Shown here: piece after piece, positions 1 to 64,000 of the stretch
How the letters are laid out: every line of letters begins with the position of its first letter
How positions within the stretch are numbered: position 1 is the first letter of the stretch
Assembly: GCA_963977015.1 (NCBI GenBank)
Contig: CAXBMO010000007.1
Span: forward strand, 32,001-96,000
From: an uncultured bacterium
GTDB lineage: Bacteria; Verrucomicrobiota; Verrucomicrobiia; Verrucomicrobiales; DEV007
Reading direction: 5' to 3'
Length of the DNA: 64,000 nucleotides
Program-made: the position numbers and the translations under genes
The notes under the pieces: generated by a model
Seen by the model: only the letters and a program-made list of their open reading frames with translations
What the model was told of the DNA's origin: nothing
Database searches by the model: none

Positions 1-2071
1 AGAAATGCCCCACCGTAAACCTGAAGTCCCTGAACGGTTGGAAGGATAGGTAGGTATTCATCTCGGTGAAATCGAACTCATCACCAAGCGGAATTTGAGA
101 ATCCACAACCATCGAAAGCCATGGAAGGGGAATCCAACGCAACTCATTAAACAGGTTGGACATGTCACGGTTGGATTCCGGATCCTCAGGATACAATTCC
201 ATGAAGGTATTCAGTTCCAACCAAGGATAATTGCCTTCGTTTCTCTTCGTGAGAAGACGATTGTAAGCACCAACCCGAATGATGTTCCAATCCGTGATAC
301 TGTCAGTCGCGGGATAACGGCTTACATCGAGCGGACGGAGCTTGGTGGACGGAGCAAGGCGGTCGATCGCTGGAAATCCAGATCCCAAGCTCTCACCTGA
401 AACATAAGAATACCTCGTGTAGGGTTGAAAGACATGATGCAATTGATCCAACCCAAGTTTCCTGTTGTTCACCTGGTCATAGGTTTTTGACATCTTAAAT
501 GAGATGTCGGCCCCAAGGTTCACAAAGCTCCCGTCCACGGTATCTTCCATGAACAGGTTTCCAGAGACATCATCATAGCGCCGGTATCCAAAACCTGCCC
601 GAGGAACAACGTTCAACCATCCACCAAATTGAGCTGGGTAGGATACCTGCTGAAAGGTGTAGAACCTGTTAAACGAATTTTCGTCAAGTTGCCTGGTCAA
701 GCTTTCGATAAGATCGGCTTCGACCACCGGATCGATGATGCGATCCAAGAACTCCGGTCGATCATCGCCCGTGACATCGGCAAAATCTTCCAGCAACTGC
801 AAGCGCTCTTCGGCCAGCGCAGATCGGCCTCGAGCATACTCACGTTCAGAATCTGCCAACGACTCCTCGAGAACCGAGAAGCTGGTATTCCCCTCGTAGA
901 ACAAATTCGTATCAAAAATTGGCTGCCGGGTGAAATCGAGGGCGATTTCAGGCAATCGCGTGTCAGTCCGGAAAAAGTCGTTCAATTGAAACCGCCCAAG
1001 AACACTCAGCGTCCCCCGCGGATGATTCTTGACCAAATTAATCAGGTTGTCAGGCCGCGGATCGTCACGGTATTCACCGGGAAAGAAGTCCAAATAGAAC
1101 AATTCATCGCTGAGTTTGTTGATATCAACATCCAGATAAAGCGAGGATTCGTCGGGCCCGGGAATGTAAACCCGATGTTGCACATTGAAACGATATCTCT
1201 CCGAATCAAAATCGGTAAGCCTGGGTTCTCCACCGGTCCCCTGATTTGGGGCGTCATCCTGGGCATAGTAAAAATAGATCTGCCCAAAATTATCGGTGTC
1301 TTTGTGCTTCATCGACTCCAATTCAATACCACCAGCAAGACCGCGCTCTGATCGATAATCCAATTCAGCGGTAGCCAAGGTATGATCGCCGAGAAGGAAT
1401 CCATACTGATTTAAGACGTAGCCACCCCAGGCGTCGCTGTAGCCAGGAGTGAAGTAATAGCCCAACTCATCATCAACCGGCTGCGCATAGATTGGCATGT
1501 ACATCACCGGGACTCTTCCAAACATCAGCACCGCGCCTTTGAAGACGACGTATTCGTCGGGATAAATGTTGATCTGGCGGGCCTTGATCTTGTAGTTCGG
1601 ATTTTTGACATCATGGGTTGTCAAAAACGTGTCCTGAGTTCGGATCACGTCGATATCATCGCTGGGAAGAGTGACCTCTCCGGTATCGTAGTAAAGTGGA
1701 TCCAGACCGCTCCGCATCCCACTTGCAACGATCACCCCGGTATTGACGTTGTAGACGGTTTCTTCTCCCCGATAGACTTGGCCATCCTTAAAGATCGAAA
1801 CATTGTCTCTGGCAAAAATGTCGCCCGTATTCTGGTGATACTCTGCCTCGTTGGCATAAATCTTAACATCTCCGTAATTGATCACCACCTCCCCGCGTGC
1901 TCTCGCGATACCAAGTTGTTGATCGTAAGTAGTTTCCAGACTTTCGATCTGAACGGATTCGGCGGCTTCTTGAACCTCTCCCAGCATGTCAAGCTGCCCA
2001 AAGGAAGCACTGACTCCTGAAAGAAAGATGGCAAAGGGGAATAGCCGCGTGGTGTTGAGGATGTTGACCAT
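1..2071 (-). CDS. lptD: LPS-assembly outer membrane protein LptD (3' end runs off the window)
   Basis: Hand-translated minus-strand frame from ATG 2071 (alternative in-frame ATG 2098): MVNILNTTRLFPFAIFLSGVSASFGQ... signal-like N-terminus, OstA-like jellyroll (IARARGEVVINYGDVKIYANEAEY), FLTTHDVKNPNYKIKARQI and aromatic beta-barrel strands (FTPGYSDAWGGY, LDYRSERGLAGG). The same frame reads sensibly at position 1. Absent from the ORF track, consistent with no stop inside the window. Confidence 0.85.
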   Translation of the reverse strand, partial: MVNILNTTRLFPFAIFLSGVSASFGQLDMLGEVQEAAESVQIESLETTYDQQLGIARARGEVVINYGDVKIYANEAEYHQNTGDIFARDNVSIFKDGQVYRGEETVYNVNTGVIVASGMRSGLDPLYYDTGEVTLPSDDIDVIRTQDTFLTTHDVKNPNYKIKARQINIYPDEYVVFKGAVLMFGRVPVMYMPIYAQPVDDELGYYFTPGYSDAWGGYVLNQYGFLLGDHTLATAELDYRSERGLAGGIELESMKHKDTDNFGQIYFYYAQDDAPNQGTGGEPRLTDFDSERYRFNVQHRVYIPGPDESSLYLDVDINKLSDELFYLDFFPGEYRDDPRPDNLINLVKNHPRGTLSVLGRFQLNDFFRTDTRLPEIALDFTRQPIFDTNLFYEGNTSFSVLEESLADSEREYARGRSALAEERLQLLEDFADVTGDDRPEFLDRIIDPVVEADLIESLTRQLDENSFNRFYTFQQVSYPAQFGGWLNVVPRAGFGYRRYDDVSGNLFMEDTVDGSFVNLGADISFKMSKTYDQVNNRKLGLDQLHHVFQPYTRYSYVSGESLGSGFPAIDRLAPSTKLRPLDVSRYPATDSITDWNIIRVGAYNRLLTKRNEGNYPWLELNTFMELYPEDPESNRDMSNLFNELRWIPLPWLSMVVDSQIPLGDEFDFTEMNTYLSFQPFRDFRFTVGHF

Positions 2072-2291
2072 GGCAGACGGGTTGGAGGGACCTAACATTT
2101 GTCCCATTCCTTAACAACTCCAAATTTTCGTTAACTTGGAGTTATCTTGGGCCACCTTTTAACAATGAATCATCAGTTTACCAAAGAAAAAAACGCAAAT
2201 ATCACGCTGAAACCTCTCATTCAATGAATCGGCCGCCCACTTTGCGGGTGCAACGCAGCCGCAATTCGCCCCGAGGAATTCCGAACCGCTT

Positions 2292-3215
2292 CTAGCACTC
2301 CAATTCTGCAAGATAGCGCTCCGCATCCAGGGCTGCCGCACAGCCATCACCGGCCGCAGTAATGGCCTGCCGGTAAACGTGATCACTCACATCGCCAGCC
2401 GCAAAGAGACCGGTAACGTTGGTCATCGTGCCCTTTCGCTGAAGAATGTAACCATTCTCATCGAGATCGACGACTCCATTCAGAAACTGGGTGTTGGGAT
2501 CGTGCCCAATTGCGACAAAGACACATTTCACCTCCAGTTCGCCTGAATCCCCGTTCACCGTGTTCTCGGTTTTCACTTTGGTAACCTCGCCATCGTCGTC
2601 GGCGACATATTCCGTTACAACGGCGTTCCAGACGGGTTCAATCTTCGGATTGGCCAACGTTCGATCAGCCATGATTTTGGAAGCCCTCAGCTCATCCCTG
2701 CGATGCACGAGATAGACCTTTGAAGCAAATTTGGTCAGGAACATCGCTTCTTCACAGGCGGAATCCCCTCCCCCAATCACAGCAACCGGGACATCCCGAT
2801 AGAAAGCACCGTCACAGGTTGCGCAACTCGTCACGCCATGCCCGATCAGTTCCTTTTCATTGGGCAGGTTCAAATACCGGGGGCTCGCTCCGGTTGCCAG
2901 AATGACCGTCTTGGCCTCGTAAGTTTGCTCTCCCGCCTGAACTTCGAAATGCTCCCCGACTTTCTTGATTCCCGAAACCATCTCATACTTGACCCGGGTT
3001 CCAAACTTCTCCGCTTGGGCCTGCATTTTCCCCATCAATTCGGGCCCCATAACGCCCTCCGGAAAACCTGGAAAATTCTCCACCTCGGTTGTCGTTGTGA
3101 GTTGGCCACCAGGCATCGCTCCGGCGAGAACCAGGGGATCAAGGTTTGCGCGGGCCGAGTAGATTGCGGCGGTCCAACCGGCGCAACCGGTTCCTACAAT
3201 GACAACGTTTTCCAT
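2292..3215 (-). CDS. trxB: Thioredoxin-disulfide reductase
   Basis: GTGCAG FAD motif, GGQLTTTTEVENFPGF, CATCDG redox centre, GGGDSA, YRQAITAAG. Confidence 0.97.
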   Translation of the reverse strand: MENVVIVGTGCAGWTAAIYSARANLDPLVLAGAMPGGQLTTTTEVENFPGFPEGVMGPELMGKMQAQAEKFGTRVKYEMVSGIKKVGEHFEVQAGEQTYEAKTVILATGASPRYLNLPNEKELIGHGVTSCATCDGAFYRDVPVAVIGGGDSACEEAMFLTKFASKVYLVHRRDELRASKIMADRTLANPKIEPVWNAVVTEYVADDDGEVTKVKTENTVNGDSGELEVKCVFVAIGHDPNTQFLNGVVDLDENGYILQRKGTMTNVTGLFAAGDVSDHVYRQAITAAGDGCAAALDAERYLAELEC

Positions 3216-3265
3216 GGCGAAGGATTATGAATTGGTTCGATCCGTCGTCAAATCCTCACGCGACC

Positions 3266-3844
3266 TTAATCAGACAATGCCGGAATTCCTTCCACTGCGC
3301 CCCGCAACTCCTCAAAATAGTCCTTCGCCTTCCCCGGGACGTAGCCGCTCCTTCTCCAGAGCTCCTTCCCTTTGTGATCCAGCAAGACGATGGTTGGGTA
3401 TCCGGTGATGCGATATCGCTCCTTCATCATCTGCATCGATTCCGGGGCCGAGCTGATCGATTGAGGGTAATCCAGAAATGACATCACCAATTCCTTCCGG
3501 GCAAAATCGTTAAACGTCCGACTCAGGAAGACTTCATCCCCCAGTTTTCGGGCATTCTCGCTCCAACTTAAGGCCGTAAAGAGAATCAAAAGCGGCCGGT
3601 CTTGCTTCCGCGCATCCTGCATAGCCTTGCCCGGATGGCGCTCCCAGCCGACAAATTGGATGCTGGAATAGTCCCGATCGGGCAACGCCCCCTCTTGAAC
3701 GCCACCCGTTGGGTCGAAATCCTCAGGAAGAAATGACGGCTCTTCCAGCGTCTCTTCAGCCTGGAAGTCCCCGGTTTCGTCAGTCGCACATCCTCCAAGA
3801 AGAACGCAACATGCGATCACAGCGCCATAAATTTTCAGGGACAT
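3266..3844 (-). CDS. Thioredoxin-fold lipoprotein (DsbH/SoxW-like) lacking CxxC
   Basis: Lipobox VLLGGC; PLLILFTALSWSENARKL at the usual FTGSDWCxxC position; cis-Pro motif YRITGYPTIVLLD. ATG 3844 preferred over GTG 3871. Confidence 0.75.
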   Translation of the reverse strand: MSLKIYGAVIACCVLLGGCATDETGDFQAEETLEEPSFLPEDFDPTGGVQEGALPDRDYSSIQFVGWERHPGKAMQDARKQDRPLLILFTALSWSENARKLGDEVFLSRTFNDFARKELVMSFLDYPQSISSAPESMQMMKERYRITGYPTIVLLDHKGKELWRRSGYVPGKAKDYFEELRGAVEGIPALSD

Positions 3845-3889
3845 CTGCTGATTGGACGGCTGAAGACTCACGCCTTCACCAAAAACAAC

Positions 3890-6800
3890 CTATGGATTTG
3901 AAGTGACCACCTCCGCTTTGCGCAAAATCGTCTCCCCTCCCTTGTCTTCCAAGTAGAGGTAGCCGCGTCGCAATGTCTCGACGACTTTGGTCACGTTCTT
4001 TGGCTTGTCGCTCGTGGTATCAACGATTCGCACGAGCCGTCGACTCTTCAGGTCAATTCGAGTGCCAGGGTCGAACTCGAAGGCTTTGACGGAATAATCC
4101 CCCAAAGTGTCGAGCAAGGCTTCCCGGAAAATGGCCAACTGCTCACCCTGATCCCGAGTTGCGCTGTCATTGGTGTATCGACGCACCATATCGTCCAGCA
4201 GGTCGATTCTTCGAATCAGGTTCGTTGCAAAATCCTGGATGGTACCGGCCTCGAGCGTCGCGGCTCCCGCCAGGACCTGCGATCGGTCTTCCAAATCGCG
4301 AGTTCGTTTTTCCAATTGGGCCCGTTCGCGATCCTTGCGCTGCAATTGTTGCTCGAGATCAGCCAATTCTTCCGCCTTCTTATCCATGCTTGTGATCCGT
4401 TCCTGAATCACTCGCTCCCGTTTTTCAATCTCCTGCAATTGCTGAGTACGTTTCTCCAATTCCTGCTGGGCCTGCGTTTTCTGATTCTCCAGGGAATCAA
4501 ACTGTCGTGACGAAAGGCTGACCCGCTCCAACTTTTCGTTGGCTTCGTCTATCTCTCGCAGCTTGTTCGCCAACTCTTCTTCCGCCGCATTCCGCTTGGC
4601 GATGATGTCGTTCAGTCGACTACTATGAGTGTCTTCCAGTTCACGCCGCTCGGAATCCGTCATTTGCACGCTCGAACGCGCCTGATGCAGGTTTGCCTCG
4701 AGCTCCCTCAGCTCCAGTGTTCCCGCAGAGATTCGATCACGAAGCCTTTTTTCCGCTCCGTCGAGATGTTCCAAACCAACCTTCTTTTCGCGATGAGCTC
4801 CGTCTGAGGCTGATCTGGCATATTCAATATCTTCGTTGACGAGCCTCAGCGTTTCGTAGGCATCGTTGATCTTTTCATCCACACTTTGGAGCTCAGTTCG
4901 CTTGTCCTTCACCAAGCGTTCATGGCGCTCCTGCTCCTGGCGGAGATCCGTCTTCGCCCGAAGCAACTCTTCCTCTCTCTCCTGAACCATTCCGGCGAGT
5001 TCCTTCATGTGACGTTCGATCTCCTCGACCTTTTTGCGTTTCGACTGGAACTGCCGCTCCATGTCTTCACACTGCTCAACGGCCTTATCCTGCTCGCTCT
5101 CCACGTTCTTCGTCTCGATCTCGGCGTTCTTCTTGCGCCGGTGAAGCACCTCGATCTCCTCTTCACGCTCCCTTACCTGAAGCCTCATATCGTCGAGACA
5201 AGCTTCGATCCGCTCGAAGTCCGCCCTGAGATCACGAAGATTGCTCTGTTCGCGCTGGCGCTCGTTCCGTGCTTCCAGAAGAGCACCTTCCGCTGCCTCA
5301 GTTTCAGTTTTGAAGGATGCTCGCGTTTTTTCGAGATTCGCCATCTCTGTTTCAGCTTCCGTTCGAACCTGGGCCAAAGCCTCTCTCCTCGCCTCAATCG
5401 CCTTGTCAATATCCGCAAGCTCATGCTCACGCGCGGCCCGCTTCGTCAGAAAATCGGCAGCCTCCTCGTCGGCATCTGCCTTCTGGGTTTGGAGTGCCAA
5501 AATCTGGTGCTGAATAGACCGTTGATCTTCGAGCAATTTCTCCCTCTCAACCCGGGCTGCATCGGATTCCGCCCTCAGTTCTTCGAGCTGCCCTTCCGCC
5601 TCGGCAACCTCGTCATGAAGTTCCTCAAACCGCTCTCGCTCCAGCTCGTAGGACGTTTTCGTCTTGGCAGTTTCGGCACTAAAGATATCGAGTTTGTCGC
5701 GAGTCTCATCGATTGACGCTTCGATTTGGGCCAAGTCGCCTCGCTTGTCCTCAAGCTCGTCCTCCATCTCCTCGATCTGCTCCCTCATCCGGATCTTATG
5801 GCCTGCGACGTCGGCGATCGCCGCCCGAATATCGGCTGTATCCTCATCGAGATTCGCTTTCTCTCGTTGCGCGCGCTTTAGCTCTTCCTTGGCAGCCGCC
5901 AATGCTTGTTTCCCCTGACGCTCTTCATTCTGGATCGCCTCCAATTTCTCGGATTCGCGACGCTGCGAAGCCATCGCCGTTTCCAGTTCAGTCCGCACCG
6001 CATCAAGCTTTGCCCGGCTTTCCTCCATCGCCTTGGTGTTCTCCTTGGCTTTGGCCATCGCAGCTTTGGCCTCCTTCTCGGCGTTCTCCTTCTTCTGATC
6101 GAAATCCTGGAGAATTTGGCGCAATTGCCGGGTCTCGGAATCGGCCAGCTTCCGCTCCTGCTTGGCTTCATTGAGTTGAGCGACCGCTGCCGCAACCAGG
6201 GCCTTCTCACTATCGAGCCTTTTGCGAACTTCGCTTAGTTCGGCATTATCCCGCTCCATCGCGCCCTGCGCATCATCCAGATCGGCGCGCGCTTTCTCGG
6301 CGGCCTCTTGAGCTTCTTCCGCCTCACGCCTTAAACTGCTGATCTTTGTGCGCAAAGACTCGCTTTCCTCTCGCATTTCCTCTCGATCAGATCGCAGAGC
6401 CTCGGTTTCTTTTCGCAAGGAAACCGCCCGTTCCTCCGCCTCTGCCGTTTTTGCGAGTGCAGACTTCTGACGCTGCTCCAACTCCGGAACGGAGTCGCGA
6501 AGTTCCTTGGTCTCCTGACGCAACTTTGAATGCTGCTCCTCAAGAGAGGTAACTTCTTCACGAAGCTTGGACCGCTTTTCATTGGCAACGGCTCGTTCTT
6601 TCCGTGCCTGTTCGACTTCATCCTGGATCTTATCCAGTTCATCCCAAAGCTCGTTAATTTGACGCTCGGCCTTGATCCCGTCACGGGAAGCCGAAACCAA
6701 CTGCTGCTCCCTTCCGCGATACAGTTGCAAAGACTTCCGGACGCTTCCCAATTCGTCTTGCAGCGAAGAGAGGTCTTTCTCTGCCGATTGAACTTCGCTA

Positions 6801-7888
6801 CGATCCTTTTCCAACAACGCCTTTCGCCGTTCGACTTCGGCGTTGAGCTGCTCGTTTTCCCGAATCAGTTGCGAGTTGATCGTCGCCGACGACTCGACCT
6901 CTGTCCTCAGCTTGCCAAACAAATCCTCTTCGGTTTTGCGCTTGGCTTCGACGTTCTTGATCTCGGTATCGATTCGCTCCAGCTCATCCCGACGTTTGGC
7001 CAGTTCTTCCTCATATTTGCGCTTCGAATCCGCGTGAGAGGAGAGCTTTTCCTCGATCGCGACCAAATCTTTCTCGCGCCTCGCAAGCTGAGCTTCAAAC
7101 TCGCGCATCTGGCCGCTGCGACGCTCCAAATCTTCATGCTCGGTTTGGAGATTCTCGATGTTTTTTCGCAGATCATTCTGGCGCTTGGCCGCACGAGACA
7201 TCTCTGTTAGGTGCTGTTTCACCAACTTCAACTGCGCGGTCTTCTCGGCAATGATGGCCTCCATCGCCTCAAGCTTCTTTTCGCGTTTGTCGATGCCACG
7301 TTGAGCCAATCGATCTCGCCAAGTGGAGGGCCGAGTCATTTCGGGCTCATCAAGCTCTGGCTGGATGTCCTGACGCCGGAGAGCAATCGCCTTCGTACGT
7401 TGCTCAGCAAGCTCGGCCTTGGCGTGATTCAGGTGATCGGTCTGAATGCGACCGGTTTTTTCGAGACTGGCAACTTTGGAGCTACTCTCCCCTTTCGATG
7501 TAACGGAATGAGAAAGCGTCTTCGCCAACGAGTCAGGCTGCCCCAATTTCGAGCGACGCTGGGATGGAGGGGTGAGCGGCGCAACCCGCGGAACCGCCGG
7601 AATGTCTTCAATTGAGGACTCCAAAACGCCGAACACAATCACATCTCCGGCTTTCACCACTTTGCTCTTCAGCTTCTCTCCATTGATCGTCGTCCCATTG
7701 TGCGAATCTTGATCAATCACCTCAATTTCTCCGCTTTCATGCCGAACGAACTCGGCATGATATCCCGAAACATAGCTGTCCGGAATGACAATATCGTTGT
7801 CCGTGCGCCGACCGATGCGCAACGAAGGCTGGTCAATGGCATGAGTGGACGATTCGCCGTCCTCGTATCGAATTCTCAGCTGTAGCAT
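3890..7888 (-). CDS. FHA-domain, very long coiled-coil protein with C-terminal GrpE-like domain
   Basis: N-terminal FHA (IGRRTDNDIVI..VSGYHA..DQDSHNGTTING); about 1050 aa of E/K/R/A/L-rich heptads; C-terminus FDPG...VVETLRRGY...ILRKAEVV. ATG 7888 preferred; the ORF track starts at TTG 7963. Confidence 0.85.
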   Translation of the reverse strand: MLQLRIRYEDGESSTHAIDQPSLRIGRRTDNDIVIPDSYVSGYHAEFVRHESGEIEVIDQDSHNGTTINGEKLKSKVVKAGDVIVFGVLESSIEDIPAVPRVAPLTPPSQRRSKLGQPDSLAKTLSHSVTSKGESSSKVASLEKTGRIQTDHLNHAKAELAEQRTKAIALRRQDIQPELDEPEMTRPSTWRDRLAQRGIDKREKKLEAMEAIIAEKTAQLKLVKQHLTEMSRAAKRQNDLRKNIENLQTEHEDLERRSGQMREFEAQLARREKDLVAIEEKLSSHADSKRKYEEELAKRRDELERIDTEIKNVEAKRKTEEDLFGKLRTEVESSATINSQLIRENEQLNAEVERRKALLEKDRSEVQSAEKDLSSLQDELGSVRKSLQLYRGREQQLVSASRDGIKAERQINELWDELDKIQDEVEQARKERAVANEKRSKLREEVTSLEEQHSKLRQETKELRDSVPELEQRQKSALAKTAEAEERAVSLRKETEALRSDREEMREESESLRTKISSLRREAEEAQEAAEKARADLDDAQGAMERDNAELSEVRKRLDSEKALVAAAVAQLNEAKQERKLADSETRQLRQILQDFDQKKENAEKEAKAAMAKAKENTKAMEESRAKLDAVRTELETAMASQRRESEKLEAIQNEERQGKQALAAAKEELKRAQREKANLDEDTADIRAAIADVAGHKIRMREQIEEMEDELEDKRGDLAQIEASIDETRDKLDIFSAETAKTKTSYELERERFEELHDEVAEAEGQLEELRAESDAARVEREKLLEDQRSIQHQILALQTQKADADEEAADFLTKRAAREHELADIDKAIEARREALAQVRTEAETEMANLEKTRASFKTETEAAEGALLEARNERQREQSNLRDLRADFERIEACLDDMRLQVREREEEIEVLHRRKKNAEIETKNVESEQDKAVEQCEDMERQFQSKRKKVEEIERHMKELAGMVQEREEELLRAKTDLRQEQERHERLVKDKRTELQSVDEKINDAYETLRLVNEDIEYARSASDGAHREKKVGLEHLDGAEKRLRDRISAGTLELRELEANLHQARSSVQMTDSERRELEDTHSSRLNDIIAKRNAAEEELANKLREIDEANEKLERVSLSSRQFDSLENQKTQAQQELEKRTQQLQEIEKRERVIQERITSMDKKAEELADLEQQLQRKDRERAQLEKRTRDLEDRSQVLAGAATLEAGTIQDFATNLIRRIDLLDDMVRRYTNDSATRDQGEQLAIFREALLDTLGDYSVKAFEFDPGTRIDLKSRRLVRIVDTTSDKPKNVTKVVETLRRGYLYLEDKGGETILRKAEVVTSNP

Positions 7889-8136
7889 CGCAGCTTGGGT
7901 TAAAGTGTTTGCTCTCCCCTTACGCGGGGCGCCCTCAGTGAGAGTTGGTGTTGTCGTGCTCAAAACTGAGTGAAATTTCCAGATTTTTAAAAACTATTCG
8001 CAATGATACGAACTTTTCCAGCAATGTGCAATCAGCAGTCTACGTTGAAGAAAGAAAATGCTACAATTTGCAAAGAAACTATTCAATCCGGATTTCCAAT
8101 GACCTACAAGAAAAAAGTTCGCCCATTCGACGTTCT

Positions 8137-8730
8137 TTAAGATTCTACTGAGGCCATGCGGCGCTGGCGAACAGCCTCGAAAAGACAAACGCCGGTAGCG
8201 ACCGAAACATTGAGGCACTCAACGGAACCTGACATCGGTATTTGCGCCAAAAAATCACAATTTTCCCGCGTGAGCCGACGCATTCCTTTTCCCTCGGCTC
8301 CCATCACAATTCCGATCGGCCCCGCCAAGTCCACATCATAAAGCGACTGTTCTCCACTGTCATCCGTTCCGACGAGCCAAATCCCAGCCTCCTGAAGCTT
8401 TTGCATGGCCCTCACCAAATTGGTGACTTGAACGACTGGCGTCACTTCAGCAGCTCCGCAGGCAACACGCCGCACCGTATCCGTCAACGAAGCTGAATGA
8501 TGCTTTGGTGTCACGACAGCAATTGCCCCAGCTGCATTGGCTGAGCGAAGGCATGCGCCGAGATTGTGAGGATCGGTCACTTCATCCAGAATCAGCACCA
8601 GGGGTGAGTCAGGGTGACGCTGGACGGCTTGGATCAGTTCATCCTCGGTAAGCCTCGGGGTAAACCCGTCGACCTCTGAGTGCCGATTTTGGCGTGCTTC
8701 AGGTTTTCGATCTCTGCGACGCTGCTTCAT
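8137..8730 (-). CDS. rlmB: 23S rRNA 2'-O-methyltransferase, RlmB/TrmH (SPOUT) family, short form
   Basis: [46 protein letters not shown]. Confidence 0.88.
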
Positions 8731-9002
8731 AAAGAGTTAGGAGATTGGCATTGTATTCTGGATAGAACCTTTCGCGACGAGAATTTCTCCGCGTAGACGG
8801 AAGCGATCCAGCAAGCAACACCCACACCTCGAGGCTCCAATCCATGGGCGCTTGCCTAATTTTTCACTTTTCCACAATTACCAGACAAACAGGATCCCAA
8901 CTAGACAACGAACACAAATATCCCTTCGCTTTTTGCTCAATGGCGGCGATTATAAGGAACAACAACAGTTCTGAAGAGACTGCCCCCTGTTTAAAAATTT
9001 AT

Positions 9003-9305
9003 ATGGCAACCCGTAGACCAACAAGAAGACGCCGAGGCGGAAACCGCCGAAGAGGCCCCCGCAAACAAAACTCCGGAGAATCCAGCGAGTCCAAAGAAAA
9101 TTGTTTGGAACTCGAAGGCACCATTCACTCGGTCCTTCCGGGAACCATGTTTCGCGTCCAGTTGTCAAATGGCCATCTTGTCCTCGCCCATATCTCAGGC
9201 AAAATGAGAAAACGTTTCATCAAGTTGGTGATTGGAGACAAGGTGAAACTTGAGATGTCCCCCTACGATACCGACAAGGCACGGATCGTATATCGCCTCA
9301 ACTGA
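9003..9305 (+). CDS. infA: Translation initiation factor IF-1 with Arg-rich N-terminal extension
   Basis: [57 protein letters not shown] 9003. Confidence 0.95.
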
Positions 9306-9364
9306 CCGGTCTCCTTCGTTCTGATTGAACGAACGTTGTTTCTTCTCTCAAACTCTCGCAGGAG

Positions 9365-10144
9365 TTGTCAGACATCGTCCGTATTGAAAACGTCGGGATC
9401 CGGCGCGGAGAAACCAGGCTACTCCGGGGAATTAATTGGTCGATCAAATCCGGCGAACAGTGGGCCATTCTTGGAGCAAATGGCTCGGGTAAAACGTCTC
9501 TACTGAATACATTATCCGGCTTCCTTCAACCCACGGAAGGAAACATCCATGTCTTGGGACAGACATTTGGCGAAACGGATTGGAGTTCGCTGCGAAAAGT
9601 CATCGGCGTCATCAATCATACCGTCGCTGATTGGATCAACGGCAACGAGACCGCTCTGGAGATTGTCGTGGGCGGCATCCACAACCAGATCAATTATTGG
9701 GGGCGGATTAAGCCGGAGGAACAGCAAGCGGCCCTGAAGGTTCTGCAACGCTACAAGTTTGCTTATGCTGCAGATCGCACCTGGGAGCAAATGAGCCAGG
9801 GCGAACGCCAGCGGGCACTGATTTGCCGGGCGATCATGGCAAAGTTTCAGATCTTGATTCTCGATGAACCGTGCGCCGGCCTCGACCCAATCGCCAGGAT
9901 GAGATTCCTCAGGTTCGTCGAAGGTTTGGCTGCCAAAAAGCGGAATTCTCCCCACCTGATTCTGGTGACGCACCACGTTGAGGAAATCACGCCCAGTTTC
10001 ACTCACGTCCTCGTCCTGAAGCAGGGGCGAATCTTTGCGTCAGGCAAAAAAGCTGAAATCTTGAACTCAACGGTTTTGAGCAAAGCTTTCGGTGCCGCGA
10101 TCTCGATTGAGAAGCATGGCGAGACCTACAATCTTGCAGTTTGA
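9365..10144 (+). CDS. ABC transporter ATP-binding protein (ModF/YlmA-like)
   Basis: Walker A GANGSGKT, signature MSQGE, Walker B LILDEP, VTHHVEE; no adjacent permease. Confidence 0.9.
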   Translation: MSDIVRIENVGIRRGETRLLRGINWSIKSGEQWAILGANGSGKTSLLNTLSGFLQPTEGNIHVLGQTFGETDWSSLRKVIGVINHTVADWINGNETALEIVVGGIHNQINYWGRIKPEEQQAALKVLQRYKFAYAADRTWEQMSQGERQRALICRAIMAKFQILILDEPCAGLDPIARMRFLRFVEGLAAKKRNSPHLILVTHHVEEITPSFTHVLVLKQGRIFASGKKAEILNSTVLSKAFGAAISIEKHGETYNLAV

Positions 10145-10150
10145 TTCCTG

Positions 10151-11263
10151 CTACTCGCCATTCGGTAACAGAAGACTTCTGGCGACCTTCCCCGCTTCCA
10201 GATCCGCATACGCCTCATTGATTTCGGTCAGCGGATAGGTCTTCGTCAAAAGTTTGTCCAACTCCAGCTGCCCGCTCAGGTGCAGGTCAATTAGGCGAAG
10301 CAAGTCTATCCTTGGACGCATCGAACCGTAAATCGTCCCTTTCAATGTCTTTTCAGCATAAACCAGAGCGTTCACATTGATCTTCGCCCGGGCTTCACGC
10401 GGTGCGATGCCGACGACGACACACGTTCCTCCCTTCTTCGTCGAATCGTAGGCCTGCTCGATCGGCTCAGGCAACCCAACCGCTTCAAACGCATAGTCCA
10501 CTCCCGTGCCGGTCAAATCCATGATCGCCTCTACCGGGTCATCTTCCGAAGCATTGATCGTCTCGGTTGCGCCAAACTGACGGGCAAATTCCAGCTTCTT
10601 TGAAACCCGATCAACCGCAATGATTCGGCGAGCGCCGGCAATTTTTGCGCTTTGCACGATGTTGAGCCCAATCCCACCACACCCGAAAATCGCAACGGTG
10701 TCGCCGGGGGATACTCGGGCGGTATTTACGACTGCACCAAACCCGGTAATGACTCCACAACTGATCAGCGCCCCCTTGTTGAGAGGGTAATCCTGCGGAA
10801 TCTTTACCACGGCGGCTTCGGGCATGGTCGCCAACTGCGAAAAGGTGGAGACTCCAGCGTAGTGCAGAATTTGCTTACCGGAGGAGGAACGAAAACGGGT
10901 CTTTCCATCCGGCATCAGCCCGGAGAATCGCATTTTGGTTCCGACATCGCAAAGCGCTGGCTTTCCGCCAAGGCAATACTCGCAGCGGCCACAGGACATT
11001 CGCCACATTGGCAGAACATGATCTCCCTCTGCGACTTCAGTCACGCCCTTTCCCACAGCTTCTACAATTCCGGCACCTTCGTGCCCGGGAATGATGGGAG
11101 TCGGCATCGGCAAATCCCCCTTGATGACGTGCAAATCACTGTGACAAACACCGGCCGCCTTGATACGAACCTGAACTTCTCCCGGCCCCGGCGGCAGAAC
11201 TTCAACTTCTTCGACCGAAAGAGGTTTTCCGGATTGGTGTAACACAGCGGCCAGAGCTTTCAT
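10151..11263 (-). CDS. Zn-dependent alcohol dehydrogenase (class III-like MDR)
   Basis: GVCHSD, GHEGAG, structural Zn CGRCEYC...C, GCGGIG. ATG 11263. Confidence 0.93.
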   Translation of the reverse strand: MKALAAVLHQSGKPLSVEEVEVLPPGPGEVQVRIKAAGVCHSDLHVIKGDLPMPTPIIPGHEGAGIVEAVGKGVTEVAEGDHVLPMWRMSCGRCEYCLGGKPALCDVGTKMRFSGLMPDGKTRFRSSSGKQILHYAGVSTFSQLATMPEAAVVKIPQDYPLNKGALISCGVITGFGAVVNTARVSPGDTVAIFGCGGIGLNIVQSAKIAGARRIIAVDRVSKKLEFARQFGATETINASEDDPVEAIMDLTGTGVDYAFEAVGLPEPIEQAYDSTKKGGTCVVVGIAPREARAKINVNALVYAEKTLKGTIYGSMRPRIDLLRLIDLHLSGQLELDKLLTKTYPLTEINEAYADLEAGKVARSLLLPNGE

Positions 11264-11337
11264 GATTTCACCCTTACAACGCAACAAGTCCTGTCAAACC
11301 GCTTGCCCTGCTAAAACCAAGACATACCGTGGAGGCC

Positions 11338-12192
11338 ATGTTCACCGGAAAATTGGACAAAGTCGGAGTCATTGGCCTCGGCATCATTGGCACTCGTATC
11401 GCCGAGAATCTTCGAAAGGCCGACAAGCACGTTTACGTCTGGAGCCGCAGCCCCAAGCCGCAGCCCAATTTCATGGGCAGCCCTGGTGAAGTCGCTGAGA
11501 ATTCGGAAGCCGTCCAGATTTTCGTCAACAATGGGGACGCTCTTCTCGACACCGTTGAGGGAATGGAGCCTTTCTTGAGTCGCCGCCACATCATTCTGAA
11601 TCACGCGACCGCTGACGTGGAATCGGTGCGACGAGCCGCGAATATCGTCCATGGGACGGGAGCCGCCTTCCTCGATTGCCCATTTACCGGCAGCAAAGTG
11701 GCGGCAGAAAACAGCCAACTTACCTTCTACGTAGGCGGAAGCGACGCCATCCTGGAAAAAGCCCGTCCACTTCTGGAGCTTTCGGGCAAGACCATCCTTC
11801 ACGTTGGAGACGTTGGAGAAGCGACGATCCTGAAGATCGCCACGAATATGATTTCGGCTGCAACGGTCCAGGTTTTAAACGAAGCGTTGGCGGTGACGGA
11901 GGCTCAGGGAATCCCGGGTGAAAAATTGATGGAAGCCCTCCAAGTCAACGCCTGCTGTTCCGATTTGGTTCGAATGAAGCTCCCCAGCATCGTTCAAGGC
12001 GATTTCGAGCCACACTTCTCGCTCAAGAACATGTTCAAAGACGCGCAACTAGCCCTCGGTTTGGCCAACGAATCCAAAATCGAGATTCCTGCACTCTCCA
12101 CCACCGCCAGCATCATGTTCAAAACGATTCAGAAGGGGCACGGCGAAGAGGATTATTCGGTCCTGGCAGTGAACTACACGCCGGAAGATTAG
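11338..12192 (+). CDS. NAD(P)-dependent oxidoreductase, 3-hydroxyisobutyrate dehydrogenase family
   Basis: GVIGLGIIG, FLDCPFTGS, catalytic LKIATN, FSLKNMFKD. Confidence 0.9.
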   Translation: MFTGKLDKVGVIGLGIIGTRIAENLRKADKHVYVWSRSPKPQPNFMGSPGEVAENSEAVQIFVNNGDALLDTVEGMEPFLSRRHIILNHATADVESVRRAANIVHGTGAAFLDCPFTGSKVAAENSQLTFYVGGSDAILEKARPLLELSGKTILHVGDVGEATILKIATNMISAATVQVLNEALAVTEAQGIPGEKLMEALQVNACCSDLVRMKLPSIVQGDFEPHFSLKNMFKDAQLALGLANESKIEIPALSTTASIMFKTIQKGHGEEDYSVLAVNYTPED

Positions 12193-12749
12193 CGCATTGC
12201 GACGGCCGCCCACGACACCAATCCGGTCTTGCTGGTGGTACTTTTTTCGAATTTGATCGGGATTTCCGACCTGGCAAATACCGCCTGGTACATGGCGTTC
12301 CCGGTCGATGTCCCCCCATCACCCGGCGTGATTTCGATTCCCTCGAAATCTTCCACGTGATCTCGCGCAATTTCAAAGAATCCGAGCCCCCCGAAGTTTC
12401 CACCACCACGCAGATAGGTCCAAAGCCTTGTCTGGCCTTTCTTGCGGGAAGATTCGAGAGAGATGGCTTTTGGATGCGCAATCACGATCCCGATCAGACG
12501 CCACTCGCCCTCCTCCAAAGCCAGGTAAATCTCGAACACGCCTCCCATTCTTCCAAAGTCCTCCACCGGCTCGGAAAGCGCCATATCCTCGCGCCCATCA
12601 CGATTGAAGTCTGCCAACAATCGAATTCGCTCAACGTAGACGGATTCGTCCTCAAGACTCCTGACCGGAAACACTGAGGGGTCATCATCTCCGTAAAGGG
12701 AAGATGCTAGCAGGGCGACAAACGCCATGGCTAAAATCCGGTTCTCCAT
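12189..12749 (-). CDS. Hypothetical secreted protein
   Basis: Signal-like MENRILAMAFVALLASSLYG; one DFNRDGRED Ca-binding-like motif. Start uncertain. Confidence 0.6.
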   Translation of the reverse strand: MENRILAMAFVALLASSLYGDDDPSVFPVRSLEDESVYVERIRLLADFNRDGREDMALSEPVEDFGRMGGVFEIYLALEEGEWRLIGIVIAHPKAISLESSRKKGQTRLWTYLRGGGNFGGLGFFEIARDHVEDFEGIEITPGDGGTSTGNAMYQAVFARSEIPIKFEKSTTSKTGLVSWAAVAMR

Positions 12750-12880
12750 CGCAACAATAATCCCGAACCAAAGAAAGAACCGGCCGCCCATTACCCTGGT
12801 CAACCGTTCATTTGAACAATTGCAGGCAAACTTTTTATCAAGTTCTGCTCAGTTTCTGAACAAACCGGCCACTCTCCCCT

Positions 12881-13345
12881 TTAGGACACGGTAAAGATCG
12901 TGATCTCTGGATTCTCCAACCGATCTCCAGCACGCATTCCGATGACCTTGGCTCCAAGCGGAGATTCTGGCGTTAGCACTGTCAGATCACAGCCTTCGTG
13001 GTCGCACACCACTCCACCACCCTTCGCGGCAATCAAATAGAAGACTAGCTCTCCTTCCAGATCAGCCTCCACCAAGGCGCCAATCTGAATCTCCGCGTCT
13101 TCAGAAAAGGCAGGCAGCTCCAAGGTCTCAAAGGACTGCAGAGCTTCGGAAAGTTCTTCCATCTGCTCAACCTGCCCGGCGGCAAGGTAGGATGCCTCAA
13201 GACCTCGCGTGTCGTATTTGGACTCCGCCCGGCTGTCTTCATCGGTGGCGTATTCGACCGAGGACTGAACCGCCGCAGCCATTCGCTCAAACTGAACCCG
13301 AATTTGGGCGCGAACTTTCTCTAGTACTTGCTGTTTCTCCGTCAT
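12881..13345 (-). CDS. GreA/GreB-family transcription factor-like protein
   Basis: N-terminal helical hairpin with AESKYDTRGLEASYLA; C-terminal VLTPESPLGAKVIG..GD. ATGA overlap with the upstream gene. Confidence 0.8.
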   Translation of the reverse strand: MTEKQQVLEKVRAQIRVQFERMAAAVQSSVEYATDEDSRAESKYDTRGLEASYLAAGQVEQMEELSEALQSFETLELPAFSEDAEIQIGALVEADLEGELVFYLIAAKGGGVVCDHEGCDLTVLTPESPLGAKVIGMRAGDRLENPEITIFTVS

Positions 13346-14460
13346 CGATCCATCACACATCGAAATCCAACATCATTTGTCGCAGTATCGATTCCCGACT
13401 GATTTCTCGTCGCAACTCGATATTCCAAAACCGGACGCTGCGCTCCTCTCGGAACCGGACCATAACTTCGATGAATCCGCCAGGACGCGCCACGAATCAC
13501 TCGAATGGGCTCTCCGCCCGGCCCCGGATCACATTGCGCAGGTCCGGGAGGGTTGGAGCCGGAACTCTGCGCATAGTAACCAGCGCCAAACCAATCCTGG
13601 CAATGCTCCCAGACATTGCCCGTCATATCGTAAAGGCCATAGCCATTTGGCGAATAACTCTTTGTAGGCGCCAGCCCCGCATGGCCATCCGTTCCCCAAT
13701 CATCGTAGGGGAATTTTCCCTGCCAAATGTTGCACGGCCAATCTTCCGGGTTGCTCTCCTTCTCACCAGGAATCGGCGCATTTCCCCACTCGTATTTTTT
13801 GCCAACAAGCCCGCCTCTTGCCGCATATTCCCATTCGGCCTCAGTCGGAAGGCGTTTCCCGGCCCATTCTGCATACTTGGCGGCATCCGCCCAGGTCACA
13901 CAGACTACCGGGTAGGCGTCTTTCCCCTCAATACTGCTCTGCGGGCCATCCGGATGTCGCCAATTCGCGCCGGCTTCAAAAGCCCACCATACCGGTTGAT
14001 TGAGCGAAACGGGACCATCAGTCTTTCGAAAGATAATGGAACCAAGACGCATGGGGCCATCACTTCGCATTTCTTCAGGCAGGACCGCCTTCTGTGCCTC
14101 ACTCATGGCTTGCTCAGCCTGCGTAACGTATCCCGTTGCTTCGACAAACTTCCGAAACTGCGCATTCGTCACTTCGGTAACATCGGCATAAAATCCATCC
14201 AGGGTTACTTCGTGAACCGGCTGCTCGTTCTCCATTCCCGAATACGATCCCATCAGAAAGGTTCCTCCCGGAATCCAAACCATGCCCTCGATCACCTGTG
14301 GGGCCGCCTCAGTTTTTAGTGCTTCCTCGGCATTCGGGCTCTGGTCCTCCGAACCACAAGAGACCAACAACGCAGCGGCGACCAACGACAGAAAGAGCCG
14401 TGGCAGAGCGAAATCACGGAGGAATAAAGGCAGAATGGGCTTTCGTTTTGGTTTGTGCAT
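13342..14460 (-). CDS. Formylglycine-generating enzyme (SUMF1/FGE) family lipoprotein
   Basis: IPGGTFLMGS, EVTNAQF, GKRLPTEAEWEYAARGG, NGYGLYDMTGNVWE, GFRCV; lipobox LLVSC. Start uncertain (14460-14472). Confidence 0.9.
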   Translation of the reverse strand: MHKPKRKPILPLFLRDFALPRLFLSLVAAALLVSCGSEDQSPNAEEALKTEAAPQVIEGMVWIPGGTFLMGSYSGMENEQPVHEVTLDGFYADVTEVTNAQFRKFVEATGYVTQAEQAMSEAQKAVLPEEMRSDGPMRLGSIIFRKTDGPVSLNQPVWWAFEAGANWRHPDGPQSSIEGKDAYPVVCVTWADAAKYAEWAGKRLPTEAEWEYAARGGLVGKKYEWGNAPIPGEKESNPEDWPCNIWQGKFPYDDWGTDGHAGLAPTKSYSPNGYGLYDMTGNVWEHCQDWFGAGYYAQSSGSNPPGPAQCDPGPGGEPIRVIRGASWRIHRSYGPVPRGAQRPVLEYRVATRNQSGIDTATNDVGFRCVMDR

Positions 14461-14497
14461 CTTGTTTGCCATGACCTATGATCCAAAAAACAGCCTC

Positions 14498-15391
14498 ATG
14501 AAAACGATCTTTCTTGCACGTTACCGCTTTGTTGTCGCCTGCTCACTCGCAAGCATCTTCTTCCTCGTGGGGACCAACTCGGCTCAAGAGGCCAGACCTT
14601 TGGGCTTCAACGTTCTCTCCGCTGAAAAAGAGGCGATTATGGGAGCTCGCGAGTTTGAAAAGTACAAGTCGCAAAAACCAATGGTCAAAAGCGGGCGCGA
14701 CTACCAGACCATGGTTCGGGTCGCCAATCGCATGACTAAGGTCGTCAGTGTGAAGAATGCCGAATGGGAATTCGTGCTCTTCAAGGACTCGACGCCCAAT
14801 GCCTTCGCTCTTCCAGGCGGAAAGGTTGGCGTTCACACCGGAATGTTCAATGTCGCGCAGAATGAAGCGCAGCTCGCGGCGGTGATTGGTCACGAATTGG
14901 CCCACGTGACGGAGCGGCATTCCGGAAAACGGATCAGCAATGCGATGCTTGGATCAGGAATCGGAGCCGTCGCGGGAGCGCTTCTCAAGAAAAAAACGGG
15001 AATGAAAGGGCGAAACGCTCAGGTTATCACGCAAGGAGCCGCAGCCATGCAATCGCTGAGTTTTTCGAGAAAGCAGGAGCTGGAGGCGGACCAAGTCGGA
15101 ACGGTTTATATGGCCAAGGCAGGCTATGATCCCCGCTCGGCCGTCGATTTGTGGAAGCGTTTTGCGGCCCACAAGGCTCAAAAGGGCGGCTCGAAAGTAC
15201 CGGGTTTTATGAGCACTCATCCGGTGGATTCCCGCAGAATCGAGGAACTCCAAAAAGCGATGCCACAAGCGCTCAAGCACTACAATTCCGGATCGGGTTC
15301 AAGCCAGATTCAAACCACGACCTCTAACTCAAGCACAAGTTCCTCTTCCAACGAGGAGCCGGTTCGCGCTTTACGCCCCCGCTTCCGCTAG
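14498..15391 (+). CDS. M48 family metallopeptidase
   Basis: PNAFALPGG, HELAH (HExxH), FSRKQELEAD, FMSTHP; signal peptide; Ser/Thr-rich tail. Start 14471 or 14498. Confidence 0.92.
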   Translation: MKTIFLARYRFVVACSLASIFFLVGTNSAQEARPLGFNVLSAEKEAIMGAREFEKYKSQKPMVKSGRDYQTMVRVANRMTKVVSVKNAEWEFVLFKDSTPNAFALPGGKVGVHTGMFNVAQNEAQLAAVIGHELAHVTERHSGKRISNAMLGSGIGAVAGALLKKKTGMKGRNAQVITQGAAAMQSLSFSRKQELEADQVGTVYMAKAGYDPRSAVDLWKRFAAHKAQKGGSKVPGFMSTHPVDSRRIEELQKAMPQALKHYNSGSGSSQIQTTTSNSSTSSSSNEEPVRALRPRFR

Positions 15392-15401
15392 GAACAACGG
15401 G

Positions 15402-15755
15402 CTACTTCGCTCCGCCGTCGATCCAGGCACGAATTTTCGTGATTTCGGGCTCGGTCAATTCAGGCGCCCCCATTGGAGGCATCCGCTTGGGATTGGTTTT
15501 GGGGAGATAAAATTGCTGGACCATCAAACTGGATTCCGCATTGCCAGGAATGATGACGTTTCCGCTTTTGCCACCCTTTTTGATGTTTTTCAGCGAATTC
15601 AGTTTGAGCCCACCTTGTGGAATCAGACCGCCATGACATTGCGAACATTTGGCTTTGAAAATCCCGGAAATATCGGAATCAAACGTCACATCCGCCTTCA
15701 CAGCTGAAATGTTGAAAAACAGGGAGGCACAGAGAATGGCAGTGGATCGTTTCAT
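15402..15755 (-). CDS. Small c-type cytochrome (planctomycete cytochrome C domain)
   Basis: Signal peptide, CSQCH heme motif, GGLKL, IIPGNAESS, RMPP, IRAWIDGGA. Confidence 0.88.
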   Translation of the reverse strand: MKRSTAILCASLFFNISAVKADVTFDSDISGIFKAKCSQCHGGLIPQGGLKLNSLKNIKKGGKSGNVIIPGNAESSLMVQQFYLPKTNPKRMPPMGAPELTEPEITKIRAWIDGGAK

Positions 15756-15795
15756 GAGGTTGAACAAGGTTTGTGGCGTGAGTCAGCTTGGACGC

Positions 15796-16350
15796 CTAGA
15801 TCATCCCAAGCTTCATTCGGCCTTCCTCTGAAATCATATCCTGATTCCACGGCGGATCCCAAACGAGATCGACGTTGGCGTCATGAATGCCTTCCAAAGA
15901 GACAATTTTGTTTTTTGCGTCGGCGGCGATGGTCGGCCCCATTCCACATCCGGGAGCCGTCAGGGTCATTTTGACATTCACAAAAGTTTTGTCTTCGACA
16001 TCCTGAAGAGTGCAGTCGTAGACGAGCCCCAAATTCACGATATCAACCGGGATCTCCGGATCATAGACGGTCTTCAATTGATTCCAGACTGCGGCTTCCA
16101 AATCGCCATCCGGAACCGGCTCCTTTTGGATTGGGGCAGCTTCTTCAGCGTCTTTATCCAAGCCAAGAGCATCGGAATCCTTTTCGCGGATTCGCGCCAG
16201 CCCTTGTTCCGTCGCCACGGTGTAGGTTCCGCCAAGCGCCTGGGTAATCATCACCCGCAATCCCAAAGGAAGCGTGATCTCATCCCCGCTTGGGATTTGG
16301 ATCGCGGTGACTTCGCGCGAGAGTTCTATTTCTTGATGCATAAGGTCCAT
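15796..16350 (-). CDS. sufT: Fe-S cluster assembly protein SufT (DUF59)
   Basis: ITQALGGTYTV, LKTVYDPEIPVDIVNLGLVY, MTLTAPGCGMG, VWDPPW. Confidence 0.9.
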   Translation of the reverse strand: MDLMHQEIELSREVTAIQIPSGDEITLPLGLRVMITQALGGTYTVATEQGLARIREKDSDALGLDKDAEEAAPIQKEPVPDGDLEAAVWNQLKTVYDPEIPVDIVNLGLVYDCTLQDVEDKTFVNVKMTLTAPGCGMGPTIAADAKNKIVSLEGIHDANVDLVWDPPWNQDMISEEGRMKLGMI

Positions 16351-16403
16351 CTAAACAACTCCAGAAAAGGGGGAAGGGCAAGTGAGTCTGGTCCGGTTTC
16401 AAC

Positions 16404-17000
16404 CTAACTACGATTCTCAAAGGCCCGGTGTAACGTTAGCGTATCCGCATTCTCCAGCCCACCGCCGACCGGCATTCCCTGAGCCAATTTAGTGATCTTC
16501 AGATCGCTCGTCTTGAAGAGGTCAAACAGGTAGTAAGAAGTCGCCTCGCCAGCAACATCCGCACCGAGGGCCAGCACCACTTCCATGAACGAACCTTCGG
16601 CGATTCGGCGCTCGAGTTCACCAATTCGAAGATCATCGGGACCAATGTTGTCGAGCGGAGAAAGTCGGCCTCCCAACGAATGATAATGCCCTTTGAAAAC
16701 TCCGGTCCGCTCGATGGGCAAAATATCAGTTGGCTGCTCCACCACACACAGGAGCGAACCATCTCTCCCCGAATCACTACAGATTGCGCACCCTTCATCC
16801 GTCGCGAAGAAACCGCAGGAGTCACAACACCGAATTTGCGAGGCGACCGATTCGAGAACATCGGCCATGTCCGTTGAAACCGTTGAATCCTGTTGCAACA
16901 ACCAGAGCGCCATTCGCTCGGCGCTTCGCGGCCCGATCCCCGGGAGGCGCTTCAGTTGCAGGATCAGTGCCCTAACTGCGGCTGGGTAGTCCAGTTTCAA
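16404..17000 (-). CDS. recR: Recombination mediator RecR
   Basis: HhH LPGIGPRSAERMA, C4 zinc finger, TOPRIM CVVEQPTD, KLAQGMPVGGGLE. TTG start overlaps the upstream stop. Confidence 0.95.
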   Translation of the reverse strand: MKLDYPAAVRALILQLKRLPGIGPRSAERMALWLLQQDSTVSTDMADVLESVASQIRCCDSCGFFATDEGCAICSDSGRDGSLLCVVEQPTDILPIERTGVFKGHYHSLGGRLSPLDNIGPDDLRIGELERRIAEGSFMEVVLALGADVAGEATSYYLFDLFKTSDLKITKLAQGMPVGGGLENADTLTLHRAFENRS

Positions 17001-18301
17001 AGCGAATGAAGCACTCTCGCGTGTCCATGCATGAGGAAGGCGTCAGGATCTGTCGGCGACTTTTCAGCAACTTCCACCATGTTTGTCTGAGCCCGGTCGA
17101 TAAAGTAGTGAAGTGGGCGATCGTTCGGATACTTGGCCTTCAACTCACTGAAGATCTTCAGTGCATCCTCTCCCCTTCCCTCACGGTAGTAAATCAGCCC
17201 CTGCCAGAAAGCCTGTCGCGCAGATTCCTCTTCCTCACTCATGTTTTCCTTCAGATCCACGAGTTCGTAGACCTCCGACATCAGCTCCGCTGCCGCATCA
17301 TAAATCATCTCCATGGGGCGGACGGCAAACGCGTCCTGAACGATAGTGTAGGTGCGGGCACTGATCAGTATCTCAGAACCGTATTGGCTGTTGGCCGCAC
17401 TCAGCTTCCGAACAAATTCGATCACTTCCCCCACCGCACTCAGACGAACATCGTTCTCTGACTCATAAACTCCCAGCGTCATCGGCTCGGAACTGATGGC
17501 GACCCCAAAATGGAAGCGCTGAAAAAAGCGCTTCTCCAATTCCAGGTTCAGATTGGCGAGACGAAGCCGAAGCTCCAACGCCGCCTGACAGGCTCGAAAG
17601 GAGTGATCGGGTTGGCGATCCAAAATCCCGAAATAGACCCGCACACAATCCGGGCTCGACTCATCCAGATAACCGCCCTTGCTCGTCAAAAATTCGCCGG
17701 AGTTCTGAAGAAACAAGTTCGTCATTTCGATCAACTCCTTCGGCGCGACGACCGCCCGGATATCCGCGTGATTGAAAACTCGCACCGTCAAAATCGATAC
17801 CTCCCGATTCTGACCGTCGAGGAAGTCAGGACGATCACCATCCATCAAGCCACTGAAACTCTCTTCGGAAACTCGACCACCCAGCACGGTGTGAAGAAGC
17901 TGTTTTCGGCCACCATGTTCGGTCATGGAATAAACAATTCCCAACGTGGAAACGATAAAAATGGCGGTAAGTGAGGAAAACGGCTCAAAGAACACGCCCA
18001 ACGTTACGGCGACAGCCGAGGTTCCCAAAACCAAGATCATTGAGCCCAAAATCACGACGACCTTGTTCGCGATTTTAGGGATATCGATGACCGCCCATGA
18101 GACCGCGAACGCCAAAAGAACAAACGTCACGTAGTGCAAAATCCGTCCCGGCTGACGGCCATGCTCAATCATTCCCGCGTTGGCATAAAAGGTAGCCAGC
18201 TTGTTGGCAGCCGCCGTCAGTAATCCGAACTCGTAGGCCAAGACGGTGACAAACACGGCAATGGCGCCAATGATCGATGCGATTAGTAAATATCTGCGCA
18301 T
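16997..18301 (-). CDS. Membrane-bound class III adenylate/guanylate cyclase-like protein (degenerate)
   Basis: About four TM helices, cyclase-like core (REVSIL.., DCVRVYFG, RACQAALEL, YGSEILIS), TPR-like C-terminal helix pair. Confidence 0.8.
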   Translation of the reverse strand: MRRYLLIASIIGAIAVFVTVLAYEFGLLTAAANKLATFYANAGMIEHGRQPGRILHYVTFVLLAFAVSWAVIDIPKIANKVVVILGSMILVLGTSAVAVTLGVFFEPFSSLTAIFIVSTLGIVYSMTEHGGRKQLLHTVLGGRVSEESFSGLMDGDRPDFLDGQNREVSILTVRVFNHADIRAVVAPKELIEMTNLFLQNSGEFLTSKGGYLDESSPDCVRVYFGILDRQPDHSFRACQAALELRLRLANLNLELEKRFFQRFHFGVAISSEPMTLGVYESENDVRLSAVGEVIEFVRKLSAANSQYGSEILISARTYTIVQDAFAVRPMEMIYDAAAELMSEVYELVDLKENMSEEEESARQAFWQGLIYYREGRGEDALKIFSELKAKYPNDRPLHYFIDRAQTNMVEVAEKSPTDPDAFLMHGHARVLHSL

Positions 18302-18355
18302 GAAATTTCGGGTATCTCTAGCCTAATCAGTAAACGGATCAATCGGCAAGAGTCT

Positions 18356-19975
18356 TCATGCTTGGCCATCATTCTCAGTCGTTTGGGCATTATCCTCAGT
18401 CTTGTAGGACTCCACGACAAGCCCACTGAGGTACTTGTCCGGATCCGCAACCGCTTCGGCATTCAGCTCAAACAGATTCGTTCCCCGGTTTTTCTGAATC
18501 AATTTCAGCCCAAACTGGTAGTCGCGGAACAATCGATTACAGACCTGCAAGGCGCTGACATTGTCACCAGAAGCTCGATCCGCAATCGCCTGGAGTCCCG
18601 AGTTGTCGAACTGAAGTTTCACTCCGTGCTTCTCATTAAAGTCGCGGCAGAACAGAGCGACTTCCGAAGCAACCTTCTGATCAACCAGATCACCACCATC
18701 TTCCAAACACTTGGCGAGCGCTGCGGCGGGCTCCTCGACCAACGCATCGTCGATAATCAGTTCCGAAATCGACGTCCCGGGAAGCTCAAATTTAAAATCG
18801 CGCAGCAATCGCTCACAAACCGTTACGAGGCCGCGAGCCCCGGTTTGCTCATCGGCCGCTCGTTCCGCGATAATTTTGAGAGCTGCCTCCTTGAATTCCG
18901 CTCGAATTCCAAACGCTTCAAAATCGCGTTCGTATTGGCGAATCAAGCTTCCTTCGCTATCCCGCAAAATCGCAAACAAGTCCTCTGACGAGAGCTGCTC
19001 ACACACCACCCGAACCGGCAATCGACCGATAAACTCGGCTTCAAAACCGTATTTCATGAAGTCCTGGGTGGAAACGTGCCGAAAGATCTCGTTATCGAAG
19101 GGAATATCCCGCAATTCCGCGCCAAATCCCATGGTTCCTTGCCGCATTCGGTCGCTCACCACTTTCTCTAGCCCCGAAAATGCTCCGCTCACGATAAAGA
19201 GAATGTGTCGGGTATTCACCGTTTCTGCGCCCTTCTTCCCCTTCTGCATATCAAACATCGCCTGCATCTGCGATTGCATATCCATCGGGTTGCGCAACGG
19301 AACCTCGGTTTCTTCCATCAGCTTCAACAGCGTCGTCTGGACGCCTCGGCCACTGACATCGCGGCCAATCATGTCTCCCCGGGTCGCCAGTTTGTCGACC
19401 TCATCGATGTAGACGATGCCGTATTCCGCGAGTTCCACATTTCCATCGGCCTTTTGCACCAACTCGCGAATGAGATCATCGACATCCGCCCCGACATAGC
19501 CCGTTTCGCTAAACTTGGTCGCATCCGCCTTGACGAACGGCACGCCGATCAGCTCGGCGATGTGCTTCACGAGATAGGTTTTCCCAACTCCGGTAGGCCC
19601 AACGATGATCACGTTTTGCTTCGCGATCTCGACTTGGCGGGCGGCCTCGGGATCCTCTGATTCCAGGCGACGCAGATACTTTGCGTGGTTGTAGTGATCA
19701 CAAACCGCAATTGACAAGACCTTCTTGGCCTCATCCTGCTTGATCACATAGCGATCCAGATAGGCCTTGATGTCACGAGGGCGTAAATTGAAGTCAAAGA
19801 CGTCTTCGTAACTTTTCTCGGGTTCCACTTCGACCTCTTCCGGCACAGCCGTTGCGTTGGATTGGTCGAATTGCGTAAATGAAACCGCTCCTGGAAAACT
19901 GGTTTTTACAAAATCCGCCAGCTTTCGAGAAATTTCTTCGGGGGTTGGCGGGGGATCGTCATTTCCATTGGACAT
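18356..19975 (-). CDS. ClpX-like AAA+ ATPase (no zinc-binding domain, extended C-terminus)
   Basis: YLDRYVIKQDEAKKVLSIAV, GPTGVGKT, GYVG pore loop, IVYIDEVDK, RDVSGRGVQ, MGF loop, EFIGRLP, TGARGL. Confidence 0.9.
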   Translation of the reverse strand: MSNGNDDPPPTPEEISRKLADFVKTSFPGAVSFTQFDQSNATAVPEEVEVEPEKSYEDVFDFNLRPRDIKAYLDRYVIKQDEAKKVLSIAVCDHYNHAKYLRRLESEDPEAARQVEIAKQNVIIVGPTGVGKTYLVKHIAELIGVPFVKADATKFSETGYVGADVDDLIRELVQKADGNVELAEYGIVYIDEVDKLATRGDMIGRDVSGRGVQTTLLKLMEETEVPLRNPMDMQSQMQAMFDMQKGKKGAETVNTRHILFIVSGAFSGLEKVVSDRMRQGTMGFGAELRDIPFDNEIFRHVSTQDFMKYGFEAEFIGRLPVRVVCEQLSSEDLFAILRDSEGSLIRQYERDFEAFGIRAEFKEAALKIIAERAADEQTGARGLVTVCERLLRDFKFELPGTSISELIIDDALVEEPAAALAKCLEDGGDLVDQKVASEVALFCRDFNEKHGVKLQFDNSGLQAIADRASGDNVSALQVCNRLFRDYQFGLKLIQKNRGTNLFELNAEAVADPDKYLSGLVVESYKTEDNAQTTENDGQA

Positions 19976-20056
19976 ACCCTATCATTATTGCGGAGAACCA
20001 CGCTCCTAACAAGTCGATGCGTGGATTTTGCCAGGATTTAACGCCGGTGCTCCCGT

Positions 20057-20623
20057 TTACTGCAGCACCCAACGAAGAATTCCCGCTTCCACCGTCCCTT
20101 TTCCCGAGATTTGCGCTCCTCCAGCATTGCCCCCGGCCACGATCGAACCACCGGAGATGCGTATGGCGCCGCCTCCACGCAGCTGAAAGGACTGATTCGA
20201 GGTTTTCTCCACAAATTTCTCATGCCCCTGACCTTTCACCTCAATTTCGAGCCCCTTGGTTGAGGTTTTGCGCTGCTTATGCTCGTCTTCGATCAGGTAA
20301 CCGGTTTCGGATGTTGCGAAAAAGAATGGGCGAGTGGACCAACCTTTTTCGGGTTGATCGTTTGATGACACCGCGATCCAGACCTTCAAACCGGCAGGAA
20401 CCTCGGAAAAGGTAAAATCGCCAGCCGCTTCCGTCGTCACCTCCTGATGGTAACCGTCACCGAGAAGTTGAACCTTTTGCCCGGCTGCCAGCACACCATT
20501 AGCCAGGAGTTTCCCATTCAGACTCAGGGTCTCGGGAGGAGCCGCCATGACACTCCAGAGCTGAAAAATTCCGATCAAGGTCAGGGGACGGATTTTATTG
20601 AGAGCCAACTTTGTCGTCGTCAT
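20057..20623 (-). CDS. Hypothetical exported protein with carboxypeptidase-regulatory-like beta-sandwich
   Basis: Signal-like N-terminus; LNGKLL..G..V.L...TTEAAGDFTFSEVPAG pattern. Confidence 0.55.
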   Translation of the reverse strand: MTTTKLALNKIRPLTLIGIFQLWSVMAAPPETLSLNGKLLANGVLAAGQKVQLLGDGYHQEVTTEAAGDFTFSEVPAGLKVWIAVSSNDQPEKGWSTRPFFFATSETGYLIEDEHKQRKTSTKGLEIEVKGQGHEKFVEKTSNQSFQLRGGGAIRISGGSIVAGGNAGGAQISGKGTVEAGILRWVLQ

Positions 20624-20673
20624 GGGTTTTGGGGTGTTTGTTTCCGGTTGGATCGGGACGGATCCCGGGTTAA

Positions 20674-21711
20674 ATGAACCGCAGAATGGGTATTTGTCCC
20701 ACTTTGATTCTCGCGCCGATGCAAAACGTGACCAATTTGCCGTTTTGGCGAGTTCTTGCGCGAAGAGGTGGTCCCGACATCTACGTGACGGAGTATTTCC
20801 GCGTTCACGTTAACTCCTGCCCCGAACCCTTCATCGCGCGCTCCATCATCGAGAACTCCACCGGTAAGCCGGTTTTCGCGCAAATGATCGGAAACGATCC
20901 GGTCCATCTCGTCCGGACAGCCCGGGAACTGGAGAAGCTGCCGATCGCCGGCATTGATTTGAACTTGGGATGCCCGGCCCCGTCCGTTTGCGGTAAACAA
21001 TCCGGTGGGGCGCTCTTGCGGAATCACGAACGGATCCGGGAAATCGTCCATTCCCTGCGCGAAGTCGTAACCGGCAAGGTCACGGTCAAAACAAGGATTG
21101 GCTTCGAAGCTCCCGGTGAGTTTGATGATCTGCTAGGCCTCTTCGCGGATCTCCCGATCGACCATCTCGCGATCCACGGACGAACCGTGCGGGAACGCTA
21201 TCAATCCCAAATTCACACCGAAAAGATTCGTGAAGCCGTTCGCCAACTCCCCTTCCCGGTGATCGCCAACGGGAACATCGTTTCCGTCGAAACCGCGCAA
21301 TCCATCAAACAGCTGACGGATGCCGCCGGGCTGATGATTGGTCGAGGGGCGATTCGCAACCCGTGGCTTTTCGAGCAAATCCGCCAATTCGAAAGCCACC
21401 GACCCGTTTTCCGCCCCACGTTGCAGGATCTCCATTCCTACATTCTGGAGCTCTTCGACGAGGTCGCCTCTGAAGCCGACAACTTTGCCGAAGAAAATCA
21501 CGTTCACCGCATGAAGAAATACACCAACTACATCGCGAACGGAATTTCCGGCGGCCAATTCGAGGCCCAACTACGCCGAACGAGGACTTCCGCGGAATTT
21601 CATGAAGTCTGCGGGGAGCATCTTCAATCAAACGAGTTGCTCCCCGATGAACCAACCGAGGACGGAAAATTGTTTTGCGGCTTTTCCAGCCTCCTTGGTT
21701 TTGCTGGCTGA
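20674..21711 (+). CDS. tRNA-dihydrouridine synthase family protein
   Basis: LILAPM, IDLNLGCP, GGALL, VTVKTRIG, IHGRT, VIANGNI, MIGRGAIRNPWLF. Confidence 0.93.
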   Translation: MNRRMGICPTLILAPMQNVTNLPFWRVLARRGGPDIYVTEYFRVHVNSCPEPFIARSIIENSTGKPVFAQMIGNDPVHLVRTARELEKLPIAGIDLNLGCPAPSVCGKQSGGALLRNHERIREIVHSLREVVTGKVTVKTRIGFEAPGEFDDLLGLFADLPIDHLAIHGRTVRERYQSQIHTEKIREAVRQLPFPVIANGNIVSVETAQSIKQLTDAAGLMIGRGAIRNPWLFEQIRQFESHRPVFRPTLQDLHSYILELFDEVASEADNFAEENHVHRMKKYTNYIANGISGGQFEAQLRRTRTSAEFHEVCGEHLQSNELLPDEPTEDGKLFCGFSSLLGFAG

Positions 21712-21934
21712 TTCACGGTCTGACCGTAAGATTCCACGCCAAAGTCGCCCAAGACACTGACGTCCGCGGAAAAAGACCTCCTCACTTCAGGCGCTGGATC
21801 GAAGAAGACGCGGAATGGAGCGACCATTGGGCATTCATCCCGCCCCGGCAAGCCGCGGTTCCTGAGTCCGCGAAGCCAATCATGATGGCGCCAAAGTGGA
21901 TAAGGGTTTATTGGCCTAGCATCAGTCGGCCAAT

Positions 21935-22624
21935 CTATTTGCCCCACGCGCCGACTTTCTTCTGCTTTGCCGCCGCCTCCCGACTGCGCAGGAAGTCCTT
22001 GTATTCGCGCCAGCCTCTTCCATCTGGAGTGGGCTCCCCATGGGTGTGAATTCTCGCCAAGCCCTTATCCACCAAAAGTTGAGAAAGGTAAACCGAACTG
22101 CCCGCCCCGCTGTCCAACTCCACAAAACCGTGAAACCGCTCTCCATCGTAAACGCGATCCCACTTTGTATAGACGGTGAATGGCGTTCGCCGTAGCAACT
22201 CTAAAACAACGTTCTTACTCTCGTTTCCCAAAGCAACCGTCTGTTCCACGGTCAATCCAAAGTCGCCCGCCTGGTCTCTCACCCGCTCTCGTTGCGACTC
22301 ATGCCGATCACTGAGGTATTTCTCCGCAGTATCGACGAAATACAAACGAAGCTCAAACTCGCGCCCTTGATGCCTCACGAAAAAACTGTCGCCATCATTA
22401 TTCCGGTGTTCGACCAATACGCATCCCGAAAGTCGCTCATATTCCCCCTTTTTACCAGAGACTTGAATTAGCCCTGCCTCTTTCCCTGCTTCCACATCCC
22501 CATCCGATGCCGCTTCATCGAGATCGAGCCCCAAGACTGCCGCCAAAATCAAAATCCCAACCCCGGCAAGCTTTACGGGCACACTACGATTTTTGAGAAG
22601 ATCTACGAGTTCGGACGTCTTCAT
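21935..22624 (-). CDS. Thermonuclease (SNase-like) family protein
   Basis: N-terminal TM, DGDSF, LRLYFVDTAE, LVDKGLAR, EAAAKQKKVGAWG. ATG 22624. Confidence 0.8.
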   Translation of the reverse strand: MKTSELVDLLKNRSVPVKLAGVGILILAAVLGLDLDEAASDGDVEAGKEAGLIQVSGKKGEYERLSGCVLVEHRNNDGDSFFVRHQGREFELRLYFVDTAEKYLSDRHESQRERVRDQAGDFGLTVEQTVALGNESKNVVLELLRRTPFTVYTKWDRVYDGERFHGFVELDSGAGSSVYLSQLLVDKGLARIHTHGEPTPDGRGWREYKDFLRSREAAAKQKKVGAWGK

Positions 22625-22777
22625 TACCTGCCAACCATTGCGGAAACGCCCCTCAAAGCAAGCAGATCTTCCCAACGACATCCACCCAGCAAACCGATCA
22701 GCCGAGCTAATATAACATAATACCCGCCCCCTGAACACGAGAGCTCCGCAGTAAATACCATCAAAAACTCGGCCCCG

Positions 22778-22834
22778 TATTTAATATACAAATTCCGCCA
22801 TTGTAAAACCCACATATTTAATATATATTTAATA
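22778..22834. promoter_or_regulatory. AT-rich divergent promoter region with three TATTTAATA direct repeats
   Basis: TATTTAATA at 22778-22786, 22815-22823 and 22826-22834, between the divergent nuclease and kinase genes. Confidence 0.45.
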
Positions 22835-22878
22835 CCTAACTACCTCATTCTATTTGATCCGCGACAGAAACCAAGGCG

Positions 22879-24375
22879 ATGCTCCCTTCTCCTACGCTCC
22901 ATAAGCAGACCCCTCCCCCTGCAATATCCTTCGCTCACGCTACCGATACCACTATTGAACTCGAGTCTGCGCGCTCCAAATTGAAACAACACGAACTGAT
23001 TTTTAGGCAGCTCGACAATATAGCATCTCAACACCTCTCCTCAAACACCAGTCAGGACGCAAGGAGAGCATCTCTCGACGCTTCCCAGCCCTCATTGGTC
23101 GCAAATTTCCAGGCTATCATTGACTCCGTCGAACAAAATAGGAGCCAGCTTGAGAAACAAAGAACTCATGCAGAACAGGCAGCCAAGGGAAAGGATCTGT
23201 TCCTAGCAAGCATGAGCCATGAGATCAGAACCCAATTGAATGGAATGACGGGAATTTTGGAGCTTCTCCTCAATGATAATCAGTTGCTCGAAAACCAGAG
23301 AGCCTCCCTGATGACCATGAAGCGATCATCCGGCACGTTAAAGAGGATTCTGAATGATATATTGGACTATACCCAACTCTGCGCCTACGAGGTTCAGCTG
23401 GAGTCTGTCTCCTTCTCTCCAGCCAACACAGTTCAGGAAGTGGTCTCCATGTTTGAAGCTAACGCTCGAGCCAAGGGCTTGAGCCTTCTTTCAATGGTCT
23501 CCGAGCAGGTACCGGAATCCGTCGAAGGCGATGAGGCTCGACTCCGGCAGGTGTTATCAAACCTACTTGGCAATGCAATCAAATTTACAAATTCAGGACG
23601 CGTCGGTGTCTTCCTTACCGGCGAATCCCGAGAAGATGGTGGCACCGAACTGCAATTTGAAGTTCTGGATACCGGAATCGGGTTATCTCAAGACCAGCTC
23701 TCTGAATTGTTTCAGCCGTTCGCACAAGGGGACGCCACGACCAAGCGAAAGTATGGTGGGAGCGGCTTGGGACTTCTGATCTGCAAAAATCTGGTCGAAC
23801 GAATGGGAGGATCCATTCATGTCCAAAGTGAACCTGGAGTTGGATCTGAATTCCAATTTTCCATTCTCGTTGATCAAGACGCCAAGCTCGAAAGTGATAG
23901 CTCAGCACCGGACATTACGATCTTGCCCAGGGGCGACGAACTCCAAGAGGTCCGTCGCAAAGTGCTTCTTGCTGAAGACAACGAAGTGAATCAGATCGTC
24001 GCCAAGATGACTCTTGAACGGCTTGGCTATGAGGTGGATGTCGCCAACGACGGAGGAGAAGCCATCACGGCAGCAACGGAACGTGACTATGATTTAATCT
24101 GCATGGATGTGACGATGCCAGAAATAGATGGCCTAGAGGCAACTCGCCGGATTCGCAAGCTTGAACAGCCGTCCTCTGACGCCCTTATCATCGCCATGAC
24201 AGGCCACGCGTTCAGTGAAGACAGGATTCGTTGCCTCGATGCCGGTATGGATGACTTCATTTCGAAACCGTTCGAAATCGAGCAATTGAAAGTCACGATC
24301 GAACGCGGCTGGTCCTCCCCAAGATTCACGACAGAAGCAACGGACACCCATCGTCCTGAAGTGAAAGTTGCTTAG
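22879..24375 (+). CDS. Hybrid sensor histidine kinase/response regulator
   Basis: HisKA FLASMSHEIRT, N-box NLLGNAIKFT, G1 DTGIG, G2 GSGLGL, receiver LLAEDN..ICMDVTMP..ISKP. Confidence 0.93.
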   Translation: MLPSPTLHKQTPPPAISFAHATDTTIELESARSKLKQHELIFRQLDNIASQHLSSNTSQDARRASLDASQPSLVANFQAIIDSVEQNRSQLEKQRTHAEQAAKGKDLFLASMSHEIRTQLNGMTGILELLLNDNQLLENQRASLMTMKRSSGTLKRILNDILDYTQLCAYEVQLESVSFSPANTVQEVVSMFEANARAKGLSLLSMVSEQVPESVEGDEARLRQVLSNLLGNAIKFTNSGRVGVFLTGESREDGGTELQFEVLDTGIGLSQDQLSELFQPFAQGDATTKRKYGGSGLGLLICKNLVERMGGSIHVQSEPGVGSEFQFSILVDQDAKLESDSSAPDITILPRGDELQEVRRKVLLAEDNEVNQIVAKMTLERLGYEVDVANDGGEAITAATERDYDLICMDVTMPEIDGLEATRRIRKLEQPSSDALIIAMTGHAFSEDRIRCLDAGMDDFISKPFEIEQLKVTIERGWSSPRFTTEATDTHRPEVKVA

Positions 24376-24399
24376 TTAGCAGTTAGCCGGGCAACTCAT

Positions 24400-27300
24400 T
24401 TAGACACTGCGCATCTTTCGAAGAACGCTGAGCCAAACCAGCGTCACAACAACGATCCCGAACCCAAGCAGTACCAGCGCATCGAGGTAGACGGTCTTGA
24501 TATTCACGACCTTTTCCCTCCGATTTCCATCCAAATCCCACCATTTAAGTTGGAATTGGCGCTTAGCACCGAAGAAGATGTTGGGATGGTATTTCTTTCG
24601 ATAGTCGGTTCGCTCCATCTCTGCCCTGGTGAACAAATCTCCTAGTTCTTCATTAAGATAGAGACCATCGGAACTCACCCAATTGTCGCCACGATCCCTG
24701 GCGTCAACGCTGAATTCCGCGGGATCCAGTTTCCCTTTTTTGAGGGCCTTCTTTAGTCGCCAAAGTTTCGAACGGAGTTGCCTAGGCGACTCTGCGGAAA
24801 GGCCCGCCAGAATGGCCAACCCTTCTTTGGCATTCGAAAACGCGAGTTCCTGCTTCTCGGTCAAATCTCTAATCACGGCCAACTCTTTGATGGTATCCTC
24901 CAGATCATTCTGGAGCGCACTAACCGGGTTGTATTCGGCGTGTGAAATGATGATCCCCTCGTAGGACCAACGCAGCGGCATAATTTGGCAAATTTCAGGA
25001 ACTTCCAGTTTGCTGCCACCTTTTCGCTCTTGCTCGTCAACTGGCCGAAACCAACCTTTGGCCGCCGATATGAGATTTACTCCACGATTCATTTCCTCGT
25101 ATTTGATCAGCGCTCCACCCAATATGATTTGAGGGATGAGTACCAATGGAATCACATTCAACGCCGTCATGATGTTCGGCACCAGGCTCGAAATCAGCAG
25201 CCCCGCGACCACCCCAATAATTGCGGTGCTTCCCATCCAAAACAGTTCGACCCAGAACATGTCTCGGATGGCCAGAATTGCGTCTCCAATCAAAAGATAA
25301 ATAATGCATTGAAGAATCGCAAACACCGAGAGTGCCATCACTTTGGTTAGCACATAGGACGTAGCGCGAAGTCGATGATTTCGTTCTCGCTGCAGGAGGG
25401 TTCGATCCCTCAAAATCTCTTCCGCACTGTTCATCAGCCCAAGAAACATACCAATCAAGAGCGTTAGAAAAAGATAGGCTGGGATATGAGCAGCCGAAGC
25501 AAAATTATACGCTCCATCCTCACTGTATCTTAAAACAAAAGACACCAGGATCGCAAGAATGGGCGCGAGTAGGAGCGTGGTCGCCAGGTTCCCCTTGTTG
25601 CGGAGTTTACTGAGAAAAGCCCTTTTGAAAAGGGTTCCAAATTGCAGGAATTCGTGCCGGATGGACCTTGAAACCATGGGCGGCGGTTTGACGGGATTCG
25701 GATCCGTCTCGGCCTGATCCAACTGGACTTCCTCGATCAATCGGTAGGTTTGAAAGCGATCTCGCCAGAAATTGGGACTGAATCTTCGGGCCGCGACAAG
25801 TTGCCCCCGCCGGTCTTCCTCATAGATCACATCTCCACTTAGATCTCGTAAAGGCGTCTCCAAGACGTCAAAAATGAAATCCGGCTGCCTGATCGTTGGC
25901 ACTTTAACATCAGCCGCCAACTCCGCCCGCATGTTCTCCTCTTCTTCAACTCGCCCAAAGTATTTCAACATCTGTTGGGGTGTTCCAAAAAACGCGAGTT
26001 TACCGCCATGATCCAAGAGGATGGCCTTGTTAAACATCTGAAAGAGACGGGCACTCGGTTGATGTATACTGACAAAAACAATCTTGTTGTGTGCCAGCCC
26101 CCGAATGATTTCCAGGACATGTTCACTGTCCTTTGATGACAACCCCGAAGTCGGCTCATCAAACATGTAAACGTCCGAAATCCCTACCATATCCAGACCC
26201 ACATTGAGGCGCTTTCGCTGCCCTCCGCTCAACGTTTTGTTATGGGTCTCATCTCCAACAGGACGATGCCGAAACTCGTTCAATCCCAGCTCAACCAGCT
26301 TTGCATCCACCCTGCGTTTACGGTCGGCATCCCGAAGATGCGGCGCCCGAACCGCTGCGGCTAAATCCAGATTTTCTTCAACACTAAGCAGAGGATCAGT
26401 CGCTTCATCGTGGGGAATAAAAGATATGTAGGGAGTCACTCTGCGCCGGTTTCTTGAGGACTTGTACATGTCGACCCCATTGATCAAGACCCGCCCTTCA
26501 TCAGGCTTGAACTGCCCTGCAAGGGTCCGCAATAAGGTGCTCTTTCCGCACCCGCTTGGCCCCATGACACAGATCATTTCCCCACGCTGGGCTCGAAAAC
26601 TGATCGCATCCAACGCGAGATTTCGTTTGCCATAGAACGTGCTCACCTCATCCACTTGAAGCCTCCTGACGACGTTCTTTTCTTCCTCAATGATCCCTTC
26701 CCCAAAGTGGCATCGGAGAAACTGCCCGTCCCCAACCGTTATGGTGTCCCCATCTTTGAGGGCCGCACTCTCCCGAACCAACGTCTCACCAATGTAAATA
26801 GCCCGGTCACTTTCCAAAATTTCCAAGTGCCCTGCTTTTTGTTCGTAGTCGCAGAAAATCTGCAACAGCAACTTACCCTCCGTATCTTCCGACAACAAAA
26901 TGTCACCTTCGCGGAGTAAAGTCGGAATGTTGGAAATCCGGTAGTCGGAGCGAGTTGGATTTAAATCGAATCGCCCGCCAAGAACTCGTGCTCGGCGTCG
27001 CAAATCGCTGATGAGGATCTCACGACGGTCTTTGAAGATAATCCGATCCCGCAAAGAGACCTCCAACGTGGTATTTGCATCAAGCGGCGTTCCGTTGATT
27101 TCTCCCTTCGTCTTACGCAGCACCCGAAGCTTGATGCCCAGACCAAAATCGAGCTGTAGGTGGCTCTGTTTCGTTTTCGCTTTTTCGACGTAAGGGTCCC
27201 CGGCACTTGTGAACGAGACAAACAGACGATTCTCGGAAACATTCTTCTTCGCGTTGAAATAGAAGATCAGGTCCTGATAGTCGAGAACGAGTTCGCCCAA

Positions 27301-28068
27301 CAGGATCCGTTGCCCTTCGAACAATCGGATGAATTCCCCTTTTCGAATCTGCCGTCCCCGCATGATGACAGCCTCTTCCCCAATGTTTTTTACGAGGATG
27401 AGTTCCTGAAAGCGAAAAGCCACGACGCAATTCTGGGGACGCAACGTTGGCAATACAACATCAGCAGGTTTCTCCCGGGCAATGTGCAACGTCTCAAGCG
27501 GCTGAGCCTGGGACTCTCCCTCAGCGGGAACCGGCGCCGGGGACGGTGAATCCAGCTCGCTCGTGTTCAGCTGATAAACGATATCGATCGCCTCGGAAGC
27601 GATGCCGAGGTTGGTCATGAACAAATAGAAGGCAATCAGATGATCTTTCTGAAGATCCGCCCGCGAAATGAGGGCATAAAGCTGAACACCGAGCATAATC
27701 TTGTCCTCGGTCGCCAGATTTCCCGCCAACTCCTTGGCCATCTCGTTCAGGTCATGGGCCTCCTGAAGGGCGCTCCGGTAGAGCTCTCTCAATTCTGAAT
27801 AAACCGTCTCGGGATAGTCGTAGCGCAAAAATCCCAACGCCTGATCAATCTCCCGCTCTTCGATTTCGCCATCAACTTTGGTAAAACCTGCGAAAACCTG
27901 AATTAGAATCGGCAAATTGGTGTGCCGGGTCCGCTGACGCTGGGTTCGAGACCAACGTCGCTTCCAGCGCTTCCAATGGGGCTCACGACCGCTCGCTGAA
28001 AGTCGATGTCTGGGCTTCTTTCCAGTTGCCGTTACTTTGGTGGCGGCCTTGCCGCTACGGTCGTGCAT
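24400..28068 (-). CDS. ABCG/ABC-2-type transporter, fused ATPase-permease with N-terminal TerB-like and FHA-like domains
   Basis: GPSGCGKS, LSGGQ, MFDEPTSGL, SIHQP; about 6-7 C-terminal TMs; N-terminal FTKVDGEIEERE helical domain. Confidence 0.88.
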   Translation of the reverse strand: MHDRSGKAATKVTATGKKPRHRLSASGREPHWKRWKRRWSRTQRQRTRHTNLPILIQVFAGFTKVDGEIEEREIDQALGFLRYDYPETVYSELRELYRSALQEAHDLNEMAKELAGNLATEDKIMLGVQLYALISRADLQKDHLIAFYLFMTNLGIASEAIDIVYQLNTSELDSPSPAPVPAEGESQAQPLETLHIAREKPADVVLPTLRPQNCVVAFRFQELILVKNIGEEAVIMRGRQIRKGEFIRLFEGQRILLGELVLDYQDLIFYFNAKKNVSENRLFVSFTSAGDPYVEKAKTKQSHLQLDFGLGIKLRVLRKTKGEINGTPLDANTTLEVSLRDRIIFKDRREILISDLRRRARVLGGRFDLNPTRSDYRISNIPTLLREGDILLSEDTEGKLLLQIFCDYEQKAGHLEILESDRAIYIGETLVRESAALKDGDTITVGDGQFLRCHFGEGIIEEEKNVVRRLQVDEVSTFYGKRNLALDAISFRAQRGEMICVMGPSGCGKSTLLRTLAGQFKPDEGRVLINGVDMYKSSRNRRRVTPYISFIPHDEATDPLLSVEENLDLAAAVRAPHLRDADRKRRVDAKLVELGLNEFRHRPVGDETHNKTLSGGQRKRLNVGLDMVGISDVYMFDEPTSGLSSKDSEHVLEIIRGLAHNKIVFVSIHQPSARLFQMFNKAILLDHGGKLAFFGTPQQMLKYFGRVEEEENMRAELAADVKVPTIRQPDFIFDVLETPLRDLSGDVIYEEDRRGQLVAARRFSPNFWRDRFQTYRLIEEVQLDQAETDPNPVKPPPMVSRSIRHEFLQFGTLFKRAFLSKLRNKGNLATTLLLAPILAILVSFVLRYSEDGAYNFASAAHIPAYLFLTLLIGMFLGLMNSAEEILRDRTLLQRERNHRLRATSYVLTKVMALSVFAILQCIIYLLIGDAILAIRDMFWVELFWMGSTAIIGVVAGLLISSLVPNIMTALNVIPLVLIPQIILGGALIKYEEMNRGVNLISAAKGWFRPVDEQERKGGSKLEVPEICQIMPLRWSYEGIIISHAEYNPVSALQNDLEDTIKELAVIRDLTEKQELAFSNAKEGLAILAGLSAESPRQLRSKLWRLKKALKKGKLDPAEFSVDARDRGDNWVSSDGLYLNEELGDLFTRAEMERTDYRKKYHPNIFFGAKRQFQLKWWDLDGNRREKVVNIKTVYLDALVLLGFGIVVVTLVWLSVLRKMRSV

Positions 28069-28318
28069 AAGTGAGGATCAGAATTCCGGTAATTAGACGG
28101 GAAAAGGAGTTTCTCACAATATCATACTTTAGCGAAGCCTGCCGAGGCGGAATCTCGATGCCCCCCAGGGAGCGTTTGAAAATGATGACGGACGCGCAAG
28201 TTGTTCCACTTTTTCAAACACCCGCTGGCACATTGAGTAGTCCGCCATCGCAACCATTGGCAAAAACCTGCCAGGCCAAGTTTGAAAAACCACCTTGGAG
28301 AGGCCTTCGTTGATGAAC

Positions 28319-31348
<3,030 letters not shown>

Positions 31349-31351
31349 CGG

Positions 31352-32251
31352 TCACGCCACCGAACGACAAAGGATCGCCTTCTGGGCGTGCAGCCGGTTT
31401 TCGGCCTGCTCGAAGATGACGTCAGCGTGAGCTTCGAGCACGTCCTCGGTGATCTCTTTGTCCCGGTAGGCGGGAAGGCAGTGCATCACGATTACACCAG
31501 GTTTCGCGGCAGCGATGAGGCGCTCGTTAACCTGATAGGGTTGGAGGATCTTGATCCGATCTTCCGACTCATCCTCCTTGCCCATGCTGACCCAGACATC
31601 GGTATAAAGAACGTCGCAGCCTTCGACCGCTTTGATGGGATCCGTTTCGACCCGGATTTTGGACGAGTCGAGTCTCGCAATGAGTTCAGGCTCCGGATGA
31701 AAGCCTTCCGGTGCTCCGATGACGAGTTCGAGATCCAGAAGTTTCGCCGCCCATAGCCAACTGATGGCCATGTTGCAGGCACCGTCGCCGAGGAAACAAA
31801 CGCGGGCGCCCCGCCAGTCAGGAAGGCGTTCGCGCATCGTTTGGAGATCGGCCACGACCTGACACGGATGCTCGGCATCACTTAAGGCGTTGATGGTGGG
31901 GATATTGCTGTGGGCGGCAAAGCCTTCAATATCATCTTGGTCGAAGGTCCTGATGATGGCTCCATCAACCATGCGGCCGAGAACCCGGGCCGTGTCTTTA
32001 ATGGGCTCTCCCCGACCAAGCTGTAGATCTCTTCCACTGAGGAACATGGCGTGTGCGCCAAGTTCATGAATGCCAACTTCGAAGCTGACACGCGTCCGGG
32101 TCGAGGATTTGGTGAAAATCATGGCCCAGGTTTGGCCCATGAGAGGACGAAAACTGAGGTCTCCGCGATTGGCTTTGAGTTCGACTCCATGCTCAATCAG
32201 AGCTTCGAGTTCAGAGGTGCAAAGGGATTCGAGGCTGAGAAAATGCTTCAT
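31352..32251 (-). CDS. argF: Ornithine carbamoyltransferase
   Basis: SSTRTRVSFE, HPCQ, TDVWVSMG, HCLPA, QAENRLH. Confidence 0.96.
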   Translation of the reverse strand: MKHFLSLESLCTSELEALIEHGVELKANRGDLSFRPLMGQTWAMIFTKSSTRTRVSFEVGIHELGAHAMFLSGRDLQLGRGEPIKDTARVLGRMVDGAIIRTFDQDDIEGFAAHSNIPTINALSDAEHPCQVVADLQTMRERLPDWRGARVCFLGDGACNMAISWLWAAKLLDLELVIGAPEGFHPEPELIARLDSSKIRVETDPIKAVEGCDVLYTDVWVSMGKEDESEDRIKILQPYQVNERLIAAAKPGVIVMHCLPAYRDKEITEDVLEAHADVIFEQAENRLHAQKAILCRSVA

Positions 32252-33549
32252 GCGATCAGTTTTTCGAAGGTCGATTTGAGGATTTTTAGGGCTTCATCAG
32301 CCTCAGGTTTGCCGATATTCAGCGCAGGAAGGAGCCGAACGACTTCCGGGCCAGCAGGAATGGTGAGAAGACCGGCGTTCATCAGTTGGGTTACGGCAAA
32401 GACGGCAGGAGTCGCCTTGGATTCCGCGAATTCTGGGTGATGGCTCATTTGGGTTTCATCGAGAACAATCCCCAGCATGAGGCCAAGGCCACGAACGTCT
32501 TTGACCAGTGGATTCTCCCAGCTTTGGATCGCCTTTTTGAGGTAGTCGCCCTGCGACGTGGCGTTTTCCCAAAGTCGATGCTGTTGGATTTCCTCCAAAA
32601 CAGCCAAGCTGGTGGTCGCGACCAGGGGACCGCCGCCAAACGTGGAACCGTGCGAGCCCGGTCCAAGTAGATCGCACAGATGAAGTTCAGGAAGCTCTTG
32701 AGAAACCGGCCGTTGCCGGGTCCAGGTTGCGCCAATTGGGACCCCGCCTCCGACTCCCTTTGCCCAACTGATGGCATCGGGAGCAAAATCCTCCGAGTCG
32801 AGAATCGCTTTCCAACCGCAAAGGTGACCGACACGACCAATGCCACATTGCACCTCGTCCAAGAGAAGAAGCACCTGATGCTCGCGGCAAATTTTGGCAA
32901 TGGCCGTGAGAAACTTCACGGTTGCGACATTGATGCCCCCCTCCCCTTGAACCGGCTCGAGCAGGATGGCGACCGTTTCCGGGGTGATGGCCTTCTTGAG
33001 CGCGGCAACGTCATTGAAGGGAACGTGGCGAAAGCCTTCCAAAAGCGGAGCAAACCCATCTTTTGCTTTCGGTTGCGCCGTTGCCGAAATACCGCCCATC
33101 GTCCGGCCGTGAAACGATCCGTTAAAGGTGATGACCTCAGTCCGCGGCTCTCCTCCAGCTTTGGGAACGGCAATCCCAAACTTTCGGGCAAGCTTGATCA
33201 GCGTTTCATTGGCCTCTGCACCGCTGTTGCAAAAGAACACTTTTCCAGGCTCGTTAACCACATTTTCAACCAGATGCCGAGCGAGAATCGCCTGTTCACG
33301 CACATGGTACAGGTTCGAGCAATGAACGAGCCTTTCGATCTGACCATGCACGGCGGAGGTGATCGCACCGTGTCGATGACCCAGCGAGCAAACGGCGATT
33401 CCCGTTCCAAAATCCAGGTATTTGCGATCGTTTTCATCCCAAAGGTAGGATCCTTGGCCATGGCTCATAGCGACCGGGAATCTGCCATAATTTGGAGCCA
33501 CATATCGCTCCATGAGAATCTGTGTGGAGAGCTGATCAGAATGTCGCAT
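32248..33549 (-). CDS. argD: Acetylornithine aminotransferase
   Basis: NSGAEANE, SFHGRT, EPVQGEGG, DEVQCG, PLP lysine in WAKG, HGSTFGG; lies between argB and argF. Confidence 0.92.
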   Translation of the reverse strand: MRHSDQLSTQILMERYVAPNYGRFPVAMSHGQGSYLWDENDRKYLDFGTGIAVCSLGHRHGAITSAVHGQIERLVHCSNLYHVREQAILARHLVENVVNEPGKVFFCNSGAEANETLIKLARKFGIAVPKAGGEPRTEVITFNGSFHGRTMGGISATAQPKAKDGFAPLLEGFRHVPFNDVAALKKAITPETVAILLEPVQGEGGINVATVKFLTAIAKICREHQVLLLLDEVQCGIGRVGHLCGWKAILDSEDFAPDAISWAKGVGGGVPIGATWTRQRPVSQELPELHLCDLLGPGSHGSTFGGGPLVATTSLAVLEEIQQHRLWENATSQGDYLKKAIQSWENPLVKDVRGLGLMLGIVLDETQMSHHPEFAESKATPAVFAVTQLMNAGLLTIPAGPEVVRLLPALNIGKPEADEALKILKSTFEKLIA

Positions 33550-33585
33550 TTCGGGACTCAAAAAGAATAGACGGATAGAAAATGA

Positions 33586-34485
33586 TTAGGTTGCCAGGAC
33601 AATCTCGGTGCCAATCCCGATATCGGTAAAGACTTCGAGAAGCAGGGAATGCGGAATGCGGCCATCGATCATGTGGACCTTGCCGACACCAGCGTGCAGC
33701 GCATCAAGCGAGGAACGGACCTTTGGAATCATTCCACCTTGGATGATTCCTTCTTCGATAAGATTCTCAGCACCTTCTTCATCAATGGAACTGATGAGAG
33801 TGTTGGGATCTTTGAAGTCGCGCATCACCCCCAGGACGTCGCTCAAATAGACGAGCTTGGTCGCTTTCATGTGTTTGGCCAACGCACTCGCCGCAAGGTC
33901 GGCATTGATATTGAGCGGCAAGTCTCCGCCGTCTTGATTTCGAGCGAGTGGAGAGAGAACCGGCGTCTTCTCGTCAGCCATGGCTTCGTGCAATCGCTCC
34001 AGATTGCAGTTCGTCACCTTCCCGACGTATCCTAGATCAACCGGCTCGCCGTCAACCATGCCATTGGTCTTTTCCCCAACAAAAACCTCTTGTCCTTTCA
34101 ACCCAAGCGGGTGTCCGCCATACTTCGACATTTGAGACACGAGCAGCGAATTGATGGTCTCATTGAGAGTTCGATCGACAATTTTGATCGACTCCTCATC
34201 GGTAACCCGCATGCCACCGATAAAATGGGGCTCAAGCCCTGCCTCGGCCATCCCTGCGGAGATAAACTTTCCTCCCCCATGAACGACAACGGGGTTGATG
34301 CCAATCACTTCCATCAACACAATGTCGCGCATCACCGCCCCAACCAAGTCCTCGTTTTCCATGGCGCTACCGCCAAGTTTGATCACGAAGGTATGTCCCC
34401 GGAAGCGCTGCAGATAAGGCAACGCTTCGCTGAGGATTCCGGCTTTCTTGATTTGGGCTTCAAACGACTGAATCGTGGACTCCAT
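33586..34485 (-). CDS. argB: Acetylglutamate kinase
   Basis: VIKLGGSAM, VVHGGG, GMRVTD, NINAD, GGMIPKV, IDGRIPHSLLLE. ATG 34485. Confidence 0.96.
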   Translation of the reverse strand: MESTIQSFEAQIKKAGILSEALPYLQRFRGHTFVIKLGGSAMENEDLVGAVMRDIVLMEVIGINPVVVHGGGKFISAGMAEAGLEPHFIGGMRVTDEESIKIVDRTLNETINSLLVSQMSKYGGHPLGLKGQEVFVGEKTNGMVDGEPVDLGYVGKVTNCNLERLHEAMADEKTPVLSPLARNQDGGDLPLNINADLAASALAKHMKATKLVYLSDVLGVMRDFKDPNTLISSIDEEGAENLIEEGIIQGGMIPKVRSSLDALHAGVGKVHMIDGRIPHSLLLEVFTDIGIGTEIVLAT

Positions 34486-34690
34486 CCTGGCACCTTGGCA
34501 AAATTGGAAAGCGGGGAATGTCACTAACACGAACCAGTTCGGCAAGCGAAGATTTTGGGTTTCGGTGAGAGGGCGGATTCCGAGGTGGCAATCTCAACTG
34601 TGTTGTGGATTCTTCCTAAATGGCTCAGCAAATCTCGTCTTTTTGACGCCATCGACTTGCGTGAACGCATTGGTGTTGCCAAGATCAACC

Positions 34691-35545
34691 ATGACCCAGA
34701 AACCTCTGATTCGCCTGCTCGTGGTTGCCATGATCGCGGGATTGACTTCCGGATTTGCCCAAGACGCCAAAACGCCGGAAACAGCCAAACCGAAGCCGAC
34801 ACCTCCGACCGGCTATACTGATACACCGGTGATACCGGGTCAAAAGTGGAGGGTTCATGACGACAATCGTCCCCGCCCGGAAGTGGTGACTCCAGCCGAA
34901 ACCTTCAGCCACTACGCCGCAGCACCAAGTGACGCCACCGTCCTCTTCAATGGGACCGACCTGTCGAAATGGAAGAATCAGAAGACTGGTGAGCCCGCGG
35001 CTTGGAAAGTCGAATTGGGCTACATGGAGGTAGCTCCCAAAACCGGCACGATCATGACCAAGCAGGAATTTGGCGACTTTCAGCTCCATTTGGAGTTTGC
35101 AACGCCTTCTAAAGTAAAGAGTGCGAGTCAAGGCCGCGGAAACAGCGGCGTGATCATTTACGGCAAGTACGAAATTCAGGTGCTCGACTCCTTCAACAAC
35201 AAAACCTACGCCGATGGACAAGCCGGGGCGATGTATGGCCAGTTTCCACCCTTGGTAAACGCTTCCAAAGCTCCTGGAAAATGGCAGTCCTACGATATCA
35301 TCTTCGAAACTCCACGTTGGGAAGGCGAGAAACTCGTCAAGAAAGGCGCCGTCACCGTGATTCACAACGGCGTAGTGCTTCATCACCGCAAGGAGTTCAT
35401 TGGGGCCGTTGCCCACAAGAACGTTGGAAAATACAGCCCTCATCCCCCAAAAGGGCCCATCGTTCTTCAGGACCACGGCAACCCAATGCGTTTCCGCAAT
35501 ATCTGGATTCGGGAATTGGGCGGTTACGACGATCCTGAATCCTAG
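34691..35545 (+). CDS. DUF1080 / 3-keto-disaccharide hydrolase domain secreted protein
   Basis: Signal peptide, LFNGTDLSKW, FGDFQLHLEF, GNSGV, YEIQVLD, LQDHGNPMRFRNIWIREL. Confidence 0.92.
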   Translation: MTQKPLIRLLVVAMIAGLTSGFAQDAKTPETAKPKPTPPTGYTDTPVIPGQKWRVHDDNRPRPEVVTPAETFSHYAAAPSDATVLFNGTDLSKWKNQKTGEPAAWKVELGYMEVAPKTGTIMTKQEFGDFQLHLEFATPSKVKSASQGRGNSGVIIYGKYEIQVLDSFNNKTYADGQAGAMYGQFPPLVNASKAPGKWQSYDIIFETPRWEGEKLVKKGAVTVIHNGVVLHHRKEFIGAVAHKNVGKYSPHPPKGPIVLQDHGNPMRFRNIWIRELGGYDDPES

Positions 35546-35554
35546 GCGTCGCGC

Positions 35555-36409
35555 TTAGAACTTCAGCTTCAGCGAAACCGCGCGGTGGTCGCTGACCCGC
35601 TCGGTGCCGAAATGAACTTTCGGCTCCAGGATCTCGATTTGCTTGCTCGGAACGTAGAAAAAATGATCGAGACAAGCATCGGGATAGGTCCCGTTGCCTG
35701 GCCAGGTCACGCGATCTTTGGGAGCGAGATCCCGCAGCGCCCAACGAAAACCGGCATCGTTGAGAAGCGCTGTCGATTTCTCGGCGGCAAATCTCGGGTC
35801 ACTGGGATCTGAATTGTAGTCACCTCCCAGGATAATCGTGAGATCACCAGATCCCGCCTTCCGGGCCCGTTCTTTCATTTTCTCGCAGTGGGCGAGGAAT
35901 CGACGAATCGCGATTTCCCGTTTCGGAATGTTCTCGGCAATCCCTCCGTTGTTGCTCTTGAGGTGAACGTTGTAAACGAGCAACTGCCCGTCACCCAGCT
36001 GGTACCGAGCGAAAACAAACCCTCGAGGAGGATCACCGCGGAATCGCGGAAAAGAAACGGTGCCGGATTCAATCGGATCCGTTTTGCTGGCAATCACCAG
36101 TTGCTGACCATTGCCAAATTGGCCGGGAAAATCACTGACCACCTGAACCTTCATCCCAGGAAGGATCCGAACGGCCAATTCCGCACTTTCGGCATCTCGA
36201 ACCTCCTGAAGCAGCAGAATGTCGGGAGCGAGTTGTTCCAGTTCTTCGTGAACCTGGGATATCTGGATCGCTTCATGGGCGAAGTCGGGTGCCGGATTGC
36301 GCCCGGGAAACCACTCCAGATTCCAAGTTGTCAGGGTCTGGGTTTCGCCAAAAACGGCGGAAAGGGATGCGACGTTAACCGCCGCAAGATATACAAGGAA
36401 GGCCTTCAT
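35555..36409 (-). CDS. Endonuclease/exonuclease/phosphatase family protein
   Basis: TWNLEWF, DILLLQEV, VHLKS, GGDYN, LDHFF, SDHRAV. Confidence 0.9.
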   Translation of the reverse strand: MKAFLVYLAAVNVASLSAVFGETQTLTTWNLEWFPGRNPAPDFAHEAIQISQVHEELEQLAPDILLLQEVRDAESAELAVRILPGMKVQVVSDFPGQFGNGQQLVIASKTDPIESGTVSFPRFRGDPPRGFVFARYQLGDGQLLVYNVHLKSNNGGIAENIPKREIAIRRFLAHCEKMKERARKAGSGDLTIILGGDYNSDPSDPRFAAEKSTALLNDAGFRWALRDLAPKDRVTWPGNGTYPDACLDHFFYVPSKQIEILEPKVHFGTERVSDHRAVSLKLKF

Positions 36410-36779
36410 TTTGAGTGCAGAAACGTCCCTGAGTTTTCTCAAACCAACGGCAGCCGCAGTTGTGGCGAGTCTCGGAAGACGTTGTTAGCCAATAAATAGG
36501 AAGGCCGTCACCTTCCGAGTTTGGCTTTCCGTTCAACTGCTTGCGAGCCCGCATCAGCTCTGAGGCAACGCTCTCGTAGCGCTCCAATTGATTCTGTAAC
36601 GCGTTGCGAAGTCGTTCGTTGTCTTCCCGGTAGACACCAATCCGATGCTCCAGATCAAAGATTTCGACTTGATGCACTGAGACGTTCGCGAGCGGTTTCG
36701 CTACGACTTTTGGGGCCAATGCAGGACCAACCAGGGTGATCGTCAAGATCGTAAGTACAAGGGGTATAAGGAATTTCAC
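36375..36779 (-). CDS. Small exported protein with coiled coil and C-terminal Cys/His-rich motif
   Basis: Hydrophobic N-terminus, coiled coil, YWLTTSSETRHNCGCRW...C...PCISCGG; GTG start. Confidence 0.65.
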   Translation of the reverse strand: MKFLIPLVLTILTITLVGPALAPKVVAKPLANVSVHQVEIFDLEHRIGVYREDNERLRNALQNQLERYESVASELMRARKQLNGKPNSEGDGLPIYWLTTSSETRHNCGCRWFEKTQGRFCTQNEGLPCISCGG

Positions 36780-36800
36780 TGGTGTTAAATCCTAACACCA
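36780..36800. promoter_or_regulatory. Perfect 8-bp inverted repeat TGGTGTTA-N5-TAACACCA
   Basis: Seen directly; abuts the start codon at 36779. Confidence 0.4.
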
Positions 36801-36853
36801 CAACCTTATTAGCCACGATATAAAGTCAAGATGAATTTATAATTCAATAATCT

Positions 36854-38362
36854 CTAGAAAATCATGCTCAAAATCCAGGCCAGCATGAATCCGACCCCGC
36901 CAATCACCGACGTGATTACGGTGAAGGTGGAAAGGCACTGCTTTTCCGTCATTCCGAGATAGTTCTTCACGACCCAAAAACCGGAATCGTTGACGTGAGA
37001 GGCCATCGTTGCGCCACAGGCAATCGCGATTCCCATGAGGGCGACATCGTGATTACTCATCTGTCCCGCGGTGTAGGCAGCTTTGACCGCTTCGGCCATC
37101 AAAGCCGAACCACCGATCATCGCGACGGTGGCCGAGCCCTGCGTAACACGGATGATCACCGTGAGCATGAAGGCCAGGAGAATCAGTGGTGCAGCCAACC
37201 CTTGGAACGTTTCCGCAAGGGCATTCCCGACTCCGCTATCAACCAAAATCGCCTTAAACACCCCACCGGCTCCTGTGACCAGAATAATGATTCCAGCCGG
37301 TCCCAAGGCCTTCGTAGCCAAATCCATCAACGTATCTTTCCCGGTCCCACGCAGGGTCCCGAGAAGCCACAGGGTCACCAGTGTCGTGATGAGGAGCGCC
37401 GTAATGGGATGGCCCAGGAAGACGACCAATTGAACCCACCCAATCGCCTTCCCTTCGGCATTGATCTTGTCGAAGTTCTGGTTGGCTTCGGCAAGGGCCG
37501 TTCCCCCGGCTGCAGTTGCCGTTTCGAAGGCCGCCAGCTCGCTCTTCAAATCAATTGAAACGAGAGACTGGGCCAAAATCAGAACAATCGGCAGGAGAAT
37601 CAGCGCAATCACTTCCCAGGCCGCGACAGGCTTGCCTCCGTTGTTGGCACTCGGCGCCGCTTCGGCAAACATCTTCGGGATCGGAACGTGCAACTTGTCA
37701 CCCATGCGCGCCCCCAGCAATCCGGCAATAATGGCGGTGGGGAGACCGACCACAAAGCCCCAAAGAATCACCAAACCAAGGTCCGCGCCAAGGTTCAACG
37801 CGACCAGAATCGGCCCTGGCGTCGGTGGAATGCAGGCATGGGTAACCGCCATCGCGGCACAAAGCGGCAGTCCGTAACGAAGAATCGACTTTCCGGAGGC
37901 CTTCGACATCGCGACGAGAATGGGGGCAAGAATCACCAGTGCGACGTCAAAAAAGACCGGAATCGAGATCAGGAATCCAACCAGAATCATCGCAAATGGA
38001 GCCCGCTTTTCCCCAAACCTCTTGTGGAGCGAATTGGCGAGACTCTGGGCGCCCCCCGAATACTCCAACACCTGGCCAAAAATCGCACCAAGCCCGACAA
38101 TGGTTGCCAGCATGCCCAAAGCGCCCGCCATCCCCTTCACGATCGTATCCGGGATGACGGTCAATTCCATCCCGCTGAGAATGGCGACGACCACACTGGT
38201 TAGAATGAGGGCGACAAACGCCTGCAATCGCATCACGAGGATGAGAACGAGCAAGAGAATGATCGCCATAACCAGCACTCCGAGGAGCCAGGCGATTTTC
38301 GGTGAGCCCGAGGCATCGAGCAATACATTTGGAAGGGCGGCTAGGATCGCAGCTTGATTCAT
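36854..38362 (-). CDS. GntP family gluconate/sugar-acid:H+ symporter
   Basis: Polytopic; IPVFFDVA, PPTPGP, QGSATVA, SHVNDSGFW. Confidence 0.93.
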   Translation of the reverse strand: MNQAAILAALPNVLLDASGSPKIAWLLGVLVMAIILLLVLILVMRLQAFVALILTSVVVAILSGMELTVIPDTIVKGMAGALGMLATIVGLGAIFGQVLEYSGGAQSLANSLHKRFGEKRAPFAMILVGFLISIPVFFDVALVILAPILVAMSKASGKSILRYGLPLCAAMAVTHACIPPTPGPILVALNLGADLGLVILWGFVVGLPTAIIAGLLGARMGDKLHVPIPKMFAEAAPSANNGGKPVAAWEVIALILLPIVLILAQSLVSIDLKSELAAFETATAAGGTALAEANQNFDKINAEGKAIGWVQLVVFLGHPITALLITTLVTLWLLGTLRGTGKDTLMDLATKALGPAGIIILVTGAGGVFKAILVDSGVGNALAETFQGLAAPLILLAFMLTVIIRVTQGSATVAMIGGSALMAEAVKAAYTAGQMSNHDVALMGIAIACGATMASHVNDSGFWVVKNYLGMTEKQCLSTFTVITSVIGGVGFMLAWILSMIF

Positions 38363-38387
38363 GGCGTGGAGTTTTTAGGGTTGGCAG

Positions 38388-39227
38388 ATGACAACCATCT
38401 ACCGGGGAAAGCGGGATTACATCATTGAGTCCGAAGGCGCGCAATACCAAACCGAGGACTTTTCGTTTGATGCGCTGTTTCAAGCCGCGAATCCGGCTGA
38501 CTGGCTTGCTGAGAAGCTCTCAAACCTTCAGCCGAATCAAGAAAACGCAGAACTCGCACCCCAAGCCTGGCTCCCTCCGCTTGAGTCCCAGGAAATCTGG
38601 GCGGCCGGGGTCACCTATTTTCGGAGCCGGACGGCCCGAATGGAAGAAGCGGAAACCGCAGGTGGTGACATCTTTTATGACAAGGTTTACGACGCGGAAC
38701 GCCCGGAACTCTTCTTCAAGGCAACCCCAAAACGAGCCCGGGGACACCTGGCTCCCATCCGAATTCGAACGGACTCAACCTGGGATGTTCCCGAACCCGA
38801 ACTGACCCTTGCGATCAATTCGAGCGGCCAAATCTTTGGATTCACGATCGGAAACGACGTCAGTTCGCGCTCGATTGAAGGCGAAAACCCGCTTTATCTT
38901 CCTCAGGCCAAAGTTTACCGCGGTTCCTGTTCGGTTGGCCCGGGACTGGTCGTCGGAAAAGAAGCAGTTTCGCCAGAAACGGTCATTCATCTCGAGATTC
39001 GGCGAAATGGAGAGGTCGGTTTCCAGGGAGAAACCCAAGTCAATCAAATCAAACGGGGACTCGATGAACTCGCCGGATTTCTCTTTCTCGAAAACGAATT
39101 TCCGGATGGCGCGTTGTTAATGACCGGAACAGGAATCGTTCCCGACAACGACTTCACCCTGCAATCGGGAGATGTCGTCCGAATCTCGATCGAAGGACTT
39201 GGCGTGCTCGAAAACCAGGTCGAATGA
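38388..39227 (+). CDS. Fumarylacetoacetate hydrolase family protein (2-keto-3-deoxy-pentonate dehydratase XylX/KdaD-like)
   Basis: [55 protein letters not shown]. Confidence 0.88.
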
Positions 39228-39248
39228 GCGGATATTCTGATTGGGAGA

Positions 39249-39557
39249 TTAAATCCCAAGCCCCGGAGGCAGTCCGCCCGTCACCTTGCCCATTTCGTCC
39301 GCCGCCATCTCTTTGCCCTGATCAATTGCCTGTTTCACACCACTCAAAATCAGATCTTCGAGCATTTCCACATCCTCGGGATCGACAACGGCAGGATCAA
39401 TCTTGATTGACAGGACTTCGCCTGCGCCATTGGCCTTTACGGTAATTTTTCCCCCGCCAACACTGGCTTCCACCTCACGGTCGGCCAGCTCCGCCTGAGT
39501 TTTTTGCAGATCCTTTTGCATCTTCTGCATCTGTTTCATCATCTTGTTGATGTTCAT
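39249..39557 (-). CDS. ybaB: Nucleoid-associated protein YbaB/EbfC
   Basis: MMKQMQKMQ, GGGKITV, IDP..VDPEDVEMLEDLI; downstream of dnaX. Confidence 0.95.
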   Translation of the reverse strand: MNINKMMKQMQKMQKDLQKTQAELADREVEASVGGGKITVKANGAGEVLSIKIDPAVVDPEDVEMLEDLILSGVKQAIDQGKEMAADEMGKVTGGLPPGLGI

Positions 39558-39598
39558 GGCGGTATCTCTTTGGAAGTAATCTGAAAAGGTGAAATTAG

Positions 39599-39817
39599 TT
39601 AGGCAACTTGAGCCTCGAAAATGCGCAGCGCCTCAGAAATCAGCGGGTCCTGAAAAAATGGGTTGGCAGACTCCATTGGAAGTTCGAGCTGGATGTCTTC
39701 CTCCTGATTCAGTTGCAGGGCAAGCGATTGTGGCTTTCCCAAAGGATCCGAATCAAAGGTAATCACATGCTGATCGGTAGCTTCGTTGAGTTGCTGGTGA
39801 GCGAGAAAAAGTTTCAT
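39599..39817 (-). CDS. Small protein with DnaX(tau) C-terminal-like motif
   Basis: 72-aa ORF filling the dnaX-ybaB gap; ends FQDPLISEALRIFEAQVA versus DnaX KNDPLIQEALRIFEAEVENTK. Confidence 0.75.
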   Translation of the reverse strand: MKLFLAHQQLNEATDQHVITFDSDPLGKPQSLALQLNQEEDIQLELPMESANPFFQDPLISEALRIFEAQVA

Positions 39818-39835
39818 GACCGGGTCGTTGCTAGG

Positions 39836-41725
39836 TTACTTGGTGTTTTCCACCTCAGCTTCAAATATACGAAGTGCTTCCTGAATTAAAGGATCATTCT
39901 TAAATTTCTGCTCATCAACCGGAGGTTCAGCTTCAACAATCTCGGGCTCCGTTGGTTCCTCGGGGGCAGGTTCCGGAGTTCGTTCCTTCTTGGGCGAAGA
40001 CTTTGGCTCCTGAATTCTCGGTGAAGCGGCAACGGCTTCGACGGCGGGCTCTTCGATTTCAGGAAGCTCGGGTTCGGGAATCGAGTCTCGAATTTCGCAC
40101 TGCAAAGTCATTTGGCTGCCACCATGCGCTTCGAGCAGTTCTTCGACGAACGTTTTGCTTTTCTCCCGCATCATCGAATCTCTGGCAAACCGGTTCCCCG
40201 GAGAGAAGCCAATGACGAAATTGCGTCCCGATTGCTCCAGAAATTGGACTCCTTTCGTCCACCCGGACATCAGCGGCCGCTGCGCGTCGATGGTTGCGGA
40301 TACCGCTTTCCAGAGGGCTTCACCACTGAGGTCTCCGGTCGGCACCGGGCCGGCCTTTCTTTCAGCCACGGGTTCGGGCTCGGGTTCGGATTCAGCTTTT
40401 GATGGTTTGGGCGGGTCCGGCTCAAAAGGCGGCGCATCCTCCATTGCCTCAGACTCAGCTGGTCCTTCAATTTTGACCTTCCCATTCGGCTTCTCCGTGG
40501 CCGAAGCCGGCGGACTATCGCTTACTGACTCCTTTTTTTTTACGGGGGCTTTTGAAGTTGGCGCAGCTTCCGTCGGCATTTGGGCGGCGCCATCACTGGC
40601 TTGGTGCAGCATTCCAATCACATCACTGATCGTCATCTCTGCCATGATTTGCATGGCCTTGATCACACCAATCTCAAGATGAAGCCGTTTGTTGGGCGCC
40701 CACTTCATCCTCGTTTCCGTCTCGGCAAAATGGTCGATCAAATTGAGCAATCTTTCCGGCACGGCCTGCTTGGTCTGGGCACGGATTCGATCTGCAATCT
40801 CCGGAGCCAGGTCGGCAAATTCGTTCTTCGGATCAACCAGGGAGATGAGAAGATTCCGCAAATAGCCAATCCAATCGGCCAACAACCGCGAAAGATCCTT
40901 CCCCTTTTCACTCTCGGCGTGAATCGATTCCAACGCGATGGCTGACTTCTTCGTGAGAATGGCGTCGGTCAGGTTGGCAATCGTTTCCAGCGAAGTGAAC
41001 CCGAAGATGTCGAGAACGTTCTCCTCCTTGATGTGCTTCCCGCAAAAGGCAACCAACTGGTCGAGCATGGACTGGGCATCGCGCATCCCGCCATCCGCAC
41101 CTTTGGCAATCGCGTAAGCCGCATTTTCATCGAGCTTGATCTTTTCCTTCTTGGCAATCAACAGAAGATGATCGGCAATGATCTGGGTCGGAATTCTTCG
41201 GAGATCGAAGCGCTGACACCGACTGATGATCGTCGGCAAAATTTTGTTGGGTTCCGTCGTCGCAAAGATGAACTTCACATGCGCAGGAGGTTCTTCGAGC
41301 GTCTTCAACAAAGCGTTGAACGCCGCAGTCGAGAGCATGTGAACCTCGTCAATGTAGTAGATCTTAAATTTGCTGCTGGAAGGCGCGAACTTCACGGTTT
41401 CGCGCAATTCGCGAACCTGCTCGACGCCATTGTTGGAGGCTCCGTCAATTTCCAGAACGTCCAGACTGATCCCCTCCGCGATTTCGCGGCAGAGCTCATG
41501 GTCCGGATCAAAATCCACCTTCGGTCCGTCCGGACAATTCAAGGCCTTCGCGAAAATTCGAGCCGTGGACGTTTTTCCCGTTCCCCGTGGACCGACAAAA
41601 AGATAGGCATGCGCCAAGCGGTCCTGCTCGATCGCGTTTCGCAGCGTACGTACGACGTGATCCTGACCCAGGACGTCGTCAAAGGTCTGGGGGCGATATT
41701 TTCGGGCAAAAACCTGATAACTCAC
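39836..41725 (-). CDS. dnaX: DNA polymerase III subunit gamma/tau
   Basis: ARKYRPQTF, GPRGTGKT, EIDGASN, IDEVHML, SRC motif, Pro/Glu-rich linker, C-terminal domain. Confidence 0.97.
   Translation of the reverse strand: MSYQVFARKYRPQTFDDVLGQDHVVRTLRNAIEQDRLAHAYLFVGPRGTGKTSTARIFAKALNCPDGPKVDFDPDHELCREIAEGISLDVLEIDGASNNGVEQVRELRETVKFAPSSSKFKIYYIDEVHMLSTAAFNALLKTLEEPPAHVKFIFATTEPNKILPTIISRCQRFDLRRIPTQIIADHLLLIAKKEKIKLDENAAYAIAKGADGGMRDAQSMLDQLVAFCGKHIKEENVLDIFGFTSLETIANLTDAILTKKSAIALESIHAESEKGKDLSRLLADWIGYLRNLLISLVDPKNEFADLAPEIADRIRAQTKQAVPERLLNLIDHFAETETRMKWAPNKRLHLEIGVIKAMQIMAEMTISDVIGMLHQASDGAAQMPTEAAPTSKAPVKKKESVSDSPPASATEKPNGKVKIEGPAESEAMEDAPPFEPDPPKPSKAESEPEPEPVAERKAGPVPTGDLSGEALWKAVSATIDAQRPLMSGWTKGVQFLEQSGRNFVIGFSPGNRFARDSMMREKSKTFVEELLEAHGGSQMTLQCEIRDSIPEPELPEIEEPAVEAVAASPRIQEPKSSPKKERTPEPAPEEPTEPEIVEAEPPVDEQKFKNDPLIQEALRIFEAEVENTK
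40533..40541 (-). other. Candidate programmed frameshift/slippage site in dnaX (A9 run ending in A-AAA-AAG)
   Basis: Minus strand GTA AAA AAA AAG GAG; the -1 and +1 frames both stop within a few codons. Confidence 0.6.
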
Positions 41726-41907
41726 AATATGGGCACTCTATGGCGGGATGACTGCTTGAAAACCGCTTTTTTTGGCTTTGGCAGGATTCATGCAATTCTT
41801 CGAAACCGTCGCCTACGTGGTGAACGGGGTTGGGTCCGGTCGTCGCGAATTGCGAGAAAAGATAATCAATCGGACTAAATTCCCGTCAAACCCCAAGAAA
41901 ACCGCCC

Positions 41908-43089
41908 ATGACACCTGATCTGAAAGTCCTCGATTCCATCCGGTCACGAGAACACACCATGATTCAGCAGTTGAAGGATTGGGTTTCCATCAATTCAGGT
42001 TCCGAGAACCGGGAAGGCTTGGAGTCGATGCGAAACAAACTGGAATCCGCCATCAAAGAGATTCCGGCGACGACGCTCGAACCGATTCCCCTCCCCAATG
42101 GAACCGCCATTCAGGCGATTTGTCGGCCAGAAGCCCCGAGACGGGTCTTTTTGAGTGGCCACATGGACACCGTCTATCCCCTCGACCATCCGTTTCAGAG
42201 TTGGACGATGATCGAAGAGAATCGACTTCAGGGCCCTGGTTCTGCGGACATGAAAGGTGGCCTTCTCGTGATGATTGAGGCGTTGAAAGGCTTCGAATTG
42301 TCGCCCAATGCCAAGAAGTTGGGCTGGGAGATCCTGATTTCGACGGATGAGGAGATTGGTTCGCCGGGTTCCTCCCCTTTTCTCGAAGAGGCCGCCCGGC
42401 GTTGTGAAATTGGGCTGGTTTTTGAGCCGGCGATCCAGGGAAGTGGCGACCTCTCCCGGCAGCGACTCGGAAGCGCCACGTTTCACGTTACCGCCACGGG
42501 CAAAGCGGCGCACGCCGGCCGCGACTTTGCATCGGGACGCAATGCGATCGCTGGATTGAGCGCAGCCATCACCAGTTTGCACGAACTCAATCAGTTGGAC
42601 GACGTCACCTGTAACATTGGGAGGATCGAAGGCGGCGGCCCGCTCAATGTGGTTCCGGAAGTCGCGAAAGCCTCCTTCAACTTCCGAGCCGCCGATCCTC
42701 AATTGGTCGAAAACGCGCTCCAATCGGTCACGAAGCAGGTTCGAGCCGAATACGATGTCGCCTTGCATTGGGAAGGTGGATTCACCCGCCAACCCAAACT
42801 CGTGACACCTGCGATCGAAGAACTGTTTTCACGCTATCAAGCGTGTGCGGAAGCACTTGGCTTTCAGCTGAACTGGCGAAACACTGGCGGTTGTTGCGAC
42901 GGGAACAACCTCGCCGCAGCCGGATTGCCAAACCTCGACAACCTGGGTGTCAGGGGTGGCAACATCCACAGTTCCGAAGAGTTTGTCGATCTTGATAGCC
43001 TTGTTGAGAGAACGCAGCTAACGGCGCTTTTTCTTACGGATTACGCAGAATCGTCTGCGCTCGATCCGGTCCAACGCCAATCATCGTGA
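41908..43089 (+). CDS. M20 family metallohydrolase (carboxypeptidase G2-like)
   Basis: SINSGS, GHMDTV, GPGSADMKGG, DEEIGS, AAHAG, GGCCDGN, GGNIHSSEE. Confidence 0.9.
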   Translation: MTPDLKVLDSIRSREHTMIQQLKDWVSINSGSENREGLESMRNKLESAIKEIPATTLEPIPLPNGTAIQAICRPEAPRRVFLSGHMDTVYPLDHPFQSWTMIEENRLQGPGSADMKGGLLVMIEALKGFELSPNAKKLGWEILISTDEEIGSPGSSPFLEEAARRCEIGLVFEPAIQGSGDLSRQRLGSATFHVTATGKAAHAGRDFASGRNAIAGLSAAITSLHELNQLDDVTCNIGRIEGGGPLNVVPEVAKASFNFRAADPQLVENALQSVTKQVRAEYDVALHWEGGFTRQPKLVTPAIEELFSRYQACAEALGFQLNWRNTGGCCDGNNLAAAGLPNLDNLGVRGGNIHSSEEFVDLDSLVERTQLTALFLTDYAESSALDPVQRQSS

Positions 43090-44311
43090 CGGGAACGCCC
43101 AGAATTTCTTCCAACTTCTTGATAAAGTTTTGGGCACCTTCAGGAAGCGAATCCCAATCTCGAGCCTTTGAGATATCGGTCTTCCAGCCCGGCATTTCCG
43201 CGTAGACCGGCTTTCCTTTTGCGAAAACATCCAAACTCGCGGGAGGAAGTTCCACGTTTTCCCCGTCAATTTCGTAATGGGTGCAAATCCGGACGGAATC
43301 CATCTGGTCCAAACCATCAAGGTTGGTGACGGCCAATTCATCAATGCCATTGACGATGACCGATTGGCGCAACAGGACGGCGTCCAACCAACCGCAGCGC
43401 CGTTCGCGCCCGGTCGTTGCGCCGAATTCGCGCCCCATTCCATGGAGGTAGTCGCCAAACTCGTCGTCTTCGGTTGGAAATGGTCCAGAACCAACCCGTG
43501 TGGTGTAGGCCTTGCAGACTCCAACCACCTGATCAATGCGGTTTGGCGGAAACCCTGCGCCCGTGCAAGCGCCGCCTGATGTCGTGTTCGAAGACGTGAC
43601 GAAGGGATACGTTCCGTGATCGATGTCCAGGTAAGTCCCCTGCGCTCCTTCAAATAACAGGTTGGAGCCGCTCTTCATGGCTTCATCCAAATAAGCCATC
43701 GTGTTTTTCATAAACGGACGAAGACGCTCAATCGCGGCAAGCACTTCGGCTCCAATCTTCTCCAAATCCATTTCTTCGAGTCCCGCAGCTTCCAGAAGCT
43801 CGTTGCAATCCTCCATTCTCGACCGAAACCGCGTCGCAAAACTCTCGATATCCGTCGTATCGATCATTCTGAGGCCGACCCGATTCGCTTTATCGGCGTA
43901 GGTTGGGCCAATACCGCGTTTGGTCGTCCCAATCTTGGCATCACCAAGGTCCGCCTCTCTTAAGCCATCGATTTCCCGATGATAAGGAAGCGTCAGATGC
44001 GCCCGGTCGCTAATCATCAGCCGATCAGGAGTGATTGTGATGCCCTGTTGCTCAAGGGTATCGATTTCTCCAAGCAAGCCGACGGGGTCCATGGCGACTC
44101 CATTGCCGATCACGCAGGTTTTGCCTTCCCAAAGGATTCCGGAGGGAATGAGATGAAGAATGTATTTCTTGCCATCATTGATGACGGTGTGACCAGCGTT
44201 ACTTCCGCCTTGCGCACGTATCACGACGTCCGCACTCTCGGTGAGGTAATCTACAATTTTTCCTTTTCCCTCGTCTCCCCACTGGGCTCCCACGATAATA
44301 ACATTCGACAT
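43034..44311 (-). CDS. purA: Adenylosuccinate synthetase
   Basis: GAQWGDEGKGKIVD, QGGSNAGHT, GTTKRGIGP, EGAQG, GATTGRERRCGWLD. Confidence 0.98.
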   Translation of the reverse strand: MSNVIIVGAQWGDEGKGKIVDYLTESADVVIRAQGGSNAGHTVINDGKKYILHLIPSGILWEGKTCVIGNGVAMDPVGLLGEIDTLEQQGITITPDRLMISDRAHLTLPYHREIDGLREADLGDAKIGTTKRGIGPTYADKANRVGLRMIDTTDIESFATRFRSRMEDCNELLEAAGLEEMDLEKIGAEVLAAIERLRPFMKNTMAYLDEAMKSGSNLLFEGAQGTYLDIDHGTYPFVTSSNTTSGGACTGAGFPPNRIDQVVGVCKAYTTRVGSGPFPTEDDEFGDYLHGMGREFGATTGRERRCGWLDAVLLRQSVIVNGIDELAVTNLDGLDQMDSVRICTHYEIDGENVELPPASLDVFAKGKPVYAEMPGWKTDISKARDWDSLPEGAQNFIKKLEEILGVPVTMIGVGPDRAQTILRNP

Positions 44312-44439
44312 AGTTAGAGAATTGAATTTTGAGCGGAGGAAACGGCGCGACCCAGGATCGCAATCCTGTCAGTCCCCGAAAACCTCGCGGGCGGCATCCT
44401 GCACCCGATAGCGATTGAATCAACCGGAGATATGGAACC

Positions 44440-44964
44440 TTACTTCAGAAAAACGAAGGTTGCTGCCACGACTCCGACAGCACAGACGATTGCAACAAAT
44501 CCAAACGCCTTCACCGCACTGCCGACAGCATCCTTTTTCTTAATGTTCTTCGGAAATGGTGAGATGCTGTGGAAATTGGCCGGACGTCCCGTCGAATCCA
44601 AGGGCGTTGAAGCAAAACTTCCGACGGCGTCGCCCGCACTAACAGGAGCTTCCACCGCCGCATATCCCATGGCTTCGGGTTGCTCAAATCGAGCGGAAAT
44701 CTGTCCGAACAGAATCTCAGAGCCGTGTTCAAGCAAGGCTTCGTGAATCTGCTGGCCGTTCACAAACGTGCCGTTGGTCGATTGGTTGTCTGAGATGGTG
44801 TAGGTCCCATCGGCATTCTGAACCAGCTGGGAATGCACCCCTGACAGAGAGCCGTGATCGATAATAATGTGATTGCCCTCGCTGCGCCCAACGGTGATTT
44901 GAGGTTCATCAAATTCGTAGACGGCTTCTTCGGCATCGGGGACTTGGACAGTAAGCTTTGCCAT
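44440..44964 (-). CDS. FHA domain protein with C-terminal membrane anchor
   Basis: VGRSEGN..SLSGVH..STNGTFVNG; hydrophobic C-terminal helix. Confidence 0.88.
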   Translation of the reverse strand: MAKLTVQVPDAEEAVYEFDEPQITVGRSEGNHIIIDHGSLSGVHSQLVQNADGTYTISDNQSTNGTFVNGQQIHEALLEHGSEILFGQISARFEQPEAMGYAAVEAPVSAGDAVGSFASTPLDSTGRPANFHSISPFPKNIKKKDAVGSAVKAFGFVAIVCAVGVVAATFVFLK

Positions 44965-45089
44965 ATTGGCTGGAGTGTAGGGAGCGACTCGCCGAAGGGC
45001 AAGTCTCGAATCAACGACAATTTAGACTTTGGATTTCGAGTTTTGGATCTTCATTCACGGTAATTCCGGAATTTTTAATCAAATCCAAC

Positions 45090-45551
45090 ATGACTCATCG
45101 CTTTGTTCATTCCCGCCGGGTCGAATTTGCCGACACCGACCTTGCCGGGATCATGCATTTTTCGAACTTCTTCCGGTTCATGGAAGTGAGCGAACACGCT
45201 TTCTATCGGTCGCTGGGCTTCAGCGTTCATGATTTCCGTCCCCAACCTGACGGGCCGGCCATTGGATGGCCGCGAGTTCATGCTTCTGCGGATTTTCGTC
45301 TGCCCATTCGGTTCGAAGACGAAATCGACGTCGAATTGTTGATCGAACGCATTGGCAACAAGTCCATCAGCTACGTGTTTCGCTTCTGGACACCCAACAA
45401 GAAAGTTGCGGCAACCGGAAAATTCACGGTTGCCTGCGTTCAATTTGGTGAGAGCGGTGAACCAATGAAAGCGGTGCCGATTCCCGAGGAGGTCCGCGCA
45501 AAAATCAGCGAAGCGCCACCGGAGTTGATCGAGTTGAGCGCAAAATCCTAA
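45090..45551 (+). CDS. Acyl-CoA thioesterase (4HBT/YbgC family)
   Basis: RVEFADTDLAGIMHFSNFFRFME; ATG 45090. Confidence 0.9.
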   Translation: MTHRFVHSRRVEFADTDLAGIMHFSNFFRFMEVSEHAFYRSLGFSVHDFRPQPDGPAIGWPRVHASADFRLPIRFEDEIDVELLIERIGNKSISYVFRFWTPNKKVAATGKFTVACVQFGESGEPMKAVPIPEEVRAKISEAPPELIELSAKS

Positions 45552-45611
45552 GAAATTCCGCAAGCGAAAACCACATTTTCGTCTTTGTCTGGTTATCCAC
45601 CCGATTATTCC

Positions 45612-46067
45612 ATGAGCACTCCTGCCAAAACCTCCAAAAGCGCTAATCGTCTTTGCCTCCTCATTCCCTTACTCGCCATTGGAGTGATTGCCCCGACCGC
45701 CTGCTACTACGAAGACTACGGCTATCCCGCTTCGGGTCAGGGACATGTCTACAAAGCAGCCCCCTATGGGAGTTACTCATCGCGAAGTCAGCCCTACCCG
45801 CCCCGAACCCAGCCGTATCCCTATCAGCGTTCGAGCCCCTATGGATACAATTACAACAGCCGATACGACTATGGAGGTGGTTCCCGTCACAGCTCTCATG
45901 AGTATCATGAACAGCGGTCGCAAGCCTATCAGCAGGCGGCAAAACGCCAGGAACAGGCCGTTGAAAGCCGACGCGAGAGCAGCAAGGAGGGGTGGCAGTA
46001 CGAAGACCGCAATGAAAGACGCCCACGCGGGAACGAAGAGCCGTTTGAAGAGAGGAAGAAACGTTAA
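45612..46067 (+). CDS. Hypothetical low-complexity lipoprotein-like protein
   Basis: Hydrophobic signal ending APTAC, then a Tyr/Pro/Ser/Gln-rich segment and a Glu/Arg-rich tail. Confidence 0.6.
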   Translation: MSTPAKTSKSANRLCLLIPLLAIGVIAPTACYYEDYGYPASGQGHVYKAAPYGSYSSRSQPYPPRTQPYPYQRSSPYGYNYNSRYDYGGGSRHSSHEYHEQRSQAYQQAAKRQEQAVESRRESSKEGWQYEDRNERRPRGNEEPFEERKKR

Positions 46068-46084
46068 GTCAGCGGTTTCTCATC

Positions 46085-46651
46085 TTGAGCGGCATCACGG
46101 CATTTGAGCGTTGGTTGGCCCCCGGGCTGCTGATCAGCGTTGCCCTGGTGCAAATCACGCTTTCCCACACCAAAGACCTCACCCCATGGAAGGGCGGAGG
46201 TTTTGGCATGTTCGCCTCGACAGACTCTCTTTCGATGAGAGTCGTTAGCTGCGAGGCGGAAACCCTCGCTGGAGAAACCATTCTGGTGGACGCCTTGGAC
46301 GCGGTGGGAAGTGATCGGCGTGACATGATGCGCTCAATGCCGGGCGAACGTTCCCTGATTTGGCTGGGGCATCGGCTTCTGGACTTGGAGTTGGTCCCTG
46401 AAACCGCCCGCCGAATGGCAGCGGAAGAACGCCTCAAGAGCGAGAATCCCGATCTGGATTGGAAACTGGCTTTTGGCAATTCGAAGACAACCAGCTTCTA
46501 TCGCCCGGTAAGGGTAAGCGATCCGGAGGACGTCGATCCTGTTTCTCTCCGGCGGGTAACGCTTCGATGGTGGCGGGTGGCGTTTGACGGAGACGCGGGA
46601 AAACTCTGGACCGAGCCAATCGGCGAAGCAATTACGGTTGAGCTACGATGA
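46085..46651 (+). CDS. Hypothetical membrane-anchored protein (partner of the HTTM-like gene)
   Basis: N-terminal TM followed by LTPWKGGGFGMFAS; ATGA-coupled to the next gene. Confidence 0.7.
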   Translation: MSGITAFERWLAPGLLISVALVQITLSHTKDLTPWKGGGFGMFASTDSLSMRVVSCEAETLAGETILVDALDAVGSDRRDMMRSMPGERSLIWLGHRLLDLELVPETARRMAAEERLKSENPDLDWKLAFGNSKTTSFYRPVRVSDPEDVDPVSLRRVTLRWWRVAFDGDAGKLWTEPIGEAITVELR

Positions 46652-47520
46652 TGAATCCGATTGCGGCGTTCAGAGGCATGTTTGCGGATCTTCTCCGGCT
46701 TCCAACCGAAGAACTCGTGTTGCGGCTCACCCTTCTCACGCTGCTGTTACACGGTTCCAGCGAAACCTGGTTGGACGTGGCCCTTCAGGTTCTTTGCGGA
46801 ATGATGCTGGTCAGCCGCAATCACTTCGCCTCGCCCGGCTTGTGGATTGCCGTCTCCTCCTTCATCTGGATCATCAACGCAACGGACTGGCTCTGGATCG
46901 ATAACCACAAGTTCCTGATGAGTTATTGGGTTCTGGCCTGCACCGTGGCGGTTCTCAGCAAGGCCCCGATGCAAGTGTTGCGGTGGAACGGAAAAGTCCT
47001 GGTCGGCCTTTGTTTTGGGTTTGCGACGCTCTGGAAATTGTTGGCCGGCCAATACTGGAACGGCGACTTCATGGTCTATACCCTCTTGGTGGACGGCCGA
47101 ATGGAGTTCATCGCCAACTCGCTCGCGGGAATTCCCAAGGCAGATTTGGCGCAATCCCGACTTTTGGAAGATACGATTGGACTGCTCCCGAACGAACAAC
47201 TGCAAACCAGCCTGCCGATTACGGAACGATTGCGTTTTGTTGCCCTGGGAATGTCGTGGTGGACCCTGTTGATCGAGGCTGCAACGGCCGTTCTCTTCCT
47301 GGTGAAAAGCCCGATTTCAAACCGTTGGCGGGATTTGGTATTGTTGGCGTTTGTTGCCTCCACTTATGTTTTCGTGCCCGTCCTCGGCTTTGGTTATATT
47401 CTAACCATCATGGGTCTCGCGTCCTGCCCTCCGGAACGAACGATGATCCGCACGGTTTATCTTGCGGTTTTGGTGATCCTTCAACTGGGCCGTTTGCCTT
47501 GGGAACGGCTACTGAGCTGA
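46648..47520 (+). CDS. HTTM/SdpB-like polytopic membrane protein
   Basis: Many TMs; DNHKFL, FGFATLWKL..YWNG, WWTLLIE motifs. Confidence 0.65.
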   Translation: MMNPIAAFRGMFADLLRLPTEELVLRLTLLTLLLHGSSETWLDVALQVLCGMMLVSRNHFASPGLWIAVSSFIWIINATDWLWIDNHKFLMSYWVLACTVAVLSKAPMQVLRWNGKVLVGLCFGFATLWKLLAGQYWNGDFMVYTLLVDGRMEFIANSLAGIPKADLAQSRLLEDTIGLLPNEQLQTSLPITERLRFVALGMSWWTLLIEAATAVLFLVKSPISNRWRDLVLLAFVASTYVFVPVLGFGYILTIMGLASCPPERTMIRTVYLAVLVILQLGRLPWERLLS

Positions 47521-48111
47521 CCCCAATCTCCTTTGAATCGCCGTCATGATCAGAGGCAGCTTTTTGAGTTGAGACCTGATGATCAATCTTTGAGGGATGT
47601 ATTTCCCAGCATCGAGATGCAGCCGGTAAGTCAGAAGCGTCTGACTTTCCCCTCCACTCCCCTTGATGACTTCAAAGAGCCACGCGCCTTCGATGTGCTC
47701 AAAGTCTCCACTCACGCGGTGGAATTCCACCCGACTTGGATAGATCCCAACGTGTTTCACCACATAGAAGGCATTCTTGGTAACATTCAGCCCTTTGACT
47801 TCCTGTGAAATGAGAGTGGTCATCCCTTCGCGTGAAAGTACCTCGGCTTTCACAACGCTCTCGATGACTTCCGGAATCGCCTCTTTATCATCGATCAAAT
47901 CCCAGACCTCTTGCAACGAATGCTCCAGCAGTATCACTGAAACGATGAATCGCTTTTCATTGCCCGGCTCCTTCTCTTCCCAGACCAGGATTTCACCGTC
48001 TTGCAATCGCGCCCGATCATCTTCACTAAACGCATTGAACTTCTGCGCTTGGGCTGTCGAATAAAATCCGAAGACCAAACAAACGATCAATAGCAGTGAT
48101 AGCCGCATCAT
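47509..48111 (-). CDS. SRPBCC/START (polyketide cyclase-like) family exported protein
   Basis: Signal peptide; EVWDLIDD.E..PE, SGDFEHIEGAW, TLLTY, C-terminal helix. Confidence 0.75.
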   Translation of the reverse strand: MMRLSLLLIVCLVFGFYSTAQAQKFNAFSEDDRARLQDGEILVWEEKEPGNEKRFIVSVILLEHSLQEVWDLIDDKEAIPEVIESVVKAEVLSREGMTTLISQEVKGLNVTKNAFYVVKHVGIYPSRVEFHRVSGDFEHIEGAWLFEVIKGSGGESQTLLTYRLHLDAGKYIPQRLIIRSQLKKLPLIMTAIQRRLGSAQ

Positions 48112-49346
48112 AGGGAGGGAGAACCAGCCTCTTCTTTGGATTCAAGCGAAGCCAAGAGCGAATTTTGTCCTTCAGGAGCATGAAAAACGCCACTGGTCTC
48201 AACCAACGATGCTCGATACACTTCCGATTCGCGCATCATGGCGTCATGCGCGGCTCTCAAATGATAGTGGGGAATATTCGGATAAAGGTGGTGGACCAGG
48301 TGGTAGTCGTTCCCATATCCCAAAAGGGCCCACCGGGTAAATGGATCAGCGTGAATGATTCGAGAGTTATCCAGTTTTCCCGTGCCCAGATTGGCATGCT
48401 GATAGATTTCGCGCAACAGCATCAAATAAGGAAACACATAGATCAAGGGAAGCAGCCAGAACAACATGTAGTAGAAGGCCAAATTGAATCCGGTGGCGAA
48501 ACGAACCCAGCCCATGGTCAAAAGAAGAACGCTATAGAAGACCAGTCGAATTGCTGCTGAGATTTTCGCTTCCTTGCGTCGGCCGGCTCTACCAAAACGA
48601 TCCAGAGGCAAAAACCTCCAAGCCGTCAGCCCAGCCCCCAAAAAGGCCAGAGGCAATACCACGATCAGGGTCGAGTTTCCGGTTGATGCTGAATACCGGA
48701 TGATCGCGATCAGCCCGATCAGGTAAAGAACTCCCAAAACGGTTGGCGAAAGGAAGCCTTTCGGCGCCTTCGCACCAGAAGCGTCCGCCGGGGATTGTCC
48801 CACCGCCAGCACCCGGAATAGATCCATCAGGTTTCGAAACACGAACGGAGGCCAAAAGAATTTGGCATAGTAGTTCCAGATAAACGTCGGGCGCGGCATC
48901 GGAAATCGAGCATACAGTTCCGAAGCCTTGTGGCCGGCAAGGTTTGGGTCCTTGTTCGGGTCATTGGGATGATAATGATGGCCCTGGTGTTTCGCCCGAT
49001 AAGAAGCAGCACTGCTCCAAAGCGGAAAAAAGCACAGCAAATTGGCCAATCTCTCGTTCCAAACGCGATTTGGGACCAACAGCCCGTGTGATGCTTCATG
49101 CCCCATCAAACCGATTCGGTGCATAAAGCATCCCGTCATCAAAACGGTAAACGCTCCCACGATCCAGGAAACCCAGCTGGCAACGCCCCAGTCCTCAAAG
49201 TGTGTCAGGCAATAAATGGCAACGAAATGCAGGCAAAACACTCCCAAATATTCGCCTCCAATGCACACGAGGTTGCGATAGGGACTCACACATGTCCACC
49301 GGCGCAACTCCGTTGATTCCAACAATGGTCGGTTAGCCTGGCTCAC
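48108..49346 (-). CDS. Membrane fatty acid desaturase family protein
   Basis: His boxes HEASH, HQGHH, YHLVHHLYP; TM segments. Confidence 0.9.
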   Translation of the reverse strand: MSQANRPLLESTELRRWTCVSPYRNLVCIGGEYLGVFCLHFVAIYCLTHFEDWGVASWVSWIVGAFTVLMTGCFMHRIGLMGHEASHGLLVPNRVWNERLANLLCFFPLWSSAASYRAKHQGHHYHPNDPNKDPNLAGHKASELYARFPMPRPTFIWNYYAKFFWPPFVFRNLMDLFRVLAVGQSPADASGAKAPKGFLSPTVLGVLYLIGLIAIIRYSASTGNSTLIVVLPLAFLGAGLTAWRFLPLDRFGRAGRRKEAKISAAIRLVFYSVLLLTMGWVRFATGFNLAFYYMLFWLLPLIYVFPYLMLLREIYQHANLGTGKLDNSRIIHADPFTRWALLGYGNDYHLVHHLYPNIPHYHLRAAHDAMMRESEVYRASLVETSGVFHAPEGQNSLLASLESKEEAGSPSL

Positions 49347-49505
49347 AAAATCAGGAGGGATCTAAATTCTCAGACGAGCAACTTAATCGTTACCCTCAAA
49401 AAAACGCTAGATACTAGTCCACACGACTCAAAACAAGCTGAAAATTATAATAAAACCCAGCGCCAATAACCCGCATGGTATTAATAGGAGCGGGAATGCA
49501 GTTCC

Positions 49506-52358
49506 TCAGGAGGATTCAGTGACGACAGGGTGGAATGACTCGATCGCGAACGTCTTCTCTGGAAGACCCAAGTGCATCGACGCAAAGTCGTCAAAATTGG
49601 CCGGAACTTTGACCGGCCAGAATCGCTCGGCTTTGACATCCGCAATCACACCTTCAGCGCACTCTTGAGCAGCCTGATCATGAGCCTTTTGCAGGGTTTG
49701 GAACATTGAAATACCGGTATCGCCGGCTGCTTTCGGCAAATTGAAAAAGCCGCATCGTATTTGAGGACCAAATCGTTCGGTCAGCGAAAGCCTGTAAAGA
49801 GGCAGCTGGAGATCCTTCCAACGATACTCCTTCCCAGCCAATTCAAAACGAGCGTAGTCGGGAAGCCAATCGAGATTGGTCGATGACGTGACTTTGGAAA
49901 CGTGAACGCGCTGGGGGTCGTCCCCTTTGTCCGTCGTTTTGTAATCAAGAACCCGAACTTCACCTGTTTTCTCGTTTCGATCTATTCGGTCGACCTTTCC
50001 GCGAACAGCGACTCCATCGATCTCAATCTCAGATTCGAGATTGAGCTCCACCTCCTCAATCCTCCAGCCTTGTTCACGCTCTCGGACCTGCACCGCGGCC
50101 GCCGCTGACAACCGCTGCATCGCGGAACGAAGCTGAATCTTTACCGGAAGAGTCATCTCTCCGCCAAATCGCTCTTTGGCCAATTGATCCAGCGTGTCTT
50201 GAAAAAAGCTCCGCACAAGATCTTCGTCTCTGGAATCCTTAATCCCTGAATCCTCGCCAAACCTGCGCAATACCTCGTGGCAAAAGGTGCCAAATCCGGC
50301 CGCATCGAGTTCCAGCTTCTCTCCATCCACGCTGCGCATCTTCTCGATATGGCGGAGATAAAAATGCAGCGGCGAAGTAAGATAATCCCGAAACGCCGTC
50401 ACACCGATCGTCTCCAGTTTTGATAGGACCGTTCGCCGCTTCAGCAGAAACCCGGGAGTCCAAGGCAAATTGGACTCCTTGGTATCCACCTCCCGGAACA
50501 AAAAGTTCACCCTCTCTGCCAATTGGGCCTCCGGGCATCGAAACAGGAGCCGCGATGGACGCAACGGATCCCCCTTTCGAGAGCGTTTGCCAAACATCAC
50601 ATCAACTCGTCCACCGTCCTCTCGACAACGCAGGATGGACTCAAAGAGAAACGCATCCCGCGCCAAACGATCCTCGTTGGTTTTGAAATCCGCATGTTTG
50701 GCGAGAATGACACGCAGCCGTTCAGGCAAATACACATCACCCACGATCGATTCCGGCACCATTCCGTCGTTGAATCCCGAGACCAACAGATGAGGAGCAT
50801 CGTCCCAACCAAGTTCAAGCCATCCAAGCAATTCAACGGCTCCCAGAGGGCGTTCGTCATAGAGCTGCTCAGCTTCCAAAAACTGGAGAATCAGATCGAA
50901 ACTCTCGGCAGGTTTCAACTTCAGCGGCTTTGCCAAGGGCCCGCCGAGTGCGTCCAGAATTGGACTCAACCGCTCCCAAGCCAATCGGAGAATCCGCTCC
51001 CCCTCGCTTCCCGGCATTGGGGCCCGTGCCGAAAAAACGTCGTGCAGAATCTCGGGTAAACAGGTCGCCAGCGGTTTTCTCTGCAGCGTCCTCAAGAGCG
51101 CCTCAGTGTCATTCAACGCGGTCAGCATTTCCAACGTGACGTAGGATTTGCCGATCCTCATGAAATGGCGCAAGTCGCGAAGGTTTTGCGGCAGATGCTC
51201 CTGATACAAATCGTCAAATCGGCGAAAGACGCTCGCCGTATCCCAAAACATGAGTTTTCCAGAAAGAAACGCGAGGTAATCGGGGCACCGCAGCAGTTCG
51301 ATAAAGGAATGGTAACTGCGGTCCTTCAACAGGCGCCCCAACGCCCGGAAAAAATGGAGCGCCCCCTGAGTCCGAAGCGGCTTCCCCTGAGGATTGAACG
51401 TCGCAATTCCAGCGGAACTCAGGCTCCGCTCAATTGCGGGAGCAACCTCTTCATCGAGAACACCGATTGTCGCACTCTGTGAAGGATCCTCATAGACACA
51501 AATGCGCTCGGTCAGCGCTTCGGCCTGTGCCAGGGAATCAGGAAGAACGTGAATGGTCTGTTCCTCGTCGCGAATCGTGATTTCGTGATCCCGCCACACT
51601 TGGGAAATCGGTCTTCCCCAGCCGTCAAAGGCTTCCGCCAGCTCTTCAGGCGCATGAATCAGCACCTGGGTCGGAATCTGATGGCTGATCTGCTGCAAAA
51701 CCTGAAGCGCGATGGGGATGGGATCCGGAGTTGCAGCAACGACAATTTCCCGGACACCCGGTGGTAGATCGGCCTTTTTCACAGCCCTCTTCCGGACCGA
51801 CACCGCGTCATGGAGATCGTGACGAGCCAGTTGCTTCTTGAAAGCTGCTTCCAATTTGGCCAACTCGAGCCAGCGGTCCTCATCTTCAAACTCCTCCGCT
51901 ACCAGTTTTGGAATGTCCTCCATCTCCAGAGCAGACTCACCCAGCGTTTGACGCAGTTCTGCCAATCCACGGGCCATTCCCTGAGCCCAGGCGAAATCCT
52001 GGCGAACCGGAGCAACCGGGAACAACGCATGAAACCTCTCCAGATCCGCTCTCAACAGGACATAAATCCAGGCAAGCTGGCTTTCTTCTGCCGTCGCAAG
52101 TTTCCCTGATTCAGGCGTCGAAATGAGACTCAGCAAGAATTCTGTGGGAACGACTTGAGGCGCGAGCATCGCTTTTCCCTTCTCATGCGCCAGGTTGGCC
52201 AGCATCTCCCGCAATCGCCGCCCCGCGTTCCGCGTTGGGACGATGACCAACAGTTCACTGAGATCGAGCATGCCCTCTTCAGCCCGCCCCATCAGGAACT
52301 CGCCCACCAACTCAAGCGTTGGGCGTTTCCAGCCTAAAAAATGTCTCGTCGCAGGCAT
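49506..52358 (-). CDS. AddB/RexB-like PD-(D/E)XK nuclease family protein
   Basis: VIVPTRNAGRRL, degenerate helicase core, PSRL, C-terminal RGKVDRID..VLDYKT..LQLPLY. ATG 52358. Confidence 0.85.
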   Translation of the reverse strand: MPATRHFLGWKRPTLELVGEFLMGRAEEGMLDLSELLVIVPTRNAGRRLREMLANLAHEKGKAMLAPQVVPTEFLLSLISTPESGKLATAEESQLAWIYVLLRADLERFHALFPVAPVRQDFAWAQGMARGLAELRQTLGESALEMEDIPKLVAEEFEDEDRWLELAKLEAAFKKQLARHDLHDAVSVRKRAVKKADLPPGVREIVVAATPDPIPIALQVLQQISHQIPTQVLIHAPEELAEAFDGWGRPISQVWRDHEITIRDEEQTIHVLPDSLAQAEALTERICVYEDPSQSATIGVLDEEVAPAIERSLSSAGIATFNPQGKPLRTQGALHFFRALGRLLKDRSYHSFIELLRCPDYLAFLSGKLMFWDTASVFRRFDDLYQEHLPQNLRDLRHFMRIGKSYVTLEMLTALNDTEALLRTLQRKPLATCLPEILHDVFSARAPMPGSEGERILRLAWERLSPILDALGGPLAKPLKLKPAESFDLILQFLEAEQLYDERPLGAVELLGWLELGWDDAPHLLVSGFNDGMVPESIVGDVYLPERLRVILAKHADFKTNEDRLARDAFLFESILRCREDGGRVDVMFGKRSRKGDPLRPSRLLFRCPEAQLAERVNFLFREVDTKESNLPWTPGFLLKRRTVLSKLETIGVTAFRDYLTSPLHFYLRHIEKMRSVDGEKLELDAAGFGTFCHEVLRRFGEDSGIKDSRDEDLVRSFFQDTLDQLAKERFGGEMTLPVKIQLRSAMQRLSAAAAVQVREREQGWRIEEVELNLESEIEIDGVAVRGKVDRIDRNEKTGEVRVLDYKTTDKGDDPQRVHVSKVTSSTNLDWLPDYARFELAGKEYRWKDLQLPLYRLSLTERFGPQIRCGFFNLPKAAGDTGISMFQTLQKAHDQAAQECAEGVIADVKAERFWPVKVPANFDDFASMHLGLPEKTFAIESFHPVVTESS

Positions 52359-52512
52359 TGTTTCTCGTGTGCGGCAGAATGCACCCCGTTGCCTGCGACA
52401 GCAAGCGTCAGCCATCACTAACAACCACAAAAAAAATCCGCTCTTCGACAGGGAAAAATCCTCATCAAAGAGCGAACCTTGTGGTGCGTGGCCGTTACGG
52501 GCGGTGTCAAAT

Positions 52513-52737
52513 TTAGTGGGGCGTTCGCCTGTGGCGCCCTCGTTTCCGTTGTCGACAAAAGGTCAATGCGCTCTTCATCGATTCAGACAGAGTCAGCGTT
52601 CGCGGAACTATCGACTCGGGCTGCACCGTTGATGTGGTGACCATCAACACCCGGGTCTGTTGAGGTAATTCTGCGTCTCGTGGTAAACACCCACTCTGGC
52701 GAGAAAACTCAGCAAAACTCTGATCAATGCGTTGCAT
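52513..52737 (-). CDS. Possible small hypothetical protein
   Basis: 74-aa ATG ORF in an otherwise empty ~500-bp gap; basic C-terminus; no recognisable family. Confidence 0.3.
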   Translation of the reverse strand: MQRIDQSFAEFSRQSGCLPRDAELPQQTRVLMVTTSTVQPESIVPRTLTLSESMKSALTFCRQRKRGRHRRTPH

Positions 52738-52868
52738 GATTTGGACAATGTGAGGAAACCTCCCTCAGTTCGGCATCATCCTAATCAGGTGCACAATTCC
52801 GTTCAAGAATTATTTAGCAAAAATTGATAATAACTCAAAGTTAGCTAATTGTCAGACAAATCACAGGG

Positions 52869-54161
52869 TCAATCTCGCGACAAAATCACGGTCTCTTGCC
52901 GACCGTAAACCCGGTATTTGATTCCCGCCCAGGTAATCCCCCGTATCAGGGCAGCGCTCAGAACAATGACAAAGTGCACCGCCATGTTGAAGGTTGTCGT
53001 GACCAATTCCAACGCTCTCGCGGTTCGAAGCTTCCGAATCGTCTCTTGGTCAAACTGCTCCTTCAAATAGGAAGTTCTGAGAGCAAATTTGAGCAGGATC
53101 ATCACAGCAACGATCGCAATCGGAACCAGGGCCTGGGGATCTCGCAAAACCAGCAATCTCCACCAAGTCGTTCCCGCTCCCAAAAGCCATGATCCGGTAA
53201 AGAAGAGCGCAATGCCCCAATAGCGGGGGACATAGGTCAAGACCTGAAAATACTGGCGTCGACCAAATTCAAACAGGCTGCCCCATGAATAATCAACCGG
53301 AGACGGGGCCATCAAGGATCTGACGAAATAGAGCTCCTTTCCCGATTCCCTAGCGACTCGAGAAATCTGGAGATCGTCATTCAAACTTCCCCGCAACGCT
53401 TCGGGAACCTGGATTTCGTCAAACACTTTTCGGGAAAGCGCCATGGAACCACCCCACAAAAGGGTGTGCCAGCGCGGTCCCGCGAGCACGCCAATGCCCG
53501 AGTTAATATTCGTCGCAACGAGGTTTGAGAAGTGGTTCGATTTTGGGATAAACCACCGATAACCACTCGTCAGTTCAGCCTCTCCCACGTTGATCGGAGT
53601 GATCAGCATCTTCAGCCATCCGTCACCACCGACAATATCAGCGTCCGCAAAGGCGACGATTTGCTCATCCCGCAGATGCTTGAACGCAGCAAGTTGGTTG
53701 TGGACCTTCTGGCCCTCATCCCCAGCCAAACCGGCAACGACAAACTCGACCTCATTGGCGCCGGTCGTTCTCCCTTCCGGCCGGGTCCAATGCGTCGCCT
53801 CTGGCGCAATCTGCAAATACTCGCGAATGGCAAGCTGGGCCGGATCCTCGGCGGATTGGGTCACGAAAATGATCCGGTAATTCGGATAATCCTGGTTCAG
53901 GATTAGATCGAGAAAGTGCTCAAAGCTGGACGAAACACCTTTGGCGGGAATGATCAGGGCAACACTCTGTTGCGGGAACTCACGGGACAACTTCTCCAGC
54001 CGGTTGCGTTGTCGAATCAACAGTTTTCGCGAGAGCCAAGCCTTCAACGGACCATAACCAGCCTGTATTAGCCACCACGCAGTGATGATCTTGAAAAATA
54101 TGGTGATAGCAGGATGCAAGAGATCAATCGAACCGCCCTTCCAATAGCTGATACCACCCAA
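52869..54161 (-). CDS. GT2/GT21 glycosyltransferase (ceramide glucosyltransferase/HpnI-like)
   Basis: IIPAKG, GQKVHNQ, FADAD (DxD), WGGSMA, LNDDL, FGRRQ; flanking TMs. Start uncertain. Confidence 0.85.
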   Translation of the reverse strand: MGGISYWKGGSIDLLHPAITIFFKIITAWWLIQAGYGPLKAWLSRKLLIRQRNRLEKLSREFPQQSVALIIPAKGVSSSFEHFLDLILNQDYPNYRIIFVTQSAEDPAQLAIREYLQIAPEATHWTRPEGRTTGANEVEFVVAGLAGDEGQKVHNQLAAFKHLRDEQIVAFADADIVGGDGWLKMLITPINVGEAELTSGYRWFIPKSNHFSNLVATNINSGIGVLAGPRWHTLLWGGSMALSRKVFDEIQVPEALRGSLNDDLQISRVARESGKELYFVRSLMAPSPVDYSWGSLFEFGRRQYFQVLTYVPRYWGIALFFTGSWLLGAGTTWWRLLVLRDPQALVPIAIVAVMILLKFALRTSYLKEQFDQETIRKLRTARALELVTTTFNMAVHFVIVLSAALIRGITWAGIKYRVYGRQETVILSRD

Positions 54162-54256
54162 GGGTCAAGCGCGGGCCTCTCCCTAATTGGCAGGGAAAGC
54201 TTCGCTTACTTGACAGAGGCTGGCGATTGCCAAAGGATTTCCAAAATCCTCTCGCC

Positions 54257-55585
54257 ATGACTTCCCGACTTCCGCTTTTAGCCGCCGTAGCCCTCTGTTT
54301 CCCATTTTGCCAGCTTTCGGCGGAAAACTGGCCCAATTGGCGGGGCCCCAACCAAAACGGATCGACTGACGAAACCAACCTCCCCGAGAAATTCTCCAAG
54401 ACAGAGAACGTCAAATGGAAGGTCGAGTTGCCGGGAGCGGGTTCATCCACACCGGTCATCTGGGAAAATCACGTTTTCCTGACTTCAGCCAACGCTGATA
54501 AGAACTCGGTTGGCCTGGCCTTGGATCGCGAAACCGGCAAGGAGCTTTGGCGCAAGGAGTTTCCCGGTGTCGGCAAAGACAAGAGAAGCAATTTCGCCGC
54601 TCCATCCGCAGTTACGGACGGCAAAACCGTGACGTTCTTTTTCGGGAACGGCCAGATTGGTGTTTACGACTTTGACGGAAAGGAACTTTGGACGGGCGAT
54701 ATCGCGGAGCGCATCGGCGGATTTGCTTTCGGATGGACGTTTTCATCGAGCCCGGTGCTACACGGCGACCACCTCTATCTGCAAATCCTGCAACGCGACG
54801 AACCGGTTGAAGGCCGCGGCCAGGAAAATGCCGAGTCATTCATTCTCGCACTCAACGTCACGACCGGTGAAGAAGTGTTCCGGCAACCTCGCCCTTCAAA
54901 GGCTTTGATGGAATCCCGCGAAGCCTTCACTTCGCCGATTTTGGCCAATGTTGATGGACGCGAAGAACTGGTCATCATCGGAGGAGATTGCATCACCGGT
55001 CATGATCTGGACGACAATTGCAAAGAGCTCTGGCGTTGGGGAACCTGGAATCCGGATCGCGAAAAATGGTGGAGAGTTGTCCCCTCTCCAGTGTATGGCG
55101 ATGGCGTCTTTTTGGCATGTGCACCGAAAAAGAACCCGATTTTCGCAGTCAAAGCTGGCCTGAATGGCAATCTCGATGACTCCAGCCTCGCGTGGGTGAG
55201 TGAAGTGAGCAAGGAACAGCCGATCACGAGCGATGTTTCGACGCCACTCTACTATCAGGGCCGGTTTTATGTCCTGAGCAGCGACGCCAAAGCCTTGGTT
55301 TGTCTGGATCCGAAGACTGGCAAGGTGATCTACAGCGAGCAAATCGCCGCCAGCAGCATCAATCGTCAAAAGCTGGAGGCTTCCCCGACCGCCGGTGACG
55401 GCAAAATCTACCTTCTCAACCAACTCGGTGACGCCTTCGTGGTTGCGGCAGGCGACGAATACAAGCTGCTGCACCATGCCGAAATGGGGGAGACGCTTAG
55501 CAATATCACCCGATCCAGTATCGCAATTTCCCAAGGCAATCTCTTCATCCGGACCGATACGGATCTGTATTGCATTGGAGAATGA
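54257..55585 (+). CDS. PQQ-binding-like beta-propeller repeat protein
   Basis: Signal, AENWPNWRGP, SSTPVI, repeated ALD..TGKELW, LFIRT..LYCIG. Confidence 0.92.
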   Translation: MTSRLPLLAAVALCFPFCQLSAENWPNWRGPNQNGSTDETNLPEKFSKTENVKWKVELPGAGSSTPVIWENHVFLTSANADKNSVGLALDRETGKELWRKEFPGVGKDKRSNFAAPSAVTDGKTVTFFFGNGQIGVYDFDGKELWTGDIAERIGGFAFGWTFSSSPVLHGDHLYLQILQRDEPVEGRGQENAESFILALNVTTGEEVFRQPRPSKALMESREAFTSPILANVDGREELVIIGGDCITGHDLDDNCKELWRWGTWNPDREKWWRVVPSPVYGDGVFLACAPKKNPIFAVKAGLNGNLDDSSLAWVSEVSKEQPITSDVSTPLYYQGRFYVLSSDAKALVCLDPKTGKVIYSEQIAASSINRQKLEASPTAGDGKIYLLNQLGDAFVVAAGDEYKLLHHAEMGETLSNITRSSIAISQGNLFIRTDTDLYCIGE

Positions 55586-55675
55586 GGCTCTGAACCGGCT
55601 GAGAAACGGCGTTGCCAAGCAAGCGGGGCGAAATTATCCTAAGAATTTCGCTCCCCAAACGCCGTTTCTCATTAG

Positions 55676-56218
55676 ATGCCCACGAATGGCACATCTCCTT
55701 CCGGTTCTGAATCGCCGGAAGACTTTGTCGCGTTGGTCCTCGCCAATCAGGTCAGGATTCGCAACTTCATACGCTCATTGATCTCAAACCGCGAAGACGC
55801 CGAAGACCTATTCCAAAAAACCAGCGTGGTCCTGTGGCGAAAGTTCAGCCAATACGAACCCGGAACCAATTTCGCCTCCTGGGCAATGCGGGTCGCCTAT
55901 TTCGAAGTCTGCGACTACCGCAAAAAAATGGCCCGAGCCAGGGTTACCTTCAGTCAGGAGGTGTTCGACGCGCTGGCCGAGAAAGTCTCCGAAATCTCTC
56001 AGGATGAGGACATTCGACGCGACGCCCTCGAGATTTGCATTGATGGTCTCAGCGAAACCAATCGGGAATTGGTTCGCCTCCGCTACATCGAGGACCTGCC
56101 GATGGAGGATGTGGCCAAACAGATCGATCGTCCTTCCAAAACCGTTTATCGAATTCTCAAACAAGTTCGCAGTTGGCTTTTAAACTGCATCCAACACCGA
56201 TTGGCTCGTGAAATATGA
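55676..56218 (+). CDS. ECF RNA polymerase sigma-70 factor
   Basis: DAEDLFQ..LWRK..F.SW..A region 2; C-terminal HTH LRY.....EDVA. Confidence 0.92.
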   Translation: MPTNGTSPSGSESPEDFVALVLANQVRIRNFIRSLISNREDAEDLFQKTSVVLWRKFSQYEPGTNFASWAMRVAYFEVCDYRKKMARARVTFSQEVFDALAEKVSEISQDEDIRRDALEICIDGLSETNRELVRLRYIEDLPMEDVAKQIDRPSKTVYRILKQVRSWLLNCIQHRLAREI

Positions 56219-57837
56219 ACAGCGACAATTCTCCTGAAAAACTCAGCCGTCTCATTGCCGCGTGGTGCGACGACAGCATCACCGATGACGAAATGCGCCA
56301 GCTGAATTGGTTGCTTCTCGGAAACGATGAGGGCCAGCGCATGTTTGCTGAGATGACCAACCTCAACTCCATGTTGGAGCAATTGGGTCCGGAACTTGAA
56401 GCTTCGAAGATCGTTCCCTTACCCACCCCTCAGGTTGAACCCGAAATCCAGCCACGCGGTCAGAATTGGCGTGTTGTCCTGGAGATTGCCGCTGTTTTTG
56501 TGGCAGTGGTCTCGCTGGCCTGGGCCATCTTGGGCCAAATCGGCACGAAGCAATCCGCCAATGGAATCGGCATTGCCGAATCTAACGCCTCGCCCTCCGC
56601 AGCATTCGCGCTCTTGACTCATTCAATTGGCGCGCAATGGACCCATGAAGAGGAAGAATTGCGTGCCGGCTCCATCCTTGGCAAGCAGACCATCCACTTG
56701 GCCGCGGGACTCCTTCATCTACAGTTCTACAACGGCGTAAAAGTGGTGTTGGAAGGGCCCGCCGATTTTGAGATTCTCTCCATGGAGGAGAGCTATTGTC
56801 GAAAAGGCCGATTTCACGCCAGCGTCCCTCCTCACGCTCAGGGATTCATCGTCCACACCCCAACGGGTGAATTGATCGATCATGGCACGGAATTCGGCTT
56901 GGAAGTGCGGGATGACGGCAGTTCCGAGATCCACGTCTTCGACGGAGAGGTTTCCTTTCGAAACACCGATGCGGAGACCATTGCCCAACTCACCCCCGGC
57001 GAAGCCGCACAAATTGACGAACTGGGCCGCCCCCTCCCCCTCCTGGCTGATCCGACCGCATTTGCCAGCAACACGGATTTGATGCGCTGGTACGCCGACG
57101 ACATGGCCCGCCAACTGGCCCAGTGGTATCACACCAATCAGCGATGGCGGAACGACTCCCGCCTTCTCGCCTACTATGATTTTGATACGGCCGACTACCT
57201 CACCGGCATCCTTCCCGCTGAAACGCGCAATCCTTGGGCCGCGGGCCAGGATGGCGTCATTATCGGTGCCAGTTACACGGAAGGACGATGGCCGGGCAAA
57301 GGCGCCCTCCATTTTTCACGACCGGCGGATCGCGTTCGGGTCCGGATTCCAGGTTATCACGATGCGCTTACCCTAACGACATGGGTCAAGATCGACAATC
57401 TTCAGAATCGCCGGCACGGCCTCCTGTTGAGCGATGGCTTCGATCATGGAGCAGTGCACTGGCAGCTGGATGGCGGAACTGGTGACCTCATCTTGGAAAC
57501 CCGCCGGGAAGAAGGCGAAACCTCTTCCTATATCTCTCCCGGCGCCCTGACGTCCAAAGATCTGGGCGAATGGATTCACCTCGCCTGTGTTTATGATCGA
57601 ATCACCGGATTCGTCGCTCATTATCTGAACGGAAAGGAAGTGGGGAACATGCCACTTCAGTTCGACGTGCGCTTGCGGGCTGGGATTGCCGAGATCGGAA
57701 ACTGGGGATTCGATCAAGCCGGGAAACAGCATGCGGACCACAACTTGATTGGAACGATGGACGAGTTCTCGGTTTACGGAGAGGTGTTGGATTCGGGCGA
57801 GATCGCCGAGATTTACGACGAAGGCAGACGCCGGTAG
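56215..57837 (+). CDS. FecR-domain anti-sigma protein with C-terminal LamG/ConA-like domain
   Basis: Anti-sigma N-terminus, TM, LEGPADF, DHGTEFG, HVFDGEV, GRWPGKGAL, WIHLACVYD, GTMDEF; ATGA-coupled to the sigma gene. Confidence 0.9.
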   Translation: MNSDNSPEKLSRLIAAWCDDSITDDEMRQLNWLLLGNDEGQRMFAEMTNLNSMLEQLGPELEASKIVPLPTPQVEPEIQPRGQNWRVVLEIAAVFVAVVSLAWAILGQIGTKQSANGIGIAESNASPSAAFALLTHSIGAQWTHEEEELRAGSILGKQTIHLAAGLLHLQFYNGVKVVLEGPADFEILSMEESYCRKGRFHASVPPHAQGFIVHTPTGELIDHGTEFGLEVRDDGSSEIHVFDGEVSFRNTDAETIAQLTPGEAAQIDELGRPLPLLADPTAFASNTDLMRWYADDMARQLAQWYHTNQRWRNDSRLLAYYDFDTADYLTGILPAETRNPWAAGQDGVIIGASYTEGRWPGKGALHFSRPADRVRVRIPGYHDALTLTTWVKIDNLQNRRHGLLLSDGFDHGAVHWQLDGGTGDLILETRREEGETSSYISPGALTSKDLGEWIHLACVYDRITGFVAHYLNGKEVGNMPLQFDVRLRAGIAEIGNWGFDQAGKQHADHNLIGTMDEFSVYGEVLDSGEIAEIYDEGRRR

Positions 57838-57844
57838 GTCTCGG

Positions 57845-58363
57845 CTAGAGCCTGATTTCCAATCCCATTTTTCTCATCTCCAGCAAGGCCTCCGCATTGC
57901 CAATCGCATCATCGACCGGATGGTGGGTGTGCTTCGTTTTTCGCAAATGCTTGAAGTTTTGCGAGCAGTTTTTCACCATGCCCTTGTAAATCGAGCCCAA
58001 GTTGGAAGACGAATGACCAAACGGGTTCTTCTGCAGAAAGTGGTGGAAGTACCAGTTCACAAATTGCCAATCAAACCCGTTGTTATCGCTGATGAACATC
58101 GGCTGACCTCCCTGATTGGATTCGGCAATCCAGTCCCGAAACTGTTCCATCACCCGCTTCGGATTTTCAAAGCTCTCCGTCTCTCCCCGCGAAAACCCAC
58201 TCACCGCGAGTGCTTCAGGAATCCAGTACTCCGAGATGGGAGAAAGCTGCCCGTAAAACGTGCACCCCAGGCTCGCATCCACACGGACCGCGCCAAGACA
58301 GACCATCGAGTAGTCTCCCGGGATCGGCCCATCCGCCTCAATATCGACCATAAAATAACTCAT
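57845..58363 (-). CDS. DEDD 3'-5' exoribonuclease (Rv2179c-like)
   Basis: VDIEADGP, DNNGFDWQF, HHPVDDA. Confidence 0.85.
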   Translation of the reverse strand: MSYFMVDIEADGPIPGDYSMVCLGAVRVDASLGCTFYGQLSPISEYWIPEALAVSGFSRGETESFENPKRVMEQFRDWIAESNQGGQPMFISDNNGFDWQFVNWYFHHFLQKNPFGHSSSNLGSIYKGMVKNCSQNFKHLRKTKHTHHPVDDAIGNAEALLEMRKMGLEIRL

Positions 58364-58417
58364 CGTCAAAAGACGCAGCAGATTTGATCGGAATTCAACC
58401 CGATGCTGCTTTCGGGC

Positions 58418-60319
58418 CTACTTCCCAAAGAACCGCTCTACAAGCTTTTGGTCCGGTGTGCTATCCCGCAGACTCACCAAAACCACCGCCAAAAACGCAG
58501 TGAACATCGAGTAGATGAAGGGATGCAAATCAAAGGGAGCATATTCCTGAAACGTCCCATATTTCACCGCACCGATGAGATAGAAGAGTAGAATCGTTGC
58601 TCCTCCCGTAATCATCCCGGCAACAGCACCGCGGCTTGTCATGCGTGGCCAATAGAGCGCAAGGACCATCGGCACCAGAAAGCAGGCGCCCAAACCGGCT
58701 GACGCAAAGACAATCAGCGTCTGGAGAAAATTGGGAGGATTCAGGACCGCAATCACGCCAGCCACGCCCAACAGAATCGTTACCCAGTGGGTCAATCGTT
58801 TGATCTGCTTTTCCGAGGCATTCAGATTGATATTCTGTTGATAGATATCGCGAACCACTCCGGACGAAACCAGCAGCAGAAAGCTATCCACACTCGACAT
58901 GATCGCCGCGAACGGAGCCGCAACGAGAAGGCCGGCTAACCAGGGAACTCCGGCGTTCTCCGTAAGTGCGGCGGCCATCTCCGGCATAATTCGATCCGGC
59001 GCGATTTCCCACCCCGGCAACAACACGCGTGCCGTCGTAAAAATCACAACAAGGGGTAGGTAGATGATCAAAAAGAACACCGCGACAAAAATGATCGCCC
59101 GTCTCAAAACCACGGAATCACGGAAGGCCATTTGCCGAACCATATAGCTGGGTTGGCCAGCGCCGCTAAAGTTCCAGAACGCAAAGAAACTCAATGCGAG
59201 GAAGACGGGCAGAAAGCCACCGACCTTGGTCGGATGCGGTCCAGGGGGCATCAGGTAAACTCCGGGCTGCTCAGCTCCATAAGCATAAGACTGAGACTCC
59301 AGAACTGTCGCAGCGACGCCTTTCACCGCGCCATAGCTCATCGCTTCGATCTCCTCCGCGGTCGTCAGCTTCAATGCGTCAACGTTCTCGCTCTTAGTTT
59401 CTCCAGCCGGAATCTCGGCGAACGATTTCAACCGAACCAATCCACCATCGTTGGTTCTGATCCAGTCCCCTTTCGCGGCCTCAAATCGCGTCTCCATTGG
59501 AGTTTCAAGTTCCAAGCTCACGACGACTGTTTCCGGCGGAGTCATCGCGGCCAACTGCTCGGTCGCTCGGCTCAATCCTCCCACCTGATGAATCGCCAGA
59601 ACGAGCATGATGACGACACCAACCGCCATGACGAGCCCCTGCATTACATCCGTCCACACCACCGCGCGAAATCCCCCATAGGCCGTATAAACCACCACCG
59701 AAATCGTGAAGAGGATCAGGCAAACCACATAGGATCCCTCGGCGGCCCCCACCCACAGCCAACCTTCCGTTGCCAACTCAAATCCCCTGGCCAACCCATC
59801 GAACGCCGGATTTCCCTCCAACAAGGTCGCCATGATCTGAGCGCCGGCTTTGAATTGAGCCAGGAGGTAGAAGAACATGAAGAAAACCAGGATGATCGTG
59901 GCGGTGTTCCCCACAGCCGGACTGGAAAATCGCTTTCTCAGGAGTTCCGGAACGGTGATCGCCTGAGCGATCCGCCCGACCTGATTGATTCGCTTGGCGA
60001 ACAACGCCAACGCCACCAAGGGGCAAGCCATATACCCGCAAATCCACCACGCCAAGGACCAGCCATGCGTATAGATCAGCGCCGGAAAGCCCATAAAGCT
60101 TCCTCCTGAAGCGACCGTTGCTCCATAAGTCAGCGCAAATGCCCAGAGCCCAATACTGCGACCGCCCAGGAAATACTCGCTGAGAAACTCGCGCCCCTGT
60201 TGCGCACGATTCGCGAAATAGGCAAGCGCGAACACCATCAGCAAGTATACGACAAACGTCACCAACGCTGACGTCGAGGCAGCCGACGTTGCGGCCAGGA
60301 AGCCTTCCACCACCATCAT
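58418..60319 (-). CDS. Sodium:solute symporter (PanF-like)
   Basis: EYFLGGR, SGGSFMGFP, GGFRAVVWTD..QG, AAIMSSVDS.LL. Confidence 0.92.
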   Translation of the reverse strand: MMVVEGFLAATSAASTSALVTFVVYLLMVFALAYFANRAQQGREFLSEYFLGGRSIGLWAFALTYGATVASGGSFMGFPALIYTHGWSLAWWICGYMACPLVALALFAKRINQVGRIAQAITVPELLRKRFSSPAVGNTATIILVFFMFFYLLAQFKAGAQIMATLLEGNPAFDGLARGFELATEGWLWVGAAEGSYVVCLILFTISVVVYTAYGGFRAVVWTDVMQGLVMAVGVVIMLVLAIHQVGGLSRATEQLAAMTPPETVVVSLELETPMETRFEAAKGDWIRTNDGGLVRLKSFAEIPAGETKSENVDALKLTTAEEIEAMSYGAVKGVAATVLESQSYAYGAEQPGVYLMPPGPHPTKVGGFLPVFLALSFFAFWNFSGAGQPSYMVRQMAFRDSVVLRRAIIFVAVFFLIIYLPLVVIFTTARVLLPGWEIAPDRIMPEMAAALTENAGVPWLAGLLVAAPFAAIMSSVDSFLLLVSSGVVRDIYQQNINLNASEKQIKRLTHWVTILLGVAGVIAVLNPPNFLQTLIVFASAGLGACFLVPMVLALYWPRMTSRGAVAGMITGGATILLFYLIGAVKYGTFQEYAPFDLHPFIYSMFTAFLAVVLVSLRDSTPDQKLVERFFGK

Positions 60320-60627
60320 GAATCCGTTCCCTCCTCACCATCACCTGGCCCCAAATTCGTATCCTTCATGAATCGGGAGGCAAACCAGAAGATAAAGGCC
60401 AACGCGCCAAACCACGGAAGCACGATTCCGAAGGCAGCCCATCGCGGAATTCCCAACACGGTCGGCATGGGATTCGCCTCGCTGACTTCATTGGGAGTGA
60501 GCACCGCGCAGGAAATCCCCGTCCAGAGCAGGAAGAAAACCCACGCTCCCAGAATCACCCACATCTCGCGTTTCGACTGACGAAACGATTCTCCCAACTC
60601 GACTGCGTTGTCCGCTGGGGAACTCAT
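60316..60627 (-). CDS. YhdT/DUF997 family small membrane protein
   Basis: FRQSKRE, two TMs, LGIPRW, FMKD; typical partner upstream of panF-like genes. Confidence 0.85.
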   Translation of the reverse strand: MSSPADNAVELGESFRQSKREMWVILGAWVFFLLWTGISCAVLTPNEVSEANPMPTVLGIPRWAAFGIVLPWFGALAFIFWFASRFMKDTNLGPGDGEEGTDS

Positions 60628-61487
60628 GATCGACTGCGCTTGGGAGGAGCTTTTTCCCCTTCGTTGGCGACCTGAACATCCAGCTCAGGCCGCTGTTTTT
60701 TGATCGACGCCACCAGCGGCGTGACATCCGGTGGTCCCCTGCGGGCATCCACGAGAAGCGCTTCCAACGAGGAGATCCCGGCGATCGCGACCATGTGATC
60801 CGGCCCCAAAGACTGTACGTTTTCAAGGCTCAACACTTTCAACGGCAGCGATTGAAGCTTGGCCAATCCATCGGGAGTGATCGAGGTTTCGAATCCGCGC
60901 GGCGCCTGGAAATCCAGCTTCAAATCCTCCAACTTGGGAAACTGTTCGGCAAGGTGCGCCAAATGCGCATCGTTGGGCGTTTTGGGAGAGTGATACAGAT
61001 TCAGCTTGGTGAGGTTCGGTAGATCGGTGAGCGTCAGCACCGCATCATGGTTCTTCTCCGGGCTTTCCTGATTGAGGTTGCGGAGGCCCATACACCCGCC
61101 AACCGTTAGACTCGAGATCTGCAGACCGGAGAACGGCTTCAATGAGCTGATCGTCTTGCAATGCCAAATGGTGAGGGCCTGGAGATTCGGCAGTTTCTTC
61201 AAAAACCCCCATTCGTCATCTTTCACGTCTGGCGCGTTGAGGGCAATTTGCTCCAGAGATTGAAGATGCCCAATCAGCTGCAGTTCCTGAGTGGTCAGCG
61301 CCGGTTTCCCTCCATAAAACAGCTTGGTGACAGTGCCGCCTTTGTCTTTCGAAAGCCTTACTCCGGCTTTCTCAAAGTGGGCAAGGGTTTCCGCGGCATA
61401 GGTCGGCAGCTCCGCTCTGGACGTCAGCGCAACGAAAGCCGAGAGCATCGTAGCGAGAAAGAATCGGGGTAAGTTCATAAACGGCAT
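60624..61487 (-). CDS. Secreted leucine-rich repeat protein
   Basis: Signal peptide; LxxLxxLxL repeats (LKKLPNLQALTI, LPNLTKLNL, FPKLEDLKL). Confidence 0.8.
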   Translation of the reverse strand: MPFMNLPRFFLATMLSAFVALTSRAELPTYAAETLAHFEKAGVRLSKDKGGTVTKLFYGGKPALTTQELQLIGHLQSLEQIALNAPDVKDDEWGFLKKLPNLQALTIWHCKTISSLKPFSGLQISSLTVGGCMGLRNLNQESPEKNHDAVLTLTDLPNLTKLNLYHSPKTPNDAHLAHLAEQFPKLEDLKLDFQAPRGFETSITPDGLAKLQSLPLKVLSLENVQSLGPDHMVAIAGISSLEALLVDARRGPPDVTPLVASIKKQRPELDVQVANEGEKAPPKRSRS

Positions 61488-61649
61488 CGGAAGTTCCCCT
61501 TAGCCTTTTCGGGAAACCTCCCCATGTCGAGACCCAATGTGGATCGACGCCAAAAGAAGTCTCCCCGCTCTATCATACGCTTCATCCGTTGTCTGCATCG
61601 CACCAGCATTGTAGGTTGGATCCCCAATCGTCCCCCTCCCTTTTGGAGC

Positions 61650-64000
61650 TCATTCGCTCAGTTGATTTTCGTACCAAACCACGTTCTGGCTGTTTTGGCC
61701 GGCGACGAGCAGGTCAAAGTCTCCGTCACCGTCCATATCGACCGACCGAATGTCATAAGCCATTTGGTCGTCGTCGATGTCATGCGCGGTGAAGTTGCCT
61801 TTGCCGTCGTTTTCGAACCAGACCGTGCGCTTGTCGTCCTTCGCGGTGGTCGCGGCGTCGATGTCACCGTCGCCGTCGAGGTCGTTCACGGTTAGGCAAT
61901 GGGCACCGCTGAGCAAATTGTCGATCCGGTGGAGCTCAAACTTCTTCTCGCCCTGGTTTTCGAACCACAGAATCCCCGCATCGTGTCCCCGCGTGGCGAA
62001 AACGTCCAGGTCACCGTCGCCATCCAGGTCGGCGGGCATCGCGCAGGTCGCCGCGGTTTCTTCGATTGCCAAAACGTGCTTCTTCCAGGTCTCCTCACCG
62101 GTGTTTTCCCACCACGCGAACCAGTTTCCGTTCAAAAACGGCTTCCCCTTCGCGCCTGCGGTAATGTCGTTGTCGCCATCGCCATCCAAATCGCCAATGC
62201 CCATGTAGTGACTACCGCCACCGGCGTCGCCCTTCGCAAAAATGTGGCGCTTCCACTCGGCATCAACATCGCTCGGAGTTTCGTACCACATGATGGAGTC
62301 ACCGACCGGGCTGTTGGGATTAAACTCGTTCGCGATCAGGTCGATTTTGCCGTCCTGATTCACGTCCGCCTCGAGGACGTGGTGCACACCGGTGATGTCG
62401 CCGTCGACCACGCGGTAGGTCCAGTCGCCTTTCTCAGCTTCGGCGCCACCGGGATTTTCGAGCCAGAAGACGTGCCGGTCCCCGCCGATGAAATCCGGGT
62501 CACCATCGCCATCCACATCCAGGTTGGTGCTGTGGATTCCGCCTTTTTTTGCGTAAAGCTCCACGTAACGCCAATCCGGCGCCAACACCATCGCGGACGG
62601 CCCTCCAGATTTGCTGAAGGCGATGTCCATCTTGCCATCGCCATTGAAATCGCCCGCACTAGCGCCGTTCACTCCCCGGCCTTTCCAGACGACGTGCTTT
62701 TTCCAGCCGCCCGCGAGTTTTGGCTTCGATCCCAGGGTCGATTTGTTCCAATAAATCCTGACATTCTTGGTCCAGCGTCCCGCTGCGATGATGTCGAGCT
62801 TTCCGTCGCCATCGAGATCGGCGATTTTCAGATCTTCGGTTGCCATGCCGCCTTCGTCGATCCAGTGACCTTCCCAAGACTTGTCGGACTTGTTCCAGAC
62901 ATAGAGTTTGACCCCGATATTGTCCTGCTCTTTCGGCGTCCCGCGCCACCCGGCCACCACTTGTTGGCGGTCGAGCCCGAGAAGATCGGCGCAGGCCAAC
63001 GCGTGGCCTTGGACAAGGGTGTCGTCGAGGACGGTGCGGCGCCAGACTTGAGCGTAAGCTGGGCTTTCCTCATTCACCGTTGCCCAATTCTCAGGGTCGA
63101 GCGTTGCATAGCCAACTTGGCGTTCTGAAATCGCGTTCACATTGGTCGCGGGGTCCAAGGACCGGGAAAACGCCAGGTTCCGGGCTTCGTCCTGACTTCG
63201 AAACTTGGTCGCAATTTCCTTTACTGGCTCATAAATCACCAACTCCGTCCCATGCAATGGCTCGATCGTTGCGTAGTGCTTCAGCCAACTCCCGCGGAAG
63301 GTGTAATCCGGCCCAAACCGCGCTTCTCCGACTCCATCCGAACCTCCAAACTGGCCCGAATCAACGATGAGTTCATTTCCACTACGTCCTCCGGCCAACA
63401 TGAGACCTTCCTTCCCGCCGATCAGCATCTCCTCGCCGCCATTCATCTTCCGCGCGATGTCGAAATTGTGAGTCTGATGAAGCGAATCATCGATCACGCT
63501 CGATTTCCAATTCTCCGCCTTGGTTGGGTCCTTGGGAAATTGATACGCGACGACCCGCACGCCGTTTTCGCCTTCGCCTTTGACGTTCCCGCGTCCATGC
63601 AAGGGCAACATCACCAGTTCCCAGCGATTCTTCGGACTCCGGCGCCAATGCATCCGGTGCACCGTCGGCTCGTGCGGCAAATCGACCACCGTCCAACGCT
63701 GAGTCCGGTCCTTCGGCGCAACGAGATAGTGCACCGAGCCGCTCGTTTTCTCGTCGCTCGTTTCACCCGGATTCCAATTCGCGCCAACCGCGATCTCACA
63801 CTTCCCGTCGCCATCAAGATCGCGCGCCGCGACGCAGACATTATCGCGCGGGGCGGTCAGTTTGCTCGCGATGACGTGTTTCTTCCAGGTCGGATTCTGA
63901 TACCAGACCACGTCCGATTTGTCGGCCAGGACGATGTCGTCTTTCCCGTCCCCATCGACGTCGGCAATGGCCAATCCGTATCCAACTTCAATCTCCGAAT
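61650..64000 (-). CDS. FG-GAP/VCBS repeat protein, two beta-propeller modules (5' end beyond the window)
   Basis: Many DxDGDGxxD..WYEN repeats; the frame stays open to 64000. Confidence 0.9.
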   Translation of the reverse strand, partial: SEIEVGYGLAIADVDGDGKDDIVLADKSDVVWYQNPTWKKHVIASKLTAPRDNVCVAARDLDGDGKCEIAVGANWNPGETSDEKTSGSVHYLVAPKDRTQRWTVVDLPHEPTVHRMHWRRSPKNRWELVMLPLHGRGNVKGEGENGVRVVAYQFPKDPTKAENWKSSVIDDSLHQTHNFDIARKMNGGEEMLIGGKEGLMLAGGRSGNELIVDSGQFGGSDGVGEARFGPDYTFRGSWLKHYATIEPLHGTELVIYEPVKEIATKFRSQDEARNLAFSRSLDPATNVNAISERQVGYATLDPENWATVNEESPAYAQVWRRTVLDDTLVQGHALACADLLGLDRQQVVAGWRGTPKEQDNIGVKLYVWNKSDKSWEGHWIDEGGMATEDLKIADLDGDGKLDIIAAGRWTKNVRIYWNKSTLGSKPKLAGGWKKHVVWKGRGVNGASAGDFNGDGKMDIAFSKSGGPSAMVLAPDWRYVELYAKKGGIHSTNLDVDGDGDPDFIGGDRHVFWLENPGGAEAEKGDWTYRVVDGDITGVHHVLEADVNQDGKIDLIANEFNPNSPVGDSIMWYETPSDVDAEWKRHIFAKGDAGGGSHYMGIGDLDGDGDNDITAGAKGKPFLNGNWFAWWENTGEETWKKHVLAIEETAATCAMPADLDGDGDLDVFATRGHDAGILWFENQGEKKFELHRIDNLLSGAHCLTVNDLDGDGDIDAATTAKDDKRTVWFENDGKGNFTAHDIDDDQMAYDIRSVDMDGDGDFDLLVAGQNSQNVVWYENQLSE

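Follow-up and report, generated by a model that had tools for sequence, protein, structure and literature searches.

A conserved 72-codon open reading frame between dnaX and ybaB in a marine Verrucomicrobiales genus joins a copy of the DnaX tail to a putative clamp-binding motif

Gene content of the dnaX-ybaB locus

The window, by which we mean the entire stretch of 64,000 nucleotides that was analysed, carries on its minus strand dnaX, then an open reading frame (ORF) of 72 codons, and then ybaB. The features of this locus, with positions in the window, are the following.

39836..41725, minus strand: dnaX (tau, 629 aa), the donor of the tail, from the ORF list and Pfam
39851..39895, minus strand: DnaX tail DPLIQEALRIFEAEV, residues 611-625, conserved in DnaX of other genera of the order
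39818..39835, minus strand: spacer of 18 nt from the dnaX stop to the ORF start, without a Shine-Dalgarno-like sequence
39599..39817, minus strand: ORF of the 72-aa microprotein, with an ATG start and a TAA stop at 39599-39601
39692..39817, minus strand: N-terminal part of the ORF, residues 1-42, with conserved M1, L3, A6, Q8, L10, F21, G27, P29 and E39
39674..39691, minus strand: QLELPM, residues 43-48, a hexapeptide of clamp-binding type by sequence pattern, of which QLELP is kept
39605..39658, minus strand: tau-type tail FFQDPLISEALRIFEAQV, residues 54-71, followed by one Ala; 14/18 identical to DnaX 608-625
39249..39557, minus strand: ybaB (102 aa), the downstream gene of the likely operon (PF02575, E 1.9e-33)

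DnaX matches the Pfam family DNA_pol3_delta2 (1.3e-41) and carries lid and gamma3 domains in addition, while YbaB matches YbaB_DNA_bd (1.9e-33). No Shine-Dalgarno-like sequence was found before either the ORF or ybaB. Because the minus strand lacks a terminator-like site from dnaX to ybaB and has a promoter-like site upstream of dnaX, we infer that the three genes, which look like one operon, are transcribed together. An earlier reading of the DNA, made from the letters and their translations (the sequence-only reading), had placed the ORF in the dnaX operon, and both the short spacer and the lack of a terminator-like site on that strand fit such a placement. In the window's own genome (G000) and in two others of the genus (G003 and G002) the spacer is 18 nt and the ORF continues the dnaX frame after one TAA. 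In a further genome of the genus (G001) the spacer measures 31 nt and the ORF is in another frame with respect to dnaX.

Conservation and selection

A total of 41 genomes was searched, the window's own and 40 relatives. A full-length, open version of the ORF is present in 4/4 genomes of the genus, each time between dnaX and ybaB. The orthologues are 79% (G003, E 3e-34), 54% (G001, E 1e-16) and 46% (G002, E 1e-15) identical to the ORF of the window, in assemblies with a completeness of 59%, 87% and 92%, respectively. An identical copy (100%) occurs on one marine metagenome contig. Together with the database proteins P0002 and P0003 there are six distinct ORF sequences, all six of which contain QLELP and the tail; the family alignment comprises five of them, P0002 having been checked apart from it. 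The sequence-only reading had made its proposal depend on the ORF being intact in close relatives and on QLELP being conserved. Within the genus both expectations held, the ORF being undisrupted in 3/3 congeneric genomes and QLELP and the tail being invariant.

Conservation is distributed in patches, consisting of scattered positions in the N-terminal part, Q43-L-E-L-P47, and D57-P-L-I-x-E-A-L-R-x-F-x-A, the last of which ends in the terminal Ala. In the family alignment QLELP and DPLI.EALR.F.A..A do not vary and their flanks do.

Nei-Gojobori comparisons of the four orthologues gave saturated synonymous differences (pS 0.66-0.75) against pN values of 0.14-0.37, and pN for comparison was 0.02-0.125 in ybaB and 0.21-0.29 in the last 71 codons of dnaX. 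Between G000 and G003 the ORF differs at 16, 8 and 35 first, second and third codon positions. Because pS is saturated, pN is low and third positions are in excess, the frame bears the signature of a translated sequence under purifying selection. The claim that selection has acted on the protein, as opposed to a recent duplication of the DNA, is thereby borne out by the saturated synonymous sites, the low pN and the 16/8/35 differences. We regard the ORF with high confidence as a real protein-coding gene.

Distribution

Outside the genus the ORF was not found in 37 genomes of other genera, where the best E values were no lower than 0.0025 and mostly came from the DnaX tails themselves. At seven loci of other genera, namely those where the search patterns found both dnaX and ybaB, ybaB follows dnaX at 5-325 nt and no tail-bearing ORF lies there; the 325 nt gap, in one of these genera (L015), is without a comparable ORF.

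Larger collections were likewise searched. A word-indexed search of 5.8 billion proteins for sequences of 39-126 aa returned three matches, all within the clade. A profile search against 1.84 billion representatives returned seven matches at E<=1e-3, with a full-length match only in the family's own cluster, the other six being partial stretches of proteins of 703-2830 aa. Three relatives were confirmed among 87 pattern matches in 185,579 species genomes, and one among 125 in a JGI metagenome search; neither collection yielded a member from beyond the clade. None of the 22 candidates for longer, fused forms scored, which is weak evidence against such forms. No Pfam family matched the ORF at E<=1, and no family was found in NCBIfam or PHROGs, the sole NCBIfam match being HexR at chance level (E 0.093). 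The ESM Atlas contained unnamed or unrelated small-protein clusters only, with a pLDDT of 0.49 for the protein's own entry.

The gene is thus confined to one uncultured marine genus of Verrucomicrobiales and is not a general trait of dnaX operons. Restricted as it is to a single genus, it is not needed for replication in the Verrucomicrobiales at large.

Origin of the C-terminal half from the dnaX 3' end

In a single BLASTP comparison of the ORF with DnaX, 14/18 residues were identical between the two C-termini (E 1e-6). Within the 15-residue core 13/15 residues are identical and 11 of those 13 are written with different codons, a common codon being used only for I and A, as the sequence-only reading had counted. 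At the DNA level 28/45 bases agree over the core and 32/54 across the 18 codons. A loose pattern for the tail, run against the 8,732 open frames of at least 120 aa (2.94 million residues) in the window's own genome, matches DnaX only.

The similarity extends beyond the tail core. When the ORF family was compared with the DnaX C-termini of 12 genomes using hhalign, only columns 46-72 were aligned, with a probability of 97 and E 8e-11, and tblastn paired ORF residues 36-71 with the 36 residues that end DnaX, at 49% identity (44-52% in the three relatives). Because of this hhalign and tblastn similarity, the C-terminal half of the ORF (residues ~36-72) is an old copy of the last ~36 dnaX codons. 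In the tblastn alignment IQLELPM stands opposite IVEAEPP, a DnaX segment conserved in the genus, which places the origin of the clamp-type motif in the copy, later than the duplication.

For the N-terminal half, similarity was found neither to the C-terminal region of DnaX nor to any family searched. It was considered whether this half derives, in shortened form, from the end of the DnaX globular domain, and the hhalign probability of 0.1 led us to reject this.

The ORF is not itself a DnaX, as it is without the AAA+ ATPase, the lid and domain III, all of which are present in the neighbouring DnaX. A folded domain V before the tail is missing as well, given that hhalign aligned tail columns only and that the AlphaFold2 (AF2) chain is mostly disordered. 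The AF2 model made with the family alignment has a mean pLDDT of 55.9 and helices only at residues 3-11 and 58-71; residues 12-57 have no secondary structure except isolated bridge residues (E) at 23 and 29. The microprotein is predicted by this model to be largely disordered. Its C-terminus has the sequence character of a tau tail, a terminal amphipathic helix with the pattern D..I......F.A.

The clamp-type motif

The positions that had been given for QLELPM (residues 43-48) are right, as are all other counts and coordinates of the earlier reading. QLELP is found in 5/5 aligned sequences and in P0002, followed by M or I at position 6, and is conserved in 6/6 distinct sequences while its flanks vary. 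The clamp-binding consensus is described as QLxLF (PMC4549789, PMC5397184), and the crystal structure of Hda with the clamp, as reported in PMC5397184, has Leu7, Leu9, Pro10 and Leu11 of QLSLPL in contact with the clamp cleft. The motif of the ORF follows the pattern Q-L-x-L-F or Q-L-x-L-x-L/F, with M/I instead of L/F at position 6. It lies in a flexible segment, residues 41-50 having a block-mean pLDDT of 54 in the AF2 model, which is a low-confidence model.

The Pol IV of the genus ends in GEQLELEI in 4/4 genomes. By sequence, QLELP[M/I] of the ORF thus has its QLEL core in common with the genus's own Pol IV C-terminus (QLELEI), where clamp-binding motifs classically lie, and the suggestion that the hexapeptide is of clamp-binding type gains its strongest new support from this likeness. 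In the same genome, QGSLF is found within DnaE1, where such a motif is expected, and QFQLF in an ImuB-like protein. The pattern QL.L.[LMIF] occurs 234 times in the 2.94 million residues of the window's own genome, equivalent to ~0.005 expected per 72 aa, a rough figure given that this pattern and QLxLx[LF] were chosen post hoc, after the sequence had been seen. We consider it somewhat more likely than not that the protein binds the clamp through QLELP.

Further motifs of the same kind were noticed elsewhere in the genome. An RNase HII (L038, G000:C11:64753-65382, minus strand; PF01351, E 5.7e-43) contains QLSLPF ~10 residues from its C-terminus, which is another candidate clamp-binding motif. 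Two open frames without a Pfam family (L036, G000:C2:379118-379675, 181 aa; L037, G000:C5:243390-243851, 152 aa) each have RQLELRFMN within a few residues of the C-terminus, and may encode paralogues with a C-terminal clamp-type motif.

The tail and Pol III alpha

Throughout the order DnaX keeps the tail F..DPLI..AL..F.A, which a disordered linker of ~90 residues separates from the globular C-domain. When the last 40 residues of E. coli K-12 tau were aligned with 12 tails using MAFFT, D621, I624 and F631 were kept in 13/13 sequences and A633 in nearly all, in an alignment that is forced and is not a statistical test. Queried with a DnaX C-terminal profile or with the last 34 residues, PDB sequence searches returned polyubiquitin repeats, a designed helical bundle and DnaA domain I, but not E. 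coli tau. Because these searches missed E. coli tau, homology of the tails across phyla rests on the forced alignment, and statistically the likeness of the ORF tail to that of E. coli tau is not secured.

The globular C-domain of DnaX (residues ~466-560; window ~40046-40330, minus strand) matched DnaA domain I in the same database (4tps_B, E 0.0019, profile 19-94) and gave no PDB match to E. coli tau domain V. Such a likeness to DnaA domain I would count against assuming alpha as the partner of the tail in this phylum.

Part of what is reported for E. coli points towards alpha. The substitutions F631I, L627P and L635P weaken the binding of tau to alpha, and low expression of free tau domain V is lethal (both Jergic et al. 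2007, PMC1888804). On the other side, alpha is bound less tightly by a tail peptide of 32 residues than by domain V as a whole (PMC1888804). Because of the E. coli tail alignment and the mutants described in that paper, alpha is the likely partner of the tail, with the caveats given above.

The DnaE1 of the genome (1179 aa) contains an OB fold and a C-terminal domain. Residues 940-1179 (71-row alignment) were modelled with the ORF (5-row alignment) using ESMFold2, giving a complex score of 0.32 (runs 0.30, 0.40 and 0.32) against 0.00 for the best of three controls, a result which the tool grades as 'weak support'. At least 47% of contacts are shared among the runs, and the partner pLDDT is 43 or more; the output named no interface. 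In calibration the mark was reached by 58/80 solved complexes and 2/110 mismatched pairs; scores of 0.60 or lower included only 7/80 solved complexes and both of the passing mismatches, and a pass at so low a score is wrong in the majority of cases, except where the pairing was a likely one beforehand. For the DnaE1-ORF pair, which was run with alignments of our own, these counts are approximate. Tau-alpha complexes have already been solved structurally, so the pass may in part be memory. The model gives a small push in favour of alpha binding. Taking the alignment and the model together, binding of the protein to DnaE1 through its tail seems to us, as with the clamp, the somewhat better supported expectation.

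Proposed role and alternative explanations

Because the protein carries both a copy of the DnaX tail and a motif of clamp-binding type, it probably acts at the replication machinery. The sequence-only reading had suggested a microprotein that bridges alpha and the clamp or competes with tau, and the reading that we prefer is of this kind: a disordered two-motif protein which would, as tether or competitor, touch Pol III alpha as well as the beta clamp. That both contacts occur is close to an even matter and leans slightly to the negative side, and we place the two-motif reading as a whole at much the same level. The protein would be made from the dnaX-ORF-ybaB messenger; its tail would occupy the tau site in the DnaE1 C-terminal domain, and QLELP[M/I] would enter a hydrophobic cleft of the DnaN dimer. 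In one outcome it would tether tau-free Pol III to the clamp; in the other it would compete, denying tau access to alpha and Pol IV access to the clamp. The data fit either alike. A competitor of tau that is co-expressed with tau would be physiologically awkward, which counts against the two-motif reading.

One of the two modules might do all of the work. If the protein were a clamp binder only, QLELP[M/I] would function as such and the tail would be kept for whatever the DnaX tail partners with in this phylum, which need not be alpha. The strong likeness to the Pol IV motif, the failure of the sequence searches to retrieve E. coli tau and the resemblance of the DnaX C-domain to DnaA domain I all speak for this alternative; the E. 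coli tail alignment, which keeps residues marked as important by the mutagenesis in PMC1888804, and the DnaE1 model (0.32 against 0.00 for the best control, with its calibration caveats) speak against it, and we hold it to be unlikely. Comparably unlikely, if not a shade more so, is the converse, a tau decoy whose tail competes with tau for alpha and whose QLELP is kept for folding or for another partner. The lethality of free tau domain V, which is dominant in E. coli (PMC1888804), would agree with a decoy and indicates that a free tail can act alone, and QLELP does stand opposite a segment, IVEAEPP, that is conserved in the DnaX of the genus. However, 4/7 of the aligned positions have changed towards the clamp consensus and were then frozen in 6/6 sequences, the motif has a chance expectation of ~0.005, and its QLEL core is identical to that of the genus's Pol IV.

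The remaining alternatives concern what kind of sequence the ORF is, and both are in our view very improbable. Readthrough of the TAA or a frameshift could extend DnaX at its C-terminus into a tau with two tails and a clamp motif, and in G000, G003 and G002, where the ORF shares the dnaX frame and is set apart by one TAA and 18 nt, the layout would permit this; dnaX is moreover a classic recoding gene in E. coli (the K-12 record lists a joined gamma product). TAA is usually the tightest stop codon, though, the frame and the 31 nt spacer of G001 do not allow for the same arrangement, and from G000 to G002 the spacer codons change, unlike the ATG and the residues after it, which are conserved; the absence of a fused form among longer proteins points the same way, as weak evidence. 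A relic or chance ORF, conserved by virtue of an overlapping nucleotide element, would agree with the confinement of the gene to one genus and with the nucleotide-level constraint seen at the adjacent dnaX 3' end. It is opposed by the saturation of synonymous sites with replacements held back in the ORF frame, by the third-position excess, and by the lack of an Rfam match or of a convincing consensus RNA structure.

Returning to the two-motif reading, we also entertain, more tentatively, a stronger version: a replisome subunit born in the dnaX operon, in which a duplicated tau tail gained a clamp motif de novo and became a bivalent linker of 72 residues. Such a linker would hold tau-free alpha at the second cleft of the beta ring, or evict tau and Pol IV. 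If true, this would be a dedicated polymerase-traffic factor of a type that is undescribed in any bacterium.

Relation to known systems

The tail of the ORF is a paralogue of the genome's own DnaX tail. It resembles the alpha-binding tail of E. coli tau (residues ~621-643; PMC1888804) in being an unstructured tail that turns into an amphipathic helix, and in the forced alignment it keeps D621, I624, F631 and A633. The ORF differs from E. coli tau in that it stands alone, without AAA+ modules or a globular domain V, and ends one residue after the helix. There is a likeness in arrangement to tauC16, the free tau domain V, in which the tau C-terminus is likewise off the clamp loader and which titrates alpha and is lethal at low expression (PMC1888804). 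However, tauC16 is a laboratory construct with a folded domain, whereas the ORF is a natural, conserved gene with the tail alone and a putative clamp motif.

As to the second module, the ORF has, like Hda (QLSLPL, PMC5397184) and Pol IV (QLELEI), a hexapeptide of the form Q-L-x-L-P/x-hydrophobic in a flexible segment; 4/6 positions match the motif of Hda, and the QLEL core matches that of the genus's Pol IV. In contrast to both, the motif of the ORF is internal, not terminal, and the protein, as a putative clamp binder, is without an enzymatic domain.

The epsilon proofreader is a small alpha-contacting protein with a clamp motif, and it stabilises Pol III on the clamp in E. coli. UmuD is a small protein that touches Pol III alpha as well as the clamp (PMC3384344). 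The logic proposed for the ORF is the same as for these two, a small protein in contact with alpha and beta that tunes the stability or exchange of polymerases on the clamp. There is no sequence relation to either, and the ORF would use a copy of tau's own contact. We know of no described factor that uses a copy of the alpha contact of tau.

Both modules are thus of kinds already known, an alpha-binding tail of tau and a clamp-binding motif. Their joining in a free-standing, conserved microprotein was not found described in the article texts searched, which dealt with tau, Hda, UmuD and phage Mu.

How polymerases are held, released and exchanged on the sliding clamp is still debated, and nearly all of the evidence comes from E. 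coli. The ORF has the appearance of a minimal two-motif tool assembled from the alpha contact of tau and a Pol IV-like clamp motif. Should the proposed binding hold, it would offer a ready-made probe for the tau-alpha and clamp-cleft interfaces. It would further be a clean case of gene birth, in which part of a gene is duplicated and then gains a short linear motif, and would recall that phyla differ in the make-up of their replisomes.

Constraint at the dnaX 3' end and other observations

Within the last ~24 codons of dnaX (window 39835-39907, minus strand), the 15 tail codons are nearly unchanged at synonymous sites in the four genomes that carry the ORF. Their GC3 is 0.07-0.40 in these genomes, against gene-wide values of 0.60-0.72 in the three with a complete dnaX; the dnaX value of G003, 0.44, was computed from the last 71 codons only. 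Over the 45 nt of the tail codons G000 and G003 do not differ at all, against a pS of ~0.6-0.75 elsewhere. In ten other genera the GC3 of the tail codons is mostly near the gene-wide value (0.53-0.93), with 0.40 and 0.20 in two of them (L012 and L013). The pattern points to a nucleotide-level constraint on the dnaX tail codons, perhaps for an unstructured, A/U-rich start region of the downstream ORF. Rfam gave no match above chance in the region of the dnaX end and the ORF, and RNAalifold, applied to 184 columns covering the end of dnaX and the start of the ORF, gave a weak consensus of -9.1 kcal/mol, without a convincing structure.

Two observations concern other polymerases. The window's own genome encodes an ImuB-like Y-family protein, with a weak IMS match and the QFQLF mentioned above, and a second DnaE-type polymerase (L030, G000:C8, and L023, G000:C17); the latter ends after the OB region and is without the C-terminal domain. 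These appear to be two parts of a mutasome of ImuB/DnaE2 type. In a neighbouring genus a Pol IV homologue (L034, G006:C2:111071-112015) contains two in-frame TGA codons within the match.
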